64,000 nucleotides of DNA from Escherichia phage vB_EcoM_G2133: sequence record MK327928.1. One strand, written 5' to 3'. The notes below the pieces were generated by a model that saw nothing but the letters and a program-made list of their open reading frames with translations, ran no database searches and had not been told where the DNA came from. Below, in pieces: positions 1-64,000 of the stretch. Each line of letters starts with the position of its first letter. Within the stretch, counting starts at the first letter, position 1. The position numbers and the translations under genes are program-made.

Positions 1-855
1 GGTTTCAACGGTTCTACCGATAACCCATGGAATGAAATGGGCTTCCGTATCGATAAACAAGTTATCGAAGCTAAATCTCGTCAGCTGAAAGCTGCTTACT
101 CTATCGAATTAGCACAAGACCTCCGCGCTGTTCACGGTATGGATGCTGATGCTGAACTGTCTGGTATTCTGGCTACAGAAATTATGCTGGAAATCAACCG
201 TGAAGTTGTTGATTGGATTAACTACTCAGCTCAGGTTGGTAAATCTGGTATGACCCTGACTCCGGGTTCTAAAGCTGGTGTATTTGACTTCCAAGACCCA
301 ATCGATATTCGTGGTGCTCGCTGGGCAGGTGAATCCTTTAAAGCTCTGTTGTTCCAGATTGACAAAGAAGCAGTTGAAATTGCTCGTCAGACTGGTCGTG
401 GTGAAGGTAACTTCATTATCGCTTCCCGTAACGTAGTTAACGTTCTGGCTTCAGTTGATACCGGCATTTCTTATGCTGCACAGGGTCTGGCTACCGGCTT
501 CAACACTGATACTACCAAGTCAGTATTTGCTGGTGTTCTGGGTGGTAAATACCGTGTATATATCGACCAGTATGCTAAACAGGATTATTTCACTGTAGGT
601 TATAAAGGTCCGAACGAAATGGATGCTGGTATTTACTATGCTCCATATGTAGCTCTGACTCCGCTGCGTGGTTCCGATCCGAAGAACTTCCAACCGGTAA
701 TGGGATTCAAAACTCGTTACGGTATCGGTATCAACCCATTTGCAGAATCCGCTGCTCAGGCTCCGGCTTCTCGCATCCAGAGCGGTATGCCTTCTATTCT
801 GAATAGCCTTGGTAAAAACGCTTACTTCCGCCGTGTATATGTTAAAGGTATCTAA
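1..855 (+). CDS. 23: Major capsid protein gp23, C-terminal part (5' end lies upstream of window)
   Basis: Frame-1 ORF is open from base 1 (GFNGSTDNPWNEMGFRIDKQ...) to stop at 855; sequence recognised as T4 gp23 C-terminus; followed by a strong GC hairpin. Confidence 0.9.
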   Translation, partial: GFNGSTDNPWNEMGFRIDKQVIEAKSRQLKAAYSIELAQDLRAVHGMDADAELSGILATEIMLEINREVVDWINYSAQVGKSGMTLTPGSKAGVFDFQDPIDIRGARWAGESFKALLFQIDKEAVEIARQTGRGEGNFIIASRNVVNVLASVDTGISYAAQGLATGFNTDTTKSVFAGVLGGKYRVYIDQYAKQDYFTVGYKGPNEMDAGIYYAPYVALTPLRGSDPKNFQPVMGFKTRYGIGINPFAESAAQAPASRIQSGMPSILNSLGKNAYFRRVYVKGI

Positions 856-870
856 TCTTTGACGATTTAA

Positions 871-886
871 GGGACCTTCGGGTCCC
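871..886 (+). terminator. GC-rich hairpin gggaccTTCGggtccc followed by T-rich tract; terminator/RNA-stability hairpin after gene 23
   Basis: Perfect 6-bp stem with UUCG loop then tttagttgttttta. Confidence 0.7.
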
Positions 887-903
887 TTTAGTTGTTTTTA
901 TGG

Positions 904-911
904 TATAAATA
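904..911 (+). promoter_or_regulatory. T4-type late promoter TATAAATA upstream of gene 24
   Basis: Exact TATAAATA about 28 nt upstream of the gp24 ATG, with aaggaaag RBS between. Confidence 0.7.
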
Positions 912-938
912 AATCATATAAACCAAAAGGAAAGCGCA

Positions 939-2222
939 ATGGCTAAAATCAACGAACTTCTGCGCGAATCAACCACAACGAATAGCAACTCAATCGGTCG
1001 CCCAAATCTCGTTGCTTTGACTCGCGCTACCACTAAATTAATATATTCTGACATTGTAGCAACGCAAAGAACTAATCAACCTGTTGCTGCTTTTTATGGT
1101 ATCAAATACCTTAACCCAGACAACGAATTTACATTTAAAACTGGTGCTACTTACGCTGGCGAAGCTGGATATGTAGACCGAGAACAAATCACAGAATTAA
1201 CAGAAGAGTCTAAATTAACTCTCAATAAAGGCGATTTATTCAAATATAATAATATCGTTTATAAAGTATTAGAAGATACTCCATTCGCTGATATTGAAGA
1301 AAGCGACTTAGAGTTAGCTCTTCAGATTGCAATTGTTCTTTTAAAGGTTCGTCTATTTTCTGACGCAGCGTCAACAAGCAAATTTGAAAGCTCTGATAGT
1401 GAAATTGCGGATGCTAGATTTCAGATTAATAAATGGCAAACCGCGGTTAAATCTCGTAAACTTAAAACTGGCATCACAGTTGAATTAGCGCAAGATTTAG
1501 AAGCAAATGGATTCGATGCTCCTAATTTCTTGGAAGATTTGCTTGCAACTGAAATGGCAGATGAAATCAATAAAGATATTCTGCAGTCTTTGATTACAGT
1601 GTCAAAACGCTATAAAGTTACAGGAATTACTGATAGTGGATTCATCGATTTGAGTTATGCATCTGCACCTGAAGCGGGTCGTTCATTATATCGAATGGTA
1701 TGTGAAATGGTTTCGCATATCCAAAAAGAATCAACTTATACAGCAACGTTCTGTGTTGCTTCAGCTCGTGCCGCTGCGATTCTTGCTGCATCAGGTTGGT
1801 TAAAATATAAACCAGAAGATGATAAATATCTTTCACAAAATGCCTACGGGTTCTTAGCTAATGGTTTACCGCTTTATTGCGATACTAACAGCCCATTAGA
1901 TTATGTAATCGTTGGTGTAGTAGAAAATATCGGTGAAAAAGAAATTGTTGGATCAATTTTCTATGCTCCGTATACAGAAGGTCTTGACTTAGATGACCCT
2001 GAACATGTAGGTGCATTTAAAGTTGTTGTTGATCCAGAAAGCTTACAACCGTCTATCGGTTTATTAGTTAGATATGCTTTATCAGCAAATCCTTATACCG
2101 TAGCAAAAGATGAAAAAGAAGCAAGAATAATTGATGGTGGAGACATGGATAAAATGGCGGGTCGTTCAGATTTGTCTGTTTTATTAGGTGTTAAATTACC
2201 AAAAATTATTATTGATGAATAA
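939..2222 (+). CDS. 24: Head vertex protein gp24
   Basis: 427 aa; gp23 paralogue (shared motif KLKTGITVELAQDLE similar to gp23 AAYSIELAQDLR); position after gene 23. Confidence 0.9.
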   Translation: MAKINELLRESTTTNSNSIGRPNLVALTRATTKLIYSDIVATQRTNQPVAAFYGIKYLNPDNEFTFKTGATYAGEAGYVDREQITELTEESKLTLNKGDLFKYNNIVYKVLEDTPFADIEESDLELALQIAIVLLKVRLFSDAASTSKFESSDSEIADARFQINKWQTAVKSRKLKTGITVELAQDLEANGFDAPNFLEDLLATEMADEINKDILQSLITVSKRYKVTGITDSGFIDLSYASAPEAGRSLYRMVCEMVSHIQKESTYTATFCVASARAAAILAASGWLKYKPEDDKYLSQNAYGFLANGLPLYCDTNSPLDYVIVGVVENIGEKEIVGSIFYAPYTEGLDLDDPEHVGAFKVVVDPESLQPSIGLLVRYALSANPYTVAKDEKEARIIDGGDMDKMAGRSDLSVLLGVKLPKIIIDE

Positions 2223-2228
2223 AACAAA

Positions 2229-2244
2229 GGGACCGAAAGGTCCC
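2229..2244. terminator. Bidirectional hairpin gggaccGAAAggtccc between convergent gp24 and rnlB
   Basis: Perfect stem, GNRA loop, T-run on plus side (ttttta ttt) and A-run upstream. Confidence 0.65.
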
Positions 2245-2251
2245 TTTTTAT

Positions 2252-3259
2252 TTAGCTCACCAACTCAATCCAAGCTGGACGAAGTACATCTTGTACCATT
2301 TTAACTAATTCCTTTTTAATCAAAGAAGGATTATCTGCTTGAGTTAGAGTAATACCTTCACGAGAAGTTTCTTCCAAAATATCTTGAACAGTTAGCCCCA
2401 TCACCTTTCCAAAATCCTTTGGACCAATTTCGCCAATTTTAGAAATAACGTTATTTACGCGGTTTAGTGTAACGTAACAAGCTAAAATTCCAACCAATTT
2501 GTTATCAGCTTCTGATAGTTCAACTTTAGCTTTAATAGGCTTATCAGACTTTTTCTTTTCACTAAATTTAGAGTTCTTGCATTTAATCGCTACACGAGCA
2601 CCGTTTGGCAGCCATTTAGGGAAACAAGGCTTCAGAACATAACCTTCTGCAGTATTATCACCAATAACATTAGCATCAAATACACAATTATTTGCTTCGA
2701 CAAGGTCTTCCGATGCCGTAACGTTATAAGCGGCTAAGACGGAATCAAGGTCGTTTGGAATCATGATAAGAGCATCAAATGTTCCACGTCCAAGCATTGG
2801 TGCCATTTTAAAACCAAACGTATTACAGAAATCTTGCATTTCGTAATCACTCATGTAATAAGTATCACCGCTTTCCGTGTTTATGATGATATCGAATACA
2901 TAGAAATCTTTTTCACCGTAGTCAACACCTTTCTGAATTCCACCACCAGCGAATTCACCAAAGACTTGATATGTCACCGGCACTGAAGTTGAAATACTGT
3001 CCATGACTTCTTGAACGCCTTTAATAGCTTTATCATACTTTTTGAGTACTATTTCATAGCCATAAAAATCTTCTGCTGGAAGAATAGGGCCAGTACGTTT
3101 AGCGCAAGTTACTTTATCACGCTCAATAATCAATGAGAAATTTGTACCATGAATCTTTTCACGAGCTACCCACTCCCCACCAGTCAATCCCAAGCTATAA
3201 AGTTTTTCAATAAATTTAGAGTTGTAATGATTTTCAAGACTGCTATACTTTTTAAACAT
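2252..3259 (-). CDS. rnlB: RNA ligase 2 (Rnl2)
   Basis: 335 aa; nucleotidyltransferase lysine motif KIHGTN near N-terminus; T4 position between 24 and hoc. Confidence 0.9.
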
Positions 3260-3268
3260 AATTAATCC

Positions 3269-3547
3269 TCAAAATGTAATTTCTAACCAATCACCATCAC
3301 GCTGATCACTATTGACTTTAAAGCTGAATCCTTCTTTTCTCAGCCAATCACCAATTTCTTCAGTAATCAATTTATCACGAGCAATACAATAATAATTAAA
3401 ATGTGTTTTACCTTGTTCAGCTGCTTTATTAGCAAGTTCCGAAAAATCTTTAATAAAACATTCTAGCTTAAACTGTTTACTTTTGAATGCTTTTTCGCGT
3501 AATTGATTAGCAAAAGATTCATTTTCATAAAGATCATACTGTTCCAT
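3269..3547 (-). CDS. Hypothetical protein (T4 24.2-like position)
   Basis: 92-aa ORF, translationally coupled to neighbour. Confidence 0.5.
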   Translation of the reverse strand: MEQYDLYENESFANQLREKAFKSKQFKLECFIKDFSELANKAAEQGKTHFNYYCIARDKLITEEIGDWLRKEGFSFKVNSDQRDGDWLEITF

Positions 3548-3749
3548 TTTTCACCTTTTTATTGATATGTCTTTTTCTATAGACAACTTTTTCTCGAGTT
3601 TCAAATTTATTCTTAGCAGTCATAGCTCGAGCCCATAATACAGCCACTTCTTTTGCCTGTAAGTTTAATTCACGAGCAATTTCAATGAATGACTTTCCAG
3701 ACTCATGAAGAGTAAACACCACAACCTCAGTTCTCATAATCAATCTCAT
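3534..3749 (-). CDS. Hypothetical protein (T4 24.3-like position)
   Basis: 71-aa ORF upstream of and overlapping previous ORF. Confidence 0.5.
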   Translation of the reverse strand: MRLIMRTEVVVFTLHESGKSFIEIARELNLQAKEVAVLWARAMTAKNKFETREKVVYRKRHINKKVKNGTV

Positions 3750-3818
3750 GTTATCGAGTTGGTGCCATTATATACATCATTTTCTGATTATGTTTTGTGT
3801 GCTTTCAAAATGAAGAAA

Positions 3819-3832
3819 GGGGCCGAAGCCCC
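3819..3832 (-). terminator. Hairpin ggggccGAAGcccc downstream of hoc
   Basis: Perfect GC stem immediately after hoc stop codon on the minus strand. Confidence 0.6.
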
Positions 3833-3838
3833 TTATGA

Positions 3839-5257
3839 TTATGGATAGGTATAGATGATACCAGTTTCTAAAGCAGTTTTATGAATGATGTATCCATTAC
3901 GCGATTCTTGAACATCAACTTCTGGATAGTCTTTCATCATCTTCTGAAGAGTGTAACGATGCAGGTAGTATTTACTATCTGGATCTTCAGTTTTCCAATC
4001 TTTACCTTCTTCAGTCATTTTTTGGATTTCATCCATAACCCACCAACCGCACCAGATATAAGCTGAGCTACGATGTGGAAGAGGATGAACATAAGGTAAT
4101 TCACCTTCTGGTTCCGGAGCAACTTTATCAGTCACTTGAACTTGACCTGTGGCTTTAACTGTTTTACTATCATAGTCAGTTGCTGTAACGACAGCAGTAA
4201 CTTCAATAGTTTGACTTCCAACAGATGAGGTATCAACAGTATATACGTTAGTTGACCCTTCCACAGGAGAAGAATCTTTCTTCCATGAGTAAGTAATTTG
4301 TGCTGCTTCAGGTGCGCCATTAACATTAGCAGTAAATGTAGCCGAAGCATCTTGCTGAACATTAATAGAAGGAGGAGTCAATGTAACCTGTGGATTCATT
4401 GTCTTCTTATTAACTGTCAATGATACTTCATTGGAAGTAACTTCCTTTTCATTATAATTTTCTGCAGTTACTTGGGCTACGCATTTAATTCTTTTTACTC
4501 CACTTGTAGTTGGAGTATAGTTAAATGTAGAGTTAGTTTCTCCACCAACTTGTGAATCATCTACATACCACTGATACGTAGCAGACGCTCCGTCAGGTTG
4601 AGAAGCTAATGCAGCAGTAAATTGAACCGGGGTTCCAATTACTCCAGCAGCAGGACTAGCAGGAGTTACTGCCAAGGTAGTTGTCTGTGTCTTTTTATTA
4701 ACTGTCAATGATACTTCATTGGAAGTAACGCTCAGTGCATCATAATCTGTCGCAGTTACTTGAGCTACACACTTAATTTTTTTAACTCCGCTTGTAGTAG
4801 GAGTATAATTGAATGTAGCAGAAGTTGCTTCGCTCACAGGAGAACCGTCAACGTACCATTGATACGTAGCAGATGCGCCCGATGGCTGTGAAGCTAAGGC
4901 AGCAGTAAATTCAACGGCTGTTCCGATTACTCCTTCTGGAGGACTATTAGGAGTTACAGCTAAGGTAGTTGTTTGTGTCTTATTTTGAACTGTGATAGTT
5001 GTACTAATTTCAGCTGTTTCAGCTTCAGAATCAGGAATAGTATTTGTTGCAACTACCTTAATAGTCTTTTGACCAGCAGGTCCTTTTAATACATAATCAA
5101 AAGTTGCTGCTGATCCTTCTTGGGGAGCATTATCTACGCTCCAAGCATAGGTAATAGTTCCACCTCCAGTTTCACCACTGGGTGTAGCAGTAAACTGCTT
5201 GGTTTCATCAATAACCCCTGTTGGTGTTTTAGGAGTTATATCAACTGTAAAAGCCAT
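3839..5257 (-). CDS. hoc: Highly immunogenic outer capsid protein Hoc with tandem Ig-like domains
   Basis: 472 aa; repeated about 95-aa modules (…TSNEVSLTVNKKTQTTTLAVTP…ATYQWYVD…); C-terminal capsid-binding region; position between rnlB and inh. Confidence 0.85.
   Translation of the reverse strand: MAFTVDITPKTPTGVIDETKQFTATPSGETGGGTITYAWSVDNAPQEGSAATFDYVLKGPAGQKTIKVVATNTIPDSEAETAEISTTITVQNKTQTTTLAVTPNSPPEGVIGTAVEFTAALASQPSGASATYQWYVDGSPVSEATSATFNYTPTTSGVKKIKCVAQVTATDYDALSVTSNEVSLTVNKKTQTTTLAVTPASPAAGVIGTPVQFTAALASQPDGASATYQWYVDDSQVGGETNSTFNYTPTTSGVKRIKCVAQVTAENYNEKEVTSNEVSLTVNKKTMNPQVTLTPPSINVQQDASATFTANVNGAPEAAQITYSWKKDSSPVEGSTNVYTVDTSSVGSQTIEVTAVVTATDYDSKTVKATGQVQVTDKVAPEPEGELPYVHPLPHRSSAYIWCGWWVMDEIQKMTEEGKDWKTEDPDSKYYLHRYTLQKMMKDYPEVDVQESRNGYIIHKTALETGIIYTYP
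4400..4990. repeat. Tandem ~290-bp direct repeats inside hoc (Ig-like domain duplication)
   Basis: cttattaactgtcaatgatacttcattggaagtaac occurs at ~4405 and ~4694; the flanking sequence is also closely similar. Confidence 0.8.
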
Positions 5258-5266
5258 AAGTTATCC

Positions 5267-5947
5267 TTATTTTAATGTTACGAAAGAAGAATTGCGTGTT
5301 TCACGAATTAAAACTGATCCGTCACGGTTAATGTAATAAATTAAGCTAAATAATGTTTGGTGTGCAGAAGCATGCTCAAAACTAGTTGGGTGAGATTTCC
5401 AATCCGGAGTTTCAGCGATCCATTGATAAATCCACCAAGGAACAGTACAGAATCCTGGATTTTTTCCAATCAGCTGAAGATTCGGACTAAAGTTTTCCGG
5501 AAGAGTAAATACAGACGGCTTTTCAGATTCAATAATCTCAGCTACAGCCTGTTCGAATTTTTCTTCAACAAAAGGAGTATCTTCAATCAAAACGTCAGTA
5601 TTTTCAGGAATTTTATCCGTTTCTACTACTTCAATTTTAATGTCAGATTTAACCGGAGAATCAATCAGAAGTGCTGCTTCTGGATTGACTTCTTCATCGT
5701 CATATTTTAACCCTTCTGCGGCATCAGCAGCATTGATTAAGTCTTTAATAGATAACCCATCAGTCTCTGGCATAGGTTCATTAGCGAGCTTCTGGAGGGC
5801 TTCTTCAATATCAATAACGATATTATCAAAAGATTTATTCTTTTTGACCTTTATACCAAACTGTTCAGCATATTCAGCTAATTTAGCTTTAGCTTCTTTA
5901 TTATCATCAAGAGCCTTCAGCTCTGCAATATAATCTTTATCTATCAT
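5267..5947 (-). CDS. inh: Inhibitor of prohead protease (Inh)
   Basis: 226 aa, acidic, position between hoc and segD as in T4. Confidence 0.75.
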   Translation of the reverse strand: MIDKDYIAELKALDDNKEAKAKLAEYAEQFGIKVKKNKSFDNIVIDIEEALQKLANEPMPETDGLSIKDLINAADAAEGLKYDDEEVNPEAALLIDSPVKSDIKIEVVETDKIPENTDVLIEDTPFVEEKFEQAVAEIIESEKPSVFTLPENFSPNLQLIGKNPGFCTVPWWIYQWIAETPDWKSHPTSFEHASAHQTLFSLIYYINRDGSVLIRETRNSSFVTLK

Positions 5948-5960
5948 AATATTTCCTCAG

Positions 5961-5968
5961 TATAAATA
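5961..5968 (+). promoter_or_regulatory. Late promoter TATAAATA upstream of segD
   Basis: Exact TATAAATA 29 nt upstream of segD ATG. Confidence 0.55.
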
Positions 5969-5996
5969 TAGATATATTTATTACTCGGAAAATAGT

Positions 5997-6614
5997 ATGT
6001 ACCACTTTGTATATGAAACAACAAATCTAATAAATGGTAAAAAGTATATAGGAAAACACTCTACTGATGACTTGAATGATGGTTACCTTGGTTCCGGTAA
6101 GGCAATTCAGCAGGCTATAAAGAAATATGGTGAAAACAATTTCTCTAGAACAATACTAAAAGAGTTTAAAACTTCCGAAGAAGCGTACATGTATGAAGAA
6201 GAAATTATAACTCCTGAACTAATAAAAAGCAAAAATTATTATAATATGAAACCTGGTGGAATTGGTGGAATTGTTATGACTACAGAGGTTATAGCAAAGA
6301 TGAAAGAATCTTCCGCTAAGAGATTTGAAAACTCACCGGGCACGGTATTAGGTACAACTTGTTACACTAATGGAACTAAAAATATTTTTATTAAGCCTGG
6401 AGAACTTGTTCCAGAAGGATTTGTAAAAGGGATGGTTCATCCTAATAGAAAGTCCAGAAAAGGATGTAAAGTCAAACCGACTACCACAGGAACTTTTTGG
6501 ATCAATAATGGCACAATAAATAAATTAATACAACCAGACGGTATTATTCCCGACGGATTTATTAAAGGTCGTCTCATGAAAAGAGATTCTAAAGGCAAAT
6601 TTAGTAAGGCATAA
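5997..6614 (+). CDS. segD: GIY-YIG homing endonuclease SegD-like
   Basis: 205 aa; N-terminal GIY-YIG module (KYIGKH … YLGSG …N); free-standing between inh and uvsW. Confidence 0.8.
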   Translation: MYHFVYETTNLINGKKYIGKHSTDDLNDGYLGSGKAIQQAIKKYGENNFSRTILKEFKTSEEAYMYEEEIITPELIKSKNYYNMKPGGIGGIVMTTEVIAKMKESSAKRFENSPGTVLGTTCYTNGTKNIFIKPGELVPEGFVKGMVHPNRKSRKGCKVKPTTTGTFWINNGTINKLIQPDGIIPDGFIKGRLMKRDSKGKFSKA

Positions 6615-6616
6615 TT

Positions 6617-8125
6617 ATGGATATTAAAGTACATTTTCACGACTTCAGTCATGTACGCATCGATTGTGAAGAGAGCACGTTCCACGAATTAAGAGATTTC
6701 TTTTCGTTTGAGGCCGATGGATATAGATTTAACCCTCGCTTCAGATATGGCAACTGGGATGGACGAATCCGTCTTTTAGATTATAATCGTCTTCTTCCAT
6801 TCGGCTTAGTCGGGCAAATTAAAAAGTTCTGTGATAACTTTGGCTATAAAGCCTGGATTGACCCGCAAATTAATGAAAAAGAAGAATTATCAAGAAAAGA
6901 TTTTGATGAATGGCTTTCTAAATTAGAAATCTATTCAGGAAATAAAAGAATTGAACCACACTGGTATCAAAAAGATGCAGTGTTCGAAGGATTAGTTAAT
7001 CGTCGTAGAATTCTTAATCTTCCAACATCTGCGGGTAAATCTTTAATTCAAGCTTTGCTTGCGCGATATTATTTGGAAAATTATGAAGGTAAAATTCTTA
7101 TCATTGTTCCAACAACTGCTCTGACAACTCAGATGGCTGATGACTTTGTTGATTATCGTTTATTCAGTCATGCAATGATAAAGAAAATCGGTGGCGGAGC
7201 ATCAAAAGATGATAAATATAAAAATGATGCACCAGTCGTCGTTGGTACATGGCAAACTGTAGTAAAACAACCGAAAGAATGGTTCTCACAGTTTGGAATG
7301 ATGATGAATGATGAATGCCATCTTGCTACAGGAAAAAGTATTTCATCTATCATATCAGGTTTAAATAACTGTATGTTTAAATTTGGTCTATCTGGTTCAT
7401 TACGTGATGGCAAAGCCAATATCATGCAGTATGTTGGAATGTTTGGTGAAATATTTAAGCCAGTAACGACTTCTAAGTTAATGGAAGATGGACAAGTAAC
7501 TGAGCTAAAAATTAATAGTATTTTTCTTCGCTATCCCGATGAGTTCACTACTAAATTAAAGGGAAAAACTTATCAAGAAGAAATAAAAATTATTACTGGG
7601 CTTAGTAAAAGAAATAAATGGATCGCTAAATTAGCTATTAAGCTTGCGCAAAAAGATGAAAACGCTTTTGTCATGTTTAAACATGTATCACATGGTAAAG
7701 CTATTTTCGATTTAATTAAAAATGAATACGATAAAGTTTATTACGTATCAGGGGAAGTTGATACCGAAACCCGCAATATAATGAAAACCTTAGCTGAAAA
7801 TGGTAAAGGAATAATTATAGTAGCTAGTTATGGTGTATTTTCTACTGGTATTTCAGTTAAAAATCTGCATCACGTTGTTTTAGCGCACGGTGTTAAATCA
7901 AAAATCATTGTATTACAAACAATAGGTCGCGTATTACGTAAACATGGTTCTAAAACAATTGCAACAGTCTGGGATCTTATAGATGACGCAGGCGTCAAGC
8001 CAAAATCTGCTAATACGAAAAAGAAATACGTTCATTTGAACTATCTTTTAAAACACGGCATTGATCGTATTCAGCGCTACGCAGATGAAAAATTTAATTA
8101 CGTAATGAAAACAGTTAATTTATAA
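6617..8125 (+). CDS. uvsW: UvsW DNA/RNA helicase (SF2)
   Basis: 502 aa; Walker A-like LPTSAGKS, DEAH-like MNDECH motif; T4 position. Confidence 0.9.
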   Translation: MDIKVHFHDFSHVRIDCEESTFHELRDFFSFEADGYRFNPRFRYGNWDGRIRLLDYNRLLPFGLVGQIKKFCDNFGYKAWIDPQINEKEELSRKDFDEWLSKLEIYSGNKRIEPHWYQKDAVFEGLVNRRRILNLPTSAGKSLIQALLARYYLENYEGKILIIVPTTALTTQMADDFVDYRLFSHAMIKKIGGGASKDDKYKNDAPVVVGTWQTVVKQPKEWFSQFGMMMNDECHLATGKSISSIISGLNNCMFKFGLSGSLRDGKANIMQYVGMFGEIFKPVTTSKLMEDGQVTELKINSIFLRYPDEFTTKLKGKTYQEEIKIITGLSKRNKWIAKLAIKLAQKDENAFVMFKHVSHGKAIFDLIKNEYDKVYYVSGEVDTETRNIMKTLAENGKGIIIVASYGVFSTGISVKNLHHVVLAHGVKSKIIVLQTIGRVLRKHGSKTIATVWDLIDDAGVKPKSANTKKKYVHLNYLLKHGIDRIQRYADEKFNYVMKTVNL

Positions 8126-8126
8126 G

Positions 8127-8138
8127 GGCTTCGGCCCT
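8127..8138 (+). terminator. Hairpin gggcTTCGgccc between uvsW and uvsW.1
   Basis: Perfect stem followed by ttt and RBS ggag. Confidence 0.5.
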
Positions 8139-8150
8139 TTGGAGAAAAAG

Positions 8151-8381
8151 ATGTTACTAGAATTTAAACAATTTCTTTATGAAGCTTCTATTGATGAATT
8201 TATGGGTAAAATTGCCTCTTGTCAAACATTAGAAGGTTTAGAAGAACTTGAAGCTTATTATAAGAAAAGAGTTAAAGAAACTGAATTAAAAGATACTGAT
8301 GACATCTCTGTGAGAGATGCTTTGGCAGGAAAAAGAGCTGAATTAGAAGATTCAGACGATGAAGTAGAAGAAAGCTTTTAA
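8151..8381 (+). CDS. uvsW.1: UvsW.1 small acidic protein
   Basis: 76 aa from ATG at 8151 (ORF track used upstream TTG); RBS ggag at 8141. Confidence 0.7.
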   Translation: MLLEFKQFLYEASIDEFMGKIASCQTLEGLEELEAYYKKRVKETELKDTDDISVRDALAGKRAELEDSDDEVEESF

Positions 8382-8436
8382 ATTAAAAAAGGCCCAACCA
8401 AAAAGGAAGGGCCAAAACTATAGACTAAAGGTCACA

Positions 8437-8604
8437 CTATAGCAAAAGTTGTGTTTCATTTAATTGTTCTTCCGAACTTTCTGAAACTGGTAGTTCTTTA
8501 ATGTAATTATAGCAAGGCCCAGGATGTACAGGACCTTTGTCTGTTTCAACAACCAATGCAGAATCGATTGGAGTTTTACAGACAACACAAATCTTATCTG
8601 ACAT
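8437..8604 (-). CDS. Small Cys-containing protein (55 aa, CVVC…HPGPC)
   Basis: Unlisted ORF read by hand on minus strand: MSDKICVVCKTPIDSALVVETDKGPVHPGPCYNYIKELPVSESSEEQLNETQLLL. Confidence 0.5.
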   Translation of the reverse strand: MSDKICVVCKTPIDSALVVETDKGPVHPGPCYNYIKELPVSESSEEQLNETQLLL

Positions 8605-8632
8605 GATTGTCTCCTCTAAATTATATATCTAT

Positions 8633-8857
8633 TTATATAACTCTCATATGCATATCAATGCCCATATCTTTGGAATAAAAATATTCATCAAGATATCCAG
8701 CAAATTTTCCTTTAACATAAAGTACATCTTCACCGCATGGGTGGTCGGCCAGGATACGAATATCCTGACGCTTGAGATTATACTTTTTCATTAAGAATTG
8801 AATTTCCGTTTCGAATTCTTCTTCATAATTAAAAGCATCATCAATGCTATATTTCAT
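8633..8857 (-). CDS. uvsY.-1: Hypothetical protein downstream of uvsY
   Basis: 74 aa, start overlaps uvsY stop. Confidence 0.6.
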   Translation of the reverse strand: MKYSIDDAFNYEEEFETEIQFLMKKYNLKRQDIRILADHPCGEDVLYVKGKFAGYLDEYFYSKDMGIDMHMRVI

Positions 8858-9270
8858 TATTTTCCAGCCTCAAATGCTCGCATGTCTTGAATATGCTTAA
8901 TAGCAAATCCGCGTGATTTAATAGCATCAAGAGCTCCGCTACAGAAATCCAATAAAATTCCCCAATATTGTAATGAAGTATCAACTTTTAAAACATCCTT
9001 ATCAGCTGATAGAACTGTCTTCATTTCTGATTTCTCATAACGGTCCATACTAAATTCATCACCATCTCCTCGTCCCGAGTAGTAGTCTAATTTAGCTTTA
9101 AGAGCAACTTTTTTCTGTGCATCAATTCTAAGCATTTCCTTTTTAATACTTGAATGCTTATTGAGCCATTTACTATATAACATCACATTATTAGCTGCTT
9201 CATACTGTAATTTAGTCGAATCTATAAACACATCTTTCTTCAATTCTTCTTGAAGATCTTCTAATCTCAT
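8857..9270 (-). CDS. uvsY: UvsY recombination mediator
   Basis: 137 aa; T4 position upstream of gene 25. Confidence 0.85.
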   Translation of the reverse strand: MRLEDLQEELKKDVFIDSTKLQYEAANNVMLYSKWLNKHSSIKKEMLRIDAQKKVALKAKLDYYSGRGDGDEFSMDRYEKSEMKTVLSADKDVLKVDTSLQYWGILLDFCSGALDAIKSRGFAIKHIQDMRAFEAGK

Positions 9271-9336
9271 ATTGTTCTCTATTCAATTGTTATTGGATGG
9301 ACTTAGATTCATTATACCACGTTTTAACGTGAAGCA

Positions 9337-9735
9337 TTATACTCTATTACTAGAAGCCAGTTGCAGTTTTATCTGCTCAATATCATCAGGGTTATCGATG
9401 ACCGAAAAACGTATTTCTACTATCAGAGTATAATCATCATAAACGGGTATCACATTAACTGCTAATTTATCAATACGTGGCTCATAGTTTCTTACTGCGC
9501 TTTCGATATTACGCTCAACTGTGTCAGCAGTAAGAGGAGTCATATTTTCAAAAAGCTGGTCTGATAAATCACATCCAAATTCAGGGTCAAACGGTCTTGA
9601 ACCTTTTCTTGTTGTAATAATTCCCAAAAGACTGTTTTTAATTGACCTTAATCCAAGTGATCTGGAAACGTCTTTGTTCCAATCCATTTTCATTTCCGGG
9701 TCAATGTCAGAATAAAGCTTATTAATATTTGACAT
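9337..9735 (-). CDS. 25: Baseplate wedge protein gp25
   Basis: 132 aa; position between uvsY and gp26. Confidence 0.85.
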   Translation of the reverse strand: MSNINKLYSDIDPEMKMDWNKDVSRSLGLRSIKNSLLGIITTRKGSRPFDPEFGCDLSDQLFENMTPLTADTVERNIESAVRNYEPRIDKLAVNVIPVYDDYTLIVEIRFSVIDNPDDIEQIKLQLASSNRV

Positions 9736-10361
9736 TATAGTAACTCAAAGAACTCTTTGAGGCCTCTTATTACGTGAGCATGGGTTTTTCCACACTCTGG
9801 ACACTTAATTGGAACAGCCAAATAAACAGTAGGCTTTAAAAGCATATCTTTTATAGCTACAATATCTGACTCTGTGATGATAGAATATAAATCTTCCAGT
9901 TCTTTTTCATTTAAGTCTTCAACTGGAATGCTTTCCCCGTTAGCATGAATCGTTTCTATACATGATACTATCATGTGGGCTATATTTTTATCATCAAAAA
10001 TTTTAGGGTATCGGAATTTAATTTTAATGTCACCCAGTGTATACCAGAGGTCTTCTGGTGCATCTATTTGTGTATGTAATAGATTTATATGGGTTGGTAT
10101 TTCAGTTCCACAGGTGCACTTCCAGGAGTTTTCGTGATTAACTTCACCGAGAGAATGTGCCCATAAATGAATCAACAATAGTTCTGATTCTTGGCGGTTT
10201 AAATCTTTTGCATTTGTGCAGTCTTTGATTAGCTTTTTAACAATTACTTCTACGGAACCATTATTTTTGGCAGTAATAAGTTCTAGATATTCTTTAAGCG
10301 TGAATGCGCGACAATTGATTATTTTAGAACCAACTCTCACATCAAATTTGTATTCATACAT
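9735..10361 (-). CDS. 26: Baseplate hub protein gp26
   Basis: 208 aa; divergent from gene 51. Confidence 0.8.
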
Positions 10362-10382
10362 ATTTAGCTCCTTTATTTATCA

Positions 10383-10394
10383 TATTTATAAATA
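10383..10394. promoter_or_regulatory. Overlapping divergent late promoters (tatTTATAAAta) for gp26 (minus) and gp51 (plus)
   Basis: Plus TATAAATA at 10387-10394 and minus-strand TATAAATA (plus tatttata 10383-10390) share a palindromic core in the 50-nt gap between divergent genes. Confidence 0.6.
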
Positions 10395-10411
10395 GAATAA
10401 AAGGAGCATCT

Positions 10412-11161
10412 ATGGCAAACATTATTCGTTGTAAATTACCAGATGGTGTTCATCGTTTTAAACCATTTACGGTAGAAGATTATCGAGATTTTTTGTTAGT
10501 TCGAAACGATATAGAACATCGGTCACCGCAAGAACAAAAAGAAATAATTACTGATTTAATTGATGATTATTTTGGAGACTATCCGAAGACTTGGCAACCA
10601 TTTATATTTTTGCAGGTATTTGTAGGGTCGATAGGTAAAACTAAAGTACCGGTCACATTTGTATGTCCAAAATGTAAAAAAGAAAAGACAGTTCCATTTG
10701 AAATATACCAAAAAGAATTAAAGGAACCTGTTTTTGATGTAGCTAATGTTAAAATTAAATTAAAGTTTCCTTCTGAGTTTTATGAAAATAAAGCAAAGAT
10801 GATTACTGAAAATATTCATTCTGTCCAAGTAGATGAAATATGGTATGATTGGAAGGAAATTAGTGAATCAAGCCAAATAGAACTTGTTGATGCCATCGAG
10901 ATAGAAACATTAGAAAAAATTCTCGATGCAATGAATCCTATTAATTTAACTCTACATATGTCATGCTGTAATAAGTACATTAAAAAATACACTGATATAG
11001 TAGACGTGTTTAAGCTATTAGTTAACCCAGATGAGATATTTACTTTTTATCAAATTAATCACACACTCGTAAAAAGTAATTATAGCTTAAATTCAATAAT
11101 GAAAATGATTCCTGCCGAGCGCGGATTCGTATTAAAACTGATTGAGAAGGATAAACAATAA
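10412..11161 (+). CDS. 51: Baseplate hub assembly protein gp51
   Basis: 249 aa; T4 order 26/51/27. Confidence 0.8.
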
Positions 11162-12336
11162 TGAGTATGTTGCAACGCCCCGGATATCCAAATCTCAGCG
11201 TTAAATTATTTGATAGCTACGACGCTTGGAGTAATAATAGATTTGTTGAATTAGCTGCTACTATTACCACATTAACTATGCGGGATTCTCTTTATGGCCG
11301 AAATGAAGGAATGTTGCAGTTTTATGATTCTAAAAACATCCATACAAAAATGGATGGAAATGAAATAATTCAGATTTCTGTAGCTAATGCAAATGATATT
11401 AATAATGTTAAAACACGAATTTATGGATGTAAGCATTTTTCCGTGTCAGTAGATTCAAAAGGTGATAACATCATTGCTATTGAATTGGGAACTATTCATT
11501 CTATAGAAAATCTTAAATTTGGTAGACCATTTTTCCCTGATGCGGGTGAATCAATAAAAGAAATGCTTGGTGTCATTTATCAAGACCGTACACTATTAAC
11601 TCCAGCAATAAATGCTATAAATGCTTATGTTCCTGATATTCCATGGACTAGCACATTTGAAAACTATTTGTCATATGTAAGAGAAGTTGCTCTAGCTGTA
11701 GGAAGTGACAAATTTGTATTTGTGTGGCAAGACATCATGGGAGTTAACATGATGGACTATGATATGATGATAAACCAAGAACCATATCCAATGATTGTCG
11801 GCGAGCCATCTTTAATAGGTCAATTCATCCAAGAATTAAAATACCCATTAGCATATGATTTCGTTTGGTTGACTAAATCGAATCCTCACAAACGTGACCC
11901 AATGAAAAATGCTACTATCTATGCTCATTCATTTTTAGATTCTTCATTGCCAATGATTACTACGGGAAAGGGCGAAAACTCTATTGTAGTGTCAAGGTCA
12001 GGTGCTTATTCTGAAATGACTTATAGGAATGGTTATGAAGAAGCTATTCGTCTTCAAACTATGGCACAATATGACGGCTATGCTAAATGTTCTACTGTCG
12101 GTAATTTTAACTTGACTCCTGGTGTTAAAATTATTTTTAATGATAGTAAAAACCAATTTAAAACAGAATTTTACGTTGATGAAGTTATCCATGAATTATC
12201 AAATAATAATTCAGTAACTCATCTTTATATGTTCACTAATGCAACGAAACTGGAAACAATAGACCCAGTTAAGGTTAAAAATGAATTTAAATCTGATACT
12301 ACCACTGAAGAAAGTAGTTCTTCCAATAAGCAATAA
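11161..12336 (+). CDS. 27: Baseplate hub protein gp27
   Basis: 391 aa. Confidence 0.9.
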
Positions 12337-12814
12337 AGAAGTTTCTATTCCTAAAATGGGTCTTAAACATTATAACATTTTAAAGGATGTTAAAGGTCCT
12401 GATGAAAATTTAAAACTTCTTATTGATTCTATTTGTCCGAATTTATCACCGGCAGAAGTTGATTTCGTTTCTATTCATTTATTGGAATTTAATGGAAAGA
12501 TTAAATCTCGTAAAGAAATAGATGGCTATACTTATGACATTAATGATGTCTATGTATGCCAAAGATTGGAATTTCAATACCAAGGAAATACATTTTATTT
12601 TAGACCTCCTGGAAAATTTGAACAATTTTTAACGGTGAGCGATATGTTATCTAAATGCTTGCTTAAGGTCAACGATGAAGTTAAAGAAATTAATTTTCTT
12701 GAGATGCCAGCATTCGTTTTAAAATGGGCAAATGATATTTTTACAACTTTAGCAATTCCTGGCCCTAATGGTCCAATAACTGGAATTGGCAATATTATTG
12801 GATTATTTGAATGA
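12281..12814 (+). CDS. 28: Baseplate hub distal protein gp28
   Basis: 177 aa; overlaps gp27 3' end. Confidence 0.8.
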
Positions 12815-14583
12815 AAAAGCCACAAGAAATGCAAACGATGCGTAGAAAAGTTATTTCAGATAATAAACCAACACAGGAAGCGGCTAAATCCGCTTCCAAC
12901 ACTTTATCTGGACTTAATGATATATCTACGAAATTGGATGATGCTCAAGCTGCTTCTGAATTAATAGCTCAAACTGTCGAAGAAAAATCGAATGAAATAG
13001 TTGGAGCAATTGGTAACGTAGAAAGCGCAGTGAGTGATACTACTGCCGGTTCTGAGTTAATTGCCGAGACTGTTGAAATTGGCAATAATATCAATAAAGA
13101 AATAGGCGAATCACTCGGAAGTAAATTAGATAAATTAACAAGTTTACTAGAGCAAAAAATTCAGACAGCTGGAATTCAACAGACTGGAACTAGTTTAGCC
13201 ACAGTTGAAAGCGCTATTCCTGTTAAAGTCGTTGAGGATGATACTGCTGAATCTGTGGGTCCTTTATTACCGGCCCCTGAAGCAGTTAATAATGATCCTG
13301 ACGCTGATTTTTTCCCTACCCCTCAGCCAGTTGAACCCAAACAAGAATCGCCAGAAGAAAAACAGAAAAAAGAAGCATTTAACTTAAAATTATCTCAAGC
13401 TTTAGATAAATTAACGAAGACTGTTGATTTTGGATTTAAAAAATCCATTTCAATTACTGATAAAATATCAAGCATGTTATTTAAGTACACCATCAGTGCT
13501 GCTATTGAAGCTGCTAAAATGACTGCAATGATATTGGCTGTTGTTGTTGGAATAGACCTGTTGATGGTTCATTTTAAATACTGGTCAGATAAATTTTCAA
13601 AAGCCTGGGATTTATTTAATACTGACTTTACTAAATTCTCTAGCGAAACCGGAACATGGGGTCCTTTATTACAGAGCATCTTTGATTCTATTGATAAAAT
13701 TAAACAACTTTGGGAAGCGGGAGATTGGGGTGGATTGACAGCAGCTATTGTTGAAGGACTCGGAAGTGTTCTTTTTAATTTAGGTGAACTTATTCAATTA
13801 GGTATGGCTAAATTATCTGCAGCAATTCTTCGAGTCATTCCTGGTATGAAGGATACTGCTGATGAAGTAGAAGGAAGAGCATTAGAAAATTTCCAAAATT
13901 CTACTGGAGCATCTCTCAATAAAGAAGACCAGGAAAAAGTTGCAAATTATCAAGATAAACGAATGAACGGAGACCTTGGTCCGATAGCAAAAGGATTAGA
14001 TAAAATTGCTAATTGGAAAACTCGTGCATCTAATTGGATTCGTGGGGTTGATAATAAAGAAGCACTAACTACCGACGAAGAACGTGCAGCAGAAGAAGAA
14101 AAATTAAAGCAACTTTCACCTGAAGAAAGAAAAAATGCTTTAATGAAGGCTAATGAAGCCCGTGCCGCAATGATTCGCTTTGAAAAATATGCTGATTCAG
14201 CTGATATGAGTAAAGACTCAACGGTTAAATCTGTTGAATCTGCCTATGAAGACCTTAAAAAACGGATGGATGACCCGGATTTAAATAATTCACCGGCAGT
14301 TAAAAAAGAACTTGCTGCTAGATTTTCTAAAATTGATGCTACTTATCAAGAGCTCAAGAAAAATCAGCCTAATGCCAAACCTGAAACTTCTGCTAAATCG
14401 CCAGAAGCAAAACAAGTCCAGGTAATAGAAAAGAACAAAGCACAGCAAGCTCCTGTTCAACAAGCATCTCCTTCAATCAATAATACTAATAATGTTATTA
14501 AGAAAAATACTGTCGTTCATAATATGACACCTGTCACAAGCACAACTGCTCCTGGTGTATTTGATGCGACTGGGGTTAATTAA
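12811..14583 (+). CDS. 29: Baseplate hub / tail length determinator gp29
   Basis: 590 aa, coiled-coil rich. Confidence 0.85.
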   Translation: MKKPQEMQTMRRKVISDNKPTQEAAKSASNTLSGLNDISTKLDDAQAASELIAQTVEEKSNEIVGAIGNVESAVSDTTAGSELIAETVEIGNNINKEIGESLGSKLDKLTSLLEQKIQTAGIQQTGTSLATVESAIPVKVVEDDTAESVGPLLPAPEAVNNDPDADFFPTPQPVEPKQESPEEKQKKEAFNLKLSQALDKLTKTVDFGFKKSISITDKISSMLFKYTISAAIEAAKMTAMILAVVVGIDLLMVHFKYWSDKFSKAWDLFNTDFTKFSSETGTWGPLLQSIFDSIDKIKQLWEAGDWGGLTAAIVEGLGSVLFNLGELIQLGMAKLSAAILRVIPGMKDTADEVEGRALENFQNSTGASLNKEDQEKVANYQDKRMNGDLGPIAKGLDKIANWKTRASNWIRGVDNKEALTTDEERAAEEEKLKQLSPEERKNALMKANEARAAMIRFEKYADSADMSKDSTVKSVESAYEDLKKRMDDPDLNNSPAVKKELAARFSKIDATYQELKKNQPNAKPETSAKSPEAKQVQVIEKNKAQQAPVQQASPSINNTNNVIKKNTVVHNMTPVTSTTAPGVFDATGVN

Positions 14584-14591
14584 GGAATAAT

Positions 14592-15686
14592 ATGGCAATT
14601 GTTAAAGAAATAACTGCTGATTTAATTAAAAAGTCCGGTGAGAAAATTTCAGCCGGACAGAGTACTAAATCAGAAGTAGGAACTAAAACATACACAGCCC
14701 AGTTTCCAACTGGGCGTGCTAGTGGTAATGACACTACAGGGGACTTCCAGGTAACAGATCTATATAAGAATGGATTATTATTTACTGCATACAATATGTC
14801 ATCTAGGGATTCTGGAAGTCTTAGATCGATGAGATCTAACTACTCTTCTTCATCTTCGAGTATTTTACGTACAGCCAGAAACACTATCAGTAATACAGTA
14901 TCAAAACTGTCAAATGGATTAATATCAGATAATAATTCAGGAACAATAAGTAAAGCCCCTGTTGCAAATATTCTTTTACCAAGATCTAAATCCGATGTTG
15001 ATACATCATCACATAGATTTAATGATGTTCAAGAAAGTCTTATCAGCAGAGGCGGAGGTACTGCTACTGGTGTGCTAAGTAATATTGCTTCAACTGCAGT
15101 ATTTGGAGCACTGGAAAGTATAACACAAGGTATAATGGCTGATAATAATGAACAAATATACACTACGGCTCGAAGTATGTATGGTGGTGCTGAAAATAGA
15201 ACTAAAGTGTTTACTTGGGATTTGACTCCACGTTCAACAGAAGATTTAATGGCTATTATTAATATCTATCAATATTTTAACTATTTTTCTTATGGTGAAA
15301 CTGGTAAATCTCAATATGCTGCTGAAATAAAGGGGTATTTAGATGATTGGTATCGTTCTACGTTAATTGAACCTTTATCTCCGGAAGACGCAGCTAAAAA
15401 TAAAACACTATTTGAGAAAATGACATCGAGTTTAACTAACGTTCTAGTAGTTTCAAACCCGACAATTTGGATGGTGAAAAACTTTGGTGCAACATCTAAG
15501 TTTGATGGAAAAACGGAAATATTTGGCCCATGCCAAATACAAAGCATCAGATTTGATAAAACACCTAATGGTAACTTTAACGGATTAGCTATTGCTCCAA
15601 ACCTCCCTAGTACATTTACTCTTGAGATTACTATGAGAGAAATTATCACGTTAAACCGTGCTTCTTTATATGCGGGGACTTTTTAA
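14592..15686 (+). CDS. 48: Baseplate-tail tube junction protein gp48
   Basis: 364 aa. Confidence 0.85.
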   Translation: MAIVKEITADLIKKSGEKISAGQSTKSEVGTKTYTAQFPTGRASGNDTTGDFQVTDLYKNGLLFTAYNMSSRDSGSLRSMRSNYSSSSSSILRTARNTISNTVSKLSNGLISDNNSGTISKAPVANILLPRSKSDVDTSSHRFNDVQESLISRGGGTATGVLSNIASTAVFGALESITQGIMADNNEQIYTTARSMYGGAENRTKVFTWDLTPRSTEDLMAIINIYQYFNYFSYGETGKSQYAAEIKGYLDDWYRSTLIEPLSPEDAAKNKTLFEKMTSSLTNVLVVSNPTIWMVKNFGATSKFDGKTEIFGPCQIQSIRFDKTPNGNFNGLAIAPNLPSTFTLEITMREIITLNRASLYAGTF

Positions 15687-16651
15687 TGTATTCTTTAGAG
15701 GAATTTAATAATCAAGCAATAAACGCAGATTTCCAACGTAATAATATGTTTAGCTGCGTTTTTGCGACAACTCCATCAACTAAAAGCTCTTCGTTGATAA
15801 GTTCAATTAGCAACTTTTCTTATAATAACTTGGGCCTAAATTCAGATTGGTTAGGATTGACTCAAGGTGATATTAATCAGGGAATTACCACGCTAATTAC
15901 TGCTGGCACACAAAAACTGATAAGAAAATCAGGGGTTAGTAAATATCTTATTGGTGCCATGAGTCAACGTACAGTTCAAAGTTTATTAGGCTCATTTACA
16001 GTTGGTACATATTTAATTGACTTCTTTAACATGGCATATAACTCATCTGGATTGATGATATACTCTGTAAAAATGCCAGAGAATAGATTATCCTATGAAA
16101 CTGACTGGAACTACAATTCTCCTAATATTCGCATAACCGGGAGAGAATTAGACCCTTTGGTTATTTCATTTAGAATGGATTCAGAAGCTTGTAACTATCG
16201 TGCAATGCAAGACTGGGTTAACTCCGTTCAAGACCCAGTAACTGGATTACGCGCTTTGCCACAGGATGTCGAGGCAGATATTCAGGTTAATCTTCATTCT
16301 CGTAATGGATTGCCTCATACTGCGGTGATGTTCACTGGATGCATTCCAATATCAGTGAGCGCTCCTGAGTTATCATATGATGGAGATAACCAAATAACTA
16401 CATTTGACGTTACTTTTGCGTATAGAGTGATGCAGGCTGGAGCAGTTGATAGGCAAGCTGCGCTTGAATGGCTTGAATCTGCTGCTATAAATGGTATTCA
16501 AAGCGTTCTCGGAAATAGTGGAGGTGTTACTGGACTATCTAATTCGCTTTCACGACTCAGTAGATTAGGGGGAACTGCAGGAAGCATTTCAAACATTAAT
16601 ACTATGACAGGAATTGTCAATTCGCAAAGTAAAATATTAGGAGCAATATAA
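15686..16651 (+). CDS. 54: Baseplate-tail tube initiator gp54
   Basis: 321 aa. Confidence 0.85.
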   Translation: MYSLEEFNNQAINADFQRNNMFSCVFATTPSTKSSSLISSISNFSYNNLGLNSDWLGLTQGDINQGITTLITAGTQKLIRKSGVSKYLIGAMSQRTVQSLLGSFTVGTYLIDFFNMAYNSSGLMIYSVKMPENRLSYETDWNYNSPNIRITGRELDPLVISFRMDSEACNYRAMQDWVNSVQDPVTGLRALPQDVEADIQVNLHSRNGLPHTAVMFTGCIPISVSAPELSYDGDNQITTFDVTFAYRVMQAGAVDRQAALEWLESAAINGIQSVLGNSGGVTGLSNSLSRLSRLGGTAGSISNINTMTGIVNSQSKILGAI

Positions 16652-16656
16652 CAATG

Positions 16657-16674
16657 GGGACCTTTCGGTCCCCA
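16657..16674. terminator. Bidirectional hairpin ggggaccTTTCggtcccc between gp54 and convergent alt.-3
   Basis: 7-bp GC stem, T-run following. Confidence 0.65.
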
Positions 16675-16679
16675 TATTT

Positions 16680-16970
16680 TTATTTACGGAATGAAATAAA
16701 AGCAGCAACTGAAGCAACTAAACTGTCTTCAATATAAACCTCAATTTTTACCGGAGCTTCTGACTCAAATTTACCTGTTACTACACCTTGGAAAATACTT
16801 TCAGTCTGTTCTGGCTTTGAAAAATTTTCAGAAGGAAAAATTCCGAACTTTTTATCTGTTCCAAAAATTTTGATAAATTCATCGTAAACTGCTTCATTAA
16901 AAGCATTATCAGCAGGAATAACGCCTTCAACTACAAGTTCTTGACCTAAAAAGCGCAAAGAAGATTTCAT
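16680..16970 (-). CDS. Hypothetical protein (alt.-3-like position)
   Basis: 96-aa ORF. Confidence 0.5.
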   Translation of the reverse strand: MKSSLRFLGQELVVEGVIPADNAFNEAVYDEFIKIFGTDKKFGIFPSENFSKPEQTESIFQGVVTGKFESEAPVKIEVYIEDSLVASVAAFISFRK

Positions 16971-16982
16971 TTTGTGTTCCTC

Positions 16983-17030
16983 ATGTTATGCCAGTAAGAC
17001 TACTATAACACAACACGAGGGACTTGTAAA
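16983..17030 (-). promoter_or_regulatory. Putative T4 early promoter (minus-strand GTTTACA -35, TATAGT-like -10)
   Basis: Minus strand reads gtagtttacaagtccctcgtgttgtgttatagtagtc; near-identical copy at 32163-32216. Confidence 0.45.
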
Positions 17031-19088
17031 CTACATTTTGAACTTTTTAGACATTCCGTTGATGTTAACCAAAGAAGCCAAGATTTGAGAAACTTCGTTT
17101 TCCTCTTCTTTTGATTCTTCTACAAGGAATTGATTAAATCCAGCCATTGGACGAACTTCACCAGTTTCCATTAGATGGTCGCCATCATATACCGATTCCT
17201 CTAATTGTTCAGAAGGAGGAACGATTGTACCTTCTATTAGATACTTGTTATAAGCAGTTTCTTTCATAAAGTACGTACTTACTTTATTAATCTTCAGTAA
17301 AATTCCGCGCGGTAGAATAACTTCAGCTTCTGATGGAAATCCTGATAAATGACCTGGAACGATAACTTTGATTCGCTCAGCTCCTTTAATTACCATACCC
17401 ACGCTAGTTTCAGCATCTTCATTAGCATATGTAGAATGACTACCCATATGCATCAAATCTTCTGCATCAACGGAACCTTCTCCTTCACCAGAAAATACTG
17501 CGCCGGAATCATCTAGAGCCATATAGTTTTTACCATGCTCACCGAAGATATTTGGTTTAAGCGATGTGGATACGAAGTTCTTGAAATAGAACATTTTATT
17601 TTCAATGTTATGACGCAAAGTTTTAAAGGTAACTTCTTGCCCACGATAAAGAGTAGTTCCTGGAGGAAGAACAGAACCTTTAGCAAATGCAGAATCCAAC
17701 GTCTCGATGTGTTTAATAGCTCGTTCCATATATTCTTCACGGGTAGAATCAGGTTTACCTAAAAGGAACGAGTTCATTTCAACATATGAATCTGCACAAT
17801 AATCTTCAATTACATCAGATTCAGCTTGAGTTAATCCTTTTGGAGTTACTTCGGTGCTTGCGTATTCATATGCCTGAGCGGCAGATTCATTAATCAATTT
17901 ATAAATGCCATTCATTACAAATTGAATAATAGCTGTCTTTTCATCTGGCGTAGCTTTAGAACCTTTAACCAAATCATTGATAATTTTCTTAATAACATCA
18001 AAGCTATTAGAAATATTAATGTCAGCAAGATCGCTTAAAATTTTATCAGTTTTATAATCAAAGAATTCTTTATTCTTTAAATATTCTTGAGAACCTTGAT
18101 ATGTTATATCGCTCTGCAACTTGATAGATGGATCACGTAAACGTGCATGGGCTAATGCAATATGATTTCGGAAGTTTTCTAGTTCGTAATCGCTAGATTT
18201 AAAACGAGAAGCACTTCTCATACCACCAATAGCTCCTTTGCTGAAGTTTGAACCAATCTGAATAACGCCAGAGTTCATTGGTCCTTCTGCTTTATACACC
18301 GGAACTTTAAATTCAAACTCTTGATATTTCTTAGCAGCGAAGCTATCACCCTGAAGTGAAGCATCGACAGTAGAATATTGAGCTTGTGCTGCTAATCGAC
18401 GACTAATTTTAGTTTTCTGAATAACAGCTTGATCAGTGCGCTTATCATTTTCTAAAGCAATAGAAGCAGCAACAGCGACAGCTTTAGGAACAGCATTACC
18501 TGTTTTAACGTCTACATAAACATCACCAACCTTTGATTCAACTTTTGTGAATAACTCAGTTGAAATAGGAGGTACACCTGGAATGTCTTCTAAATTGGCA
18601 TTTTTACGGTAAACCATAATATATGCATATTTCTTATCAAAGTCCCAGATTTCCTTTAAAAGAACATATCGACCTGCTCCTTTAGTACGTACTAAACGGT
18701 CAGCAATAACTTGCATTTGACGAGCAGCGCCATTTGTTTTACTCTTTAGTACGCGAAATAAGCATGCATCAATTTTATACTGTTTCATTGTTTGAAGAGC
18801 AGTATCAAAAACAGCATTAATGACGCCAATTGGATTTCCACCCAAGTTTTTAAGCTTAACTAACGATAATTTCTCGTTGACACCTATCATTACGATATGC
18901 ATCATTTTATCGCCTGGCTTAACGTTTTTATTCGTATCACCGCCAGAGGTGTATGTACAAAATCTAAATCCAGGAAGCACGCTTTCTTCACCGGCTTGAA
19001 TAGCAAAAATTTGTGGTATTTTATGCTTAGGATTTAAGTTAACAACCGGCGCCGAAGCGCCGTCAAATAATTCTGTAATAAGTTCCAT
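17031..19088 (-). CDS. Alt-family ADP-ribosyltransferase paralogue (internal head protein)
   Basis: 685 aa; N-terminus MELITELFD… shared with the adjacent paralogue; C-terminal ART-like elements YRGQ…FVSTSL…SEAEVILPRG. Confidence 0.75.
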   Translation of the reverse strand: MELITELFDGASAPVVNLNPKHKIPQIFAIQAGEESVLPGFRFCTYTSGGDTNKNVKPGDKMMHIVMIGVNEKLSLVKLKNLGGNPIGVINAVFDTALQTMKQYKIDACLFRVLKSKTNGAARQMQVIADRLVRTKGAGRYVLLKEIWDFDKKYAYIMVYRKNANLEDIPGVPPISTELFTKVESKVGDVYVDVKTGNAVPKAVAVAASIALENDKRTDQAVIQKTKISRRLAAQAQYSTVDASLQGDSFAAKKYQEFEFKVPVYKAEGPMNSGVIQIGSNFSKGAIGGMRSASRFKSSDYELENFRNHIALAHARLRDPSIKLQSDITYQGSQEYLKNKEFFDYKTDKILSDLADINISNSFDVIKKIINDLVKGSKATPDEKTAIIQFVMNGIYKLINESAAQAYEYASTEVTPKGLTQAESDVIEDYCADSYVEMNSFLLGKPDSTREEYMERAIKHIETLDSAFAKGSVLPPGTTLYRGQEVTFKTLRHNIENKMFYFKNFVSTSLKPNIFGEHGKNYMALDDSGAVFSGEGEGSVDAEDLMHMGSHSTYANEDAETSVGMVIKGAERIKVIVPGHLSGFPSEAEVILPRGILLKINKVSTYFMKETAYNKYLIEGTIVPPSEQLEESVYDGDHLMETGEVRPMAGFNQFLVEESKEEENEVSQILASLVNINGMSKKFKM

Positions 19089-19091
19089 GAT

Positions 19092-21188
19092 TTATCCTTG
19101 AACGAACTTGTAAGGCATGTTTGTAATATCTATGCAAGACGCAATAATTCCAAGAGATGATTCTACTTTCTGTTTAACGTTTGATGAAACAAATGATGCA
19201 AAGTCAACTCTGTCTTCTATTTCAATATCACCTGTCATTGCAACCAATTCACCAGTTTCCATTAAATGGTCTCCATCATAGATTACCGATTCGGTGAGCT
19301 CTTCCGTGGTCATAACTTCAGCTTGAATGAGTTTTGTATTATTAGATGTTGTTCCGTCATTATTAGAAGCATCAGTTATTTTATTAACTTTGACCATCAA
19401 TCCACGCGGTAGAATAACTTCAGCTTCTGTTGCTATTCCGAGACTTCCTGGATATACAACATTAACTTTATGAGCTCCATCAATTGCCCATCCTATTTGA
19501 ACTTTAACGTATTCAGGATTTTCTTTATACGCTCTTATTTCGTTTGGATTAATAGTTATTCCTTCTTCATTTTTATCAACTGTTAATTCATTGCGAGCTT
19601 CTGGTTCTAAAAGACCAATACCAGCATGTGTAATTCCAAAACGTCCAAAAATGATAGGAGTTAAAGAAGTAGATACAAAATTTCTGAAGTAGAACACTTT
19701 ATTTTTAACTAACGCTTCATATATAGGAGCAGTCATACTTTGAGCACGATAAACTGTAATGCCTTCTGGTATACGGTCACCATTTTCAAAAGCTGAATCT
19801 AAGTTATTTATAGCAGATTCAATTTCTTTTTCACTCATTACATCATATCGTTCTGGATTGTAACGACCTAAAAGAAGATTATTGATGTCAGTATATCCTG
19901 AACCGCAATATTCTCTAATGCCACGCTTTTGTGATGGAGTATATTTAGAACCATCGCGGGCAATAGTAATATCAATCATTGGACCAGCACCAATTCCAGA
20001 AAAACTGTAAATCATTCGTTTGAGGAATTTAGTTTTTGCTGCGTTCCAGGAATTTTTAGTTATTTCTTCCCAGACTTCATCTGGTTGTCCTTTACGATTT
20101 TTATTATGATTAGCAAGCCATTTATCTTTATAATCTTCAAAGAATTGATTTACAGCTGCTGCGTATTTCTCTAAACATTTTATTGAAGTAGTTGGTTCAT
20201 TTTTAATTGCATTAAAAATTACTTCTTTAATTTTTTCTGAAACTTCACCGACTTGACTCATTGGAAAGAATTTATAATCATAGTGAAGTTCATCTGCCGT
20301 TCCTTCAGCAATAATTTTTGCTGCCTTTGTTTTAGAAGCTAATGAATTAATTCCAATTTTCATTTCTTCTGCTTCGGGAATTAAAGGAGCGGTAGCAGGT
20401 TTATTGAAATTAGCTGCGGTAGATTCATACTTCTGGAATAATTCACTTTCAAATCTAGAAGATTCCAACGACTGACTTTGCGCAATTGCTCTACGTGAAA
20501 TTTTAACTTTAACGATTACCGCTTGGTCAGAACGTTTATCATTTTCTTGCGCAATAGATGCTGCAATTGCCTCATTTTTAGTTACTTGGGCTCCAGTATC
20601 TTTATTGATATAAACATCACCGACTTTCGATTCAACTTTAGTAAAGAGCTCGGTACTAATTTCCGGAACTCCTGGAATGTCTTCTAATGATACATTTTTG
20701 CGATGTATAAGAATATATGCATACTTTTTATCATAATCCCAGAGTTCCTTAAGAAGGACGTATCTGCCACCTGAACGACTACGGATAAGTCTATCAGCAA
20801 TAAGTTGAATTTGACGAGCTTGACCAGCAGTTTTAGACTTAAGAATACGGAGCATACATGCATCAATTTTATACTGACGCATCGTCTGCATCGCAACAGT
20901 AAAAACTGAATTGATGTAATTAATTGGGCTTGGACCGAGACCCTTTAATTTAGCAATTGAACCTTTAGCAGTTAATGTAAAAGGAACAATATGCATCATT
21001 TTATCGCCCATTTTTAAATCGCGATTAGTATCACCTCCAGATGTATAGGTACATAAACGAAAACCTGGTTGTTCAATTGCGTCATCAACATGAACTGAAA
21101 AAATTTGCGGTATTTTCTTCTTTGGATTTAAGTTTGTAATCGGAAGAGTAGTATCTTCGTCAAATAATTCTGTAATGAGTTCCATCAT
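19092..21188 (-). CDS. alt: Alt ADP-ribosyltransferase (packaged, modifies host RNA polymerase)
   Basis: 698 aa; MMELITELFDEDTTLPITNL…; C-terminal YRAQ…FVSTSL…TEAEVILPRG; adjacent to gene 30. Confidence 0.8.
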   Translation of the reverse strand: MMELITELFDEDTTLPITNLNPKKKIPQIFSVHVDDAIEQPGFRLCTYTSGGDTNRDLKMGDKMMHIVPFTLTAKGSIAKLKGLGPSPINYINSVFTVAMQTMRQYKIDACMLRILKSKTAGQARQIQLIADRLIRSRSGGRYVLLKELWDYDKKYAYILIHRKNVSLEDIPGVPEISTELFTKVESKVGDVYINKDTGAQVTKNEAIAASIAQENDKRSDQAVIVKVKISRRAIAQSQSLESSRFESELFQKYESTAANFNKPATAPLIPEAEEMKIGINSLASKTKAAKIIAEGTADELHYDYKFFPMSQVGEVSEKIKEVIFNAIKNEPTTSIKCLEKYAAAVNQFFEDYKDKWLANHNKNRKGQPDEVWEEITKNSWNAAKTKFLKRMIYSFSGIGAGPMIDITIARDGSKYTPSQKRGIREYCGSGYTDINNLLLGRYNPERYDVMSEKEIESAINNLDSAFENGDRIPEGITVYRAQSMTAPIYEALVKNKVFYFRNFVSTSLTPIIFGRFGITHAGIGLLEPEARNELTVDKNEEGITINPNEIRAYKENPEYVKVQIGWAIDGAHKVNVVYPGSLGIATEAEVILPRGLMVKVNKITDASNNDGTTSNNTKLIQAEVMTTEELTESVIYDGDHLMETGELVAMTGDIEIEDRVDFASFVSSNVKQKVESSLGIIASCIDITNMPYKFVQG

Positions 21189-21208
21189 ATCCTCTCTAGT
21201 GTTTATTC

Positions 21209-21216
21209 TATTTATA
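21209..21216 (-). promoter_or_regulatory. Late promoter TATAAATA (minus strand) upstream of alt
   Basis: Plus tatttata 21 nt upstream of alt start. Confidence 0.55.
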
Positions 21217-21224
21217 AAATTAAA

Positions 21225-21236
21225 GGCCCGAAGGCC
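21225..21236 (-). terminator. Hairpin ggcccGAAggcc
   Basis: GC stem right after stop of ORF 21238..21426. Confidence 0.5.
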
Positions 21237-21237
21237 T

Positions 21238-21426
21238 TTAATAATCTATTGGTAAGAGAGTACGATATATTTCAAACTTTGGACCTTTTTCATAGGTATC
21301 AAATGTTTCTGTGAATTTATTATAAGCATATGCATCTATAAATTCAATCATAATTTGTGATACAGAAGTAGAAACATCTCCACCTTCTTTTTGAGCCACG
21401 ACAATTGTTTCTAAGTAAGCTTTCAT
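21238..21426 (-). CDS. Hypothetical small protein
   Basis: 62-aa ORF overlapping gp30 stop (ATGA). Confidence 0.5.
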   Translation of the reverse strand: MKAYLETIVVAQKEGGDVSTSVSQIMIEFIDAYAYNKFTETFDTYEKGPKFEIYRTLLPIDY

Positions 21427-22886
21427 AGACCAGTTACCTCATGAAAATCACCAAATACATCCTCGAATGTATTAGCTTTAGTTTTATCTTCACGCAAACG
21501 AATCGCAATCGGAAGAAATAATTTAACGTAATCAGTGCGGCCATCAGATTTTAACCAACCGTTGCATTCGCACTCTAGAATTTTTCCAATATAATAATTT
21601 TGGTTTTCCATAATGCGAGTACGGTCAAGTTCATGCGATTTTACACCGGCTTTATCTTTTAAGCCTGAACCAGCATTTACTTTAATTTTTCCACACTCTG
21701 ATTCAAGAATGAAACCACCTGCTTTAGTAGGGTCTTTACGGTGAGGATAAATTCCTACAATTTTTAAATCAACATCAATTACTTCTTTAAATTTATAAAG
21801 ATTTTTTGAACGAGCATTTTCCCATAATCCATCGATATTTTTGAGAATAATACCTTCAAGACCTTGGTCAATATACTTTTTGTAAATTACCTTAGCTTCA
21901 TCTAGGTTATTTACTACTTGGTTTTCAATTAAAATTACTTTATCATAGCCTGATGTCATTTGTTCTAGTTTAGAAAAACGTACATCATATTTTAAACGAA
22001 ATGCTGGAAGACCATATATTTCTACTAATGGAACATAATCCCAGACCTGAAACTTCATGCATTGTGCTTCTTTTTCAGAAATGGTTCCCTTTAAAGATTT
22101 ATTGGCGATGCCATTAGATGCAGTACGTGATTCAGCTACTTCGGCGAATTCTTTAGCTTTACTAATTTCAGGATAAGCATCAAAAAGAAAATCTAGGCCT
22201 TCTGGTTCCTTTTCAACTTGCTCATGGTATACCAATTCGCCATCAATTAACACACCTTCTGGATGAATCTGGCGGGCTTCAGCAGTCATTTTGATTAACT
22301 CTTCCTTAAGAAGATCTAATCCTAGATATTCATTGCCAGCTCGTGATAAAAGACGAACATCATCTAATTCATCACCTCTGACTTCGGCAAAGCACCGAGC
22401 TCCATCAGCTTTTAACTGGGCAAAGGCTGGAAATTTGATATTCTTATTAATGCCTTTTTCATCATAAGAACTTGCAAGCATTTGAGGTTGTTCAGGAATT
22501 AAACCTGGCCAAACTTTGTTCGCAATAGATACTGAAGCGCCACATTCAAGGTCTCGCATCATCACTCGACGCAAAACTTCAACATCATCTTTTTTACCAT
22601 CGGTGATGTATCCAATTAATTCCTCAATCGCCGCATTTCCAGTCAATTTCCGAGTAGCTAACGTGAATTCAATGAAGTCAAGCATATCGGTAAGAGTCAA
22701 CATTCCAAAACTCTGGGTAGCAATACCAGGTTTAGGCCATTTCTTGATATAATACTGTAACCCACGAGAATAAGTCAGACGATATACTCGTTTAAGCAAT
22801 TCATTATCTTTATTCTTTTCAAGAATTGCTTGCTTCTGCTTAGTTGAACCAATAGATGCTATTTCGTTCAGAATTTTAAGAATCAT
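21423..22886 (-). CDS. 30: ATP-dependent DNA ligase gp30
   Basis: 487 aa; adenylation lysine motif KADGARC. Confidence 0.9.
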   Translation of the reverse strand: MILKILNEIASIGSTKQKQAILEKNKDNELLKRVYRLTYSRGLQYYIKKWPKPGIATQSFGMLTLTDMLDFIEFTLATRKLTGNAAIEELIGYITDGKKDDVEVLRRVMMRDLECGASVSIANKVWPGLIPEQPQMLASSYDEKGINKNIKFPAFAQLKADGARCFAEVRGDELDDVRLLSRAGNEYLGLDLLKEELIKMTAEARQIHPEGVLIDGELVYHEQVEKEPEGLDFLFDAYPEISKAKEFAEVAESRTASNGIANKSLKGTISEKEAQCMKFQVWDYVPLVEIYGLPAFRLKYDVRFSKLEQMTSGYDKVILIENQVVNNLDEAKVIYKKYIDQGLEGIILKNIDGLWENARSKNLYKFKEVIDVDLKIVGIYPHRKDPTKAGGFILESECGKIKVNAGSGLKDKAGVKSHELDRTRIMENQNYYIGKILECECNGWLKSDGRTDYVKLFLPIAIRLREDKTKANTFEDVFGDFHEVTGL

Positions 22887-23152
22887 TGTTCATCCTTTAG
22901 AGTTTGGTTTACAGCTCTATTATAAATCAATTCATCATTAAGCTCAGTCAAAGACCTGTGGTACGTTGTTCTAACTTTATTTCCTTGCATCCAGTGCTTG
23001 ACGTAAATGAAACCTTGCTCTACACATTTTTTAAAAATTCGTTCGTCTTTTTGAGCTCGGAATTCTGGATTGCATCTAAAAAATTGATTTACGTGACCGT
23101 AATCACGTGTAGTATTACCTTCATTTTCATAAATAGTGTGAACGACAAACAT
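22883..23152 (-). CDS. Hypothetical protein (30.1-like)
   Basis: 89-aa ORF, coupled. Confidence 0.5.
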   Translation of the reverse strand: MFVVHTIYENEGNTTRDYGHVNQFFRCNPEFRAQKDERIFKKCVEQGFIYVKHWMQGNKVRTTYHRSLTELNDELIYNRAVNQTLKDEQ

Positions 23153-24006
23153 TAGAATGCTCCTTGGAAAATATTATCACCACTACCACTAGTAAGTCTA
23201 TTAAAATACCCTGCATCGCCAGGCTTAATATAACTCCACGTATGGAATGGATGCATCTGGTGTGAGTGCGTATAATATGGATGATATGGATTATAAGGAT
23301 TAAATCCAGGAGTTCTCCAGGTAGTGTTCCAAGGAAAAGAATCGTTTTTGATCATCTTCTCGATTGCATCTTTTATAGCTTTTTCACTATCAAAACTTTC
23401 TTTATTTTCCTTCGGTGAAAAAAGCTTATTCTCTACATCATTCCATGTATAAACTCGCTGAGCAGTTTTTGGAATACTGTCACGCTCCCCTCGAGCCATC
23501 CAATAAACAGGAACACTTAATATTTCACTCGCATGATCGCAGTGGTGAGCGAGATCGTCGATATAACAAATTACGTTATATTTCTCTTTTGCCTTTTTGA
23601 ACAACTCTTCTTTTGAAGAATCATGACCACACATCAATACTTCTGAGAAGGCACCAGGAAAAAGAGCATTCAAATTAAATTGACGATTCAACAAAGCATC
23701 AATAGAATCACCCAATGCTGTAACAGCTACAAAATTATAATCTTCTTTTAATTTGTTAATTACACACAGGGCATCTTTATATGGAGACAAATAGCGAATA
23801 AAATCTGAACGATTATACTTTTCGATTAATTTAACACCGAGTTCTTCATCGCAATTAAAGAGCTTACCAGGAGAAATAAATTTTTCGTCCTGAATCATTT
23901 TTAAAATATGTTCTAATGGAAGATTATATTTTTGGGCAAAATAAGGAAGACCTGATTGCCAGCTTAAACATACTCCATCAATATCAGTTAAAATAGTAGG
24001 CTTCAT
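23152..24006 (-). CDS. HAD-like hydrolase-fold protein with Pro/Tyr/His-rich C-terminal tail (30.2-like position)
   Basis: 284 aa; N-terminal ILTDIDGV (HAD motif I), later VAVTAL, KEELFKKAK, ICYIDD; tail NPYNPYHPYYTHSHQMHPFHTW. Confidence 0.5.
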   Translation of the reverse strand: MKPTILTDIDGVCLSWQSGLPYFAQKYNLPLEHILKMIQDEKFISPGKLFNCDEELGVKLIEKYNRSDFIRYLSPYKDALCVINKLKEDYNFVAVTALGDSIDALLNRQFNLNALFPGAFSEVLMCGHDSSKEELFKKAKEKYNVICYIDDLAHHCDHASEILSVPVYWMARGERDSIPKTAQRVYTWNDVENKLFSPKENKESFDSEKAIKDAIEKMIKNDSFPWNTTWRTPGFNPYNPYHPYYTHSHQMHPFHTWSYIKPGDAGYFNRLTSGSGDNIFQGAF

Positions 24007-24467
24007 AGAGAGTCTCTTAATAGGTTTAACACATCAATAAATTCAGCTTCGGTTAGTATTGTATCATCTTTTGTTAGACCACTAGCCATGCTGTGCTTCA
24101 AAACTTTTCCTTTCGAGGCTTGTAATGCATCGCGAAAGCCCCTATTTTGGATCGCTGCTTCAAAATATGCATTTGTGTATAATTCTTTCCACGCTGGGGA
24201 GTATCTTGAAAATGGAACTCCAAGCCAGAAGAGGGTCCCACGGTCCTGAGCTCTAGCATAAGACCTTCCAGCTTGTTGGGCGGCAAGCCCAGATAACCCA
24301 AATATACGACGTTGTTGTTCAACGTTTTTCACCTTGCATCCTTGGAGGAATCCTTCAAGACCTCCAAATTGAATACCATCCATAACGAAAGGCCAATGGG
24401 CGAAATTACTTAATGCGCATGATGGCCACCTAAAATTGCTTCTAATCTCTAACTCAGACATTTTCAA
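24003..24467 (-). CDS. NADAR/YbiA-like domain protein (30.3-like position)
   Basis: 154 aa; LSNFAHWPFVMDGIQFGGLEGFLQGCKV resembles the YbiA signature FSNFAAWP…DG…EHYFQAQKF (recalled from memory). Confidence 0.5.
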   Translation of the reverse strand: MKMSELEIRSNFRWPSCALSNFAHWPFVMDGIQFGGLEGFLQGCKVKNVEQQRRIFGLSGLAAQQAGRSYARAQDRGTLFWLGVPFSRYSPAWKELYTNAYFEAAIQNRGFRDALQASKGKVLKHSMASGLTKDDTILTEAEFIDVLNLLRDSL

Positions 24468-24660
24468 TGCTTATAATTTCAACATCAGCCCAATGACCAT
24501 AGCAAGGAAGACGAAATTCAACTGGCCAGTTAGGGTCCTTTTCTAATATAATAGACTCAACTTGTGGTTCTTCGTGTTCATCAGTATACGGATTTTTATC
24601 TGTTACTTTATATGTGACCTTAATGTACTGAATTCCAAAAATCTTATTAATTATATTCAT
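24454..24660 (-). CDS. Hypothetical protein
   Basis: 68-aa ORF. Confidence 0.45.
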   Translation of the reverse strand: MNIINKIFGIQYIKVTYKVTDKNPYTDEHEEPQVESIILEKDPNWPVEFRLPCYGHWADVEIISIENV

Positions 24661-24854
24661 ACTAATTCCTTTAATCCGTAGATAGGAGATAATTCATCGC
24701 CCATATGAAGGTCTTCATTTCCATCTACCCAAGAAACAATATAAGCCTCTTTTACTTGAACGTCTCCCAATTTAAATGCGGGTAAAACCTTAGAAATTAA
24801 TCCAGGTATACCAACTCCCTTTAATTCAACAGTTTGGCCTAAAAAGAATTTCAT
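24657..24854 (-). CDS. Hypothetical protein
   Basis: 65-aa ORF. Confidence 0.45.
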   Translation of the reverse strand: MKFFLGQTVELKGVGIPGLISKVLPAFKLGDVQVKEAYIVSWVDGNEDLHMGDELSPIYGLKELV

Positions 24855-25141
24855 TAGAACCTCATCTGAAAACCATGTGATTTAACATTACCGCCATTAA
24901 TATCAGAACTATTAATTTCACGTGCAATTGAGGGGTCAATGTCAATTTCGCCATTAAGTTTAATGATAGACAAAGTATCACGCCCATTTACTGTGCGGAA
25001 CTCTAAAGGACAAACCACATCAACGTAGTTTTTAATCGATTCACTGGTAGGCTGCAAATGAGCAGGAAGGTCTTTAGGCGCCTTTGAGAAAACTACTTCA
25101 CAGAAGTTTTTACGAATATCAAAATAAGTGGTCATAAACAT
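24854..25141 (-). CDS. Hypothetical protein (start set at internal Met; longest ORF would run to 25192)
   Basis: The longer ORF would read through the hairpin at 25159-25172. Confidence 0.45.
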   Translation of the reverse strand: MFMTTYFDIRKNFCEVVFSKAPKDLPAHLQPTSESIKNYVDVVCPLEFRTVNGRDTLSIIKLNGEIDIDPSIAREINSSDINGGNVKSHGFQMRF

Positions 25142-25158
25142 AGTATTTTCCTCAATAA

Positions 25159-25172
25159 GGGGCCGAAGCCCC
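25159..25172 (-). terminator. Hairpin ggggccGAAGcccc
   Basis: Perfect GC stem in intergenic position. Confidence 0.5.
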
Positions 25173-25181
25173 TGTTTTATT

Positions 25182-25547
25182 TTAAATATCAAATTCGTTA
25201 AGAACTACATCAAAGATTGCTTCAAGATGCTCAGGTTTAGCTCTGTTACTCAAAATATGACGAATCCAAGTTTTAACCAGAAGCTTACGATTGACGCCAT
25301 TCCAGCAAGGATGAGTCCCTAAATCACGTTGACGAAAATCATCATCCAGAGCGATTTTAAAGTTGGAACCTTCCATTGTGATTGAAACCGTGATGCCATT
25401 TTCAAATCGCATATAAACGTAATTAGGAGTCATATACTGTTCAATTTCGCATACTGATCCATTTTGATGTTTCCAAAGGCAAATAGTATCAATAGAACCT
25501 GCAATACCATTAGAAACATATTTACGTTCAAAGTTGATGTAGTTCAT
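25182..25547 (-). CDS. Hypothetical protein
   Basis: 121-aa ORF. Confidence 0.5.
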   Translation of the reverse strand: MNYINFERKYVSNGIAGSIDTICLWKHQNGSVCEIEQYMTPNYVYMRFENGITVSITMEGSNFKIALDDDFRQRDLGTHPCWNGVNRKLLVKTWIRHILSNRAKPEHLEAIFDVVLNEFDI

Positions 25548-25615
25548 TTTTGTTCTCCGAGATGTTTAATTGCGGTACAGGTATATAATATCATATCCTG
25601 TACCAAAGTAAACAA

Positions 25616-25948
25616 TTATTTTACTACTTTCCAATGCTGCATGTCAAGTTTACCAACTTTTTTCATCTTCTCAATTAAGCGTTCGGCACGTTGGCGAGCT
25701 GTAACATAATGCCATTCGCCTAATTCATTTTGTTCAATTTTTCCAACGATTACTGTATTCAATTCATAAATCCAACCAGTAAAGAAATTATGAACTTGAA
25801 TTGTAAAGGTGAAATCTGTTCCCATACCTTCTGTTGTTTCTACTTCAATAATATCACCTTCAACTGCCATTAAGAACCACATAGTTTCATCATATTTACC
25901 ATTGAAGCATTTAGTTTTAACTGCAGCGTTCAGATTAATCGTTTTCAT
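25616..25948 (-). CDS. Hypothetical protein
   Basis: 110-aa ORF. Confidence 0.5.
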   Translation of the reverse strand: MKTINLNAAVKTKCFNGKYDETMWFLMAVEGDIIEVETTEGMGTDFTFTIQVHNFFTGWIYELNTVIVGKIEQNELGEWHYVTARQRAERLIEKMKKVGKLDMQHWKVVK

Positions 25949-26034
25949 TTTATTCTCCTTTGTTTGTGTAAGATAATACTATCACAAAGGAACCATACTG
26001 TAAACAACTTTGTGCAATCTTTGGAAAATAAAAA

Positions 26035-26054
26035 AGGACTCCCGAAGGAGTCCT
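26035..26054 (-). terminator. Hairpin aggactccCGAAggagtcct with U-run on minus strand
   Basis: 8-bp stem, A-run on plus side upstream. Confidence 0.6.
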
Positions 26055-26058
26055 CAAC

Positions 26059-26277
26059 TTATGCTTTCTGCTTACCAAAACGAGAAGCATCATCTCGAAG
26101 AACCGCACGTGCTCGGCGCATGATCTTCTCAACAGTTTGATTGATACGAGAGTTCGACCCACGCTTGTAGCCAGCGCGTTTAGAATCACCAACTTTCTTT
26201 TCAACTGCTTTCTTTGCTTTAGCTTGTTTTGCCATTATAAATTCTCTTTTAAATGAAAATGCAGGACTTATTGGCAT
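26059..26277 (-). CDS. Small basic protein (probable true start at MAKQAKAKK…)
   Basis: 72-aa ORF, Lys/Arg rich. Confidence 0.45.
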   Translation of the reverse strand: MPISPAFSFKREFIMAKQAKAKKAVEKKVGDSKRAGYKRGSNSRINQTVEKIMRRARAVLRDDASRFGKQKA

Positions 26278-26354
26278 TGCCTGCGCAAGCCCTCAAGGGG
26301 TACTTAGGTTTTGAATATTTACCGACAGGATAACCATAAACCTCGTCAACATAA

Positions 26355-26603
26355 TTACTTCAATGTTACCACAAAGTGACGAACTGCTTTTCGTGCAGCA
26401 GAAGCCAGAGGCTTAGCATATTTAAGTTCATCTTTTTCCTGAAGCTCAGCAGCTAATGCAGTTTGAGCAGGATTTAGATGTTTGAAATAACGCAGGATTT
26501 CAAGAGCTTCGGCTTCAACATCAATAGATGCGCCATAGTTTTCGTGACCATTATTCCATGCGTTTCGTTGCAGTTCAAGAGCGTGTTGTAATTGTTTAAT
26601 CAT
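26355..26603 (-). CDS. rIII: rIII lysis inhibition accessory protein
   Basis: 82 aa; MIKQLQHALELQRNAWNNGHENYG…; immediately before gene 31. Confidence 0.8.
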   Translation of the reverse strand: MIKQLQHALELQRNAWNNGHENYGASIDVEAEALEILRYFKHLNPAQTALAAELQEKDELKYAKPLASAARKAVRHFVVTLK

Positions 26604-26750
26604 TTAAAAATTCTCGTTAGAGATTAAAACTCGGTAGTCACGTTCTTCTGAATTTCATCTTCTTTCGACAGATCTCTCAGTTGTAGACTACCACATAGAA
26701 TTGTTCGGTTAACTTATTATTCCGACACCCAATTCATATTATTATTTATA

Positions 26751-27086
26751 TCACTTATAAAGACACGGAATAGCTTTATAGTGACAAGTAACGAATTTTT
26801 GTTTAATTTCTTTTGGCTGCTTAAGACCCAGAGCTACAAAAGGATGCGGAACATTTCGAATTTGACCAACTGGAAGAGAAGTCAAATCGCCAACTTCGCA
26901 GAAACCTTCAGGAACATCAGGACCGACAGAGTGAACTACACACAGTTCAGGAACTTCACCTTGGACACGTTTACCAATAATAAGTCCTGATTCTGTAACT
27001 TCTTCATCACCGGCTTGTGCAGGTTCAGAAACTAAAATAACATATTCACCGACAGCACGAATTGGTAGCTGTTGTACTTCAGACAT
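26751..27086 (-). CDS. 31: Co-chaperonin gp31 (GroES-like)
   Basis: 111 aa; [19 protein letters not shown]…. Confidence 0.9.
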
Positions 27087-27142
27087 CGTTTTTCCTTTTT
27101 GTTAACAGATGAATTAATAATAACAAATAATTCTTAAAGCAT

Positions 27143-27451
27143 TTATTTACCAATAAATTGAAGCAAATGCTCAACTTTCATACCATTAACAGAAATCAAT
27201 TTGTCAATAGAAAAACCTCGCCATGCGCCAAGTTCAACATCAAATACTGGAATCATGTCAGTAGATTCTTTCCGAGTAGATTCAGTCAATTTACCAGTTT
27301 GCATGGTTGGCATAAAGTCTGCATCACGCGTACCTTTCATAGTACGAATAGTACCATCAGACTTTTCAAAAACTACGTTTGAAACACCCATAAACAGTTT
27401 AGTTTTCAAAATTTCACGAATTGCTACTTTCTGCTCAGTTGTCAGTTTCAT
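27143..27451 (-). CDS. Hypothetical protein (31.1-like)
   Basis: 102-aa ORF. Confidence 0.5.
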   Translation of the reverse strand: MKLTTEQKVAIREILKTKLFMGVSNVVFEKSDGTIRTMKGTRDADFMPTMQTGKLTESTRKESTDMIPVFDVELGAWRGFSIDKLISVNGMKVEHLLQFIGK

Positions 27452-27691
27452 TTATTTACCTATCACAGTTTTAATATGAGTTGTTCCACGTTCTTTAAGG
27501 GTGGAAAGTAATTTTTGGCATTTTTCTAAATCAGATTTCCAACTATATGGTCTATCAATACTAGTCCAATCAGTTTTATAATACTGTTTCCATTTAGAGA
27601 AAAAATATTTCTTATACTCTACAGCAAATGAGATGTTCTCGTTAGAATAAGAACTAATTGCTGTGAGCTTTACCAAACGAAATTTCATCAT
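27452..27691 (-). CDS. Hypothetical protein (31.2-like)
   Basis: 79-aa ORF. Confidence 0.5.
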   Translation of the reverse strand: MMKFRLVKLTAISSYSNENISFAVEYKKYFFSKWKQYYKTDWTSIDRPYSWKSDLEKCQKLLSTLKERGTTHIKTVIGK

Positions 27692-28269
27692 TCACCACAG
27701 AATTCGTTGATATTTTCCCAGTTTAACTTATTCAAGTTTTTCTTAGGAACATTAAACACTTCAATACCTGCATTTCGCAAAATATCATCCCAACCAGGTT
27801 TATTTTTGTCGTATGTTTCGCAATAAACTAGTTTTTTAATTCCAGATTGAGCTATCGCTTTTGCGCAATCCGGACATGGAGAAAGTGTTACATACATAGT
27901 AGCACCTTCAATAGAAGAACCATTTCGTGCAGCAAACAAAATTGCATTTAGTTCAGCATGAATTTCATTTTTAGATGACCATTCCGAGTGAGCACTACGA
28001 TGTTCTTTTGCCAAGACAAAACGATCAGTTGAACCAAATGATACGCATTCAGGCTTATGGCCTTGAATGATAGTATGTTTAGGCTTATTCAACAACCATC
28101 CTTGCTCAGCAGCATAATCACAACAGTTCACACCCCCTGCTGGTGAACCATTATACCCAGTAGAAATAATACGTCCATTCTTTTCAATTACTGCTCCTAC
28201 CTTCCAGGAGCAACATTTTGATTCTTGTGATACTAAATATGCAATTTGAAGTACTGTACTCGCTTTCAT
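27688..28269 (-). CDS. cd: dCMP deaminase
   Basis: 193 aa; zinc motifs HAELNA and PCPDCAK. Confidence 0.9.
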   Translation of the reverse strand: MKASTVLQIAYLVSQESKCCSWKVGAVIEKNGRIISTGYNGSPAGGVNCCDYAAEQGWLLNKPKHTIIQGHKPECVSFGSTDRFVLAKEHRSAHSEWSSKNEIHAELNAILFAARNGSSIEGATMYVTLSPCPDCAKAIAQSGIKKLVYCETYDKNKPGWDDILRNAGIEVFNVPKKNLNKLNWENINEFCGE

Positions 28270-28604
28270 TTCATAATCACCAGATAAGCAGATTTAGCAG
28301 TTTCAACACGATAAATTTCGTGACGAAGTTTAGTTATACTTTTAATAACAGAACTAATTATATTCTGCCCATCTTTAAAGCGGTTTTTCTTGTCAATAAA
28401 AATTGCACCAACCATCTTTTTGTGAAGCTCAACTGGATACTTCGTCACAATAATAGCATCATATACAGAAGGATGAATACTATTTACTAGAGTGTCATTC
28501 ATTAAAGTTATTCTAATGAACTGTGCTGTTTCAGAGTCAAGCGCTCTATGATCGCCAGTATCATTTTCAAGACAATTATCAATTATATCAGTTAAATTCA
28601 TCAT
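28266..28604 (-). CDS. Hypothetical protein (cd.1-like)
   Basis: 112-aa ORF. Confidence 0.45.
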   Translation of the reverse strand: MMNLTDIIDNCLENDTGDHRALDSETAQFIRITLMNDTLVNSIHPSVYDAIIVTKYPVELHKKMVGAIFIDKKNRFKDGQNIISSVIKSITKLRHEIYRVETAKSAYLVIMK

Positions 28605-28936
28605 AGTACGCCATACACCCTTTGTGCTTCAACTAATCCATCAAAATCCAGTTTAAGATGCGATATTTGATCGCCATCGCCTGGATTCACAATTACTAAT
28701 ACTGAACGAGGAGTTTCGGTAATAACACGAACCGATGTTTCAGGAAATCGTTCAGAAACCTTATTTACCAATTCCTGAGCAAATAGTTTAACTTTTTCTT
28801 GGAATTCTTTAACAGTAATTGGTTTTTCACTTAGCAGCATTTTGTTTTCCTCATTTGTTTGGTAGAGCCATAATATCACAACTCTACCGTAAAGTAAACT
28901 ATTAAATCGCTTTGAATTCCGCAGTTTGAGATTCAA
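28601..28936 (-). CDS. Hypothetical protein (start uncertain)
   Basis: 111-aa ORF overlapping next; internal Met possible start. Confidence 0.4.
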   Translation of the reverse strand: MNLKLRNSKRFNSLLYGRVVILWLYQTNEENKMLLSEKPITVKEFQEKVKLFAQELVNKVSERFPETSVRVITETPRSVLVIVNPGDGDQISHLKLDFDGLVEAQRVYGVL

Positions 28937-29207
28937 AGCGAATGTCGCCTTTGATAACTAGCTCAGCATCAAGACCAAATACGACAATGATATGCGCGGA
29001 ACCTGGATACAGCGTAATGGCAACAGAATCCACCTGGTCTGGAAGCAAAGTGTTTAATACATGAGTCACTTGAGCATGGATTCGAAGCTCAGCTGCGTTA
29101 TCAAGTTTTTCAAACATATTATTAGCGATAATTTGGCTAAACACTACTTCTACGATTTTAGAATAAGTCGGAAACATATTTACCTCACATAATTTTCTTC
29201 GAGCCAA
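28902..29207 (-). CDS. Hypothetical protein
   Basis: 101-aa ORF. Confidence 0.45.
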   Translation of the reverse strand: MARRKLCEVNMFPTYSKIVEVVFSQIIANNMFEKLDNAAELRIHAQVTHVLNTLLPDQVDSVAITLYPGSAHIIVVFGLDAELVIKGDIRFESQTAEFKAI

Positions 29208-29372
29208 TCAATAACATCCAACGCATTATCAAAAGTTGAACCATCTACTTTGTCTTCTGTTTCATAATCAAGAACATCTAAACCTACTCTTCCATCAACA
29301 ATAGGCCATAAACAAAATAGATATTTCTTTTCTTTTTCAATTTTATCACAAAGACGATAAATCTTTTCTATG

Positions 29373-29380
<8 letters not shown>
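29180..29380 (-). CDS. Hypothetical protein
   Basis: 66-aa ORF. Confidence 0.45.
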
Positions 29381-30788
<1,408 letters not shown>

Positions 30789-30792
<4 letters not shown>

Positions 30793-31019
30793 TTATTTTT
30801 CTCAACCAATGATTGAATATAATCATGCAGGTCTTTAGATGCTTTACCCCACTTATTTTGATATTCATTTTTGAGATTAGCACGTGATTGAGCTAATAAA
30901 ACATCATTAGTTGGAGGTAAAGATTCTAATCGCTGAATCTGGCGTCCATAAATCATTGCAGCCATCTCGGATTCATAAATCAATCCTTTGAGATGTTCAA
31001 ATTGATGCCATGAAATCAT
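30789..31019 (-). CDS. Hypothetical protein
   Basis: 76-aa ORF. Confidence 0.5.
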
Positions 31020-31315
31020 TTACATTTATCCTCTTTTAACTTTTGACGATAATAACATATCATAGTTTTCTGGTCATGTACATATCGTTTTACATCATTA
31101 AGCCAAATACGAAATTCCTGGGAATCTTCAAATGGCATACCGACCCAAGCTTTACCATCAATAACTTTAACTTGCCAAGATAATTTAGCTTCGTCATATG
31201 ACTTTATTTGTACAGGCCAATTAGGATGAATTGTTTCTTTCTTTACTTCTAGAGGCTTTGTCGAACAACCAACTAGAAGACCAATAGATAATATTACTGC
31301 TGATAGTTTAATCAT
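31016..31315 (-). CDS. Predicted outer-membrane lipoprotein (o-spanin-like)
   Basis: 99 aa; signal peptide plus lipobox LLVGC; overlaps upstream ORF by 4 nt. Confidence 0.6.
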   Translation of the reverse strand: MIKLSAVILSIGLLVGCSTKPLEVKKETIHPNWPVQIKSYDEAKLSWQVKVIDGKAWVGMPFEDSQEFRIWLNDVKRYVHDQKTMICYYRQKLKEDKCK

Positions 31316-31665
31316 TTAGAAAGGTCCTGGATGTCTTCTGCGAACTTGTTGAAGGAGTTGTTAATTTGTTTTTCAACCAATCCTGGCTTATGAGCCACCA
31401 CATCCGCCTTCTTTGCATCTTTGCGCAGTTTTTCATTTTCACGCTCAATAGCAGCAATTGCCTCACGATTTTTATTATTCATCGCATCAATATAATTATA
31501 CTGAATTCGCAAATTATTTAATGCTAAGGCGTTTTCATTGGCCGTTTTTGTAATTTCAGTAACTGATGTTTCTAATCTTTCTACCTTATTTTTTAAAATA
31601 ATAGATGTTCCGCCAAATGCTATTACAAGTAATAGCAATCCAGCTGTAAAATTACTTACATGCAT
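31312..31665 (-). CDS. Predicted inner-membrane coiled-coil protein (i-spanin-like)
   Basis: 117 aa; N-terminal TM helix then coiled coil; paired with lipoprotein gene. Confidence 0.55.
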   Translation of the reverse strand: MHVSNFTAGLLLLVIAFGGTSIILKNKVERLETSVTEITKTANENALALNNLRIQYNYIDAMNNKNREAIAAIERENEKLRKDAKKADVVAHKPGLVEKQINNSFNKFAEDIQDLSK

Positions 31666-32162
31666 AAAGTTTTAATAACCTCTATAATATCGTCTTGAGA
31701 AAGACCGTTAATTAAAATATGATGTTCAGCTGGAGATTTAGAAATTTTAAAGCATGCCTCAACATCTTCTGCCATATCCGATGCACTACGATTTGGATTA
31801 CTAATTCCAAGACGATGCTTTCCAGTCAAAGGATTAACGATGATATAGCATTTACAACTATTGATATGAACATTAGGTTGAGTCTGATTAATAAATACAT
31901 CACAATCATATTTCGCAAGCTGATTTTCTAAAAAGACTTTCATCTCTTCAACCGCATCAGGAAGCATATCACGGGCTTGCTCAAGACGACGATTTCGATA
32001 TTCTTTAATGGTCGTTTTCCGCTTGACTTGCTTAGCTAAATCTTTCTTAAGATCGGTGATATATCCAACTCGACGGTTTCCTTTAAATACAGAAATCCCA
32101 TCTGTAGTATCACCGTATGCTTCAACGACCATTTCAGTAGTAATTAGCTGCAAATCCATCAT
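31656..32162 (-). CDS. alc: Alc host-transcription termination protein
   Basis: 168 aa; T4 position between pseT cluster and rnlA. Confidence 0.7.
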   Translation of the reverse strand: MMDLQLITTEMVVEAYGDTTDGISVFKGNRRVGYITDLKKDLAKQVKRKTTIKEYRNRRLEQARDMLPDAVEEMKVFLENQLAKYDCDVFINQTQPNVHINSCKCYIIVNPLTGKHRLGISNPNRSASDMAEDVEACFKISKSPAEHHILINGLSQDDIIEVIKTLCM

Positions 32163-32216
32163 AAAGTCCTCATGTTATGTTAGTAAGACTACTATAACAC
32201 AACACGAGGGACTTGT
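32163..32216 (-). promoter_or_regulatory. Putative early promoter (copy of 16983-17030 element)
   Basis: tcatgttatgttagtaagactactataacacaacacgagggacttgtaaac is near-identical to the element at 16981-17030. Confidence 0.45.
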
Positions 32217-32223
32217 AAACAGC

Positions 32224-33811
<1,588 letters not shown>

Positions 33812-33819
33812 AATAAAAT

Positions 33820-33833
33820 GGGCCTTGCGGCCC
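33820..33833 (-). terminator. Hairpin gggccTTGCggccc after nrdB
   Basis: Perfect stem between nrdB stop and denA start. Confidence 0.5.
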
Positions 33834-33838
33834 ACTCC

Positions 33839-35017
33839 TTAAAAGTATTTTTTAAAACTCATCATAACTTTATCATCAACATCATTATCAATCTGTGCAA
33901 CAAGGTAAGATGACAATTCTACTTCTTGTGGCGCAGATTGAACATTATCAGAATTAAGATATTCACGAATCCAAGGATATGGATGTTTAACCGGAGCATC
34001 GGTAATTGGGCATGGAAGACCACACTGCTTCATACGAGATACAGTTAAGTAATCAATAAAGCTCCACATGCTATTTGTATTTAATCCAGGAACATCTCCA
34101 TCTTTAAATAAATGAACTGCCCAATCTTTTTCTTGGCGGTTAACTTCCATGAAAATATCAACTGCTTCTTGTTCACACTCTTGAGCAATTTTAACCCATT
34201 CATCGCCATCAGTGCCAAGTTGAAGTTGACGAATAATATATTGGGTGCCTTTAAGATGAAGCTGCTCATCACGCGCAATGAACTTCATAATCTTGGCATT
34301 ACCTTCCATGATTTCCATGTTCTTATGGAAGTTAAAAGTGCATGCGAAAGATACATAAAAACGAATAGCTTCTAAGGCATTAATAACGTGCAAACAGAGG
34401 TAAAGAGATTTCATTAAAGCACGTTTAGCTTCGGCTTCTTGTTTAATAGCTCGGTTTAAACGAAAGTCGGCATCAGGAGATTCTTTAGATAGTTCTACAA
34501 ATTCTTTAGCATTTTCCCATTCACGAGTTTTAATCAGAACATCATCATAATAACGTCCAATGGATTCAGCACGTTTCATAATAGCTTCATCTAATACAAT
34601 CTCATCAAATACCTTCGATGGATCAGTATAAAGATTTCGCATGATATGTGTATATGAACGACTGTGAATAGTTTCACTAAAAGTCCATGTAGCAACCCAC
34701 GTATCAAGGCTTGGGTCTGAAATTAATGACATAAGTACAGCAGACGGCGCACGACCCTGAATGCTATCCAAAAGTGATTGATACTTCAAGTTGTTAGTAA
34801 AAATATTTTGCTGATACTGAGGAAGCTTATTAAACTGTGCAGCATCCATCATTAAGTTTACTTCTTCCGGGCGCCAGAAAAATGATAAGGACTTCTCTGT
34901 AAGTTCTTCAAATACTCGATGCCGTTGAATATCATAACGCGCAATACCAAGACCTGAACCAAAAAACATAGGTTCTTTTAAAACATCAACTGGGTTTGTA
35001 TTAAAAACTGTGCTCAT
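33839..35017 (-). CDS. nrdB: Ribonucleotide reductase small subunit NrdB (uninterrupted)
   Basis: 392-aa continuous ORF; di-iron/tyrosyl radical family. Confidence 0.9.
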   Translation of the reverse strand: MSTVFNTNPVDVLKEPMFFGSGLGIARYDIQRHRVFEELTEKSLSFFWRPEEVNLMMDAAQFNKLPQYQQNIFTNNLKYQSLLDSIQGRAPSAVLMSLISDPSLDTWVATWTFSETIHSRSYTHIMRNLYTDPSKVFDEIVLDEAIMKRAESIGRYYDDVLIKTREWENAKEFVELSKESPDADFRLNRAIKQEAEAKRALMKSLYLCLHVINALEAIRFYVSFACTFNFHKNMEIMEGNAKIMKFIARDEQLHLKGTQYIIRQLQLGTDGDEWVKIAQECEQEAVDIFMEVNRQEKDWAVHLFKDGDVPGLNTNSMWSFIDYLTVSRMKQCGLPCPITDAPVKHPYPWIREYLNSDNVQSAPQEVELSSYLVAQIDNDVDDKVMMSFKKYF

Positions 35018-35068
35018 AAATTTTCCACTTAGTTAATAGTTGGTGACTCGTCCGTGAGTCAAATTATA

Positions 35069-37333
35069 TCATAATTTACAGGATGAACAATCTTCAGCTT
35101 TTGGAGTTTCTATTTCATAATCATCAGTACCGGAACCATCACGAGTATTATGATAATAGAAGTTTTTAATGCCATAATACCATCCGTATAGCATGTCATC
35201 AATCATTATTGACATTGGAACCTTTCCTTTTGGAAAAATCTGCGGGTCATAGTATGTATTCGCTGAAGCTGATTGACATACCCATTTCAGCATAATAGCT
35301 ACCTGCGTAAGATAAGGTTTATTACCTTTCTTAGCTAATTTCCATGTATAATCATAGAGGTCTATGTTATGCTCAATATTGGGCACGACTTGATTAAAGG
35401 AGCCCTCTTTTGATTCTTTAACAGAGACTGGTCCACGTGGAGGCTCGATACCGTTTGTACTGTTAGAAACTTGGGAAGATGACTCACATGGCATAAGTGC
35501 TGATAATGTGCTATTACGGATGCCAAAGAGCTTAAGGTCTTCCCGCAGCGACGACCAGTCACAAACGTATTTTGGAGCTGCGATTTGGTCAATCTTTTTA
35601 TTGTACCAGTCGATAGGTAATTCGCCTCGAGACCAACGAGTGTCTGAATAATATTCGCAAGGTCCTTTTTCTTTGGCGAGCTTAATGGATGCTTTAATGA
35701 GTCCATACTGTAATCTCTCAAATAGTTCATGTGTTAAATCGTTAGCATCTTCATAAGAAGCAAAGTTACTTGCCAGCCAAGCCGCATAGTTGGTAACACC
35801 TACACCGAGGTTACGACGCTTTTTAGCTTTTTCTGCTTCAGGAACTGGATATCCTTGGTAATCCAAAAGATTATCAAGAGCACGAACTTGAACTTCTGCC
35901 AATTCATTAATTTTATCTTGGTCTTGCCAGTCAAAATTATCTAATACGAATGCAGAGAGAGTACACAATCCAATTTCGGCATCAGGACTATTCACATCAT
36001 TTGTTGGAATAGCAATTTCACAACACAAGTTACTCTGACGAATAGGTGCCTTTTCACGAATAAATGGAGTATAGTTATTCGTATTATCAATGAACTGCAC
36101 ATAAATCCTTGCTGTTCCTGAGCGTTCAGTCATGAGCAATTCAAACAGTTCACGGGCTTTAATACGCTTTTTACGAATATTAGGATCTTTTTCTGCTGCT
36201 TCGTATAATTCACGGAAACGGTCTTGGTCTTTAAAATAAGAATAATAAAGTTCGCCACCCATTTCATGCGGACTGAACAAAGTAATGTAATCATTCTTTC
36301 CGAATCGTTCCATCATTAGGTCATTCAGTTGAACGCCATAATCCATATGACGGATACGGTTTTCTTCTACGCCTTTGTTATTTTTCAAAACGAGAAGATT
36401 TTCAACTTCCAAATGCCAAATAGGATAATAAGCAGTAGCAGCGCCGCCACGAATTCCACCCTGTGAACATGATTTAACAGCAGTCTGAAAATGTTTCCAA
36501 AAAGGAATAACACCAGTATGGCGTACTTCACCCATGCCAATCTTAGAACCTTCGGCACGAATCATACCAACGTTAATACCAATTCCAGCACGTTTAGAGA
36601 TATATTCAACAATTGAAGCGGAAGCCTTATTGATAGACTTCAATGAATCACCTGCCTCAATAACAACACATGAACTAAACTGTCGAGTCGGAGTACGACA
36701 ACCAGCCATAATAGGAGTTGGCAATGAAATCTGTCGAGTAGATACTGCTTCATAAAAACGAATAACGTGTTTTAATCTATCAACAGGTTCATCTTGATGC
36801 AATGCCATTCCAATAGTCATAAATGCAAACTGTGGAGTTTCATAAATTTGACCAGTGGTTTTATCTTTAACTAAATATTTTTCTTTTAATTGCATCGCCC
36901 CGGAATAAGTAAATTCCATATCCCGCTCGTGCTTAATTTTTGATTCTAAAAATGTAATTTCTTCTGCTGAATATTTTGACAATAATTCAGAGTCATATTT
37001 ACCTGCATTTACACAGTAAGAAATATGGTCAATAAATGAACGTGGTTCATACTGTCCATAAACATGCTTACGAAGAGCAAACATTAAACAGCGTGCAGCT
37101 ACATATTGATAATCAGGCTCTTCAACCGAAATAGAATTCGCAGCGGCCTTAATGACAATAGTCTGAATATCATCAGTTGTCATTCCATCACGGAGATAAG
37201 ATTTAATATTTTCATATAATTCATAAGGATCTACTGATGTTCCTTCAGCTGCCCAAGATAAAACTTTAATAATTTTTTGTGGGTCAAAGCTCTGAGAAAC
37301 ACCACTACTTTTGATAACATTAATTAATTGCAT
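35069..37333 (-). CDS. nrdA: Ribonucleotide reductase large subunit NrdA
   Basis: 754 aa; C-terminal CSSCKL-type tail. Confidence 0.9.
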   Translation of the reverse strand: MQLINVIKSSGVSQSFDPQKIIKVLSWAAEGTSVDPYELYENIKSYLRDGMTTDDIQTIVIKAAANSISVEEPDYQYVAARCLMFALRKHVYGQYEPRSFIDHISYCVNAGKYDSELLSKYSAEEITFLESKIKHERDMEFTYSGAMQLKEKYLVKDKTTGQIYETPQFAFMTIGMALHQDEPVDRLKHVIRFYEAVSTRQISLPTPIMAGCRTPTRQFSSCVVIEAGDSLKSINKASASIVEYISKRAGIGINVGMIRAEGSKIGMGEVRHTGVIPFWKHFQTAVKSCSQGGIRGGAATAYYPIWHLEVENLLVLKNNKGVEENRIRHMDYGVQLNDLMMERFGKNDYITLFSPHEMGGELYYSYFKDQDRFRELYEAAEKDPNIRKKRIKARELFELLMTERSGTARIYVQFIDNTNNYTPFIREKAPIRQSNLCCEIAIPTNDVNSPDAEIGLCTLSAFVLDNFDWQDQDKINELAEVQVRALDNLLDYQGYPVPEAEKAKKRRNLGVGVTNYAAWLASNFASYEDANDLTHELFERLQYGLIKASIKLAKEKGPCEYYSDTRWSRGELPIDWYNKKIDQIAAPKYVCDWSSLREDLKLFGIRNSTLSALMPCESSSQVSNSTNGIEPPRGPVSVKESKEGSFNQVVPNIEHNIDLYDYTWKLAKKGNKPYLTQVAIMLKWVCQSASANTYYDPQIFPKGKVPMSIMIDDMLYGWYYGIKNFYYHNTRDGSGTDDYEIETPKAEDCSSCKL

Positions 37334-37650
37334 AAGTCCTCAACTTGAAAATCGTCTTTAAACAATCGGTTAACTATATGAGCTATTATATCACCATGAC
37401 ACGGCTTTGGTTTACATGTGCATCCTAGCCTCATTCCACGTAAAGGCTCTAAATGTGCTTTAGTTATTTCTCCGGATTTAATTCGACGTATAAAATCTTT
37501 TTTGAATAATTCAATGGCAGCCTCCCGGCTGCCAGCATCTTTACCGACGTAATTTCCCCAAAATGTACCGCGGTGAATATTAACATCAAAGTCGGATTTG
37601 TATTTATTCACTACCCGGCATAGACGGCCCACGCTGGAATAATTCGTCAT
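37324..37650 (-). CDS. Hypothetical protein (nrdA.1-like)
   Basis: 108-aa ORF. Confidence 0.5.
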
Positions 37651-37867
37651 ATTGTTTTTCCGTTAAAACAGTAATATCGTAGTAACAATCGGAAGAAGTT
37701 TTAACTGTGGAAATTTTATTGTCAAAATACTCACGAGTCATTTTATGAGTATAGTATTTTTTACCATAAATGGTAATAGGCTGTTCTGGTCCTGGAACTT
37801 CTAACTCGCTTGGATTAGGAAGTGTAAAAAGAACAACACCAGAAGTATCTTTAAATCGTAAAATCAT
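37604..37867 (-). CDS. Hypothetical protein (nrdA.2-like)
   Basis: 87-aa ORF. Confidence 0.5.
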
Positions 37868-38175
37868 ATTGCCATTTTCCCTTTAATTGCTGGATGCGAT
37901 TCATAATTTTCAAGGATAAAATCTTTCGGTTTCATGTATTCAGTTAACCAGTAAAGCTGTGTTTCGGTGTCACAATTTCCAAACTCTACAGGCCAATCAA
38001 TTTTAAGTTCACACAGTTCTTTAGGCTCACGACGTAAAATTTCTTTACATTGCTCAGTATGATTCATATAGATATGAGTATTACCACCGGAAAATATCAA
38101 ATCTCCCGGAATAAGATTACACATCTTAGCCACAATATGCGTCAAGGCAGCGTACGAGGCAATGTTGAATGGTAG
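37864..38175 (-). CDS. td: Thymidylate synthase, exon 2
   Basis: Encodes [16 protein letters not shown]… (TS C-terminal half); begins right after the intron 3' end …acataatg. Confidence 0.9.
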
Positions 38176-39191
38176 CATTATGTTCAGATAAGGTCGTTAA
38201 TCTTACCCCGGAATTATATCCAGCTACATGTCACCATGCAGAGCAGACTATATCTCCAACTTGTTAAAGCAAGTTGTCTATCGTTTCGAGTCACTTGACC
38301 CTACTCCCCAAAGGGATAGTCGTTAGGCATTTATGTAGAACCAATTCCATTTATCAGATTTTACACGATAAGTAACTAATCCAGACGAAATTTTAAAATG
38401 TCTAGCTGCATCTGCTGCACATTCAAAAATAACCCCATCACATGAAATCTTTTTAATATTACTAGGCTTTTTACCTTTCATCTTTTCTGATATTTTAGAT
38501 TTAGTTATGTCTGAATGCTTATGATTAAAGAATGAATTATTTTCACCTGAACGATTTCTGCATTTACTACAAGTATAAGCAGAAGTTTGTATGCGAACAC
38601 CGCACTTACAAAACTTATGGGTTTCTGGATTCCAACGCCCATTTTTACTTCCGGGTTTACTGTAAAGAGCTTTCCGACCATCAGGTCCAAGTTTAAGCAT
38701 CTTAGCTTTAACAGTTTCAGAACGTTTCTTAATAATTTCTTCTTTTAATGGATGCGTAGAACATGTATCACCAAACGTTGCATCAGCAATATTGTATCCA
38801 TTAATTTTAGAATTAAGCTCTTTAATCCAAAAATTTTCTCGTTCAATAATCAAATCTTTCTCATATGGAATTTCTTCCAAAATAGAACATTCAAACACAT
38901 TACCATGTTTGTTAAAAGACCTCTGAAGTTTTATAGAAGAATGGCATCCTTTTTCTAAATCTTTAAAATGCCTCTTCCATCTCTTTTCAAAATCTTTAGC
39001 ACTTCCTACATATACTTTATTGTTTAAAGTATTTTTAATCTGATAAATTCCGCTTTTCATAAATACCTCTTTGAATATAGAAGTATTTATTAAAGGGCAG
39101 TCCTACAATTTAGCACGGGATTGTCTACTAGAGAGTTTCCCCGTTTAGATAGATTACAAGTATAAGTCACCTTATACTCAGGCCTCAATTA
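38176..39191 (-). mobile_element. Group I self-splicing intron in td (1016 nt)
   Basis: 5' end taattgaggcctgagtataaggtg… directly after exon-1 codon ggt; 3' end …ttaacgaccttatctgaacataatg; carries I-TevI ORF. Confidence 0.9.
38323..39060 (-). CDS. Intron-encoded homing endonuclease I-TevI (GIY-YIG)
   Basis: 245 aa; MKSGIYQIKNTLNNKVYVGSAKDFEKRWKRH…; located inside the td intron. Confidence 0.9.
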   Translation of the reverse strand: MKSGIYQIKNTLNNKVYVGSAKDFEKRWKRHFKDLEKGCHSSIKLQRSFNKHGNVFECSILEEIPYEKDLIIERENFWIKELNSKINGYNIADATFGDTCSTHPLKEEIIKKRSETVKAKMLKLGPDGRKALYSKPGSKNGRWNPETHKFCKCGVRIQTSAYTCSKCRNRSGENNSFFNHKHSDITKSKISEKMKGKKPSNIKKISCDGVIFECAADAARHFKISSGLVTYRVKSDKWNWFYINA

Positions 39192-40333
<1,142 letters not shown>

Positions 40334-40363
40334 TTAATTGAAAACGAATGCTTTTGGATAATT

Positions 40364-40684
40364 TCAATGACATATATTATTTTCCTTAAACAGACTTTTC
40401 ACAATTTTCCAATCAGCTTTAAACTGTTCAACGTCAGAATGGTAAATCCAGAATCCTGCGCTTTCTCCATCCTCATAAAGAGGGCATCCATCACATTCAT
40501 CTTCCCATCCCATATCACGCAAAAGACGTTCAGCTTTTTCAACAAGTTCAGAATCTTTACCAATAATATTAAAATACCATTTACCTCTAACTTCTGAATC
40601 TTTGATACTCTGACGTTGTAATCTCATTTTATTCTCCTTAGTTGATAAGGCTATAGTATCACTACCATAGCCTGTTGTAAACAA
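40364..40684 (-). CDS. Hypothetical protein (start uncertain)
   Basis: 106-aa ORF. Confidence 0.45.
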   Translation of the reverse strand: MFTTGYGSDTIALSTKENKMRLQRQSIKDSEVRGKWYFNIIGKDSELVEKAERLLRDMGWEDECDGCPLYEDGESAGFWIYHSDVEQFKADWKIVKSLFKENNICH

Positions 40685-40978
40685 TTATTTTTGAATTTTA
40701 TCGAGCCACTTACCAAGCTTAATCATTTCTTTAGTAGCCTTTTCCATACTTCTGAACTTAACCAATAGAGGATAGGTATCGACACCCATAACTAAACTGG
40801 TTACAAGACTGTGTTCACCCACAAGCCATAACGAATACGTTTGAATATCGAGCCCGTAATTTCTGTCTTTGTGGACCCGTACACCTATCACTTCAAATTT
40901 CTCACTAGCTTTTTCTACCGCATCCAGGAAATCATCTTTAGTCATATTAGGCCTTAAAAGTTTTTCGCAAAAGTTCAA
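40685..40978 (-). CDS. Hypothetical protein
   Basis: 97-aa ORF. Confidence 0.45.
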   Translation of the reverse strand: MNFCEKLLRPNMTKDDFLDAVEKASEKFEVIGVRVHKDRNYGLDIQTYSLWLVGEHSLVTSLVMGVDTYPLLVKFRSMEKATKEMIKLGKWLDKIQK

Positions 40979-41312
40979 TGATTTCGTCTACATTGTTTTC
41001 ATCTACAATGCAGTGAATTTTTGTTACGCCAGAAACCTTGTCTTTGACTTCATCTTCTTCAGAAGTCGGTTCTTTATACTCGCGAAAACAATGAAATTCG
41101 TCTTCACAAACGTTAAAGTAAAAATGCTTTCCATTTGCGCATTCAATGTGTTTTATTACTCTAAATCCATCAACAAAGAAAGCTTCTTTAACTTCAAACC
41201 ATCCGCCATTTTCTTGAATAATTTTAACTATTGCTGAATTAGAACGTGGACGATAATTAATAAATGTATCAATAAGTCTTGGAACAAGTTCATACTTTTT
41301 ACCGATATACAT
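40947..41312 (-). CDS. Hypothetical protein
   Basis: 121-aa ORF. Confidence 0.45.
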   Translation of the reverse strand: MYIGKKYELVPRLIDTFINYRPRSNSAIVKIIQENGGWFEVKEAFFVDGFRVIKHIECANGKHFYFNVCEDEFHCFREYKEPTSEEDEVKDKVSGVTKIHCIVDENNVDEIIELLRKTFKA

Positions 41313-41357
41313 TTTCTTTTCCTCATTTTAATAGGGGCTATTATAGCCCCTTGATAA

Positions 41358-41585
41358 TTACTGTTCAATAAATCCTGTGTAAAATTCTACATCTTCAGCA
41401 TCCATACCGTCGCAGTATTCATTAACCATAAACTGTTTAAGACGATTTAAAGGACCTTCAATAACAACTGAAACATTACAATTAGGATCATTTAGTGCGC
41501 TTATGATACTAAGTTCAGGATAACGATTACGAATAATTTCTTCAATATATTCAAAATCAACAACATCAATATCAATTTTAGCCAT
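41358..41585 (-). CDS. Hypothetical acidic protein
   Basis: 75-aa ORF. Confidence 0.45.
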
Positions 41586-41620
41586 ATTATTTTCCTCTTT
41601 AATTATCAGCAGTATTGTCG

Positions 41621-41680
41621 ATAGTTGTATAGTACCACATTATGCTTTGGTTGTAAACCGTTTGTGAAAAAATTTTTGAA
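41621..41680 (-). promoter_or_regulatory. Putative early promoter with A/T-rich upstream element
   Basis: Minus strand: T/A tract, GTTTACA, about 17 nt, tggTACTAT; member of a repeated family (also 58285-58345, 61921-61985). Confidence 0.5.
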
Positions 41681-41688
41681 ATAAAAAA

Positions 41689-41707
41689 GGGGACCTCTAG
41701 GGTCCCC
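41689..41707 (-). terminator. Hairpin ggggaccTCTAGggtcccc downstream of gene 32
   Basis: 7-bp GC stem; A-run on plus side gives U-run on the minus transcript. Confidence 0.65.
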
Positions 41708-41729
41708 AATTAATTAGTAATATAATCTA

Positions 41730-42635
41730 TTAAAGGTCATTCAAAAGGTCATCCAGGTCCGTGTCATCAGCACTAGATGAACTGCCAGAGCTTGAGCTCA
41801 TAAAATCATCTTCAGTTTTTGTTTTGAAGTCATCAACATTGAATGCATCCAAATCATCAGCAACTTTATCAGCTTTCTTAGCAGCAGTCGCTGCGGCACC
41901 GCCCATCACAGCAGTTCCCATGACTTGACCGAATTTAGTGCTCAGTTCTTCAAACGATTTGAATTTATCTTTAGAAGTCATTTCAGAAAGGTCAACCATT
42001 TGTTCGAACAGTTCTTTCTGGAAAGATTTATCGTCAATGTTTGGAATCGCAGATTGATTCAGGAATTTAGATTCATCGTAGTTACTAAATCCAGAAACCT
42101 GTTTAACTTTCAGTACAAAGTTAGCACCTTCCCACGGACAAGTTACATCAACCGGAGTTTCACCCATTTCAACATCAACCGCAATCATTGCATTGATTTT
42201 ATCCCAGATTTTCTTACCGAAACGGTATTTAAATACTTTACCTTCGTTTTCTGGAGCAGCTGGGTCTTTTACAACAAGAATGTTAGCCCAGTAAGAAGTT
42301 TTACGTTTAACAAGACTGTACTCTTTATTGTCAGTGTTGTACAGATCATTTTTACTGATGTATTGACATACTGGGCAAGAATCGTAATCACCGTGGGTAG
42401 ATGAACATGTTTCAATATACCATTTGCCATTTTTCTTGAAACCGTGATTTACAAGAATTGCAAATGGTGCTTGTTCATCATTTTTAGACGGAAGAAAACG
42501 AATTACTGCTTGACCGTTACCCGCATTATCGAGTTTCAGTTTCCACTCGCCTTTATCTTCAGAAGAAAAACCTTTATTGCCATTCAGTTTAGCCATTTGT
42601 GCAGCGAGTTCAGCAGTAGATTTACGTTTAAACAT
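41730..42635 (-). CDS. 32: Single-stranded DNA-binding protein gp32
   Basis: 301 aa; zinc ligands in …[11 protein letters not shown]…; acidic Ser/Asp-rich C-terminus. Confidence 0.95.
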
Positions 42636-42718
42636 TTTTATTTCCTTTTTAATTTAATTAACAGTTGGTGCTATGACGATGTATGACCTCATAGCTGGTC
42701 AGTAAGATAATTATAATC

Positions 42719-42726
42719 TATTTATA
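42719..42726 (-). promoter_or_regulatory. Late promoter TATAAATA (minus strand) upstream of the gene 32 leader
   Basis: Plus tatttata about 84 nt upstream of gp32 ATG. Confidence 0.5.
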
Positions 42727-42734
42727 ATAAGCAA

Positions 42735-43388
42735 TTAATACTTGCAAGATTTCACAGTTTCAATGAAAACACTTTTAGCTTTCTGTGAATCAATATTTAA
42801 AATTTTTCTATAAGCCTTTAACTTTATAGAATAATTATTCCAGACTAAATTATCAGTCTGTTCATCATGTTTATCAATTATATTTAAAAATGAATCAAGC
42901 AAGATAAACGTCTCAAACGAAATTATGTTCGATTGCAGAAGTTTAAAAATATAACTTGACTGAACCTTTGGATTATATTCAAAGATTTCTTTAAAAGCAG
43001 AAACTTCAACTTTTTTACTAAAATAATAAATGTTGCGAATATCTTCTTCAAACTTAAATTTAATTTGCTTTAAGCGTCCGATATATTCACGATAAAACAC
43101 AAGTGCATCAGCGTCAGAGATGTCACCAATCCAGGCATCTTGGTTAGCAACCAAATTGCTTATAAAGATTAAAGCAAGTTCCTTTAATTTATATTTTTCT
43201 GATAACTTCTGGAAAAAATACTTATCCCTTCGCTTTTGATAAGCGGCATCAGACACCCGCATGCACCAATTATACTTAATTACATCATACTTTCCATTCA
43301 TATGTTGTTTTATCATTAAGTATAATTTATAAACTGATTTACCATCAATATATCTTTCACCACCAGCAGGCATGCGGAGTTTAATCAT
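42735..43388 (-). CDS. 59: Helicase loader gp59
   Basis: 217 aa; position upstream of gene 32. Confidence 0.85.
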   Translation of the reverse strand: MIKLRMPAGGERYIDGKSVYKLYLMIKQHMNGKYDVIKYNWCMRVSDAAYQKRRDKYFFQKLSEKYKLKELALIFISNLVANQDAWIGDISDADALVFYREYIGRLKQIKFKFEEDIRNIYYFSKKVEVSAFKEIFEYNPKVQSSYIFKLLQSNIISFETFILLDSFLNIIDKHDEQTDNLVWNNYSIKLKAYRKILNIDSQKAKSVFIETVKSCKY

Positions 43389-43723
43389 AGTAGAAAATCT
43401 AATGTATTAGTTTTTTCACAACGAACAACAGAAGGACGTAAAAGATTTTCGTCGATAGCTTCTGACTGAATTTTTTCAATTATACCCGAAGGAATAAATT
43501 TAGCAAATTGAGTTTCAGGAATAGAATTTTCTTCCAAGAATGCTGTCGTAGCTTCAAGATAACTCATTCCAAACTCTTCTACCATTTTTTCAATAATAAA
43601 TCCATTTTCTTGACGATCAAGAAGCTTTGCTATTTCATCCTTTTCTTTCTTAATTGAAAGTTCTTTTTCTGAAAGACCGGTCTCATCGACCGGACGAATA
43701 TCATTTAGAGAAAACTGCGTCAT
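43385..43723 (-). CDS. 33: Late transcription co-activator gp33
   Basis: 112 aa from Met-4 of the ORF. Confidence 0.75.
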   Translation of the reverse strand: MTQFSLNDIRPVDETGLSEKELSIKKEKDEIAKLLDRQENGFIIEKMVEEFGMSYLEATTAFLEENSIPETQFAKFIPSGIIEKIQSEAIDENLLRPSVVRCEKTNTLDFLL

Positions 43724-43970
43724 AAAGTTCAACTACCTCTTCAGTTTCAGCTTCAAACACATCACGGTTATCTTTATGATACAAAGCTAATAGACGATTA
43801 AACATCTTACCATCAACGCCAAGTTCATCTTTGGCACGAATTCGAATATCTTTAATCAGTTCATTATAACCGGAAATTTTCAGTTTATGATCAGATGCTT
43901 CTTTAATAAATTTAGCCAAGTCTTCGCCATGGATAGCTTCATCAAATTCAACCATTTCTTTTTTAGCCAT
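43701..43970 (-). CDS. dsbA: DsbA double-stranded DNA-binding protein
   Basis: 89 aa; position between rnh and gene 33. Confidence 0.7.
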   Translation of the reverse strand: MAKKEMVEFDEAIHGEDLAKFIKEASDHKLKISGYNELIKDIRIRAKDELGVDGKMFNRLLALYHKDNRDVFEAETEEVVELYDAVFSK

Positions 43971-43978
43971 TATTCACC

Positions 43979-44896
43979 TCAAAATTCATTAATGCTATTA
44001 GTTAATTTAGAAAGACCCGCTTTTACAAAATATGAATAAATTTTGCCACGCGGTGGTAATTTATATGAATTATAGTAATTCACAATGTTTGAAGCAATAT
44101 TATCAGGAATATAATCAAAATCAATTAGAACTAAATTTTCTTTATAACGATTATATTCAGATTCAGTGAGAAGCACCTTAGCTTGCTCACGGTCATTAGC
44201 AATAGCTTCAACGATTGAAGTTTTCATTGAAGGAGTTCGTTCACCTTCAACTCTAGTAAACCAAAAGTCAGATCGTACTTTAACTGAAGCAACGTTATCC
44301 TTTTTGTCGCCTTTAAGGATTTTAGTCATACAGTCAATTTCAGCAGAACCGCTTTTAATTTTAACCCATTTCTTATGCATCGGTGACCATTGCTTAACAT
44401 TTGGATATTTGTGAAGCTGTGTAAAGTCACCATCCGATGAAATGATTAAAATCTTATGTCCTTCTAAAGAGAACTTTTTAACAAGAACAGCAATGTGGTC
44501 ATCTGCTTCATACTTATCAATATCCATAACAATGTATGGCATATAAGCTTTCAATTCATCTATAACTTTATGACTGGATTCAAAATAACCTTCCCAGTCC
44601 CAAGTAGATTCTTCTCGTGCTTTTCCGCGGTTTTTCTTGTAATAGTAAGCAAAATCACGACGCCAATATCCAGATTTCGCATTATCAATACACAGTACAA
44701 TTTTAGTGTATCCAAGCGTTTTTGCTTTTTTGACATTAAACTTAATTGAGTTCAATATCAAATGACGAACCATTGATAAATTAATTTTTTCTTTATCTGG
44801 GAAGTTTACCAAAGCAGTTGAAAGCGCAATTTGACTAAAGTCAATAAAGCAAATTCCTTCTTTGTAATCTTCATCCAACATCATTTCTAAATCCAT
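43979..44896 (-). CDS. rnh: RNase H / 5'-3' flap exonuclease
   Basis: 305 aa from Met-6 (MDLEMMLDEDYKEG…); FEN-family acidic residues. Confidence 0.85.
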   Translation of the reverse strand: MDLEMMLDEDYKEGICFIDFSQIALSTALVNFPDKEKINLSMVRHLILNSIKFNVKKAKTLGYTKIVLCIDNAKSGYWRRDFAYYYKKNRGKAREESTWDWEGYFESSHKVIDELKAYMPYIVMDIDKYEADDHIAVLVKKFSLEGHKILIISSDGDFTQLHKYPNVKQWSPMHKKWVKIKSGSAEIDCMTKILKGDKKDNVASVKVRSDFWFTRVEGERTPSMKTSIVEAIANDREQAKVLLTESEYNRYKENLVLIDFDYIPDNIASNIVNYYNSYKLPPRGKIYSYFVKAGLSKLTNSINEF

Positions 44897-44958
44897 ATGA
44901 ACCTCGTTCAATTAGTGAGATTTCTATTATATACCATCCAAATCTTAAAGTAAACAAG

Positions 44959-44966
44959 TATAAATA
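44959..44966 (+). promoter_or_regulatory. Late promoter TATAAATA upstream of gene 34
   Basis: Exact TATAAATA 35 nt upstream of the gp34 ATG. Confidence 0.65.
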
Positions 44967-45000
44967 CTTATTATTGAAAACACAATAGGAGCCCGGGAGA

Positions 45001-48000
45001 ATGGCCGAGATTAAAAGAAAGTTCAGAGCAGAAGATGGTCTGGACGCAGGTGGTGATAAAATAATCAACGTAGCTTTAGCTGATCGTGCCGTAGGAACTG
45101 ACGGCGTTAACGTTGATTACTTAATTCAAGAAAACACAGTTCAACAATATGATCCAACTCGTGGATATTTAAAAGATTTTGTAATCATTTATGATAACCG
45201 CTTTTGGGCTGCTATAAATGATATTCCAAAACCAGCAGGAGCTTTTAATAGCGTACGATGGAGAGCGTTACGTACTGATGCAAACTGGACAACTGTTTCA
45301 TCAGGACCTTATCAATTAAAATCGGGCGAATCAATTTCAGTTGATACTGCAGCGGGTAATGACATTACATTTACTTTGCCATCTTCTCCAATTGATGGTG
45401 ATACTATCGTTCTCCAAGATATTGGAGGAAAACCTGGAGTTAACCAGGTTTTAATTACAGCTCCGGTACAAAGCATTGTAAATTTTAGAGGTCAGCAAGT
45501 ACGTTCAGTACTAATGACTCATCCAAAATCACAGATAGTTTTAATTTTTAGTAATCGTCTGTGGCAAATGTATGTCGCTGATTATAGTAGAGAAGCTGTA
45601 GTTGTAACGCCTGCGAGTCTCTATCAGGCGCAATCAAACGATTTTATCGTACGTAGATTTACTTCTGCTTCAGCAATTAATATTAAACTTCCAAGATTTG
45701 CCAATCATGGCGATATTATTAATTTCGTTGATTTAGATAAACTGAATCCACTTTATCATACAATTGTTACTACATACGATGAAACGACTTCAGTACAAGA
45801 AGTTGGAACTCATTCCATTGAAGGTCGTACATCGATTGACGGTTTCTTGATGTTTGATGATAATGAGAAATTGTGGAGATTGTTTGACGGGGATAGTAAA
45901 GCACGTTTACGCATTATAACAACTAATTCTAATATTCGTCCAAATGAAGAAGTTATGGTATTTGGTGCGAATAACGGAACAGCTCAGACAATTGAACTTC
46001 AGCTTCCGACTGATATTTCTGTTGGTGATACTGTTAAAATTTCCATGAATTACATGAGAAAAGGGCAAACAGTTAAAATCAAAGCTGCCGGTGAAGATAA
46101 AATTGCTTCTTCGGTTCAATTGTTGCAATTCCCAAAACGCTCAGAATATCCGCCTGAAGCTGAATGGGTAACAGTTCAAGAATTAGTTTTTAATGGTGAA
46201 ACTAATTATGTACCAGTTTTGCAACTTGCTTATATTGAAGATTCTGATGGAAAATACTGGGTTGTACAGCAAAATGTTCCAACCGTAGAAAGAGTAGATT
46301 CTTTAAATGATTCTACTAGAGCAAGATTAGGCGTAATTGCTTTAGCTACACAAGCTCAAGCTAATGTCGATTTAGAAAATTCTCCTCAAAAAGAATTAGC
46401 AATTACTCCAGAAACGTTAGCTAATCGTACTGCTACAGAAACTCGTAGAGGTATTGCAAGAATAGCAACTACTGCTCAAGTGAATCAGAACACCACATTC
46501 TCTTTTGCAGATGACCTTATCATTACTCCTAAAAAGCTGAATGAAAGAACTGCTACAGAAACTCGTAGAGGTGTCGCAGAAATTGCTACGCAGCAAGAAA
46601 CTAATACAGGTACTGATGATACTACAATCATTACTCCTAAAAAGCTTCAAGCTCGTCAAGGTTCTGAATCATTATCTGGTATTGTAACCTTTGTATCTAC
46701 TGCAGGAGCTACTCCAGCTTCTAGCCGTGAATTAAATGGTACGAATGTTTATAATAAAAACACTAATAATTTAGTTGTTTCGCCTAAAGCTCTGGATCAG
46801 TATAAAGCTACTCCAACGCAACAAGGTGCAGTAATTTTAGCAGTTGAAAGTGAAGTAATTGCTGGACAAAGTCAGGAAGGATGGGCAAATGCGGTTGTAA
46901 CGCCAGAAACGTTACATAAAAAGACATCAACTGATGGAAGAATTGGTTTAATTGAAATTGCTACGCAAAGTGAAGTTAATACAGGAACTGACTATACACG
47001 TGCAGTCACTCCTAAAACTTTAAATGACCGTAGAGCAACTGAAAGTTTAAGTGGTATAGCTGAAATTGCGACACAAGTTGAATTCGACGCAGGCGTCGAC
47101 GATACTCGTATCTCTACACCATTAAAAATTAAAACCAGATTTAATAGTACTGATCGTACTTCTGTTGTTGCTCTATCTGGATTAGTTGAATCAGGAACTC
47201 TCTGGGACCATTATACCCTTAATATTCTTGAAGCAAATGAGACACAACGTGGTACACTTCGTGTAGCTACACAGGTTGAAGCTGCTGCAGGAACATTAGA
47301 TAATGTTTTAATAACTCCTAAAAAGCTTTTAGGTACTAAATCTACCGAATCGCAAGAAGGTGTTATTAAAGTTGCAACTCAGTCTGAAACTGTGACTGGA
47401 ACGTCAGCAAATACTGCTGTATCTCCAAAAAATTTAAAATGGATTGTGCAGAGTGAACCTACTTGGGCAGCAACTACTGCGATAAGAGGTTTTGTTAAAA
47501 CTTCATCTGGTTCAATTACATTCGTTGGTAATGATACAGTCGGTTCTACTCAAGATTTAGAACTGTATGAGAAAAATAGCTATGCGGTATCACCATATGA
47601 ATTAAACCGTGTATTAGCAAATTATTTACCGTTAAAAGCAAAAGCTGCTGATACAAATTTATTGGATGGTCTAGATTCATCTCAGTTCATTCGTAGGGAC
47701 ATTGCGCAGACAGTTAATGGTTCACTAACCTTAACCCAACAAACGAATCTGAGTGCCCCTCTTGTATCATCTAGTACTGCTACGTTTGGTGGTTCAGTTT
47801 CGGCAAATAGTACATTAACTATTTCTAATACTGGAACTGCAACTCGTCTGATTTTTGAGAAAGGACCTCAAACTGGAACTAACCCAGCACAGACGATGAC
47901 TATTAGAGTTTGGGGAAATCAGTTTGGCGGCGGTTCAGATACAACACGTTCTACTGTATTTGAAGTTGGTGATGAAACGTCTAATCACTTTTATTCTCAA

Positions 48001-48870
48001 CGTAATAAAGCTGGGAATATAACGTTTAGTATCAATGGTACTGTAATGCCAATAAACATTAATGCTTCGGGTTCTTTAAATGCGAATGGCGTAGCAACAT
48101 TTGGTAGTTCAGTTACAGCCAATGGTGAATTCATCAGCAAGTCTGCGAATGCTTTTAGAGCAATAAACGGTGATTACGGATTCTTTATTCGTAATGATGG
48201 CGGCAGCACATATTTTATGCTTACTGCATCCGGTGATCAGACTGGTGGATTTAATGGATTACGTCCATTATCAATTAATAATCAATCCGGTCAAGTCACA
48301 ATTGGTGAAAGCTTAATCATTGCCAAAGGTGCTACTATAAATTCAGGCGGTTTGACTGTTAACTCGAGAATTCGTTCTCAGGGTACTAAAACATCTGATT
48401 TATATACCCGCGCACCAACAACTGATACTGTAGGATTCTGGTCAATTGATATTAACGATTCAGCCACTTATAATCAGTTCCCGGGTTATTTTAAAATGGT
48501 TGAAAAAACTAATGAAGTGACTGGACTTCCATACTTAGAACGTGGTGAAGAGGTTAAATCTCCTGGTACATTGACTCAGTTTGGTAACACACTTGATTCG
48601 CTTTACCAAGATTGGATTACTTATCCAACAACACCAGAAGCGCGTACCACTCGTTGGACACGCACATGGCAGAAAACCAAAAACTCTTGGTCAAGTTTTG
48701 TTCAGGTATTTGACGGAGGTAACCCTCCTCAACCGTCTGATATTGGTGCTTTACCATCTGATAATGCTATAATGGGTAATCTTACTATTCGTGATTTCTT
48801 ACGAATTGGTAATGTTCGCATTGTTCCTGACCCAGTGAATAAAACGGTTAAATTTGAATGGGTTGAATAA
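45001..48870 (+). CDS. 34: Long tail fibre proximal subunit gp34
   Basis: 1289 aa; internal repeats …TPETLANRTATETRRGIARIATTAQ… recurring about 7 times. Confidence 0.9.
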   Translation: MAEIKRKFRAEDGLDAGGDKIINVALADRAVGTDGVNVDYLIQENTVQQYDPTRGYLKDFVIIYDNRFWAAINDIPKPAGAFNSVRWRALRTDANWTTVSSGPYQLKSGESISVDTAAGNDITFTLPSSPIDGDTIVLQDIGGKPGVNQVLITAPVQSIVNFRGQQVRSVLMTHPKSQIVLIFSNRLWQMYVADYSREAVVVTPASLYQAQSNDFIVRRFTSASAINIKLPRFANHGDIINFVDLDKLNPLYHTIVTTYDETTSVQEVGTHSIEGRTSIDGFLMFDDNEKLWRLFDGDSKARLRIITTNSNIRPNEEVMVFGANNGTAQTIELQLPTDISVGDTVKISMNYMRKGQTVKIKAAGEDKIASSVQLLQFPKRSEYPPEAEWVTVQELVFNGETNYVPVLQLAYIEDSDGKYWVVQQNVPTVERVDSLNDSTRARLGVIALATQAQANVDLENSPQKELAITPETLANRTATETRRGIARIATTAQVNQNTTFSFADDLIITPKKLNERTATETRRGVAEIATQQETNTGTDDTTIITPKKLQARQGSESLSGIVTFVSTAGATPASSRELNGTNVYNKNTNNLVVSPKALDQYKATPTQQGAVILAVESEVIAGQSQEGWANAVVTPETLHKKTSTDGRIGLIEIATQSEVNTGTDYTRAVTPKTLNDRRATESLSGIAEIATQVEFDAGVDDTRISTPLKIKTRFNSTDRTSVVALSGLVESGTLWDHYTLNILEANETQRGTLRVATQVEAAAGTLDNVLITPKKLLGTKSTESQEGVIKVATQSETVTGTSANTAVSPKNLKWIVQSEPTWAATTAIRGFVKTSSGSITFVGNDTVGSTQDLELYEKNSYAVSPYELNRVLANYLPLKAKAADTNLLDGLDSSQFIRRDIAQTVNGSLTLTQQTNLSAPLVSSSTATFGGSVSANSTLTISNTGTATRLIFEKGPQTGTNPAQTMTIRVWGNQFGGGSDTTRSTVFEVGDETSNHFYSQRNKAGNITFSINGTVMPININASGSLNANGVATFGSSVTANGEFISKSANAFRAINGDYGFFIRNDGGSTYFMLTASGDQTGGFNGLRPLSINNQSGQVTIGESLIIAKGATINSGGLTVNSRIRSQGTKTSDLYTRAPTTDTVGFWSIDINDSATYNQFPGYFKMVEKTNEVTGLPYLERGEEVKSPGTLTQFGNTLDSLYQDWITYPTTPEARTTRWTRTWQKTKNSWSSFVQVFDGGNPPQPSDIGALPSDNAIMGNLTIRDFLRIGNVRIVPDPVNKTVKFEWVE

Positions 48871-48878
48871 GAGGTATT

Positions 48879-49994
48879 ATGGAAAAATTTATGGCAGAGT
48901 TTGGACAAGGATACGTCCAAACGCCATTTTTATCGGAAAGCAATTCAGTAAGATATAAAATAAGTATAGCGGGTTCTTGCCCGCTTTCTACAGCAGGACC
49001 ATACGTTAAATTTCAGGATAATCCTGTAGGAAATCAAACATTTAGCGCAGGTCTTCATTTAAGAGTTTTTGATCCTTCTACAGGAGCATTAGTTGATAGT
49101 AAGTCATATGCTTTTTCTACTTCAAATGATACTACATCAGCTGCTTTTGTTAGTTTCATGAATTCTTTGACGAATAATAGAATTGTTGCTATATTAACTA
49201 GCGGAAAGGTTAATTTTCCTCCTGAAGTAGTATCTTGGTTAAGAACCGCCGGAACGTCTGCTTTTCCATCTGACTCTATATTGTCAAGATTTGATGTATC
49301 ATATGCTGCTTTTTATACTTCTTCTAAAAGAGCTATTGCATTAGAGCATGTTAAATTAAGTAATAGAAAAAGCACAGATGATTATCAAACTATTTTAGAT
49401 GTTGTATTTGACAGTTTAGAAGACGTTGGAGCTACCGGGTTTCCAAGAAGAACATATGAAAGCGTTGAGCAGTTTATGTCAGCGGTTGGTGGAACTAATA
49501 ACGAAATTGCACGTCTACCAACTTCATCCGCGATAAGTAAACTTTCTGACTACAATTTAATTCCTGGCGATGTTCTTTATCTTAAAGCACAACTATATGC
49601 TGATGCCGATTTACTTGCTCTTGGAACTACGAATATATCCATTAGATTTTATAATGAATCGGATGGATATATTTCTTCAACACATGCTGAGTTTACTGGT
49701 CAAGCTGGGTCATGGGAATTAAAGGAAGACTATGTAGTTGTTCCTGAAAATGCGGTAGGATTTACGATATATGCACAAAGAACTGCCCAAGCAGGTCAAG
49801 GAGGCATGAGAAATTTAAGCTTTTCTGAAGTATCAAGAAATGGCGGCATTTCAAAACCTGCTGAATTCGGCGTCAATGGTATTCGTGTTAATTATATCTG
49901 TGAATCTGCTTCACCTCCGGATATAATGGTACTTCCTACACAAGCATCGTCTAAAACTGGTAAAGTGTTTGGGCAAGAATTTAGAGAAGTTTAA
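48879..49994 (+). CDS. 35: Long tail fibre hinge protein gp35
   Basis: 371 aa. Confidence 0.85.
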   Translation: MEKFMAEFGQGYVQTPFLSESNSVRYKISIAGSCPLSTAGPYVKFQDNPVGNQTFSAGLHLRVFDPSTGALVDSKSYAFSTSNDTTSAAFVSFMNSLTNNRIVAILTSGKVNFPPEVVSWLRTAGTSAFPSDSILSRFDVSYAAFYTSSKRAIALEHVKLSNRKSTDDYQTILDVVFDSLEDVGATGFPRRTYESVEQFMSAVGGTNNEIARLPTSSAISKLSDYNLIPGDVLYLKAQLYADADLLALGTTNISIRFYNESDGYISSTHAEFTGQAGSWELKEDYVVVPENAVGFTIYAQRTAQAGQGGMRNLSFSEVSRNGGISKPAEFGVNGIRVNYICESASPPDIMVLPTQASSKTGKVFGQEFREV

Positions 49995-49998
49995 ATTG

Positions 49999-50016
49999 AG
50001 GGAGCCTTCGGGTTCC
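49999..50016 (+). terminator. Hairpin gggagccTTCGggttccc followed by a T-run
   Basis: GC stem then tttttcttt; directly before the gene 36 late promoter. Confidence 0.65.
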
Positions 50017-50025
50017 CTTTTTCTT

Positions 50026-50033
50026 TATAAATA
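50026..50033 (+). promoter_or_regulatory. Late promoter TATAAATA upstream of gene 36
   Basis: Exact TATAAATA 24 nt upstream of the gp36 ATG. Confidence 0.65.
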
Positions 50034-50056
50034 CTATTAAAATAAAGGGGCATACA

Positions 50057-50713
50057 ATGGCTGATTTAAAAGTAGGTTCAACAACCGGAGGCTCTGTCAT
50101 TTGGCATCAAGGAAATTTTCCATTGAATCCAGCCGGTGACGATGTACTCTATAAATCATTTAAAATATATTCAGAATATAATAAACCACAAGCTGCTGAT
50201 AACGATTTCGTTTCTAAAGCTAATGGCGGTACTTATTTAAATAAAGTAATTTTTAATAAAGGAATGACTGTTCCTGGCGCAGGGTCAGGTGATAATGGTA
50301 TTTTTGCTGGTCCTGGTGATAGTGCCACGTATGATACTACAAATATGGATATTGTTTCATGGTATGGTATTGGTTTTAAATCATCACAAGGAACAGCAGG
50401 TAGAACTGTAGTAATTAACACACGAAATGGAGATATTAGCTCAAAGGGCGTAATTGAAGCATCACAAATCCGTGTAACTTCGTTATCACCAGTAAATAAT
50501 TATGACCTTACGCGGAAAGATTATGTTGATGGAGCAATAAATATTGTTACAGCAAACGCAAACTCTAGGGTATTACGCTCTGGAGACACTATGACAGGAA
50601 ATTTAACTGCGCCAAACCTTTTTTCACAGAATCCTGCATCTCAACCCTCGCATGTTCCACGATTTGACCAAATTGTTATTAAGGATTCTGTTCAAGATTT
50701 CGGCTATTATTAA
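50057..50713 (+). CDS. 36: Long tail fibre distal connector gp36
   Basis: 218 aa. Confidence 0.85.
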   Translation: MADLKVGSTTGGSVIWHQGNFPLNPAGDDVLYKSFKIYSEYNKPQAADNDFVSKANGGTYLNKVIFNKGMTVPGAGSGDNGIFAGPGDSATYDTTNMDIVSWYGIGFKSSQGTAGRTVVINTRNGDISSKGVIEASQIRVTSLSPVNNYDLTRKDYVDGAINIVTANANSRVLRSGDTMTGNLTAPNLFSQNPASQPSHVPRFDQIVIKDSVQDFGYY

Positions 50714-50721
50714 GAGGACTT

Positions 50722-53700
50722 ATGGCTACTTTAAAACAAATACAATTTAAAAGAAGCAAAACTGCAGGAGCACGTCCTGCCGCTTCAGTATTAGCCGAAG
50801 GTGAATTGGCTATAAACTTAAAAGACCGTGTACTTTTTACTAAAGATGACCAAGGAAATATTATTGATCTGGGTTTTGCTAAAGGCGGTAGTATTGACGG
50901 GAATGTTATTCATACAGGCAATTATAACCAAACTGGCGATTATACTTTAAATGGCGTCTTCACTCAGACTGGTAATTTTAATTTAACTGGTATTGCTCGA
51001 GTAACTCGCGATATTATTGCCGCTGGGCAGATTATGACTGAAGGCGGAGAACTTATTACAAAAAGTTCAGGTACAGCGCATGTTCGTTTTTTCGATAACA
51101 ATAGTCGCGAACGCGGAATCATTTATGCCCCGGCTAATGATGGTTTAACTACACAAGTACTTAATATCCGCGTTCAAGACTACGCCGCCGGTGATGAAAG
51201 CACCTATGCATTTTCAGGCAGTGGCCTATTTACTTCACCTGAAGTATCAGCATGGAAATCTATGTCAACTCCTCAGATTTTGACAAATAGAGTTATTACT
51301 AATAATAAATCTACGAGCGATTATGATATTTATTCTATGGCAGACAACGTTCCATTGTCTGAAAGCACTACTGCTATTAATCATCTCCGTGTTATGCGCA
51401 ATGCTGTAGGCGGTGCTGTATTCCATGAAGTTAAAGATAATGATGGAATAACTTGGTATACCGGAGATGGCTTAGACACTTATCTTTGGTCGTTTACCTG
51501 GTCCGGCGGATTGAAAGCAGGCCATTCTATTTCTGTTGGTACTCCTGGTGGCAATAAAGGATACTCTGAATTAGGGACTGCTTCAATTTCTCTTGGCGAT
51601 AATGATACCGGGCTAAAATGGCATCAGGATGGATATTATTTCAGCGTCAATAATGGAACGAAAACATTTTTATTTAGCCCTAGCGAAACAACTAGCCTAA
51701 GAAAATTTGTAGCTGGATATTCTACTAATGGAACAGATTTAACTACTCCTCCGACTGAAAACTATGCATTAGCCACTGTTGTTACTTACCATGATAATAA
51801 CGCGTATGGTGACGGTCAAACTCTTTTAGGTTATTATCAGGGCGGTAATTATCACCACTATTTCCGCGGTAAGGGTACTACAAACATTAATACTCATGGC
51901 GGTTTGTTAGTTACTCCTGGTAATATTGACGTTATTGGTGGTTCTGTTAATATCGATGGTAGAAATAATTCTTCTACACTGATGTTTAGAGGTAACACAA
52001 CTGGTGCTAGTTCAGTTGATAATATGACAATTTCTGTATGGGGTAATACGTTTATTAATCCTAGTGTAGGTAATCGTAAAAACGTTATGGAAATTTCTGA
52101 CGCAACTAGTTGGATGAGCTATATTCAAAGACTTACTACTGGTGAAGTAGAAATGAACGTTAACGGTTCATTTGAATCATCTGGTGTTACTGCTGGAGAT
52201 AGGGGAGTTTACACAACAGGCGAAATTTCATCTGGGGCTGTGAATGCACTTCGCATTTGGAATGCAGATTATGGAGCCATTTTTAGACGTTCAGAAGGAA
52301 GTCTTCATATTATTCCAACTGCTTATGGTGAAGGTAAACATGGTGATATCGGTCCACTTCGCCCGTTTAGTATGGCTTTAGATACCGGTAAAGTTACTAT
52401 TCCAGATTTACAATCAAGTTACAATACGTTTGCTGCTAACGGTTATATTAAATTTGTTGGTCATGGAGCGGGTGCCGGCGGTTATGACATTCAATATGCT
52501 CAAGCGGCCCCTATTTTCCAGGAAATTGATGATGATGCTATAAGCAAATATTATCCTATTGTTAAACAGAAGTTTTTAAACGGCAAAGCTGTTTGGTCTT
52601 TAGGTACTGAAATTAATTCGGGTACATTCGTTATTCATCATCTGAAAGAAGATGGTTCACAAGGCCATACGTCTCGTTTTAATCAGGACGGTACTGTTAA
52701 CTTCCCGGGTAACGTTCAAGTTGGTGGTGGCAGAGCTATTATTGCTGAAAATGGTAACATTTTCTCTGATATCTGGGAAACATTTACTTCAGCTGGAGAC
52801 ACTACAAATATTCGTGATGCGATAGCTACTCGTGTTTCTAAAGAAGGTGACACGATGACTGGTAAATTGACTTTATCTGCTGGAAATGATGCCCTTGTTT
52901 TAACTGCAGGCGTGGGTGCTTCATCGCACATCCGTAGCGATGTAGGTGGTACAGGTAACTGGTATATAGGCAAAGGCGGCGGCGATAATGGTCTAGGTTT
53001 TTACAGTTACATTACACAAGGCGGTGTATACATAACAAATAATGGCGAAATATCGCTTTCTCCTCAAGGTCAAGGAACATTTAATTTTAATAGAGACCGC
53101 CTTCATATAAACGGTACACAATGGGTTGCGCATAAATCTGGCGCCTGGGGTGACCAATGGGGTTTAGAAGCTCCTATATTTGTAGATTTTGGATCCGTCA
53201 GCAATGACTGCTATTATCCTATTATTAAAGGAAAATCTGGTATTACTAACGAAGGATATTTTTCCGGCGTAGATTTTGGTATGCGACGCATTACTAATAC
53301 CTGGGCGCAAGGTATTATTCGTGTAGGTAACCAGGAAAATGGCCATGACCCACAGGCTGTCTATGAATTCCATCATAACGGCACTTTTTATTCTCCTAAC
53401 ATGGTTAAAACCGGCGCAAGACTATCAGCTGGTGGTGGTGACCCGGTATGGACTGGACCGTGTCTTGTTATTGGTGATAATGACACTGGGTTAGTTCATG
53501 GCGGTGACGGCCGAATCAATATGGTTGCCAATGGTATACATATTGCAAACTGGGGAGCAGGCTATCAATCTCATCCTGGGCTTTGGGATACCACTGGTGC
53601 TTTGTGGACTGAACAAGGAAGAGCTATTATTTCTTTTGGTCATTTAGTCCAACAGAGCGATGCCTATTCCACATTTGTTCGAGATGTTTATGTCCGTTCT

Positions 53701-54033
53701 GATATTCGTGTTAAAAAAGACCTTGTTAAATTTGAAAATGCTTCTGAGAAGCTTTCCAAAATTAACGGTTACACTTATATGCAGAAGCGAGGCCTAGATG
53801 AAGAAGGCAATCAGAAATGGGAACCTAACGCCGGTTTAATTGCTCAAGAAGTTCAAGCTATTTTACCAGAATTAGTTGAAGGTGACCCTGATGGCGAAGC
53901 TTTACTTCGTTTGAACTATAACGGTGTAATTGGTTTAAATACAGCTGCAATCAATGAGCATACTGCAGAAATTGCAGAACTTAAATCAGAAATCGAAGAA
54001 CTTAAAGCATTAGTTAAATCATTGTTAAAATAA
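50722..54033 (+). CDS. 37: Long tail fibre distal subunit gp37 with C-terminal chaperone-like domain
   Basis: 1103 aa; C-terminal …[15 protein letters not shown]… followed by coiled coil [22 protein letters not shown]. Confidence 0.85.
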
Positions 54034-54038
54034 TAAGA

Positions 54039-54052
54039 GGGGCTTCGGCCCC
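54039..54052 (+). promoter_or_regulatory. Hairpin ggggcTTCGgcccc between genes 37 and 38 (no U-run)
   Basis: Perfect GC stem immediately followed by RBS ggagg for gp38. Confidence 0.45.
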
Positions 54053-54064
54053 TTGGAGGTTTAT

Positions 54065-54838
54065 ATGGCAGTAGCAGGACCGTGGATAGGAACTTCTGCA
54101 TTGGCACAGACTGGAGACCATTGGATGGCAGGAGCAGCCGCAAGATTAAGAATGGGCGTTCCGTTTTGGATGAGTAATATGATAGGTCGATCTGTTGAAG
54201 TAATTCACACGCTTGGAGCAGACCACAACTTCAATGGTCAATGGTTCCGAGATAGATGTTTTGAGGCAGGTAGTGCACCTATAGTGTTTAATATCACTGG
54301 AGATTTAGTATCATATTCTAAAGATGTTCCTTTATTCTTCATGTACGGAGATACACCGAATGAATATGTTCAGTTGAATATACACGGCGTAACGATGTAT
54401 GGACGTGGTGGTAATGGCGGTAGCAATAGTCCTGGCTCAGCTGGAGGTCATTGTATTCAAAACGATATTGGTGGTAGACTAAGAATTAATAATGGTGGAG
54501 CTATTGCAGGCGGCGGTGGCGGCGGTGGCGGCGGTAACAGGGGTAGACTAGTATTTGGTGGCGGCGGTGGTCGTCCATTTGGTGCTGGTGGGTCTTCCTC
54601 TCATATGAGTGCTGGTGCAACCGCTGGCACCATTTACGCTCCGGGTGCAGGATCTGTCGGTGAGGGGTCTCTTAGTGCATATACAGGCGGGTCTGGTGGT
54701 GAAGTTGGCTCCGCAGGAGGTAGATGTAATACTCACGGTGCCGGTACAGAATATAACGGCGGAGCTGCTGGTTATGCTGTTATAGGGTCTGCTCCAACGT
54801 GGATAAATGTTGGAGCAATATATGGTCCAAGAGTATAA
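54065..54838 (+). CDS. 38: T2-type receptor-recognising adhesin gp38 (glycine-rich motifs)
   Basis: 257 aa from ATG at 54065 (ORF track used TTG); poly-Gly blocks [21 protein letters not shown] separating variable segments. Confidence 0.8.
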
Positions 54839-54868
54839 TTTGAATAAATATCCTTAAAAGGAGGGTCT

Positions 54869-55525
54869 ATGGCAGCACCTAGAATATCATTTTCGCCCTC
54901 TGATATTCTGTTTGGTGTTCTAGATCGCTTGTTCAAAGATAACGCTACCGGGAAAGTTCTTGCTTCCCGGGTAGCTGTCGTAATTCTTTTATTTATGATG
55001 GCGATTGTTTGGTATAGGGGAGATAGTTTCTTTGAGTACTATAAGCAATCAAAGTATGAAACATACAGTGAAATTATTGAAAAGGAAAGAAATGCACGCT
55101 TTGAATCTGTCGCCCTGGAACAACTCCAGATAGTTCATATATCATCTGAGGCAGACTTTAGTGCGGTGTATTCTTTCCGCCCTAAAAACTTAAACTATTT
55201 TGTTGATATTATAGCATATGAAGGAAAATTACCTTCAACAATAAGTGAAAAATCACTTGGAGGATATCCTGTTGATAAAACTATGGATGAATATGCAGTT
55301 CATTTAAATGGACGTCATTATTATTCCAACTCAAAATTTGCTTTTTTACCAACTAAAAAGCCTACTCCCGAAATAAACTACATGTACAGTTGTCCATATT
55401 TTAATTTGGATAATATCTATGCTGGAACGATAACCATGTACTGGTATAGAAATGATCATATAAGTAATGACCGCCTTGAATCAATATGTTCTCAGGCGGC
55501 CAGAATATTAGGAAGGGCTAAATAA
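54869..55525 (+). CDS. t: Holin T
   Basis: 218 aa; single N-terminal TM segment (VAVVILLFMMAIVWY), large periplasmic domain. Confidence 0.85.
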   Translation: MAAPRISFSPSDILFGVLDRLFKDNATGKVLASRVAVVILLFMMAIVWYRGDSFFEYYKQSKYETYSEIIEKERNARFESVALEQLQIVHISSEADFSAVYSFRPKNLNYFVDIIAYEGKLPSTISEKSLGGYPVDKTMDEYAVHLNGRHYYSNSKFAFLPTKKPTPEINYMYSCPYFNLDNIYAGTITMYWYRNDHISNDRLESICSQAARILGRAK

Positions 55526-55798
55526 TTATTTGTTTGTATACATCTCTAGATATCGATATACACCCTCAAAACCCTCGTTGAATTCGTCGATGAGGGTTTT
55601 CTTATCTTCTTGGGTTAATTCAGAAACAATTTTACGGAATGAATTCTGATTTAACTTTCTACCTTCATGCGTTACTCCAATCTCATTCAGAAATGCAATA
55701 AAATTAGCACGATTCTCAACAATATCTTCTCTGGAAAATTTAATCAAAATAGACGCAATAGTAATAATTTCACGAACTGTATCAATGTTTTTATTCAT
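55526..55798 (-). CDS. asiA: Anti-sigma-70 factor AsiA
   Basis: 90 aa; MNKNIDTVREIITIASILIKFSREDIV…. Confidence 0.85.
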   Translation of the reverse strand: MNKNIDTVREIITIASILIKFSREDIVENRANFIAFLNEIGVTHEGRKLNQNSFRKIVSELTQEDKKTLIDEFNEGFEGVYRYLEMYTNK

Positions 55799-55810
55799 TA
55801 ACTATACCAC

Positions 55811-55963
55811 TCAATTAGTTGACTTTATTATAATATCATCAGACACCTGATTTGTAAACTGGTCTGTGTTATTTTCTTCAAAAATTTTTTCTACGAATTC
55901 CTTGAACGACTCGCGTTCCTGAGCTGCATTATGCTCGATTACCATTTCAAGATTATGACTCAT
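55811..55963 (-). CDS. Hypothetical small acidic protein (50 aa)
   Basis: Unlisted ORF read by hand; ATG overlaps arn stop (ATGA). Confidence 0.4.
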   Translation of the reverse strand: MSHNLEMVIEHNAAQERESFKEFVEKIFEENNTDQFTNQVSDDIIIKSTN

Positions 55964-56238
55964 TCGAAATAATCTTCAATTTCGTAATCATGGACATAAA
56001 TCATTATAGTTTTTAATACATCATCAATACTTTTTCCTGGAGCTGGAATTACGTAAAAATATCCTGCTTTTGAGAGGTCTTTATAAGTTCCAATCAAGAA
56101 ATCATTATTCTCAAGATGTAGTTCTTCAACTAATTCATTGACAATTGAATGGTATAAATTTGGTAGAAACTTATATAGCTTTTCTAAAATATCAATTTTG
56201 ATTGTGTATTGAACCACGGACTGAGAATCAATAATCAT
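55960..56238 (-). CDS. arn: Arn anti-restriction protein (McrBC inhibitor)
   Basis: 92 aa, highly acidic; position upstream of asiA. Confidence 0.7.
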   Translation of the reverse strand: MIIDSQSVVQYTIKIDILEKLYKFLPNLYHSIVNELVEELHLENNDFLIGTYKDLSKAGYFYVIPAPGKSIDDVLKTIMIYVHDYEIEDYFE

Positions 56239-56321
56239 AGACCTTCCCCTTATGTTTCTGTTTGCGATTAGATTCTTTAAACGCTTTCTTCTTATCCTTA
56301 TGAACAGAAGCTTTATTAAAA

Positions 56322-56540
56322 TTATGTTTTGCGACTAAATTGTTCATAGTGCTGAATTACCTCTCTTAAACATTTGCATGTGAATGAAAACTTTTTAGCT
56401 ACACCACATTCAAATATATGTTCTCTTAAATCGTGTGTATCCGTATATCCCATCTCAACAATAAAATGCCGTATTAGATTTTTATCTTTATCATTGAGAG
56501 AATTAAAATAATCAGATTTTGAATTAATTTCCCTGGCCAA
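56322..56540 (-). CDS. Hypothetical protein
   Basis: 72-aa ORF. Confidence 0.45.
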   Translation of the reverse strand: MAREINSKSDYFNSLNDKDKNLIRHFIVEMGYTDTHDLREHIFECGVAKKFSFTCKCLREVIQHYEQFSRKT

Positions 56541-56820
56541 ATTGAATCACCTTCAGTTGACGTTTTAATTCTTTTATCATTTCTTCGTTCATCGCAATAT
56601 AAAGATCGCGTAAAGCAGGTTTTAGCATGTCATTTATTATAGAACTAAATGGACATACATAATCTTTTCCTACGAGCTTTTTGGTGAATTCCATATCACA
56701 GAACTTAAATCCCGGCTCATTGGTATAAATTCCCCAATTAGTTGACATCATTTTATTGGCATATTCTAGTGCCTGGATTTGATTCATAATTCCATCAATT
56801 TGAAACTTTTTAATATTCAT
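56524..56820 (-). CDS. Hypothetical protein
   Basis: 98-aa ORF. Confidence 0.45.
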   Translation of the reverse strand: MNIKKFQIDGIMNQIQALEYANKMMSTNWGIYTNEPGFKFCDMEFTKKLVGKDYVCPFSSIINDMLKPALRDLYIAMNEEMIKELKRQLKVIQFGQGN

Positions 56821-57281
56821 TAGTAAAGGTCCTCAGAGTAAAGTTCTTTTTCACTACCACCACGTTCAATACGTACTTGTCCAGCGTAAGTTGCAATAAT
56901 CATTGCTTCTTCACGTGTCCAATAATTACTATATTGGTCAATAAACCCTTGGTCATCATCACAAACTTGTTGAGTAACTAATTGAGGTTTAACTACATCT
57001 AAAACTTCTGCCATATCTTTAGAATAATGACGAGCACCTGGAATAATAAGAGTTCGTCCATCTTTTAATTTAAAACGATTAGCTGCACAGACAATTCGTC
57101 GTTGATACTTTTGGTTTTCATCCCAATATGCAGTCTGCCAACAGATTTCAGGAACTTCTTTCAGAATATCTTCTTCTGTGCATTTATAACCATGCGCTTT
57201 AAATTTTTCAACAAGACTTTCTGGAGTTTCACGAGATAAAGGAACATTCAGCATTTTTAAACGATTAATAAATGGGTTCAT
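56820..57281 (-). CDS. Hypothetical protein
   Basis: 153-aa ORF. Confidence 0.5.
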
Positions 57282-57607
57282 TTAAACCATCCTTTAATAC
57301 GTTGCCACAAAGTTTTCTGCTGAGTTTTGTTAACACCAATTGAACGAATAACTGGTTGAGATTCCTGGAATTCTTTATAATCAGCAAGGTAAATTTCGTA
57401 AGCTGCATCCGTAAATGAACTTATCGCTGCCATAAAATTATTGCGAATACCTACTGGAGCATCTTTACTTTCACGAATAATCATGTATTTACCAGTCTTA
57501 ATCTTTACGATAGTTCCAAGATAAGCTCCGTGGTACCAAATATCCCAACCCTCTTGAGTGGGTTCTGCGCAACGACGAAGTTCATTGACAATTTCTAACT
57601 TGTTCAT
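57278..57607 (-). CDS. Hypothetical protein
   Basis: 109-aa ORF. Confidence 0.5.
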
Positions 57608-57617
57608 TATTTATTCC

Positions 57618-58253
57618 TCACAGTTCAGATGCTACAGTGATTACAGCTTCAATGTTTTCTACCGAGCGTTTAATGTCAAGATACACATTACCGTTTTTAG
57701 CGATTTTACATGACATTCCGATGTCAGTAAATTTCTGAATATGGTGTTCCATCATTTTGTATCCAAAAATTCGCATATTTCCATTGTTGTTAATTTCAAA
57801 ATTACGAATTCCGTGAGTGCGTTTTTCTAAAATAGCGAGATAGTTACTACGATAAGTTTCAACCTTTTTAAGAACAAATCCATTTTCATCTAAAAGTTTT
57901 AACATAAAGTCTTTATCTTCTTCCATATCGGAAGTAATCTCACGAGCTTTACGAGTTGCTCGTTTTTTCAGTAGTTCTGGAGCATTTTCCTGCGCGTATA
58001 AAGTTGCTGCATTTGAAATAATATCCTGAGCTTCACCTGTAATGATTAATCCATCACCAGATTTCTCCACCAGGCCTTTTTTGATCAATACCCCAATATT
58101 ACTATTAACTACTGCGTTACCTAAATCTGGATGCACCTCACGAACTTCTGCAGCTGTAATGAAATCTTTCTTAGCAATAGTAATTAAAATCGCAGCAGTT
58201 TTTTCGTTCAGAACATCGTTAGAAGCTTTGATGATGTAAGTTACTTTAGACAT
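57618..58253 (-). CDS. motA: Middle-transcription activator MotA
   Basis: 211 aa; MSKVTYIIKASNDVLNEKTAAILITIAKKD…. Confidence 0.85.
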   Translation of the reverse strand: MSKVTYIIKASNDVLNEKTAAILITIAKKDFITAAEVREVHPDLGNAVVNSNIGVLIKKGLVEKSGDGLIITGEAQDIISNAATLYAQENAPELLKKRATRKAREITSDMEEDKDFMLKLLDENGFVLKKVETYRSNYLAILEKRTHGIRNFEINNNGNMRIFGYKMMEHHIQKFTDIGMSCKIAKNGNVYLDIKRSVENIEAVITVASEL

Positions 58254-58284
58254 TTTCTAATCTCCGTAATTCTGTATCAGTAGT

Positions 58285-58345
58285 TGATAGTTGTATAGTA
58301 CCACAGTATGCTTTGGTTGTAAACCGTTTTGTGAAAAAAAAATTT
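58285..58345 (-). promoter_or_regulatory. Putative early promoter upstream of motA
   Basis: Minus strand: T/A-rich tract, cacaaaacgGTTTACAaccaaagcatactgtggTACTATacaac. Confidence 0.55.
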
Positions 58346-58357
58346 TAAATAAAAAAG

Positions 58358-58377
58358 GGAGAGCCTCGGCTCTCCCT
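58358..58377 (-). terminator. Hairpin gggagagccTCggctctccc
   Basis: 9-bp GC stem; minus transcript followed by a U-run. Confidence 0.65.
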
Positions 58378-58381
58378 AAAA

Positions 58382-58531
58382 TTACTGCATGACTGTGATA
58401 ACTGTCATGATAACACGTTGAATTCCGAACGCAAGAAGACCTCCTGCTACGGCTGGAACAACACCTAAACCCGCCAGTAAAATGCTACCGGATACTAATG
58501 CCGCGCTTGTAATACCTATGAATGGACTCAT
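58382..58531 (-). CDS. Small hydrophobic membrane peptide (49 aa)
   Basis: Unlisted ORF: MSPFIGITSAALVSGSILLAGLGVVPAVAGGLLAFGIQRVIMTVITVMQ; ATG overlaps gp52 stop (ATGA). Confidence 0.5.
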   Translation of the reverse strand: MSPFIGITSAALVSGSILLAGLGVVPAVAGGLLAFGIQRVIMTVITVMQ

Positions 58532-59856
58532 TTGATTTCCTCTAAATCTTTGGTGTATTCTGTAACTACATCAGTAGTTTTCCAATATTCGTTTTCTTCT
58601 TTCTTAGCTTTAGCTTCTTCAGCAAGTTTCTTTGCTTCGTCGGAAGTCATATGAAAAATATTCATTCCAACTAGTTTATCAACATAAGAAGAATACATAT
58701 CGATTTTCGAAAGTTCTTCGGTCAGTTCTTTGCGAGTTTTACCCTGTACAACGATTTCACCTAAAATTACTTTCTTAATGAAATGTGCCTTGGCAAAAGC
58801 TAAACGAAAAGCTGACTCAGTTTCTTTAATTTTATTATCAATTCGTTTTTGGACATAAGTTTTACGAACTTCAACGAAGTCTTTGATTAAATCAACTACG
58901 TTATCGTAAACTTGTAGTTTTCCTTTCTCATTAATAACCGTAATATTCTGAGAACGACGCTCAATCAACCCGAAGTCTTTCATAATTTTTGCATGGCGTT
59001 CTTCTTCGTTATCGCTCAAAGAGTATTCTTTGCGGAATTTAACTTTGAAGCCAAAACCATGCTCACCACAAGCATCATCCCATGTAATGAAGCCTTTATC
59101 TTCAAGCGGGTCTAAGATTTTACTCACGTAAGTTTCACGATCATACTTATACGGAATCTCAGTGATATTCATTTGAGTTTGTGAAGTAAACTTGTACGTT
59201 CCACGAATTTCATATTGACCGTCAATCTCAACGACTTCACCACGAAATTCTGGGAATTCTACCTTCGGTTTAGTTACTTTCTTTCCTTGAAGAGCTTGCA
59301 GTACAGCTTTCTTGACAGAAGAAACACTATGAGGAAGAATGTAAGTTGCATAACCAGTTGCAATACCGGAAACGCCATTAAGAAGAACAGTAGGAATAAT
59401 AGGCAAATAGAAAGCAGGCGGAATGTGTTCTTTATCTTGATGTACCGGAGCATATTCAGTATCTTTATACACGTTATAGAAATTTTTACTTACACGAGCA
59501 AAAATATAACGACTCGCCGCTGCCTTTTGAACGGTACGAGAACCAAAGTTTCCTTGACCATCTAACAGAGGAAAGTTATTATTCCAAGTGTTAGCCATCA
59601 AAGCTCCCGCATCTTGCGCAGAGTTTTCGCCATGGTGATATCCAAGGTCCGCTACACCACCTGCGATAGAAGCGAGCTTATGAAACTTATCTTTATTTCC
59701 TCGTGCCAAATCAAGAGCTCGAGCAATAACAAATCGTTGAACTGGCTTAAATCCATCAATCATATTTGGGATAGCACGATTTTCAACCGTGTACATAGCA
59801 TAAGCCAATGCTTCATTATCAATGATACTTTTTAAATCGCGATTATTCAGTTGCAT
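58528..59856 (-). CDS. 52: DNA topoisomerase II medium subunit gp52 (GyrA-like)
   Basis: 442 aa; GyrA N-terminal-like, active-site region …AAASRYIFARVS…. Confidence 0.9.
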   Translation of the reverse strand: MQLNNRDLKSIIDNEALAYAMYTVENRAIPNMIDGFKPVQRFVIARALDLARGNKDKFHKLASIAGGVADLGYHHGENSAQDAGALMANTWNNNFPLLDGQGNFGSRTVQKAAASRYIFARVSKNFYNVYKDTEYAPVHQDKEHIPPAFYLPIIPTVLLNGVSGIATGYATYILPHSVSSVKKAVLQALQGKKVTKPKVEFPEFRGEVVEIDGQYEIRGTYKFTSQTQMNITEIPYKYDRETYVSKILDPLEDKGFITWDDACGEHGFGFKVKFRKEYSLSDNEEERHAKIMKDFGLIERRSQNITVINEKGKLQVYDNVVDLIKDFVEVRKTYVQKRIDNKIKETESAFRLAFAKAHFIKKVILGEIVVQGKTRKELTEELSKIDMYSSYVDKLVGMNIFHMTSDEAKKLAEEAKAKKEENEYWKTTDVVTEYTKDLEEIK

Positions 59857-59860
59857 AAAT

Positions 59861-60001
59861 TTACCATACTAGTGAATGTAGTGCCATAATAACATCAGAA
59901 ATGAAAAGCACGACTTGAATTAATCCGAACATTACTCCATAATATAGTGCTACTAATAAAGTAGCAAGGGCTAATGAATAGCCCAAGATTTTCTTAATCA
60001 T
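59861..60001 (-). CDS. Small hydrophobic membrane peptide (46 aa)
   Basis: Unlisted ORF: MIKKILGYSLALATLLVALYYGVMFGLIQVVLFISDVIMALHSLVW. Confidence 0.45.
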   Translation of the reverse strand: MIKKILGYSLALATLLVALYYGVMFGLIQVVLFISDVIMALHSLVW

Positions 60002-60152
60002 TAGTAGATAACAACACAAATGTTAAATATGCACACATACCCTGAGCTAAAGCTTGCGAAAACACACTGCTGGCATCAATACAGATAGTTAAAACACATG
60101 CTACTATCCAACAAATAAATGAAATAACTCCTAATAATTTTGCAATATTCAT
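59994..60152 (-). CDS. Small hydrophobic membrane peptide (52 aa); candidate ac-like
   Basis: Unlisted ORF: MNIAKLLGVISFICWIVACVLTICIDASSVFSQALAQGMCAYLTFVLLSTND. Confidence 0.45.
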   Translation of the reverse strand: MNIAKLLGVISFICWIVACVLTICIDASSVFSQALAQGMCAYLTFVLLSTND

Positions 60153-60159
60153 ATTTTCC

Positions 60160-60240
60160 TCACTGGCGTCCGAAGACGCCTTTAGTTTTAAGATTATTAC
60201 GATAGAACTGCATCACGTGTTCGTTGTGGAAATTACTCAT
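60160..60240 (-). CDS. stp: Stp peptide (26 aa)
   Basis: Unlisted ORF: [26 protein letters not shown]; ATG overlaps ndd stop. Confidence 0.75.
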
Positions 60241-60695
60241 TAATATGCCTGCAAAACGAATTTAAAATTATCAGCCAACATACGGTTCATTTCTTCAAGT
60301 GTTTGATACTCAGAATGATGATTACGAGTAAACGCTAAAGCTAACTGTCCTTTTCCAAATCCCGTCGTCAGAGGTTTCATCTTAGAAGCAGGCAGATAAA
60401 ATACTGTGTATGGAACATTGTTATTTGCAATAGTACGCGCAAGCTGAGACCGGCGTTGACGAATATGACTTAAAACCGCACTGAATCCTTGCTTAGAACG
60501 CTGATTACCTACATAAAATCGTGCAGATACGCATGGACTACTAAATGGACCACCGAGTTTACTCACTAAAAAGTAAAATCCAGGATTAGACAAAATGTCT
60601 TTGTGCGGAGTTCCCAAAAACCACTCACCACCCTTGATTGTACCAATAACAGTTGCGCCTGCATTGTTCAGATCAGTAACAGTCATATATTTCAT
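60240..60695 (-). CDS. ndd: Nucleoid disruption protein Ndd
   Basis: 151 aa from internal Met ([11 protein letters not shown]…); longest ORF extends to 60743. Confidence 0.75.
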
Positions 60696-60755
60696 ATTAA
60701 TTTCCTCTAAATTATTTTCTACTCCAAGGCCGCATGAATACACACGGCCATTAAA

Positions 60756-60971
60756 TTACTCGTCGCAGTCGACGCTCAATTCCCAGAATTCTTCTACGGT
60801 ATAAGTTTCAGTATCATTTTCAATACAGAAACGTTCATTACTGTTATTTGCTAAAGTAGCATTAACTGTCGGTTTCTCGCTAGTGCTCTTAAGAGGTGAA
60901 ATACGAATTAACTGATCACCGTTATCTAAACAGAAAATTTCACCAACTTTTACATCTTTAAAGATTTTCAT
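60756..60971 (-). CDS. Hypothetical acidic protein
   Basis: 71-aa ORF. Confidence 0.45.
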   Translation of the reverse strand: MKIFKDVKVGEIFCLDNGDQLIRISPLKSTSEKPTVNATLANNSNERFCIENDTETYTVEEFWELSVDCDE

Positions 60972-60979
60972 AATTCACC

Positions 60980-61090
60980 TCAAGGAGTATAAAATCCGAA
61001 TGCAGTTGTTGACCATCCCATCCAATATGGGAAATTTGCACCAATGTAAAACATGAGAATATAAAACCAACCACTCAGCAAATTCATCAT
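60980..61090 (-). CDS. Hydrophobic micro-ORF (36 aa)
   Basis: Unlisted: MMNLLSGWFYILMFYIGANFPYWMGWSTTAFGFYTP; ATGA overlap with upstream ORF. Confidence 0.35.
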   Translation of the reverse strand: MMNLLSGWFYILMFYIGANFPYWMGWSTTAFGFYTP

Positions 61091-61305
61091 TTTACACCAT
61101 TCCAAATTGTTTCAACTACGGATTTTAAACCATTTTGATGAATATCCATTCCGACTACCGCCATCAAATAGATTCCAACTACAACTGAACCTAAGGCAAA
61201 AATCAGCATAAAAATGAATAAAGCCGGAAAAATATTATCGAAAAACCATTCAATAAATGTAAAAGCACTACGCTTACGTTTCATATTTTCCTCACATAAA
61301 TCCAA
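61087..61305 (-). CDS. Hypothetical membrane protein
   Basis: 72-aa ORF with one TM segment. Confidence 0.45.
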   Translation of the reverse strand: MDLCEENMKRKRSAFTFIEWFFDNIFPALFIFMLIFALGSVVVGIYLMAVVGMDIHQNGLKSVVETIWNGVK

Positions 61306-61405
61306 AATAAGCGTTTAACATATCAATCATTAAAACGATTGGGAATATACTCAAAACTATTAGTATTATAACTACATTCCATATAGCTTTAACAATCTTT
61401 TTCAT
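61292..61405 (-). CDS. Hydrophobic micro-ORF (37 aa; internal start of longer ORF)
   Basis: MKKIVKAIWNVVIILIVLSIFPIVLMIDMLNAYFGFM; the promoter-like element lies inside the longer ORF. Confidence 0.4.
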   Translation of the reverse strand: MKKIVKAIWNVVIILIVLSIFPIVLMIDMLNAYFGFM

Positions 61406-61415
61406 TTTCTGTTCC

Positions 61416-61460
61416 TCCGTAGTTGATAGGGTAATAGTACCACGGAAGAACAGTCTTGTA
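61416..61460 (-). promoter_or_regulatory. Putative early promoter (diverged copy of the repeated element)
   Basis: gtagttgatagggtaatagtaccacggaagaacagtcttgtaaac resembles the 58285/61921 elements. Confidence 0.4.
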
Positions 61461-61470
61461 AACAACTTTT

Positions 61471-61569
61471 TTAAAAATATTCGTAATAAATGTGAATACC
61501 AACTACTACCGCTGAAACCTGTGCAACCCACCACGCGCAAGCAATAAGTACAGAATTCAAAATTTTCAT
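61471..61569 (-). CDS. Hydrophobic micro-ORF (32 aa)
   Basis: Unlisted: MKILNSVLIACAWWVAQVSAVVVGIHIYYEYF. Confidence 0.35.
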   Translation of the reverse strand: MKILNSVLIACAWWVAQVSAVVVGIHIYYEYF

Positions 61570-61652
61570 AATAACCTCATCACAAAAGTAAATGTTAAAC
61601 AAATTACTGGAATACTAATTAACCAAACAAAACACCGCCATAATGAACTCAT
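61566..61652 (-). CDS. Hydrophobic micro-ORF (28 aa)
   Basis: Unlisted: MSSLWRCFVWLISIPVICLTFTFVMRLL; ATGA overlaps at both ends. Confidence 0.35.
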   Translation of the reverse strand: MSSLWRCFVWLISIPVICLTFTFVMRLL

Positions 61653-61912
61653 AGTTCAATCTCAATGATTTCAAGATTATTTTCTTTAATAGCTTTCTTT
61701 AAATCATCGTAAATAAGAACTTCCCAAGAATTGTTTAAATCACCATTCAACAAACGCTCTTGTTGCAATTTATCAGTAAGATATGGTTGATCTGATTCAT
61801 ATTTAGACAATCCCAATGAAATAAATGATGTTGCATCGTCAATTTCAGAATATTGTACATAAACAAATTCACCTGTGATTTTATGTTTAACATAAAAGAA
61901 TTTAAATTTCAT
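61649..61912 (-). CDS. Hypothetical protein (87 aa from internal Met)
   Basis: MKFKFFYVKHKITGEF…; longest ORF to 62005 would include the promoter element. Confidence 0.45.
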   Translation of the reverse strand: MKFKFFYVKHKITGEFVYVQYSEIDDATSFISLGLSKYESDQPYLTDKLQQERLLNGDLNNSWEVLIYDDLKKAIKENNLEIIEIEL

Positions 61913-61920
61913 TTTTGTTC

Positions 61921-61985
61921 CTCTGTAGTTGATAGTTGTATAGTACCACAGTCCTTGTGGTATGTAAACCGTTTTGTGAAATTTT
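61921..61985 (-). promoter_or_regulatory. Putative early promoter (repeated element)
   Basis: gtagttgatagttgtatagtaccacagtccttgtggtatgtaaaccgttttgtgaaattttttt. Confidence 0.5.
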
Positions 61986-61986
61986 T

Positions 61987-62544
61987 TTAAATGGAAAGAT
62001 ACCATCCGTTGTAGTTGCTTTTTCTTACAACCTTACGAAGGTCTTCTCTATCACCGATGAACTTCGGAGTGTACTGGATGACACCTGGGTGAATTTCTTT
62101 AGTGTTGAATATAATTATACAGTCAGCGACCTGATGATTCAGAATGGGCCCTAGATTTATTCCAGAACCATATGGATACTCTCCGCTGCATCCTGTTGTT
62201 ACAGAAATCCAACGTGAGTCAGTTTGATGTGTCTTAACTTCTACACGAAGCCCGCAGTATCTTGGATGCGCCAATACATCCCATGCGTATGTATACGGGT
62301 CATTAACGTCCTCTTGGCCTTTGTTAACATACCCGCTTAGCCAATCTGCTACAAAAAACTCTGCGTACACCGCGATACGGCATCTTTCGATAACTTCTGC
62401 TTTATCCTGGTTCGGGTTTTGTTTTAAAGAGTATCTTGCTGTATCAGCAATTTTGACCTTCATTTCACTAGTCAAATCACTGTTCGATAGGGTAAATGTC
62501 GGAATCTGAAATAGTCTCTGTAAACCCGGATTCGTTTTCTGCAT
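61987..62544 (-). CDS. denB: Endonuclease IV DenB
   Basis: 185 aa; position next to rIIB. Confidence 0.7.
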   Translation of the reverse strand: MQKTNPGLQRLFQIPTFTLSNSDLTSEMKVKIADTARYSLKQNPNQDKAEVIERCRIAVYAEFFVADWLSGYVNKGQEDVNDPYTYAWDVLAHPRYCGLRVEVKTHQTDSRWISVTTGCSGEYPYGSGINLGPILNHQVADCIIIFNTKEIHPGVIQYTPKFIGDREDLRKVVRKSNYNGWYLSI

Positions 62545-62806
62545 TTAGACTTTCCTTTTTACCGCTGAGATAAGCGTTATATACTTTAAGAGTGCCGTAA
62601 TAAATTCGGTCATTTTCATCTAAAGACTCACGGTCAAGCTCATCGAGTTCCTTTTTATCCATGACTATAATATCATTGCAGTAAAGAAACCCAAGTTTTT
62701 CGTGACCAAACTCAAATTTATTACAGTACACAATATTAGCGTGATGATTTCCGTGCAGTTTAATCTCTTTTATGTCGGAATCACCGATATTCATACAATA
62801 AATCAT
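62477..62806 (-). CDS. Hypothetical acidic protein
   Basis: 109-aa ORF. Confidence 0.45.
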   Translation of the reverse strand: MIYCMNIGDSDIKEIKLHGNHHANIVYCNKFEFGHEKLGFLYCNDIIVMDKKELDELDRESLDENDRIYYGTLKVYNAYLSGKKESLNAENESGFTETISDSDIYPIEQ

Positions 62807-62826
62807 AATTTTTCCTTAAAACAAAA

Positions 62827-62838
62827 GGGCCGAAGCCC
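62827..62838 (-). terminator. Hairpin gggccGAAgccc (cassette copy 1)
   Basis: Perfect stem between stop of ORF 62839..63033 and start of ORF 62477..62806. Confidence 0.45.
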
Positions 62839-63033
62839 TTATTTAAATTGTTCAATTCTTTTCTCTAGACATTCAGCATAAGATTTCATTGAGATGAACT
62901 GTGAAAGTAGAAGTTCTTGCTCAACTGCACTAACTGTTAGAAACTTTGTGCTTTCTAAAAATTTACTCAGTGCATTAATTTTGAGCATTAATTGATCGTA
63001 TTCTTCTTTTACTCGTGCTTGATAACCTAACAT
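62839..63033 (-). CDS. Hypothetical coiled-coil protein
   Basis: 64-aa ORF. Confidence 0.45.
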   Translation of the reverse strand: MLGYQARVKEEYDQLMLKINALSKFLESTKFLTVSAVEQELLLSQFISMKSYAECLEKRIEQFK

Positions 63034-63049
63034 AATTTTCCTTAGTTAA

Positions 63050-63061
63050 GGGCCGAAGCCC
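63050..63061 (-). terminator. Hairpin gggccGAAgccc (cassette copy 2) after rIIB
   Basis: Identical to 62827-62838, with identical flanks. Confidence 0.45.
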
Positions 63062-64000
63062 TTATTTAAATTGTTCAGTAACGTCTTCAACTACTTCGTA
63101 TTGGCAGGTACGCATTTTAGCATCGTTGTAATCAATCGGAATTGATACTACATCACGCGGATGTACTTTAACTTTTACAACTCGGCTAGTTGAACTGCCA
63201 AAGTGGCGAATATAAGATTTAGAACACACATGCAGACCACGAGAACAAGTTTGTGTATCATCGTCATTCACACGAGTACGTGGCATTTTAACTACTTTAC
63301 CAGGACTGTTATCAAAGGTATTTGAGTGACAGTCAAAGTAATTACTACGAACTACTTTCCAAGCATAGAAGTAACCATCTTCTGTAATTTCAATATCGTT
63401 TGCTACCAAGAAATCAAAGAGTCGAGATACCGCTTTTTGGCTTGGGTTTTCCAACAGATTTTCCAAGAACGGAAAATAAAATTCAAAGTTTTCACCTTTT
63501 TCCATCGAATCGAGAATACGATCAACCAGACCAGACCGCAATTCAATATTTTGATAGAACAAGCTTCCACCTTCAATTCGAACATCACCAGAAATATATT
63601 TTTCAACAGCGCGACGAACATTAATTTTTTGTGCCGCTTCTTCCAACTTATCTGCTACAAGCAGATTAAGAATTTCCTGGAAGTTTGAATGAGTATTAGG
63701 AGTTGCGTTATAAGTTACACCGTCAACAGTAATTGAAATGAATTTTTTAGAAGCATTCCAAATAATATCAGATTTAGCAACTGGAGCAATAGCTACATCG
63801 CTATTAACTTTAACTGTAATATCACCGCTAATAGTAACTTTAGAGCGTTTAGCTTCTTCAGCATTTTTCAAAACACGACGGATTGTGTCAACCGATACAC
63901 CTTGCCAATCAGCCAATTCCTGTTGGGTGTAATTACCACTTGAATACAATTTAACAATTTCAGCTTGTTCGTTTTTGGTCAGGCATTTAATATTGTACAT
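63062..64000 (-). CDS. rIIB: rIIB protein
   Basis: 312 aa; Met codon at the window edge; MYNIKCLTKNEQAEIVKLYSSGNYTQQELADW…. Confidence 0.85.
   Translation of the reverse strand: MYNIKCLTKNEQAEIVKLYSSGNYTQQELADWQGVSVDTIRRVLKNAEEAKRSKVTISGDITVKVNSDVAIAPVAKSDIIWNASKKFISITVDGVTYNATPNTHSNFQEILNLLVADKLEEAAQKINVRRAVEKYISGDVRIEGGSLFYQNIELRSGLVDRILDSMEKGENFEFYFPFLENLLENPSQKAVSRLFDFLVANDIEITEDGYFYAWKVVRSNYFDCHSNTFDNSPGKVVKMPRTRVNDDDTQTCSRGLHVCSKSYIRHFGSSTSRVVKVKVHPRDVVSIPIDYNDAKMRTCQYEVVEDVTEQFK

Follow-up and report, generated by a model that had tools for sequence, protein, structure and literature searches.

Adjacent alt and alt2 genes of a T-even phage encode predicted ADP-ribosyltransferases with a common N-terminal domain and diverged central and catalytic modules

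Alt of phage T4 is an effector of host takeover and anti-defense, for which the term "toxin" is used loosely. Nearly all that is known about Alt function stems from this single T4 allele, which ADP-ribosylates Arg265 of the RNA polymerase α subunit and other host proteins (PMC5512222). T4 Alt is cleaved by the prohead protease gp21 at two sites, ITE-6, which has been mapped by mass spectrometry, and LTE-619 (PMC5694885). In most T-even phages, two adjacent alt genes are the norm and have already been annotated, and a pair such as the one described here is known, correctly annotated in public records, and ordinary as a find in a genome scan.

The alt/alt2 pair and its relatives

The DNA studied here is a 64,000-nucleotide stretch of Escherichia phage vB_EcoM_G2133 (MK327928.1), referred to as the window. 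As reported in a preliminary description made from the sequence, it holds two adjacent minus-strand open reading frames (ORFs) of 698 and 685 aa, namely, alt (19092..21188; product AltA) and alt2 (17031..19088; product AltB, a second Alt paralogue). Both proteins had been said to start with MELITELFD. This is true of AltB, but the 698-aa ORF begins with MMELITELFD at its first ATG; the T4 annotation uses the second ATG (at 21185), giving MELITELFD and a protein of 697 aa.

The pairwise alignment that had been proposed as a check gave 41% identity overall (BLASTP, E = 2e-161), a similarity that we judge to be far beyond chance. The N-terminal block common to both proteins, previously put at about 200 aa, was found again but is larger, with ~235 aa at ~68% identity. 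The divergence noted beyond it was borne out, with only 4% identity in the center (residues 236 to 415), 35% in the ADP-ribosyltransferase (ART) domain, and 46% in the C-terminal tail. Direct DNA repeats with a spacing of 2,091 to 2,097 nt confirm a tandem duplication.

The pair occupies the same locus as T4 alt (NP_049811), between alt.1/gene 30 and alt.-3/gene 54. Full-length identity to T4 Alt was 71% for AltA and 41% for AltB, and the late promoter motif, the R-S-E motifs, and the ITE/LTE gp21 sites (LEE in AltB) are alike. For AltA, the N-terminal 240 aa (97 to 100% identity) and the last ~100 aa (residues 601 to 697; 87 to 94%) closely resemble T4 Alt, whereas residues 241 to 600 are merely 17 to 72% identical, which points to another allele of the center and ART module. 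By position and by both termini, AltA is the T4 alt orthologue, carrying a center/catalytic cassette of another type.

Whether T4 itself has a second Alt-sized gene had been left uncertain in the preliminary description. It does not, and only the remnant alt.-1/alt.-2 is found there. At the nucleotide level, this remnant is ~95% identical to AltB over the first ~350 nt of the latter, and the T4 alt.-1/alt.-2 families phrog_23015 and phrog_15247 matched AltB more strongly than AltA. Relative to alt2, T4 has a 1-nt deletion, causing a frameshift, and a 1,699-bp deletion with its junction in a CTAAA(G/A)AGT microhomology. The match to AltB, together with the two deletions, identifies alt.-1/alt.-2 as the decayed remnant of a full-length Alt2. 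We rejected the reading given in the T4 record, in which the beginning of alt itself was duplicated, because the ~95% match to AltB lies far above that to alt and because alt.-1/alt.-2 contain the stop-proximal sequence of AltB. T4, the model phage, is atypical at this locus. The majority of T-even phages, T2 among them, have two Alt-type enzymes that they inject or, at the least, encode.

The "ADP-ribosyltransferase Alt2" named in GenBank records of BASEL phages (e.g., bas37_0032, QXV82013) and, in T2 and RB18, the second "Alt-like RNA polymerase ADP-ribosyltransferase" are 99% identical to AltB, have the same position and length, and are the same gene with no substantive difference. The preliminary description had considered that both copies might be already characterized genes with the same target; the pair is indeed annotated as Alt and Alt2, but only the Alt side has been characterized. 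T2 and RB18 carry both genes intact, and 401 phage records match the Alt2-specific part at 95% identity or more. In comparisons of the window, RB18, and T2, dN/dS was 0.025 to 0.037 for Alt2 and 0.017 to 0.092 for Alt, and both genes are under strong purifying selection. Together, the 401 records and the low dN/dS ruled out that Alt2 is a pseudogene.

Catalytic motifs, processing sites, and expression signals

Assignment of both proteins to the Alt-family ARTs, as made in the preliminary description, agreed with matches to Pfam PF03496 (ADPrib_exo_Tox) of 71.8 bits for AltB and 129.9 bits for AltA, both above the gathering cutoff of 23.4 bits (E-values for the two proteins, 6e-20 and 1e-37). 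Matches to the "Alt-like" phrog_802 (3e-256 and 1e-273) spanned residues 1 to 685 and 1 to 697. We located the motifs YRAQ/YRGQ, FVSTSL, and TEAEVILPRG/SEAEVILPRG listed earlier, and neither copy lacks the catalytic Arg or Glu. In AltA, the homologue alignment placed Arg481 (YRAQ; 19746..19748, minus strand, aligned to YRRS of CDTa) and S506-T507-S508 (19665..19673, minus strand), and a HMMER alignment to the E-x-E of CDTa (GEYE) placed E588-A-E590 in the ARTT loop (19419..19427, minus strand). The counterparts in AltB, also on the minus strand, are Arg482 (YRGQ; 17643..17645) and S507-T508-S509 (17562..17570), from the homologue alignment, and E587-A-E589 (17322..17330), from alignment with AltA. 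The Arg, S-x-S, and E-x-E residues were invariant across 20 diverged homologues, and the Thr of S-T-S nearly so. Three residues ahead of the first ExE Glu, AltB has an aromatic residue (Phe584), as do iota Ia and C3; this position is Ile in AltA and Pro in T4 Alt.

AltA and AltB are predicted R-S-E ADP-ribosyltransferases of the Alt family in which the Arg, S-T-S, and E-x-E motifs are all intact, and both display the ART fold of R-S-E mono-ADP-ribosyltransferases. Within this class, the ExE form of the [Q/E]-x-E ARTT motif denotes arginine specificity. The structural models were of moderate confidence (mean pLDDT of 72 to 74), with a shallow 20-sequence alignment behind them. In sequence searches against solved structures, AltB had no match and AltA nothing better than weak CDTa/iota matches, and NCBIfam had a model for neither protein. 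Vis, iota Ia, CDTa, VIP2, and C3 share the ART fold and the Arg, S-T-S, and ExE motifs with AltA and AltB, but their identity to the Alt proteins is just 15 to 26%. Compared to C3-like and binary toxins, the Alt proteins have an additional ~235-aa N-terminal domain, a helical center, an insert of ~40 residues that separates S-T-S from ExE, and a C-terminal tail that can be cleaved off, and the family is delivered by phage head ejection rather than by secretion or a pore.

In AltB, the insert is an acidic, low-confidence segment (residues 514 to 555; 17424..17549, minus strand) and the least conserved stretch of the ART domain. The N-terminal α/β domain (residues 7 to 235; 18384..19070, minus strand; pI 9.7), which is the part 68% identical to AltA, is presumably a head-core or packaging module. 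The central helical region (residues 236 to 415; 17844..18383, minus strand), so different from that of AltA, is 48% identical to the third alt copy of the Dhakavirus AnYang.

Both proteins carry MELITE at the motif level, i.e., an N-terminal propeptide with the ITE-6 motif, encoded on the minus strand at 21168..21176 in AltA (I-T-E, ITE-6 in T4 Alt; PMC5694885) and, by motif match, at 19071..19079 in AltB (I-T-E, residues 4 to 6). Near the C terminus, AltA has L-T-E (19290..19298, minus strand) in a context identical to that of the LTE-619 gp21 site of T4 Alt (PMC5694885), and the aligned residues 629 to 631 of AltB are L-E-E (17196..17204, minus strand), which differs from LTE but, as a motif, obeys the L/I-x-E rule. 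For mature T4 Alt, we recomputed a mass of 68.2 kDa, the same as the published figure (PMC5694885), and mature AltB would comprise residues 7 to 631 with a mass of 69.2 kDa. Retention of ITE-6 and of a C-terminal L-x-E makes head packaging of both proteins plausible, and AltB is probably cleaved at LEE. A literature search yielded neither virion proteomics nor enzymology nor target data on Alt2: the name "Alt2" returned no papers, queries for a second alt gene or two alt genes returned only irrelevant ones, and phage-characterization papers held no virion evidence for the Alt/Alt2 pair.

A T4-type late promoter motif, TATAAATA (21209..21216, minus strand), is situated 20 nt ahead of the first alt ATG and is the only one placed to drive both genes. 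The motif occurs 12 times in the window, with 9.3 occurrences expected, so the promoter argument rests on position and not on count. Another copy lies within AltA (19805-19812), as may happen with a motif at chance frequency. Directly after the alt.1 stop codon and before the late promoter, we read a stem-loop, AAAGGCC-TTCG-GGCCTTT (21222..21239, minus strand), from the sequence; it was absent from the terminator scan output. The ATG of AltB lies 3 nt past the AltA stop codon, with an AAGGA ribosome-binding site (19095..19099, minus strand) within the final AltA codons and no promoter of its own. Given the 3-nt gap, we infer that alt2 is cotranscribed with alt, and the shared promoter would make its expression late. 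An early-type promoter-like site, TTTACA-17-TATAGT with TG (17002..17030, minus strand), follows the AltB stop codon upstream of the conserved neighbor alt.-3 (16680..16970, minus strand; 96 aa, DUF5498) and is also kept in T4, downstream of alt.-2. The leftward alt transcription unit closes at a bidirectional stem-loop terminator (16654..16675), which the terminator scan identified between alt.-3 and gene 54. Rfam returned no RNA family in the whole window.

Fitness data and the proposed roles of Alt and Alt2

Alt and Alt2 of Bas37 are 98% and 99% identical, respectively, to the proteins in the window. In Bas37 transposon sequencing (Tn-seq) under the defense system Mokosh type I, Alt insertions fell from 213.1 to 0.0 (log2FC −7.74, adjusted p = 0), and Alt2 insertions rose from 41.6 to 105.3 (log2FC +1.32, adjusted p = 0), showing that Alt is required and loss of Alt2 favored under this system. 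With isolate CFE331, the log2FC was −1.56 for Alt, and Alt2 was unchanged. The reference library classed Alt as "Non-essential" and Alt2 as "Intermediate" (116/164 TA sites hit), where the low number of alt2 insertions could also arise because truncated products are harmful, without Alt2 being needed. The Alt2 fitness signature in these published data went undiscussed by its authors. Alt variants, too, already differ in defeating Mokosh type I, since T4 Alt complements against it and Bas37 Alt, 98% identical to AltA, does not (HIDEN-SEQ preprint).

We consider it probable that Alt and Alt2 are distinct Alt-family members, i.e., late, packaged, gp21-trimmed, and injected arginine-specific ARTs with different substrates. 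Our analysis contributes gene structure, homology, catalytic and processing motifs, selection, synteny, distribution, and modular mosaicism to this view, and others' work on near-identical proteins supplies the opposite effects on fitness under Mokosh type I; for Alt2, packaging, cleavage, activity, and the identity of its targets are inferred. Both genes would most likely be expressed late from the single promoter, with translation of Alt2 coupled to that of Alt. The common N-terminal propeptide and basic N-terminal domain would take both proteins into the prohead core, where gp21 would trim them at I-T-E and L-x-E to mature proteins of ~69 to 70 kDa. Both would then enter the host with the DNA and mono-ADP-ribosylate host proteins at arginine (ExE type). 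As the centers and catalytic modules are different cassettes, different substrates, and hence no redundancy, would be expected. Against this view, T4 is fully viable on laboratory hosts despite its loss of Alt2.

The two copies could instead be redundant, modifying the same targets (e.g., RNA polymerase α Arg265) with duplication raising the dose of injected enzyme, and one copy does suffice for T4, while the ExE arginine-type motif and the N-terminal module are common to AltA and AltB. We find this improbable given how little the centers and ART domains share (4% and 35% identity). Moreover, the two lineages coexist across genera, with AnYang copy 1 resembling AltA and copy 3 AltB, and the opposite Tn-seq phenotypes argue that Alt and Alt2 are not redundant: an intact Alt2 did not rescue alt insertion mutants, although a transposon in alt may have polar effects on alt2.

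Just as improbable, in our estimate, is that Alt2 is expressed but not injected, acting late in the producing cell or having a mainly structural or regulatory function within the head core, such as limiting Alt packaging. Enrichment of alt2 insertions under Mokosh, where Alt is needed, would fit an Alt2 that holds packaging sites, and the "Intermediate" class and the lack of proteomic evidence in the literature search agree with such a role. However, both gp21 motifs are kept, strong purifying selection extends over the entire ART domain, and conservation of the invariant R-S-E residues in Alt2 argues against a purely structural function. A further reading, in which the downstream copy is a duplicate now decaying toward the T4 state, is effectively refuted. 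T4 proves that alt2 can be lost, but the window, RB18, T2, and Bas37 all have an intact 685-aa ORF, dN/dS is ~0.03, and ~400 records are at least 95% identical.

What our analysis adds to the known pair is its modular build, in which effector cassettes common across genera are attached to an N-terminal domain specific to the phage. The ART domain of the window Alt is 94% identical at the protein level, and 89 to 95% at the DNA level, to that of a Dhakavirus copy whose N-terminal domain is just ~46 to 49% identical to the one in the window. More tentatively, and with the odds somewhat against it, the Tevenvirinae alt locus may be an expandable array of one to three polymorphic injected effectors, in which phage-specific head-targeting N-terminal domains are combined with center/ART cassettes moving between genera and paralogues compete for limited packaging sites. 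Such competition would explain the gain of Bas37 from Alt2 loss under Mokosh, and array composition would then decide which host defenses are neutralized. Once identified, the proteins modified by Alt2 and by the non-T4 Alt cassette would widen the catalogue of host proteins disabled at DNA entry. A conserved delivery module with exchangeable effectors is also seen in T4 IPI-IPIII and in bacterial polymorphic toxins, and the IPI-IPIII loci (a capsid-targeting sequence with variable cargo), like alt, differ among related genomes (PMC9026906). In contrast to these systems, all Alt cassettes so far are ARTs of the same family, with no unrelated fold, and the conserved module of Alt is a large folded domain that is retained in the mature protein.

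Layout and divergence of the two Alt genes

The window comes from a T4-like phage (Tequatrovirus); gene calls, profile matches and comparison with T4 placed the rightward genes 29, 48 and 54 at 12811-16651. Leftward, on the minus strand, lie alt.-3 (16680-16970; 96 aa, DUF5498), directly downstream of Alt2, AltB (the paralogue Alt2; 17031-19088, 685 aa), AltA (19092-21188, 698 aa), alt.1 (21238-21426; 62 aa, Pfam "Phage blade protein" PF24647, 5e-29) and the leftward DNA ligase gene 30 (21423-22886). The preliminary description of two Alt-family paralogues side by side was correct, since AltA and AltB were 41% identical in pairwise protein comparison (E = 2e-161), both exceeded the gathering score of Pfam ADPrib_exo_Tox and matched the PHROG family "Alt-like RNA polymerase ADP-ribosyltransferase" end to end, and direct DNA repeats spaced 2,091-2,097 nt across the pair bear the mark of tandem duplication. 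An Rfam scan of the whole 64-kb window (1-64000) returned no family at gathering score.

Identity between the paralogues was 68% in the N-terminal domain, 4% in the centre, 35% in the ADP-ribosyltransferase (ART) domain and 46% in the tail, bearing out the reported divergence of the central and C-terminal regions. The shared N-terminal block, previously put at about 200 aa, measures about 235 aa at 68% identity, and the opening MELITELFD, ascribed to both ORFs, holds for the 685-aa one, the 698-aa ORF having one extra Met in front. AlphaFold models (mean pLDDT 71.7 and 73.5) begin with an N-terminal alpha/beta domain that ends near residue 195; a helical centre (about 200-470), the ART domain (about 475-625) and a poorly ordered C-terminal tail follow. 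A precomputed Pfam match, PF26846, which probably covers the Alt N-terminal domain, was present on all full-length homologues (among P0001-P0120) and missing from two shorter ones, P0008 and P0010; our local Pfam copy does not report it.

The ART-like elements noted at both C-termini proved intact. Across 20 aligned, diverged homologues, no substitution occurred at the catalytic Arg, the two serines of S-T-S or the two glutamates of E-x-E, which correspond to R481, S506/S508 and E588/E590 in AltA and to R482, S507/S509 and E587/E589 in AltB; HMMER aligned AltA YRAQ to YRRS and TEAEV to GEYEV of CDTa. The least conserved ART element was the insert between S-T-S and E-x-E (about 7% identity; AltA residues 521-560), which the AltB model shows as disordered (residues 514-555). 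At position -3 from the first catalytic Glu, AltB has Phe, aromatic like its counterparts in iota Ia and C3; the residue there is Ile in AltA and Pro in T4 Alt. Since this insert and the -3 position set substrate choice in related toxins, it is plausible that AltA and AltB act on different targets.

Packaging signals and the remnant in T4

Mass spectrometry has placed two cuts by gp21, the prohead protease, in T4 Alt, behind ITE-6 and LTE-619, which leave a mature protein of 68.2 kDa (PMC5694885; PMC9026906); our recomputed mass for residues 7-619 was also 68.2 kDa. AltA keeps both motifs in a context identical to T4 Alt, and in AltB ITE-6 is retained and the position aligned to the T4 C-terminal site reads LEE, predicting a mature protein of 69.2 kDa. 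A motif scan placed the late-promoter motif TATAAATA 20 nt upstream of AltA on the minus strand. A second copy on that strand, at 19805-19812 inside the AltA coding sequence, may have no meaning, because the 12 copies in the window are about what chance predicts (9.3 expected). A GC-rich stem-loop (21222-21239) lies between alt.1 and the alt late promoter, AltB starts 3 nt past the AltA stop with an AAGGA site in front, an early-type promoter for alt.-3 comes after the end of AltB, and the alt unit finishes at a bidirectional terminator. From these signals we infer cleavage, packaging and co-transcription of AltB, and both proteins have the look of enzymes that are competent and packaged.

By position, AltA is the orthologue of T4 alt, with 71% overall identity distributed unevenly (97-100% for residues 1-240, 87-94% for 601-697 and just 17-72% for 241-600); AltB and T4 Alt share 41%. 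The preliminary description was unsure whether T4 has a second Alt-sized gene; it has no full-length one, and carries the small ORFs alt.-1 and alt.-2 instead. Comparing this T4 stretch (locus L001, NC_000866, 5066-5451) with 17031-19088 of the window, we found that it matches the opening ~350 nt of AltB at about 95% nucleotide identity and has lost two pieces: 1 nt, which shifts the frame, and 1,699 bp, with the junction inside CTAAA(G/A)AGT microhomology and AltB's last codons still present. The PHROG families derived from alt.-1 and alt.-2 matched AltB more strongly than AltA. Together, the alignment, deletions and PHROG matches indicate that T4 carries the wreck of a full-length Alt2 gene. 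The T4 record's own note sees in alt.-1/alt.-2 an ancient copy of the beginning of alt; we rejected this, as they match AltB at about 95%, far better than alt, and retain sequence from near the AltB stop.

Distribution and modularity of the alt locus

The tandem pair is real and very common, and its sequence points to a functional one. The whole 4.9-kb locus was found at ≥80% coverage in 343 phage records, the AltB-specific part (residues 236-685) at ≥95% identity in 401, and the window-type AltA centre plus ART in 309; the classical phages T2 and RB18 carry the intact pair as in the window. The pair is also already known, because both genes appear in RefSeq as "Alt-like RNA polymerase ADP-ribosyltransferase", they are called "ADP-ribosyltransferase Alt" and "ADP-ribosyltransferase Alt2" in BASEL records, paralogues adjoining alt in T4-like phages were noted by Nolan et al. 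2006 (PMC1524935), and a 2026 paper described a Tequatrovirus with "two paralogous Alt-like proteins" that are 43% identical, drawing the same inference as the preliminary description (PMC13600099). Common and annotated, the pair is of low interest as a scan finding; moderate interest remains in the uncharacterised Alt2, for which a literature search found no biochemical work, and in the cassette architecture.

Tevenvirinae carry one to three Alt-like genes at this locus, with three in tandem in Dhakavirus AnYang (locus L010, NC_055782, 660-6920) and two in Gaprivervirus SP18 (locus L009, 1873-5817). N-terminal domains are alike within one genome (68% identity for the window pair, 89% for AnYang copies 2 and 3) and less so between cross-genus counterparts (41-49%). 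In contrast, centre and ART modules inside one genome share just 4-35% identity, and resemble those of other genera: the AltA ART domain is 94% identical in protein to AnYang copy 1 (89-95% in DNA), AnYang copy 2 and SP18 altb share 77-87% across both modules, and AltB and AnYang copy 3 share 48-56%. As judged from these identities, the pattern would require that effector cassettes are swapped while the delivery domain stays specific to the phage, the same delivery-plus-cassette logic as in T4 internal proteins and polymorphic toxins. This modularity is our addition to the known pair.

Insertion phenotypes of Alt and Alt2 in Bas37

In the BASEL phage Bas37 (KarlGJung), Alt (bas37_0033) is 98% identical to AltA and Alt2 (bas37_0032) 99% identical to AltB. 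The HIDEN-SEQ preprint reported that alt is required against the host defence Mokosh type I, and that complementation in trans succeeds with T4 Alt and fails with Bas37 Alt (10.1101/2025.11.20.689424). Its Extended Data Table 7 holds values for Alt and Alt2 that its text does not discuss. In the reference library, 164/179 TA sites were hit in Alt ("Non-essential") and 116/164 in Alt2 ("Intermediate"). Between K-12 delta-RM and Mokosh type I, mean counts went from 213.1 to 0.0 for Alt (log2FC -7.74, adj. p = 0) and from 41.6 to 105.3 for Alt2 (log2FC +1.32, adj. p = 0), and neighbouring genes did not change; between K-12 and isolate CFE331, Alt had a log2FC of -1.56 and Alt2 was unchanged (10.1101/2025.11.20.689424).

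Because the phenotypes differ while the neighbours are unchanged, Alt and Alt2 are not interchangeable and not redundant, with the caveats that alt insertions are possibly polar on alt2 and that low alt2 counts possibly come from harmful truncated products. The earlier suggestion of two injected toxins with possibly different targets is partly supported, by this non-redundancy and by the apparent competence and packaging of both enzymes. We propose that paralogues with one common delivery module would compete for packaging sites, which could account for the rise in Alt2 insertions under a defence that makes Alt necessary.

C-terminal extensions of T4 Alt.-3 escape the CmdTAC defence (PMC11618068), and in the HIDEN-SEQ tables the first of the clinical-isolate comparisons shows depletion of insertions in the alt.-3 orthologue bas37_0031 (log2FC -2.70, adj. 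p 0.02; 10.1101/2025.11.20.689424).

Follow-up and report, generated by a model that had tools for sequence, protein, structure and literature searches.

Conserved early micro-genes between denB and ndd of a T4-like phage, with products predicted to lie mostly in the host inner membrane

Our study concerns a run of very small open reading frames between denB and ndd in Escherichia phage vB_EcoM_G2133 (MK327928.1), of which one stretch of 64,000 nucleotides (the window) was analysed. The hydrophobic micro-ORFs of this locus are the long-annotated T4 early genes ndd.2-ndd.6, and are a rediscovery that adds no new element. They are genuine, conserved and tightly packed early genes, which supports the earlier note on this DNA in its reading of the small hydrophobic-peptide ORFs that it saw between ndd and denB. 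Substitution patterns and distant homologues indicate selection at the protein level on five of the ORFs, in several phage genera. We propose, with a probability of roughly 60%, that the peptides are accessory, early-expressed and mostly single-pass inner-membrane micro-proteins encoded in two sigma-70-driven polycistronic units. The features of the locus, by position in the window, are as follows.

61940-61969, minus strand: early promoter P1, T4-type (GTTTACA-N16-TGG-TACTAT), A/T-rich upstream; serves orf87, orf28 and orf32
61649-61912, minus strand: orf87, soluble 87-aa ORF at the head of the upstream early unit; PHROG 2390
61566-61652, minus strand: orf28 (T4 ndd.6), 28-aa hydrophobic peptide; PHROG 8851, GRAVY 1.65
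61471-61569, minus strand: orf32 (T4 ndd.5), 32-aa hydrophobic peptide; PHROG 5011, GRAVY 1.25
61434-61463, minus strand: early promoter P2, T4-type (GTTTACA-N16-TGG-TACTAT); serves orf37, orf65, ndd.2 and ndd.1
61292-61405, minus strand: orf37 (T4 ndd.4), 37 aa; PHROG 3098, GRAVY 1.75
61087-61284, minus strand: orf65 (a single gene for T4 ndd.3 plus ndd.2a); PHROG 2401, Pfam DUF7248, GRAVY 0.85
60980-61090, minus strand: ndd.2, 36 aa, aromatic-rich and moderately hydrophobic; PHROG 4135, GRAVY 0.62
60756-60971, minus strand: ndd.1, soluble and acidic, 71 aa, closing the downstream unit; PHROG 2183, dN/dS 0.06
60728-60749, minus strand: RNA hairpin in the ndd.1-ndd intergenic region
59861-60152, minus strand: 52.1-like gene (46 aa, DUF7396) and ac (52 aa, acridine resistance), both hydrophobic, downstream of ndd and stp

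Identity of the genes between denB and ndd

The genome that hosts the locus is that of a T4-like phage (Tequatrovirus), with a DNA identity of 96.6% to Tequatrovirus genomes. Read from denB to ndd on the minus strand, the order is orf87, orf28, orf32, promoter, orf37, orf65, ndd.2 and ndd.1. The ndd.2-ndd.6 families keep their place between denB and ndd, their order and their strand in 17 Tequatrovirus loci, T4 included. Genes of the locus match T4 ndd.1-ndd.6 one-to-one. The peptides of ndd.2-ndd.6 in T4 (NC_000866) are 92-100% identical to those of the locus and alike in position and order, and T4 has the same ATGA junctions and the same promoter before ndd.4; it differs in lacking the 87-aa gene that the locus carries between ndd.6 and denB. 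All five peptides match a PHROG over their full length (4135, E = 1.7e-24; 2401, 3.4e-30; 3098, 1.3e-20; 5011, 3.6e-26; 8851, 6.6e-16). The micro-ORFs have not been overlooked by annotation: the T4 annotation contains ndd.2, ndd.2a, ndd.3, ndd.4, ndd.5 and ndd.6, each has a PHROG family, and orf65 has a Pfam family in DUF7248. The further remark that such peptides are poorly characterised is borne out, in that the only open-access papers found to name ndd.4 or ndd.6 (PMC4122927, PMC6071114) give no function, and a literature search for ndd.2a found no paper.

Two of our gene models depart from the T4 annotation. The annotated ndd.4 of T4 starts five codons earlier than orf37. The reading frame of orf65 had been described as a 72-aa ORF; the frame 61087-61305 is open from a TTG, whereas an ATG start gives 65 aa, and the start is almost certainly this ATG at 61284, which lies behind a GAGGA Shine-Dalgarno sequence. 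The protein matches DUF7248 at E 4e-20 (71.9 bits, cut-off 27), and a broad protein search returned only eight clusters, each of which belongs to DUF7248 and seems to come from T4-like phages. The T4 RefSeq divides this gene into ndd.3 and ndd.2a through a 1-nt deletion in the region of 166,620-166,630 that two other T4 assemblies do not share, and the division is probably an artefact. Builders of deletions and clones are thus provided with corrected models: one 65-aa gene replacing ndd.3 and ndd.2a, and a 37-aa ndd.4.

Early promoters and packing of the cistrons

The early-promoter-like elements reported as interleaved with the ORFs are two T4-type early promoters, with P1 just outside the range (60756-61660) first drawn around the micro-ORFs. 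Both match the pattern GTTTAC-N16-GTGGTACTAT, which occurs four times in the 64,000-nt window against 0.01 expected; a sigma-70 scan recovered P1 as TTTACA/17/TACTAT with TG, and P2 likewise. Of 18 Tequatrovirus sequences, window included, 17 carry P2, which lies 58 nt (57 nt in one locus) upstream of the orf37 ATG, and P1 is kept about 546-574 nt upstream of the same ATG in most Tequatrovirus loci. From its -10 element to the end of the Shine-Dalgarno sequence, P2 repeats 38 nt of the P1 cassette in direct orientation. T4 transcripts of ndd.2-ndd.6 belong to the class 'early' (PMC9697503, supplementary file 4), and in our model host RNA polymerase would initiate at these two strong promoters right after infection.

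The earlier note had described a chain of head-to-tail ATGA links. Such overlaps are found at three of the six junctions (61649-61652, orf87/orf28; 61566-61569, orf28/orf32; 61087-61090, orf65/ndd.2), while the other three are gaps, either of 7-8 nt with Shine-Dalgarno sequences or of 64-65 nt containing the promoter. Shine-Dalgarno sequences precede orf37 (GGAGG), orf65 and orf32. The three overlaps are kept in nearly all relatives, with orf65/ndd.2 becoming TAATG when the first ndd.2 ATG is lost. We considered ATGA overlaps as a peculiarity of the region and rejected this, as they are ordinary in the genome (29 on the window's coding strand against 5 on the other strand). Given the overlaps or short gaps between cistrons, the small products are probably synthesised together; the packed cistrons would be translated through ATGA or TAATG overlaps, or across 7-8-nt gaps from Shine-Dalgarno sequences of their own. 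At the end of the downstream unit lies the hairpin GGCCGUGUG...CAUGCGGCC (MFE -16.6 kcal/mol, z = -3.2), equalled by the fold of 0 of 200 shuffles. It is the sole strong hairpin of the unit and, without a following T-run, was not called an intrinsic terminator; it is possibly an attenuator or a processing or stability element.

The arrangement recalls the promoter-early/stem-loop (PeSL) cassettes known from hyperplastic regions of T4-type phages (Arbiol, 2010, PMC2839356; PMC4122927). The promoters of the locus fit the PeSL consensus TTTACW-N17-TAYWAT (Comeau, 2014, PMC4122927) with its A/T-rich upstream region, recur together with the leaders that follow them, and lie beside small ORFs that vary, in a region that can be deleted. 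The flanked ORF also varies between close relatives: orf87 is missing from T4, RB33 and N2, and elsewhere falls into two allele classes (97% versus about 52% amino acid identity), while in Mosigvirus JK36 its homologue is again ATGA-coupled to an orf28 homologue. Beside P2 no stem-loop was found, 76 nt from the upstream flank into the promoter folding no better than shuffled sequence (z = 0.42) and the terminator scan being empty, so that the PeSL description fits the locus in part only. Phage PST has other ORFs in exchange for ndd.4/ndd.5, which was credited to PeSL cassettes (PMC4122927, Fig. 6A). Allele replacement at orf87 suggests recombination at the promoter cassettes here too, and in this hyperplastic region repeated cassettes of this type may let single micro-genes be swapped, lost or gained.

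Conservation of the reading frames

Hydrophobicity as evidence of coding was rejected against a background of six-frame ATG-ORFs of 25-75 aa from the whole window, in which 27 of 272 have a GRAVY of at least 1.2, mostly inside larger genes. Since hydrophobicity and ATGA overlaps are both common in the genome, it is conservation, rather than either trait, that marks these ORFs as genes. The earlier note had named frame conservation and Ka/Ks as its check; the frames are kept across related phages, and non-synonymous change lies far below synonymous change in the annotated frame alone. The micro-genes are intact in nearly all of the 17-18 Tequatrovirus sequences compared, the frameshift of orf65 in the T4 RefSeq being one exception, and orf28 is extended in one sequence. 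On per-ORF extractions from the Tequatrovirus loci, dN/dS is 0.05 for orf32 (variable sites by codon position 1/0/9), 0.07 for orf65 and 0.26-0.27 for ndd.2 (0.26) and orf28, while off-frame controls are mostly near or above 1. The value of 0.52 for orf37 comes from only seven variable sites; for orf37 and orf28, substitutions within Tequatrovirus are too few for a decisive dN/dS.

Four of the five families have homologues in other T4-like genera, and their motifs are conserved in Mosigvirus, Dhakavirus, Gaprivervirus and T4-like phages of Enterobacter and Klebsiella. These cross-genus homologues are 32-58% identical and keep their length and motifs in genera whose DNA has diverged too far to be aligned. 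By tblastn, orf37 is found in 596 records, about 100 of them at less than 60% identity in other genera, and its alignment over six lineages has 11 invariant columns; in-frame pN across genera is 0.04-0.41 against a pS of 0.38-0.96 (e.g. 0.04/0.55), with no such contrast off-frame. For orf28 there are 493 phage records; W10, I14, P15, I17, C18 and F21 recur in its homologues from Mosigvirus, Dhakavirus and two T4-like contigs of IMG/VR, and a cross-genus pN/pS of 0.09/0.71 (L008 versus L023) is seen in the annotated frame only. The residues G52-L-K-S-V and I60-W-N-G of orf65 (499 records) are invariant across genera, and in ndd.2 (518 records, 25 Klebsiella phages among them) the motif G-x-N-x-P-Y-W-x-G is invariant in four lineages, with a shift of start codon in relatives. 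The fifth family, orf32, is confined to Tequatrovirus, with 490 records that are all at least 90% identical. Other genera hold differing subsets of the ndd.2-ndd.6 families, which argues against one obligate complex. A kinship between orf37 and the C-terminus of orf65 through a 'K-x-V-V-x-x-I-W-N' motif was also considered, and rejected at a profile-profile probability of 0.9%.

These comparisons bear on the reading that the ORFs are no genes at all, their frames being open by chance in an AT-rich leader or spacer that separates the promoters and is not translated. Small ORFs of hydrophobic composition abound in the window, as noted above, the shortest ORFs are open in some of their other frames too, and the peptides went undetected in T4 proteomics, which gives no protein-level class for ndd.2-ndd.6 and detects ndd.1 as an early protein (PMC9697503 and its supplement). 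This absence is weak counter-evidence, because proteomics can be expected to miss peptides that are so small and hydrophobic and offer few tryptic sites; a literature search found no T4 ribosome-profiling study. Against chance frames stand the excess of synonymous change specific to the annotated frame, the distant homologues, the conservation of start codons, Shine-Dalgarno sequences and junctions, and the lack of any Rfam family across the region at E <= 1 that might explain the conservation as RNA. The conservation data already contradict the chance-frame reading, and we give it almost no credence.

Purifying selection also weighs on a second reading, in which the micro-genes are passengers, small ORFan cassettes shuffled between repeated early-promoter elements, cheap to carry and with little or no role in infection. 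The repeated promoter-leader cassette and the gain, loss or replacement of orf87 would fit such passengers, as would the published PeSL model, in which ndd.4/ndd.5 serve as an example (PMC4122927), and T4 stays viable with the deletion saΔ9, by which 52.1, ac, stp, ndd, ndd.1-ndd.6 and denB are all removed (PMC6071114). Yet orf65 and orf32 are under strong purifying selection, orf37, orf28 and ndd.2 show cross-genus selection, the whole set is kept in about 490 sequenced phages, and saΔ9 lowers the yield to 50% of wild type and alters host lipid synthesis (PMC6071114), though the gene responsible is unmapped. We consider it improbable that the micro-genes are passengers.

Membrane placement and possible roles

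The peptides had been described as very hydrophobic; ndd.2 is only moderately so, and ndd.1, within the same range, is non-hydrophobic. On a simple position-independent Hessa scale, summed over the best 19-residue segment of each peptide, orf65 scores -2.9, orf37 -1.5 and orf28 -0.7 kcal/mol, while orf32 (+1.2, borderline) and ndd.2 (+4.2) are neither of them clearly an autonomous transmembrane segment. One transmembrane helix is predicted in orf28 (residues about 7-25) and one in orf37, behind the basic N-terminus MKKIVK; orf65 has an N-terminal KRKR, a long putative transmembrane segment and a conserved C-terminal tail, NGLKSVVxxIWNG. Four of the products would each contain a single hydrophobic helix of sufficient length to cross the inner membrane, and ndd.2 is more likely to be interfacial, or inserted only with help. 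The N-terminal flanks of orf37 and orf65 carry a net positive charge, and from the flanking charges we would place their basic N-termini in the cytoplasm and their short conserved C-terminal tails in the periplasm. The 52.1-like and ac micro-genes downstream extend the cluster of small membrane peptides past the range given in the earlier note. T4 Ac (51-52 aa) and gp52.1 (46 aa) share with the ndd.x peptides the early accessory block, the size class and the loss in saΔ9, and have one or two hydrophobic helices, as is predicted for their small membrane neighbours. They differ in belonging to separate PHROG and Pfam families with no sequence similarity to ndd.x peptides, and Ac has an acridine-sensitivity phenotype, while no phenotype, interaction or target is assigned to any single ndd.x micro-gene.

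Small regulators of the bacterial inner membrane (AcrZ, MgrB and MgtS, for instance) bind a larger membrane protein through a single transmembrane helix. The ndd.x peptides resemble these in size (fewer than 50-65 residues) and in their single helix, by analogy only; a scan of NCBIfam (curated bacterial small proteins, toxins and bacteriocins) gave no significant match for the micro-proteins. The earlier note's suggestion that such peptides could act on host membrane proteins is conjectural. We propose that the micro-proteins are host-takeover factors acting in or on the host inner membrane, without which laboratory strains still support growth, and that they would most likely act by binding some host membrane component helix to helix, or by changing the envelope.

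Membrane-damaging toxins of type I toxin-like or holin-like kind, which would depolarise or permeabilise the inner membrane during host shut-off, could have the same size and composition, and many small immediate-early T4 genes are host-lethal once cloned (Kutter et al., 2018, PMC6071114). However, no curated toxin or holin family is matched in NCBIfam, Pfam or the function-annotated PHROGs, and the conserved non-hydrophobic motifs (NGLKSVVxxIWNG, PYWxG and KAIWN) suggest specific contacts over bulk damage. T4 also requires an energised membrane throughout its latent period, with lysis timed by its own late holin, which argues further against early membrane damage. Toxins of this kind therefore seem to us very improbable.

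An alternative that keeps the membrane placement is that the peptides are exclusion or counter-defence factors, produced within the first minutes of infection and blocking the entry of superinfecting DNA in the manner of T4 Imm and Sp, or neutralising membrane-located abortive-infection effectors. The setting is suggestive of this: early promoters and early RNA class, an accessory block beside stp, ac, denB and rIIB in which neighbouring genes handle host defence, rII countering Rex and stp countering restriction, dispensability on laboratory strains (PMC6071114), and a patchy, cassette-like spread over genera with allele replacement, which is arms-race-like (PMC4122927). The peptides, however, match uncharacterised families only in PHROG, Pfam and NCBIfam, and no named exclusion or anti-defence family, and at 92-100% identity within Tequatrovirus they are unlike fast-evolving arms-race proteins. 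We regard such a function as possible but unlikely.

For the host-takeover factors that we favour, the phenotype of saΔ9 offers one candidate activity, as this deletion abolishes T4-induced phospholipid synthesis (Kutter et al., 2018, PMC6071114). Our tentative suggestion, which we would ourselves rate as possible but unlikely, is that at least one micro-protein is the unmapped T4 stimulator of host phospholipid and phosphatidylglycerol synthesis, and may bind an inner-membrane component of lipid synthesis or envelope stress. The 1990s-era lipid phenotype is confined to 13 small genes, seven of which encode hydrophobic peptides, and this makes it a narrow and testable lead. A large share of the early genes of T4-type phages encode tiny uncharacterised proteins, and the locus ranks among the densest clusters of micro-proteins with a predicted membrane location; the protein-level selection indicated by our comparisons makes its five ORFs legitimate targets for functional work.

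Gene order and corrected gene models

Over the 2.5 kb around the micro-ORF block, several hundred Tequatrovirus (T4-like) genomes match at 93-97% identity (best, vB_EcoM_112, 96.6%), and comparison with the annotated Bas43 TadeuszReichstein and T4 NC_000866 gives a gene order in which every gene of the block lies on the minus strand.

Features of the ndd-denB region and its flanks
63175-63267, minus, possible 30-aa hydrophobic ORF upstream of the denB region
61987-62544, minus, denB
61940-61969, minus, early promoter P1
61649-61912, minus, orf87 (soluble, 87 aa), no T4 counterpart
61566-61652, minus, orf28 (T4 ndd.6)
61471-61569, minus, orf32 (ndd.5)
61434-61463, minus, early promoter P2
61292-61405, minus, orf37 (ndd.4)
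61087-61284, minus, orf65 (ndd.3 and ndd.2a of T4 RefSeq)
60980-61090, minus, ndd.2
60756-60971, minus, ndd.1
60728-60749, minus, hairpin between ndd.1 and ndd
60240-60695, minus, ndd
60160-60240, minus, stp
59994-60152, minus, ac (52 aa, small hydrophobic, outside the block)
59861-60001, minus, 52.1-like (46 aa, small hydrophobic, outside the block)
58528-59856, minus, gene 52
58382-58531, minus, motA.1-like 49-aa glycine-rich peptide, small hydrophobic, ATGA-coupled to gene 52

All the small ORFs of the earlier note, four of 28-37 codons and one of 72 aa, were found as described. The 72-aa frame opens at TTG; the start is almost certainly an ATG seven codons downstream, giving 65 aa, since this codon follows a GAGGA Shine-Dalgarno sequence and relatives are annotated from it. 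The five peptides are hydrophobic (GRAVY 1.65 for orf28, 1.25 for orf32, 1.75 for orf37, 0.85 for orf65 and 0.62 for ndd.2), but ndd.1, which falls within the coordinates given in the earlier note, is acidic and soluble. The head-to-tail ATGA linkage holds at orf87/orf28, orf28/orf32 and orf65/ndd.2; the remaining junctions are gaps of 7 nt (orf37/orf65), 8 nt (ndd.2/ndd.1) and, where P2 lies, 64-65 nt. In several phages (loci L001, L003, L006 and L012) the first ndd.2 ATG is ATA, so that the start falls one codon later and the orf65 junction reads TAATG, not ATGA. The N-terminal half of ndd.2 is frameshifted in EC121 (L017), where real loss and sequencing error are both possible, and codon 6 of orf28 (61635-61637) encodes Arg in the window versus Trp in 16 of 16 Tequatrovirus relatives examined.

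The T4 RefSeq sequence (NC_000866, L002) lacks one base in orf65 codon 2 (window 61270-61284; ATGAA-CGT versus ATGAAGCGT), which splits the gene into a frameshifted 'ndd.3' of 26 aa and an 'ndd.2a' of 40 aa with an internal Met start. Since the 65-aa frame is intact in sixteen relatives and in two independent T4 assemblies (OZ209057 and OZ209023; L026/L027), 'ndd.3' and 'ndd.2a' are two pieces of one gene. In T4, ndd.4 is annotated at 42 aa; its ATG arises from an ACG-to-ATG change specific to T4 that lies within the GGAGG Shine-Dalgarno sequence (window 61405-61425). The window and the other inspected relatives have ACG at that codon and a 37-aa orf37. Several GenBank product names, 'outer membrane protein' and 'naphthalene 1,2-dioxygenase' among them, are not credible for such proteins of 28-71 residues, and look like propagated annotation errors.

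Conservation of the reading frames

Taken alone, neither hydrophobicity nor ATGA overlap exceeds chance. GRAVY is at least 1.2 in 27 of 272 window ORFs (ATG start, 25-75 codons, six frames), most of them inside larger genes, and ATGA junctions joining two ORFs are normal for this genome because 29 occur on the coding strand of the window versus 5 on the other. The case for genes therefore rests on conservation. Among 17-18 Tequatrovirus sequences (the window with GenBank and IMG/VR loci), whose DNA is about 88-97% identical over the interval, all five ORFs occur, nearly always intact, with amino acid identities of 86-100%.

Within-genus dN/dS (pooled Nei-Gojobori) and variable sites at codon positions 1/2/3
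orf32: 0.05; 1/0/9
orf65: 0.07; 5/4/24
ndd.1: 0.06; 4/3/25
ndd.2: 0.26; 17/12/19
orf28: 0.27; 5/2/5 (too few within-genus changes to decide)
orf37: 0.52; 4/1/2 (too few within-genus changes to decide)

Off-frame controls were mostly near or above 1. More distant phages settle orf37 and orf28 as genes on comparative grounds. Homologues of orf37 (32-58% identity) in Gaprivervirus VR26, Dhakavirus MX01, an Enterobacter phage, an IMG/VR T4-like contig and Klebsiella phage P545 have 11 invariant columns in common, including K-x-I-x-N...V-L-x-I-x-P-x-V-x-x-I-D; those of orf28, in Mosigvirus JK36, Dhakavirus MX01 and two IMG/VR contigs, share an invariant W...IP-x-IC..F. In the annotated frame, cross-genus pN/pS is 0.04/0.55 for orf37 (locus L021 vs L023) and 0.09/0.71 for orf28 (L008 vs L023), a contrast absent from the other two frames. 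G-x-N-x-P-Y-W-x-G is retained in ndd.2 homologues and a C-terminal G-L-K-S-V...I-W-N-G in those of orf65. A tblastn search of 50,697 phage records found 493 matches for orf28, 490 for orf32, 596 for orf37, 499 for orf65 and 518 for ndd.2, annotated or not. These data, together with the lack of any Rfam family match in the region, lead us to reject chance ORFs. That the micro-ORFs are non-coding is contradicted by the conservation data and is highly improbable, and both the identity of the five ORFs and their gene status can be taken as near certain.

Promoters, RNA signals and putative cassette exchange

P1 and P2 are two of four window sites matching the T4 early-promoter pattern GTTTAC-N(15-18)-GGTAYTAT (0.01 expected). 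Both have the UP/-35/TGn/-10 composition of T4 early promoters (PMC2988021). Both keep their positions: nearly all loci have P2 at -58 relative to the orf37 ATG, with P1 upstream of it by about 550-570 nt. A TTG-start 37-aa ORF overlapping P2 (61389-61502, minus), called a gene in GenBank records KNP5, RB33 and Ozark (L015, L016, L019), is probably spurious.

The orf37 leader GGAGGAACAGA (61410-61420) matches the rule for RegB endoribonuclease sites, GGAG with an A-rich tract after it (PMC1702504), which suggests that the orf37 mRNA may be inactivated early. The sole strong hairpin of the block follows ndd.1, before ndd (60728-60749, minus; -16.6 kcal/mol, z = -3.2). Outside the block, a C(UUCG)G tetraloop hairpin (60165-60180, minus; -11.5 kcal/mol, z -2.9) occupies the final stp codons directly before the ac ribosome-binding site. 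A 16-nt exact repeat (60148-60163 and 61280-61295) gives ac and orf65 an identical translation-initiation region (GTGAGGAAAATATGAA).

Comeau et al. illustrate shuffling by promoter-early/stem-loop (PeSL) cassettes with the exchange of T4 ndd.4/ndd.5 for ORF268/269 of phage PST, and give the T4/PST promoter consensus as TTTACW-N17-TAYWAT (PMC4122927). P1 and P2 both fit this consensus, and a 38-nt direct repeat of 84% identity (61406-61443 and 61912-61949), which in each cassette runs from the -10 element through the leader and Shine-Dalgarno sequence, is the sort of repeat that the model proposes as recombination substrate. However, folding found no stem-loop beside P2, so the PeSL definition applies only in part. 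orf87 is missing in T4, RB33 and N2, and occurs elsewhere as two allele classes (97% versus about 52% amino acid identity) in phages with flanks more than 90% identical; the allele pattern looks like cassette replacement, and together with the presence pattern is consistent with the PeSL model. The Mosigvirus orf87 homologue is ATGA-coupled to the ndd.6 homologue, as in the window.

Probable membrane placement and possible role

The earlier note correctly recognized real genes, but they had not been overlooked: their annotation goes back to the T4 genome project, and they are recognized as predicted membrane peptides. The T4 record labels them 'hypothetical predicted inner/outer membrane/periplasmic proteins', every ORF of the block matches an existing PHROG of unknown function, and Pfam holds orf65 as DUF7248 and 52.1 as DUF7396. 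That they are passenger ORFans appears improbable. The T4 time-course by Wolfram-Schauerte et al. places ndd.2, 2a, 3, 4, 5 and 6, like ac and stp, in RNA class 'early' with no protein class, and in it ndd and ndd.1 are early as both RNA and protein (PMC9697503 supplementary file 4).

On the position-independent Hessa scale, membrane insertion is predicted for orf65 (-2.9 kcal/mol), orf37 (-1.5) and orf28 (-0.7), whereas orf32 is borderline (+1.2) and ndd.2 (+4.2) is not predicted to insert on its own. Membrane location is probable. Basic N-terminal flanks occur in orf37 (MKKIVK) and orf65 (MKRKR), and both are predicted to be N-in/C-out, so that the conserved tail of orf65 would face the periplasm. 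Because genera keep different subsets (orf37 and ndd.2 in Enterobacter and Klebsiella phages, orf37 and orf65 in Gaprivervirus, orf28 in Mosigvirus and Dhakavirus), the peptides appear to be separate modules, not parts of a single obligate complex.

Our conclusion is that the five peptides are probably accessory micro-proteins, made early and active at the inner membrane. Small bacterial membrane regulators offer an analogy for their mode of action, by which they would bind a host membrane component; no homology to such regulators was found for the five. A role as exclusion or anti-defence factors is unlikely, and one as membrane toxins very unlikely.

A literature search for ndd.4 or ndd.6 with 'phage' found nothing beyond PMC6071114 and PMC4122927. 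In the former, Kutter et al. describe the T4 deletion saΔ9, which removes ~3400 bp (52.1, ac, stp, ndd, ndd.1-ndd.6 and denB), still allows a phage yield of 50% of wild-type and virtually abolishes the post-infection stimulation of phospholipid synthesis, including a marked rise in phosphatidylglycerol; the effect was not assigned to one gene, and several genes here were thought to encode membrane proteins (PMC6071114). The remaining interest of the block lies mainly in its candidate connection with the lipid phenotype of saΔ9, and in the corrected gene models.
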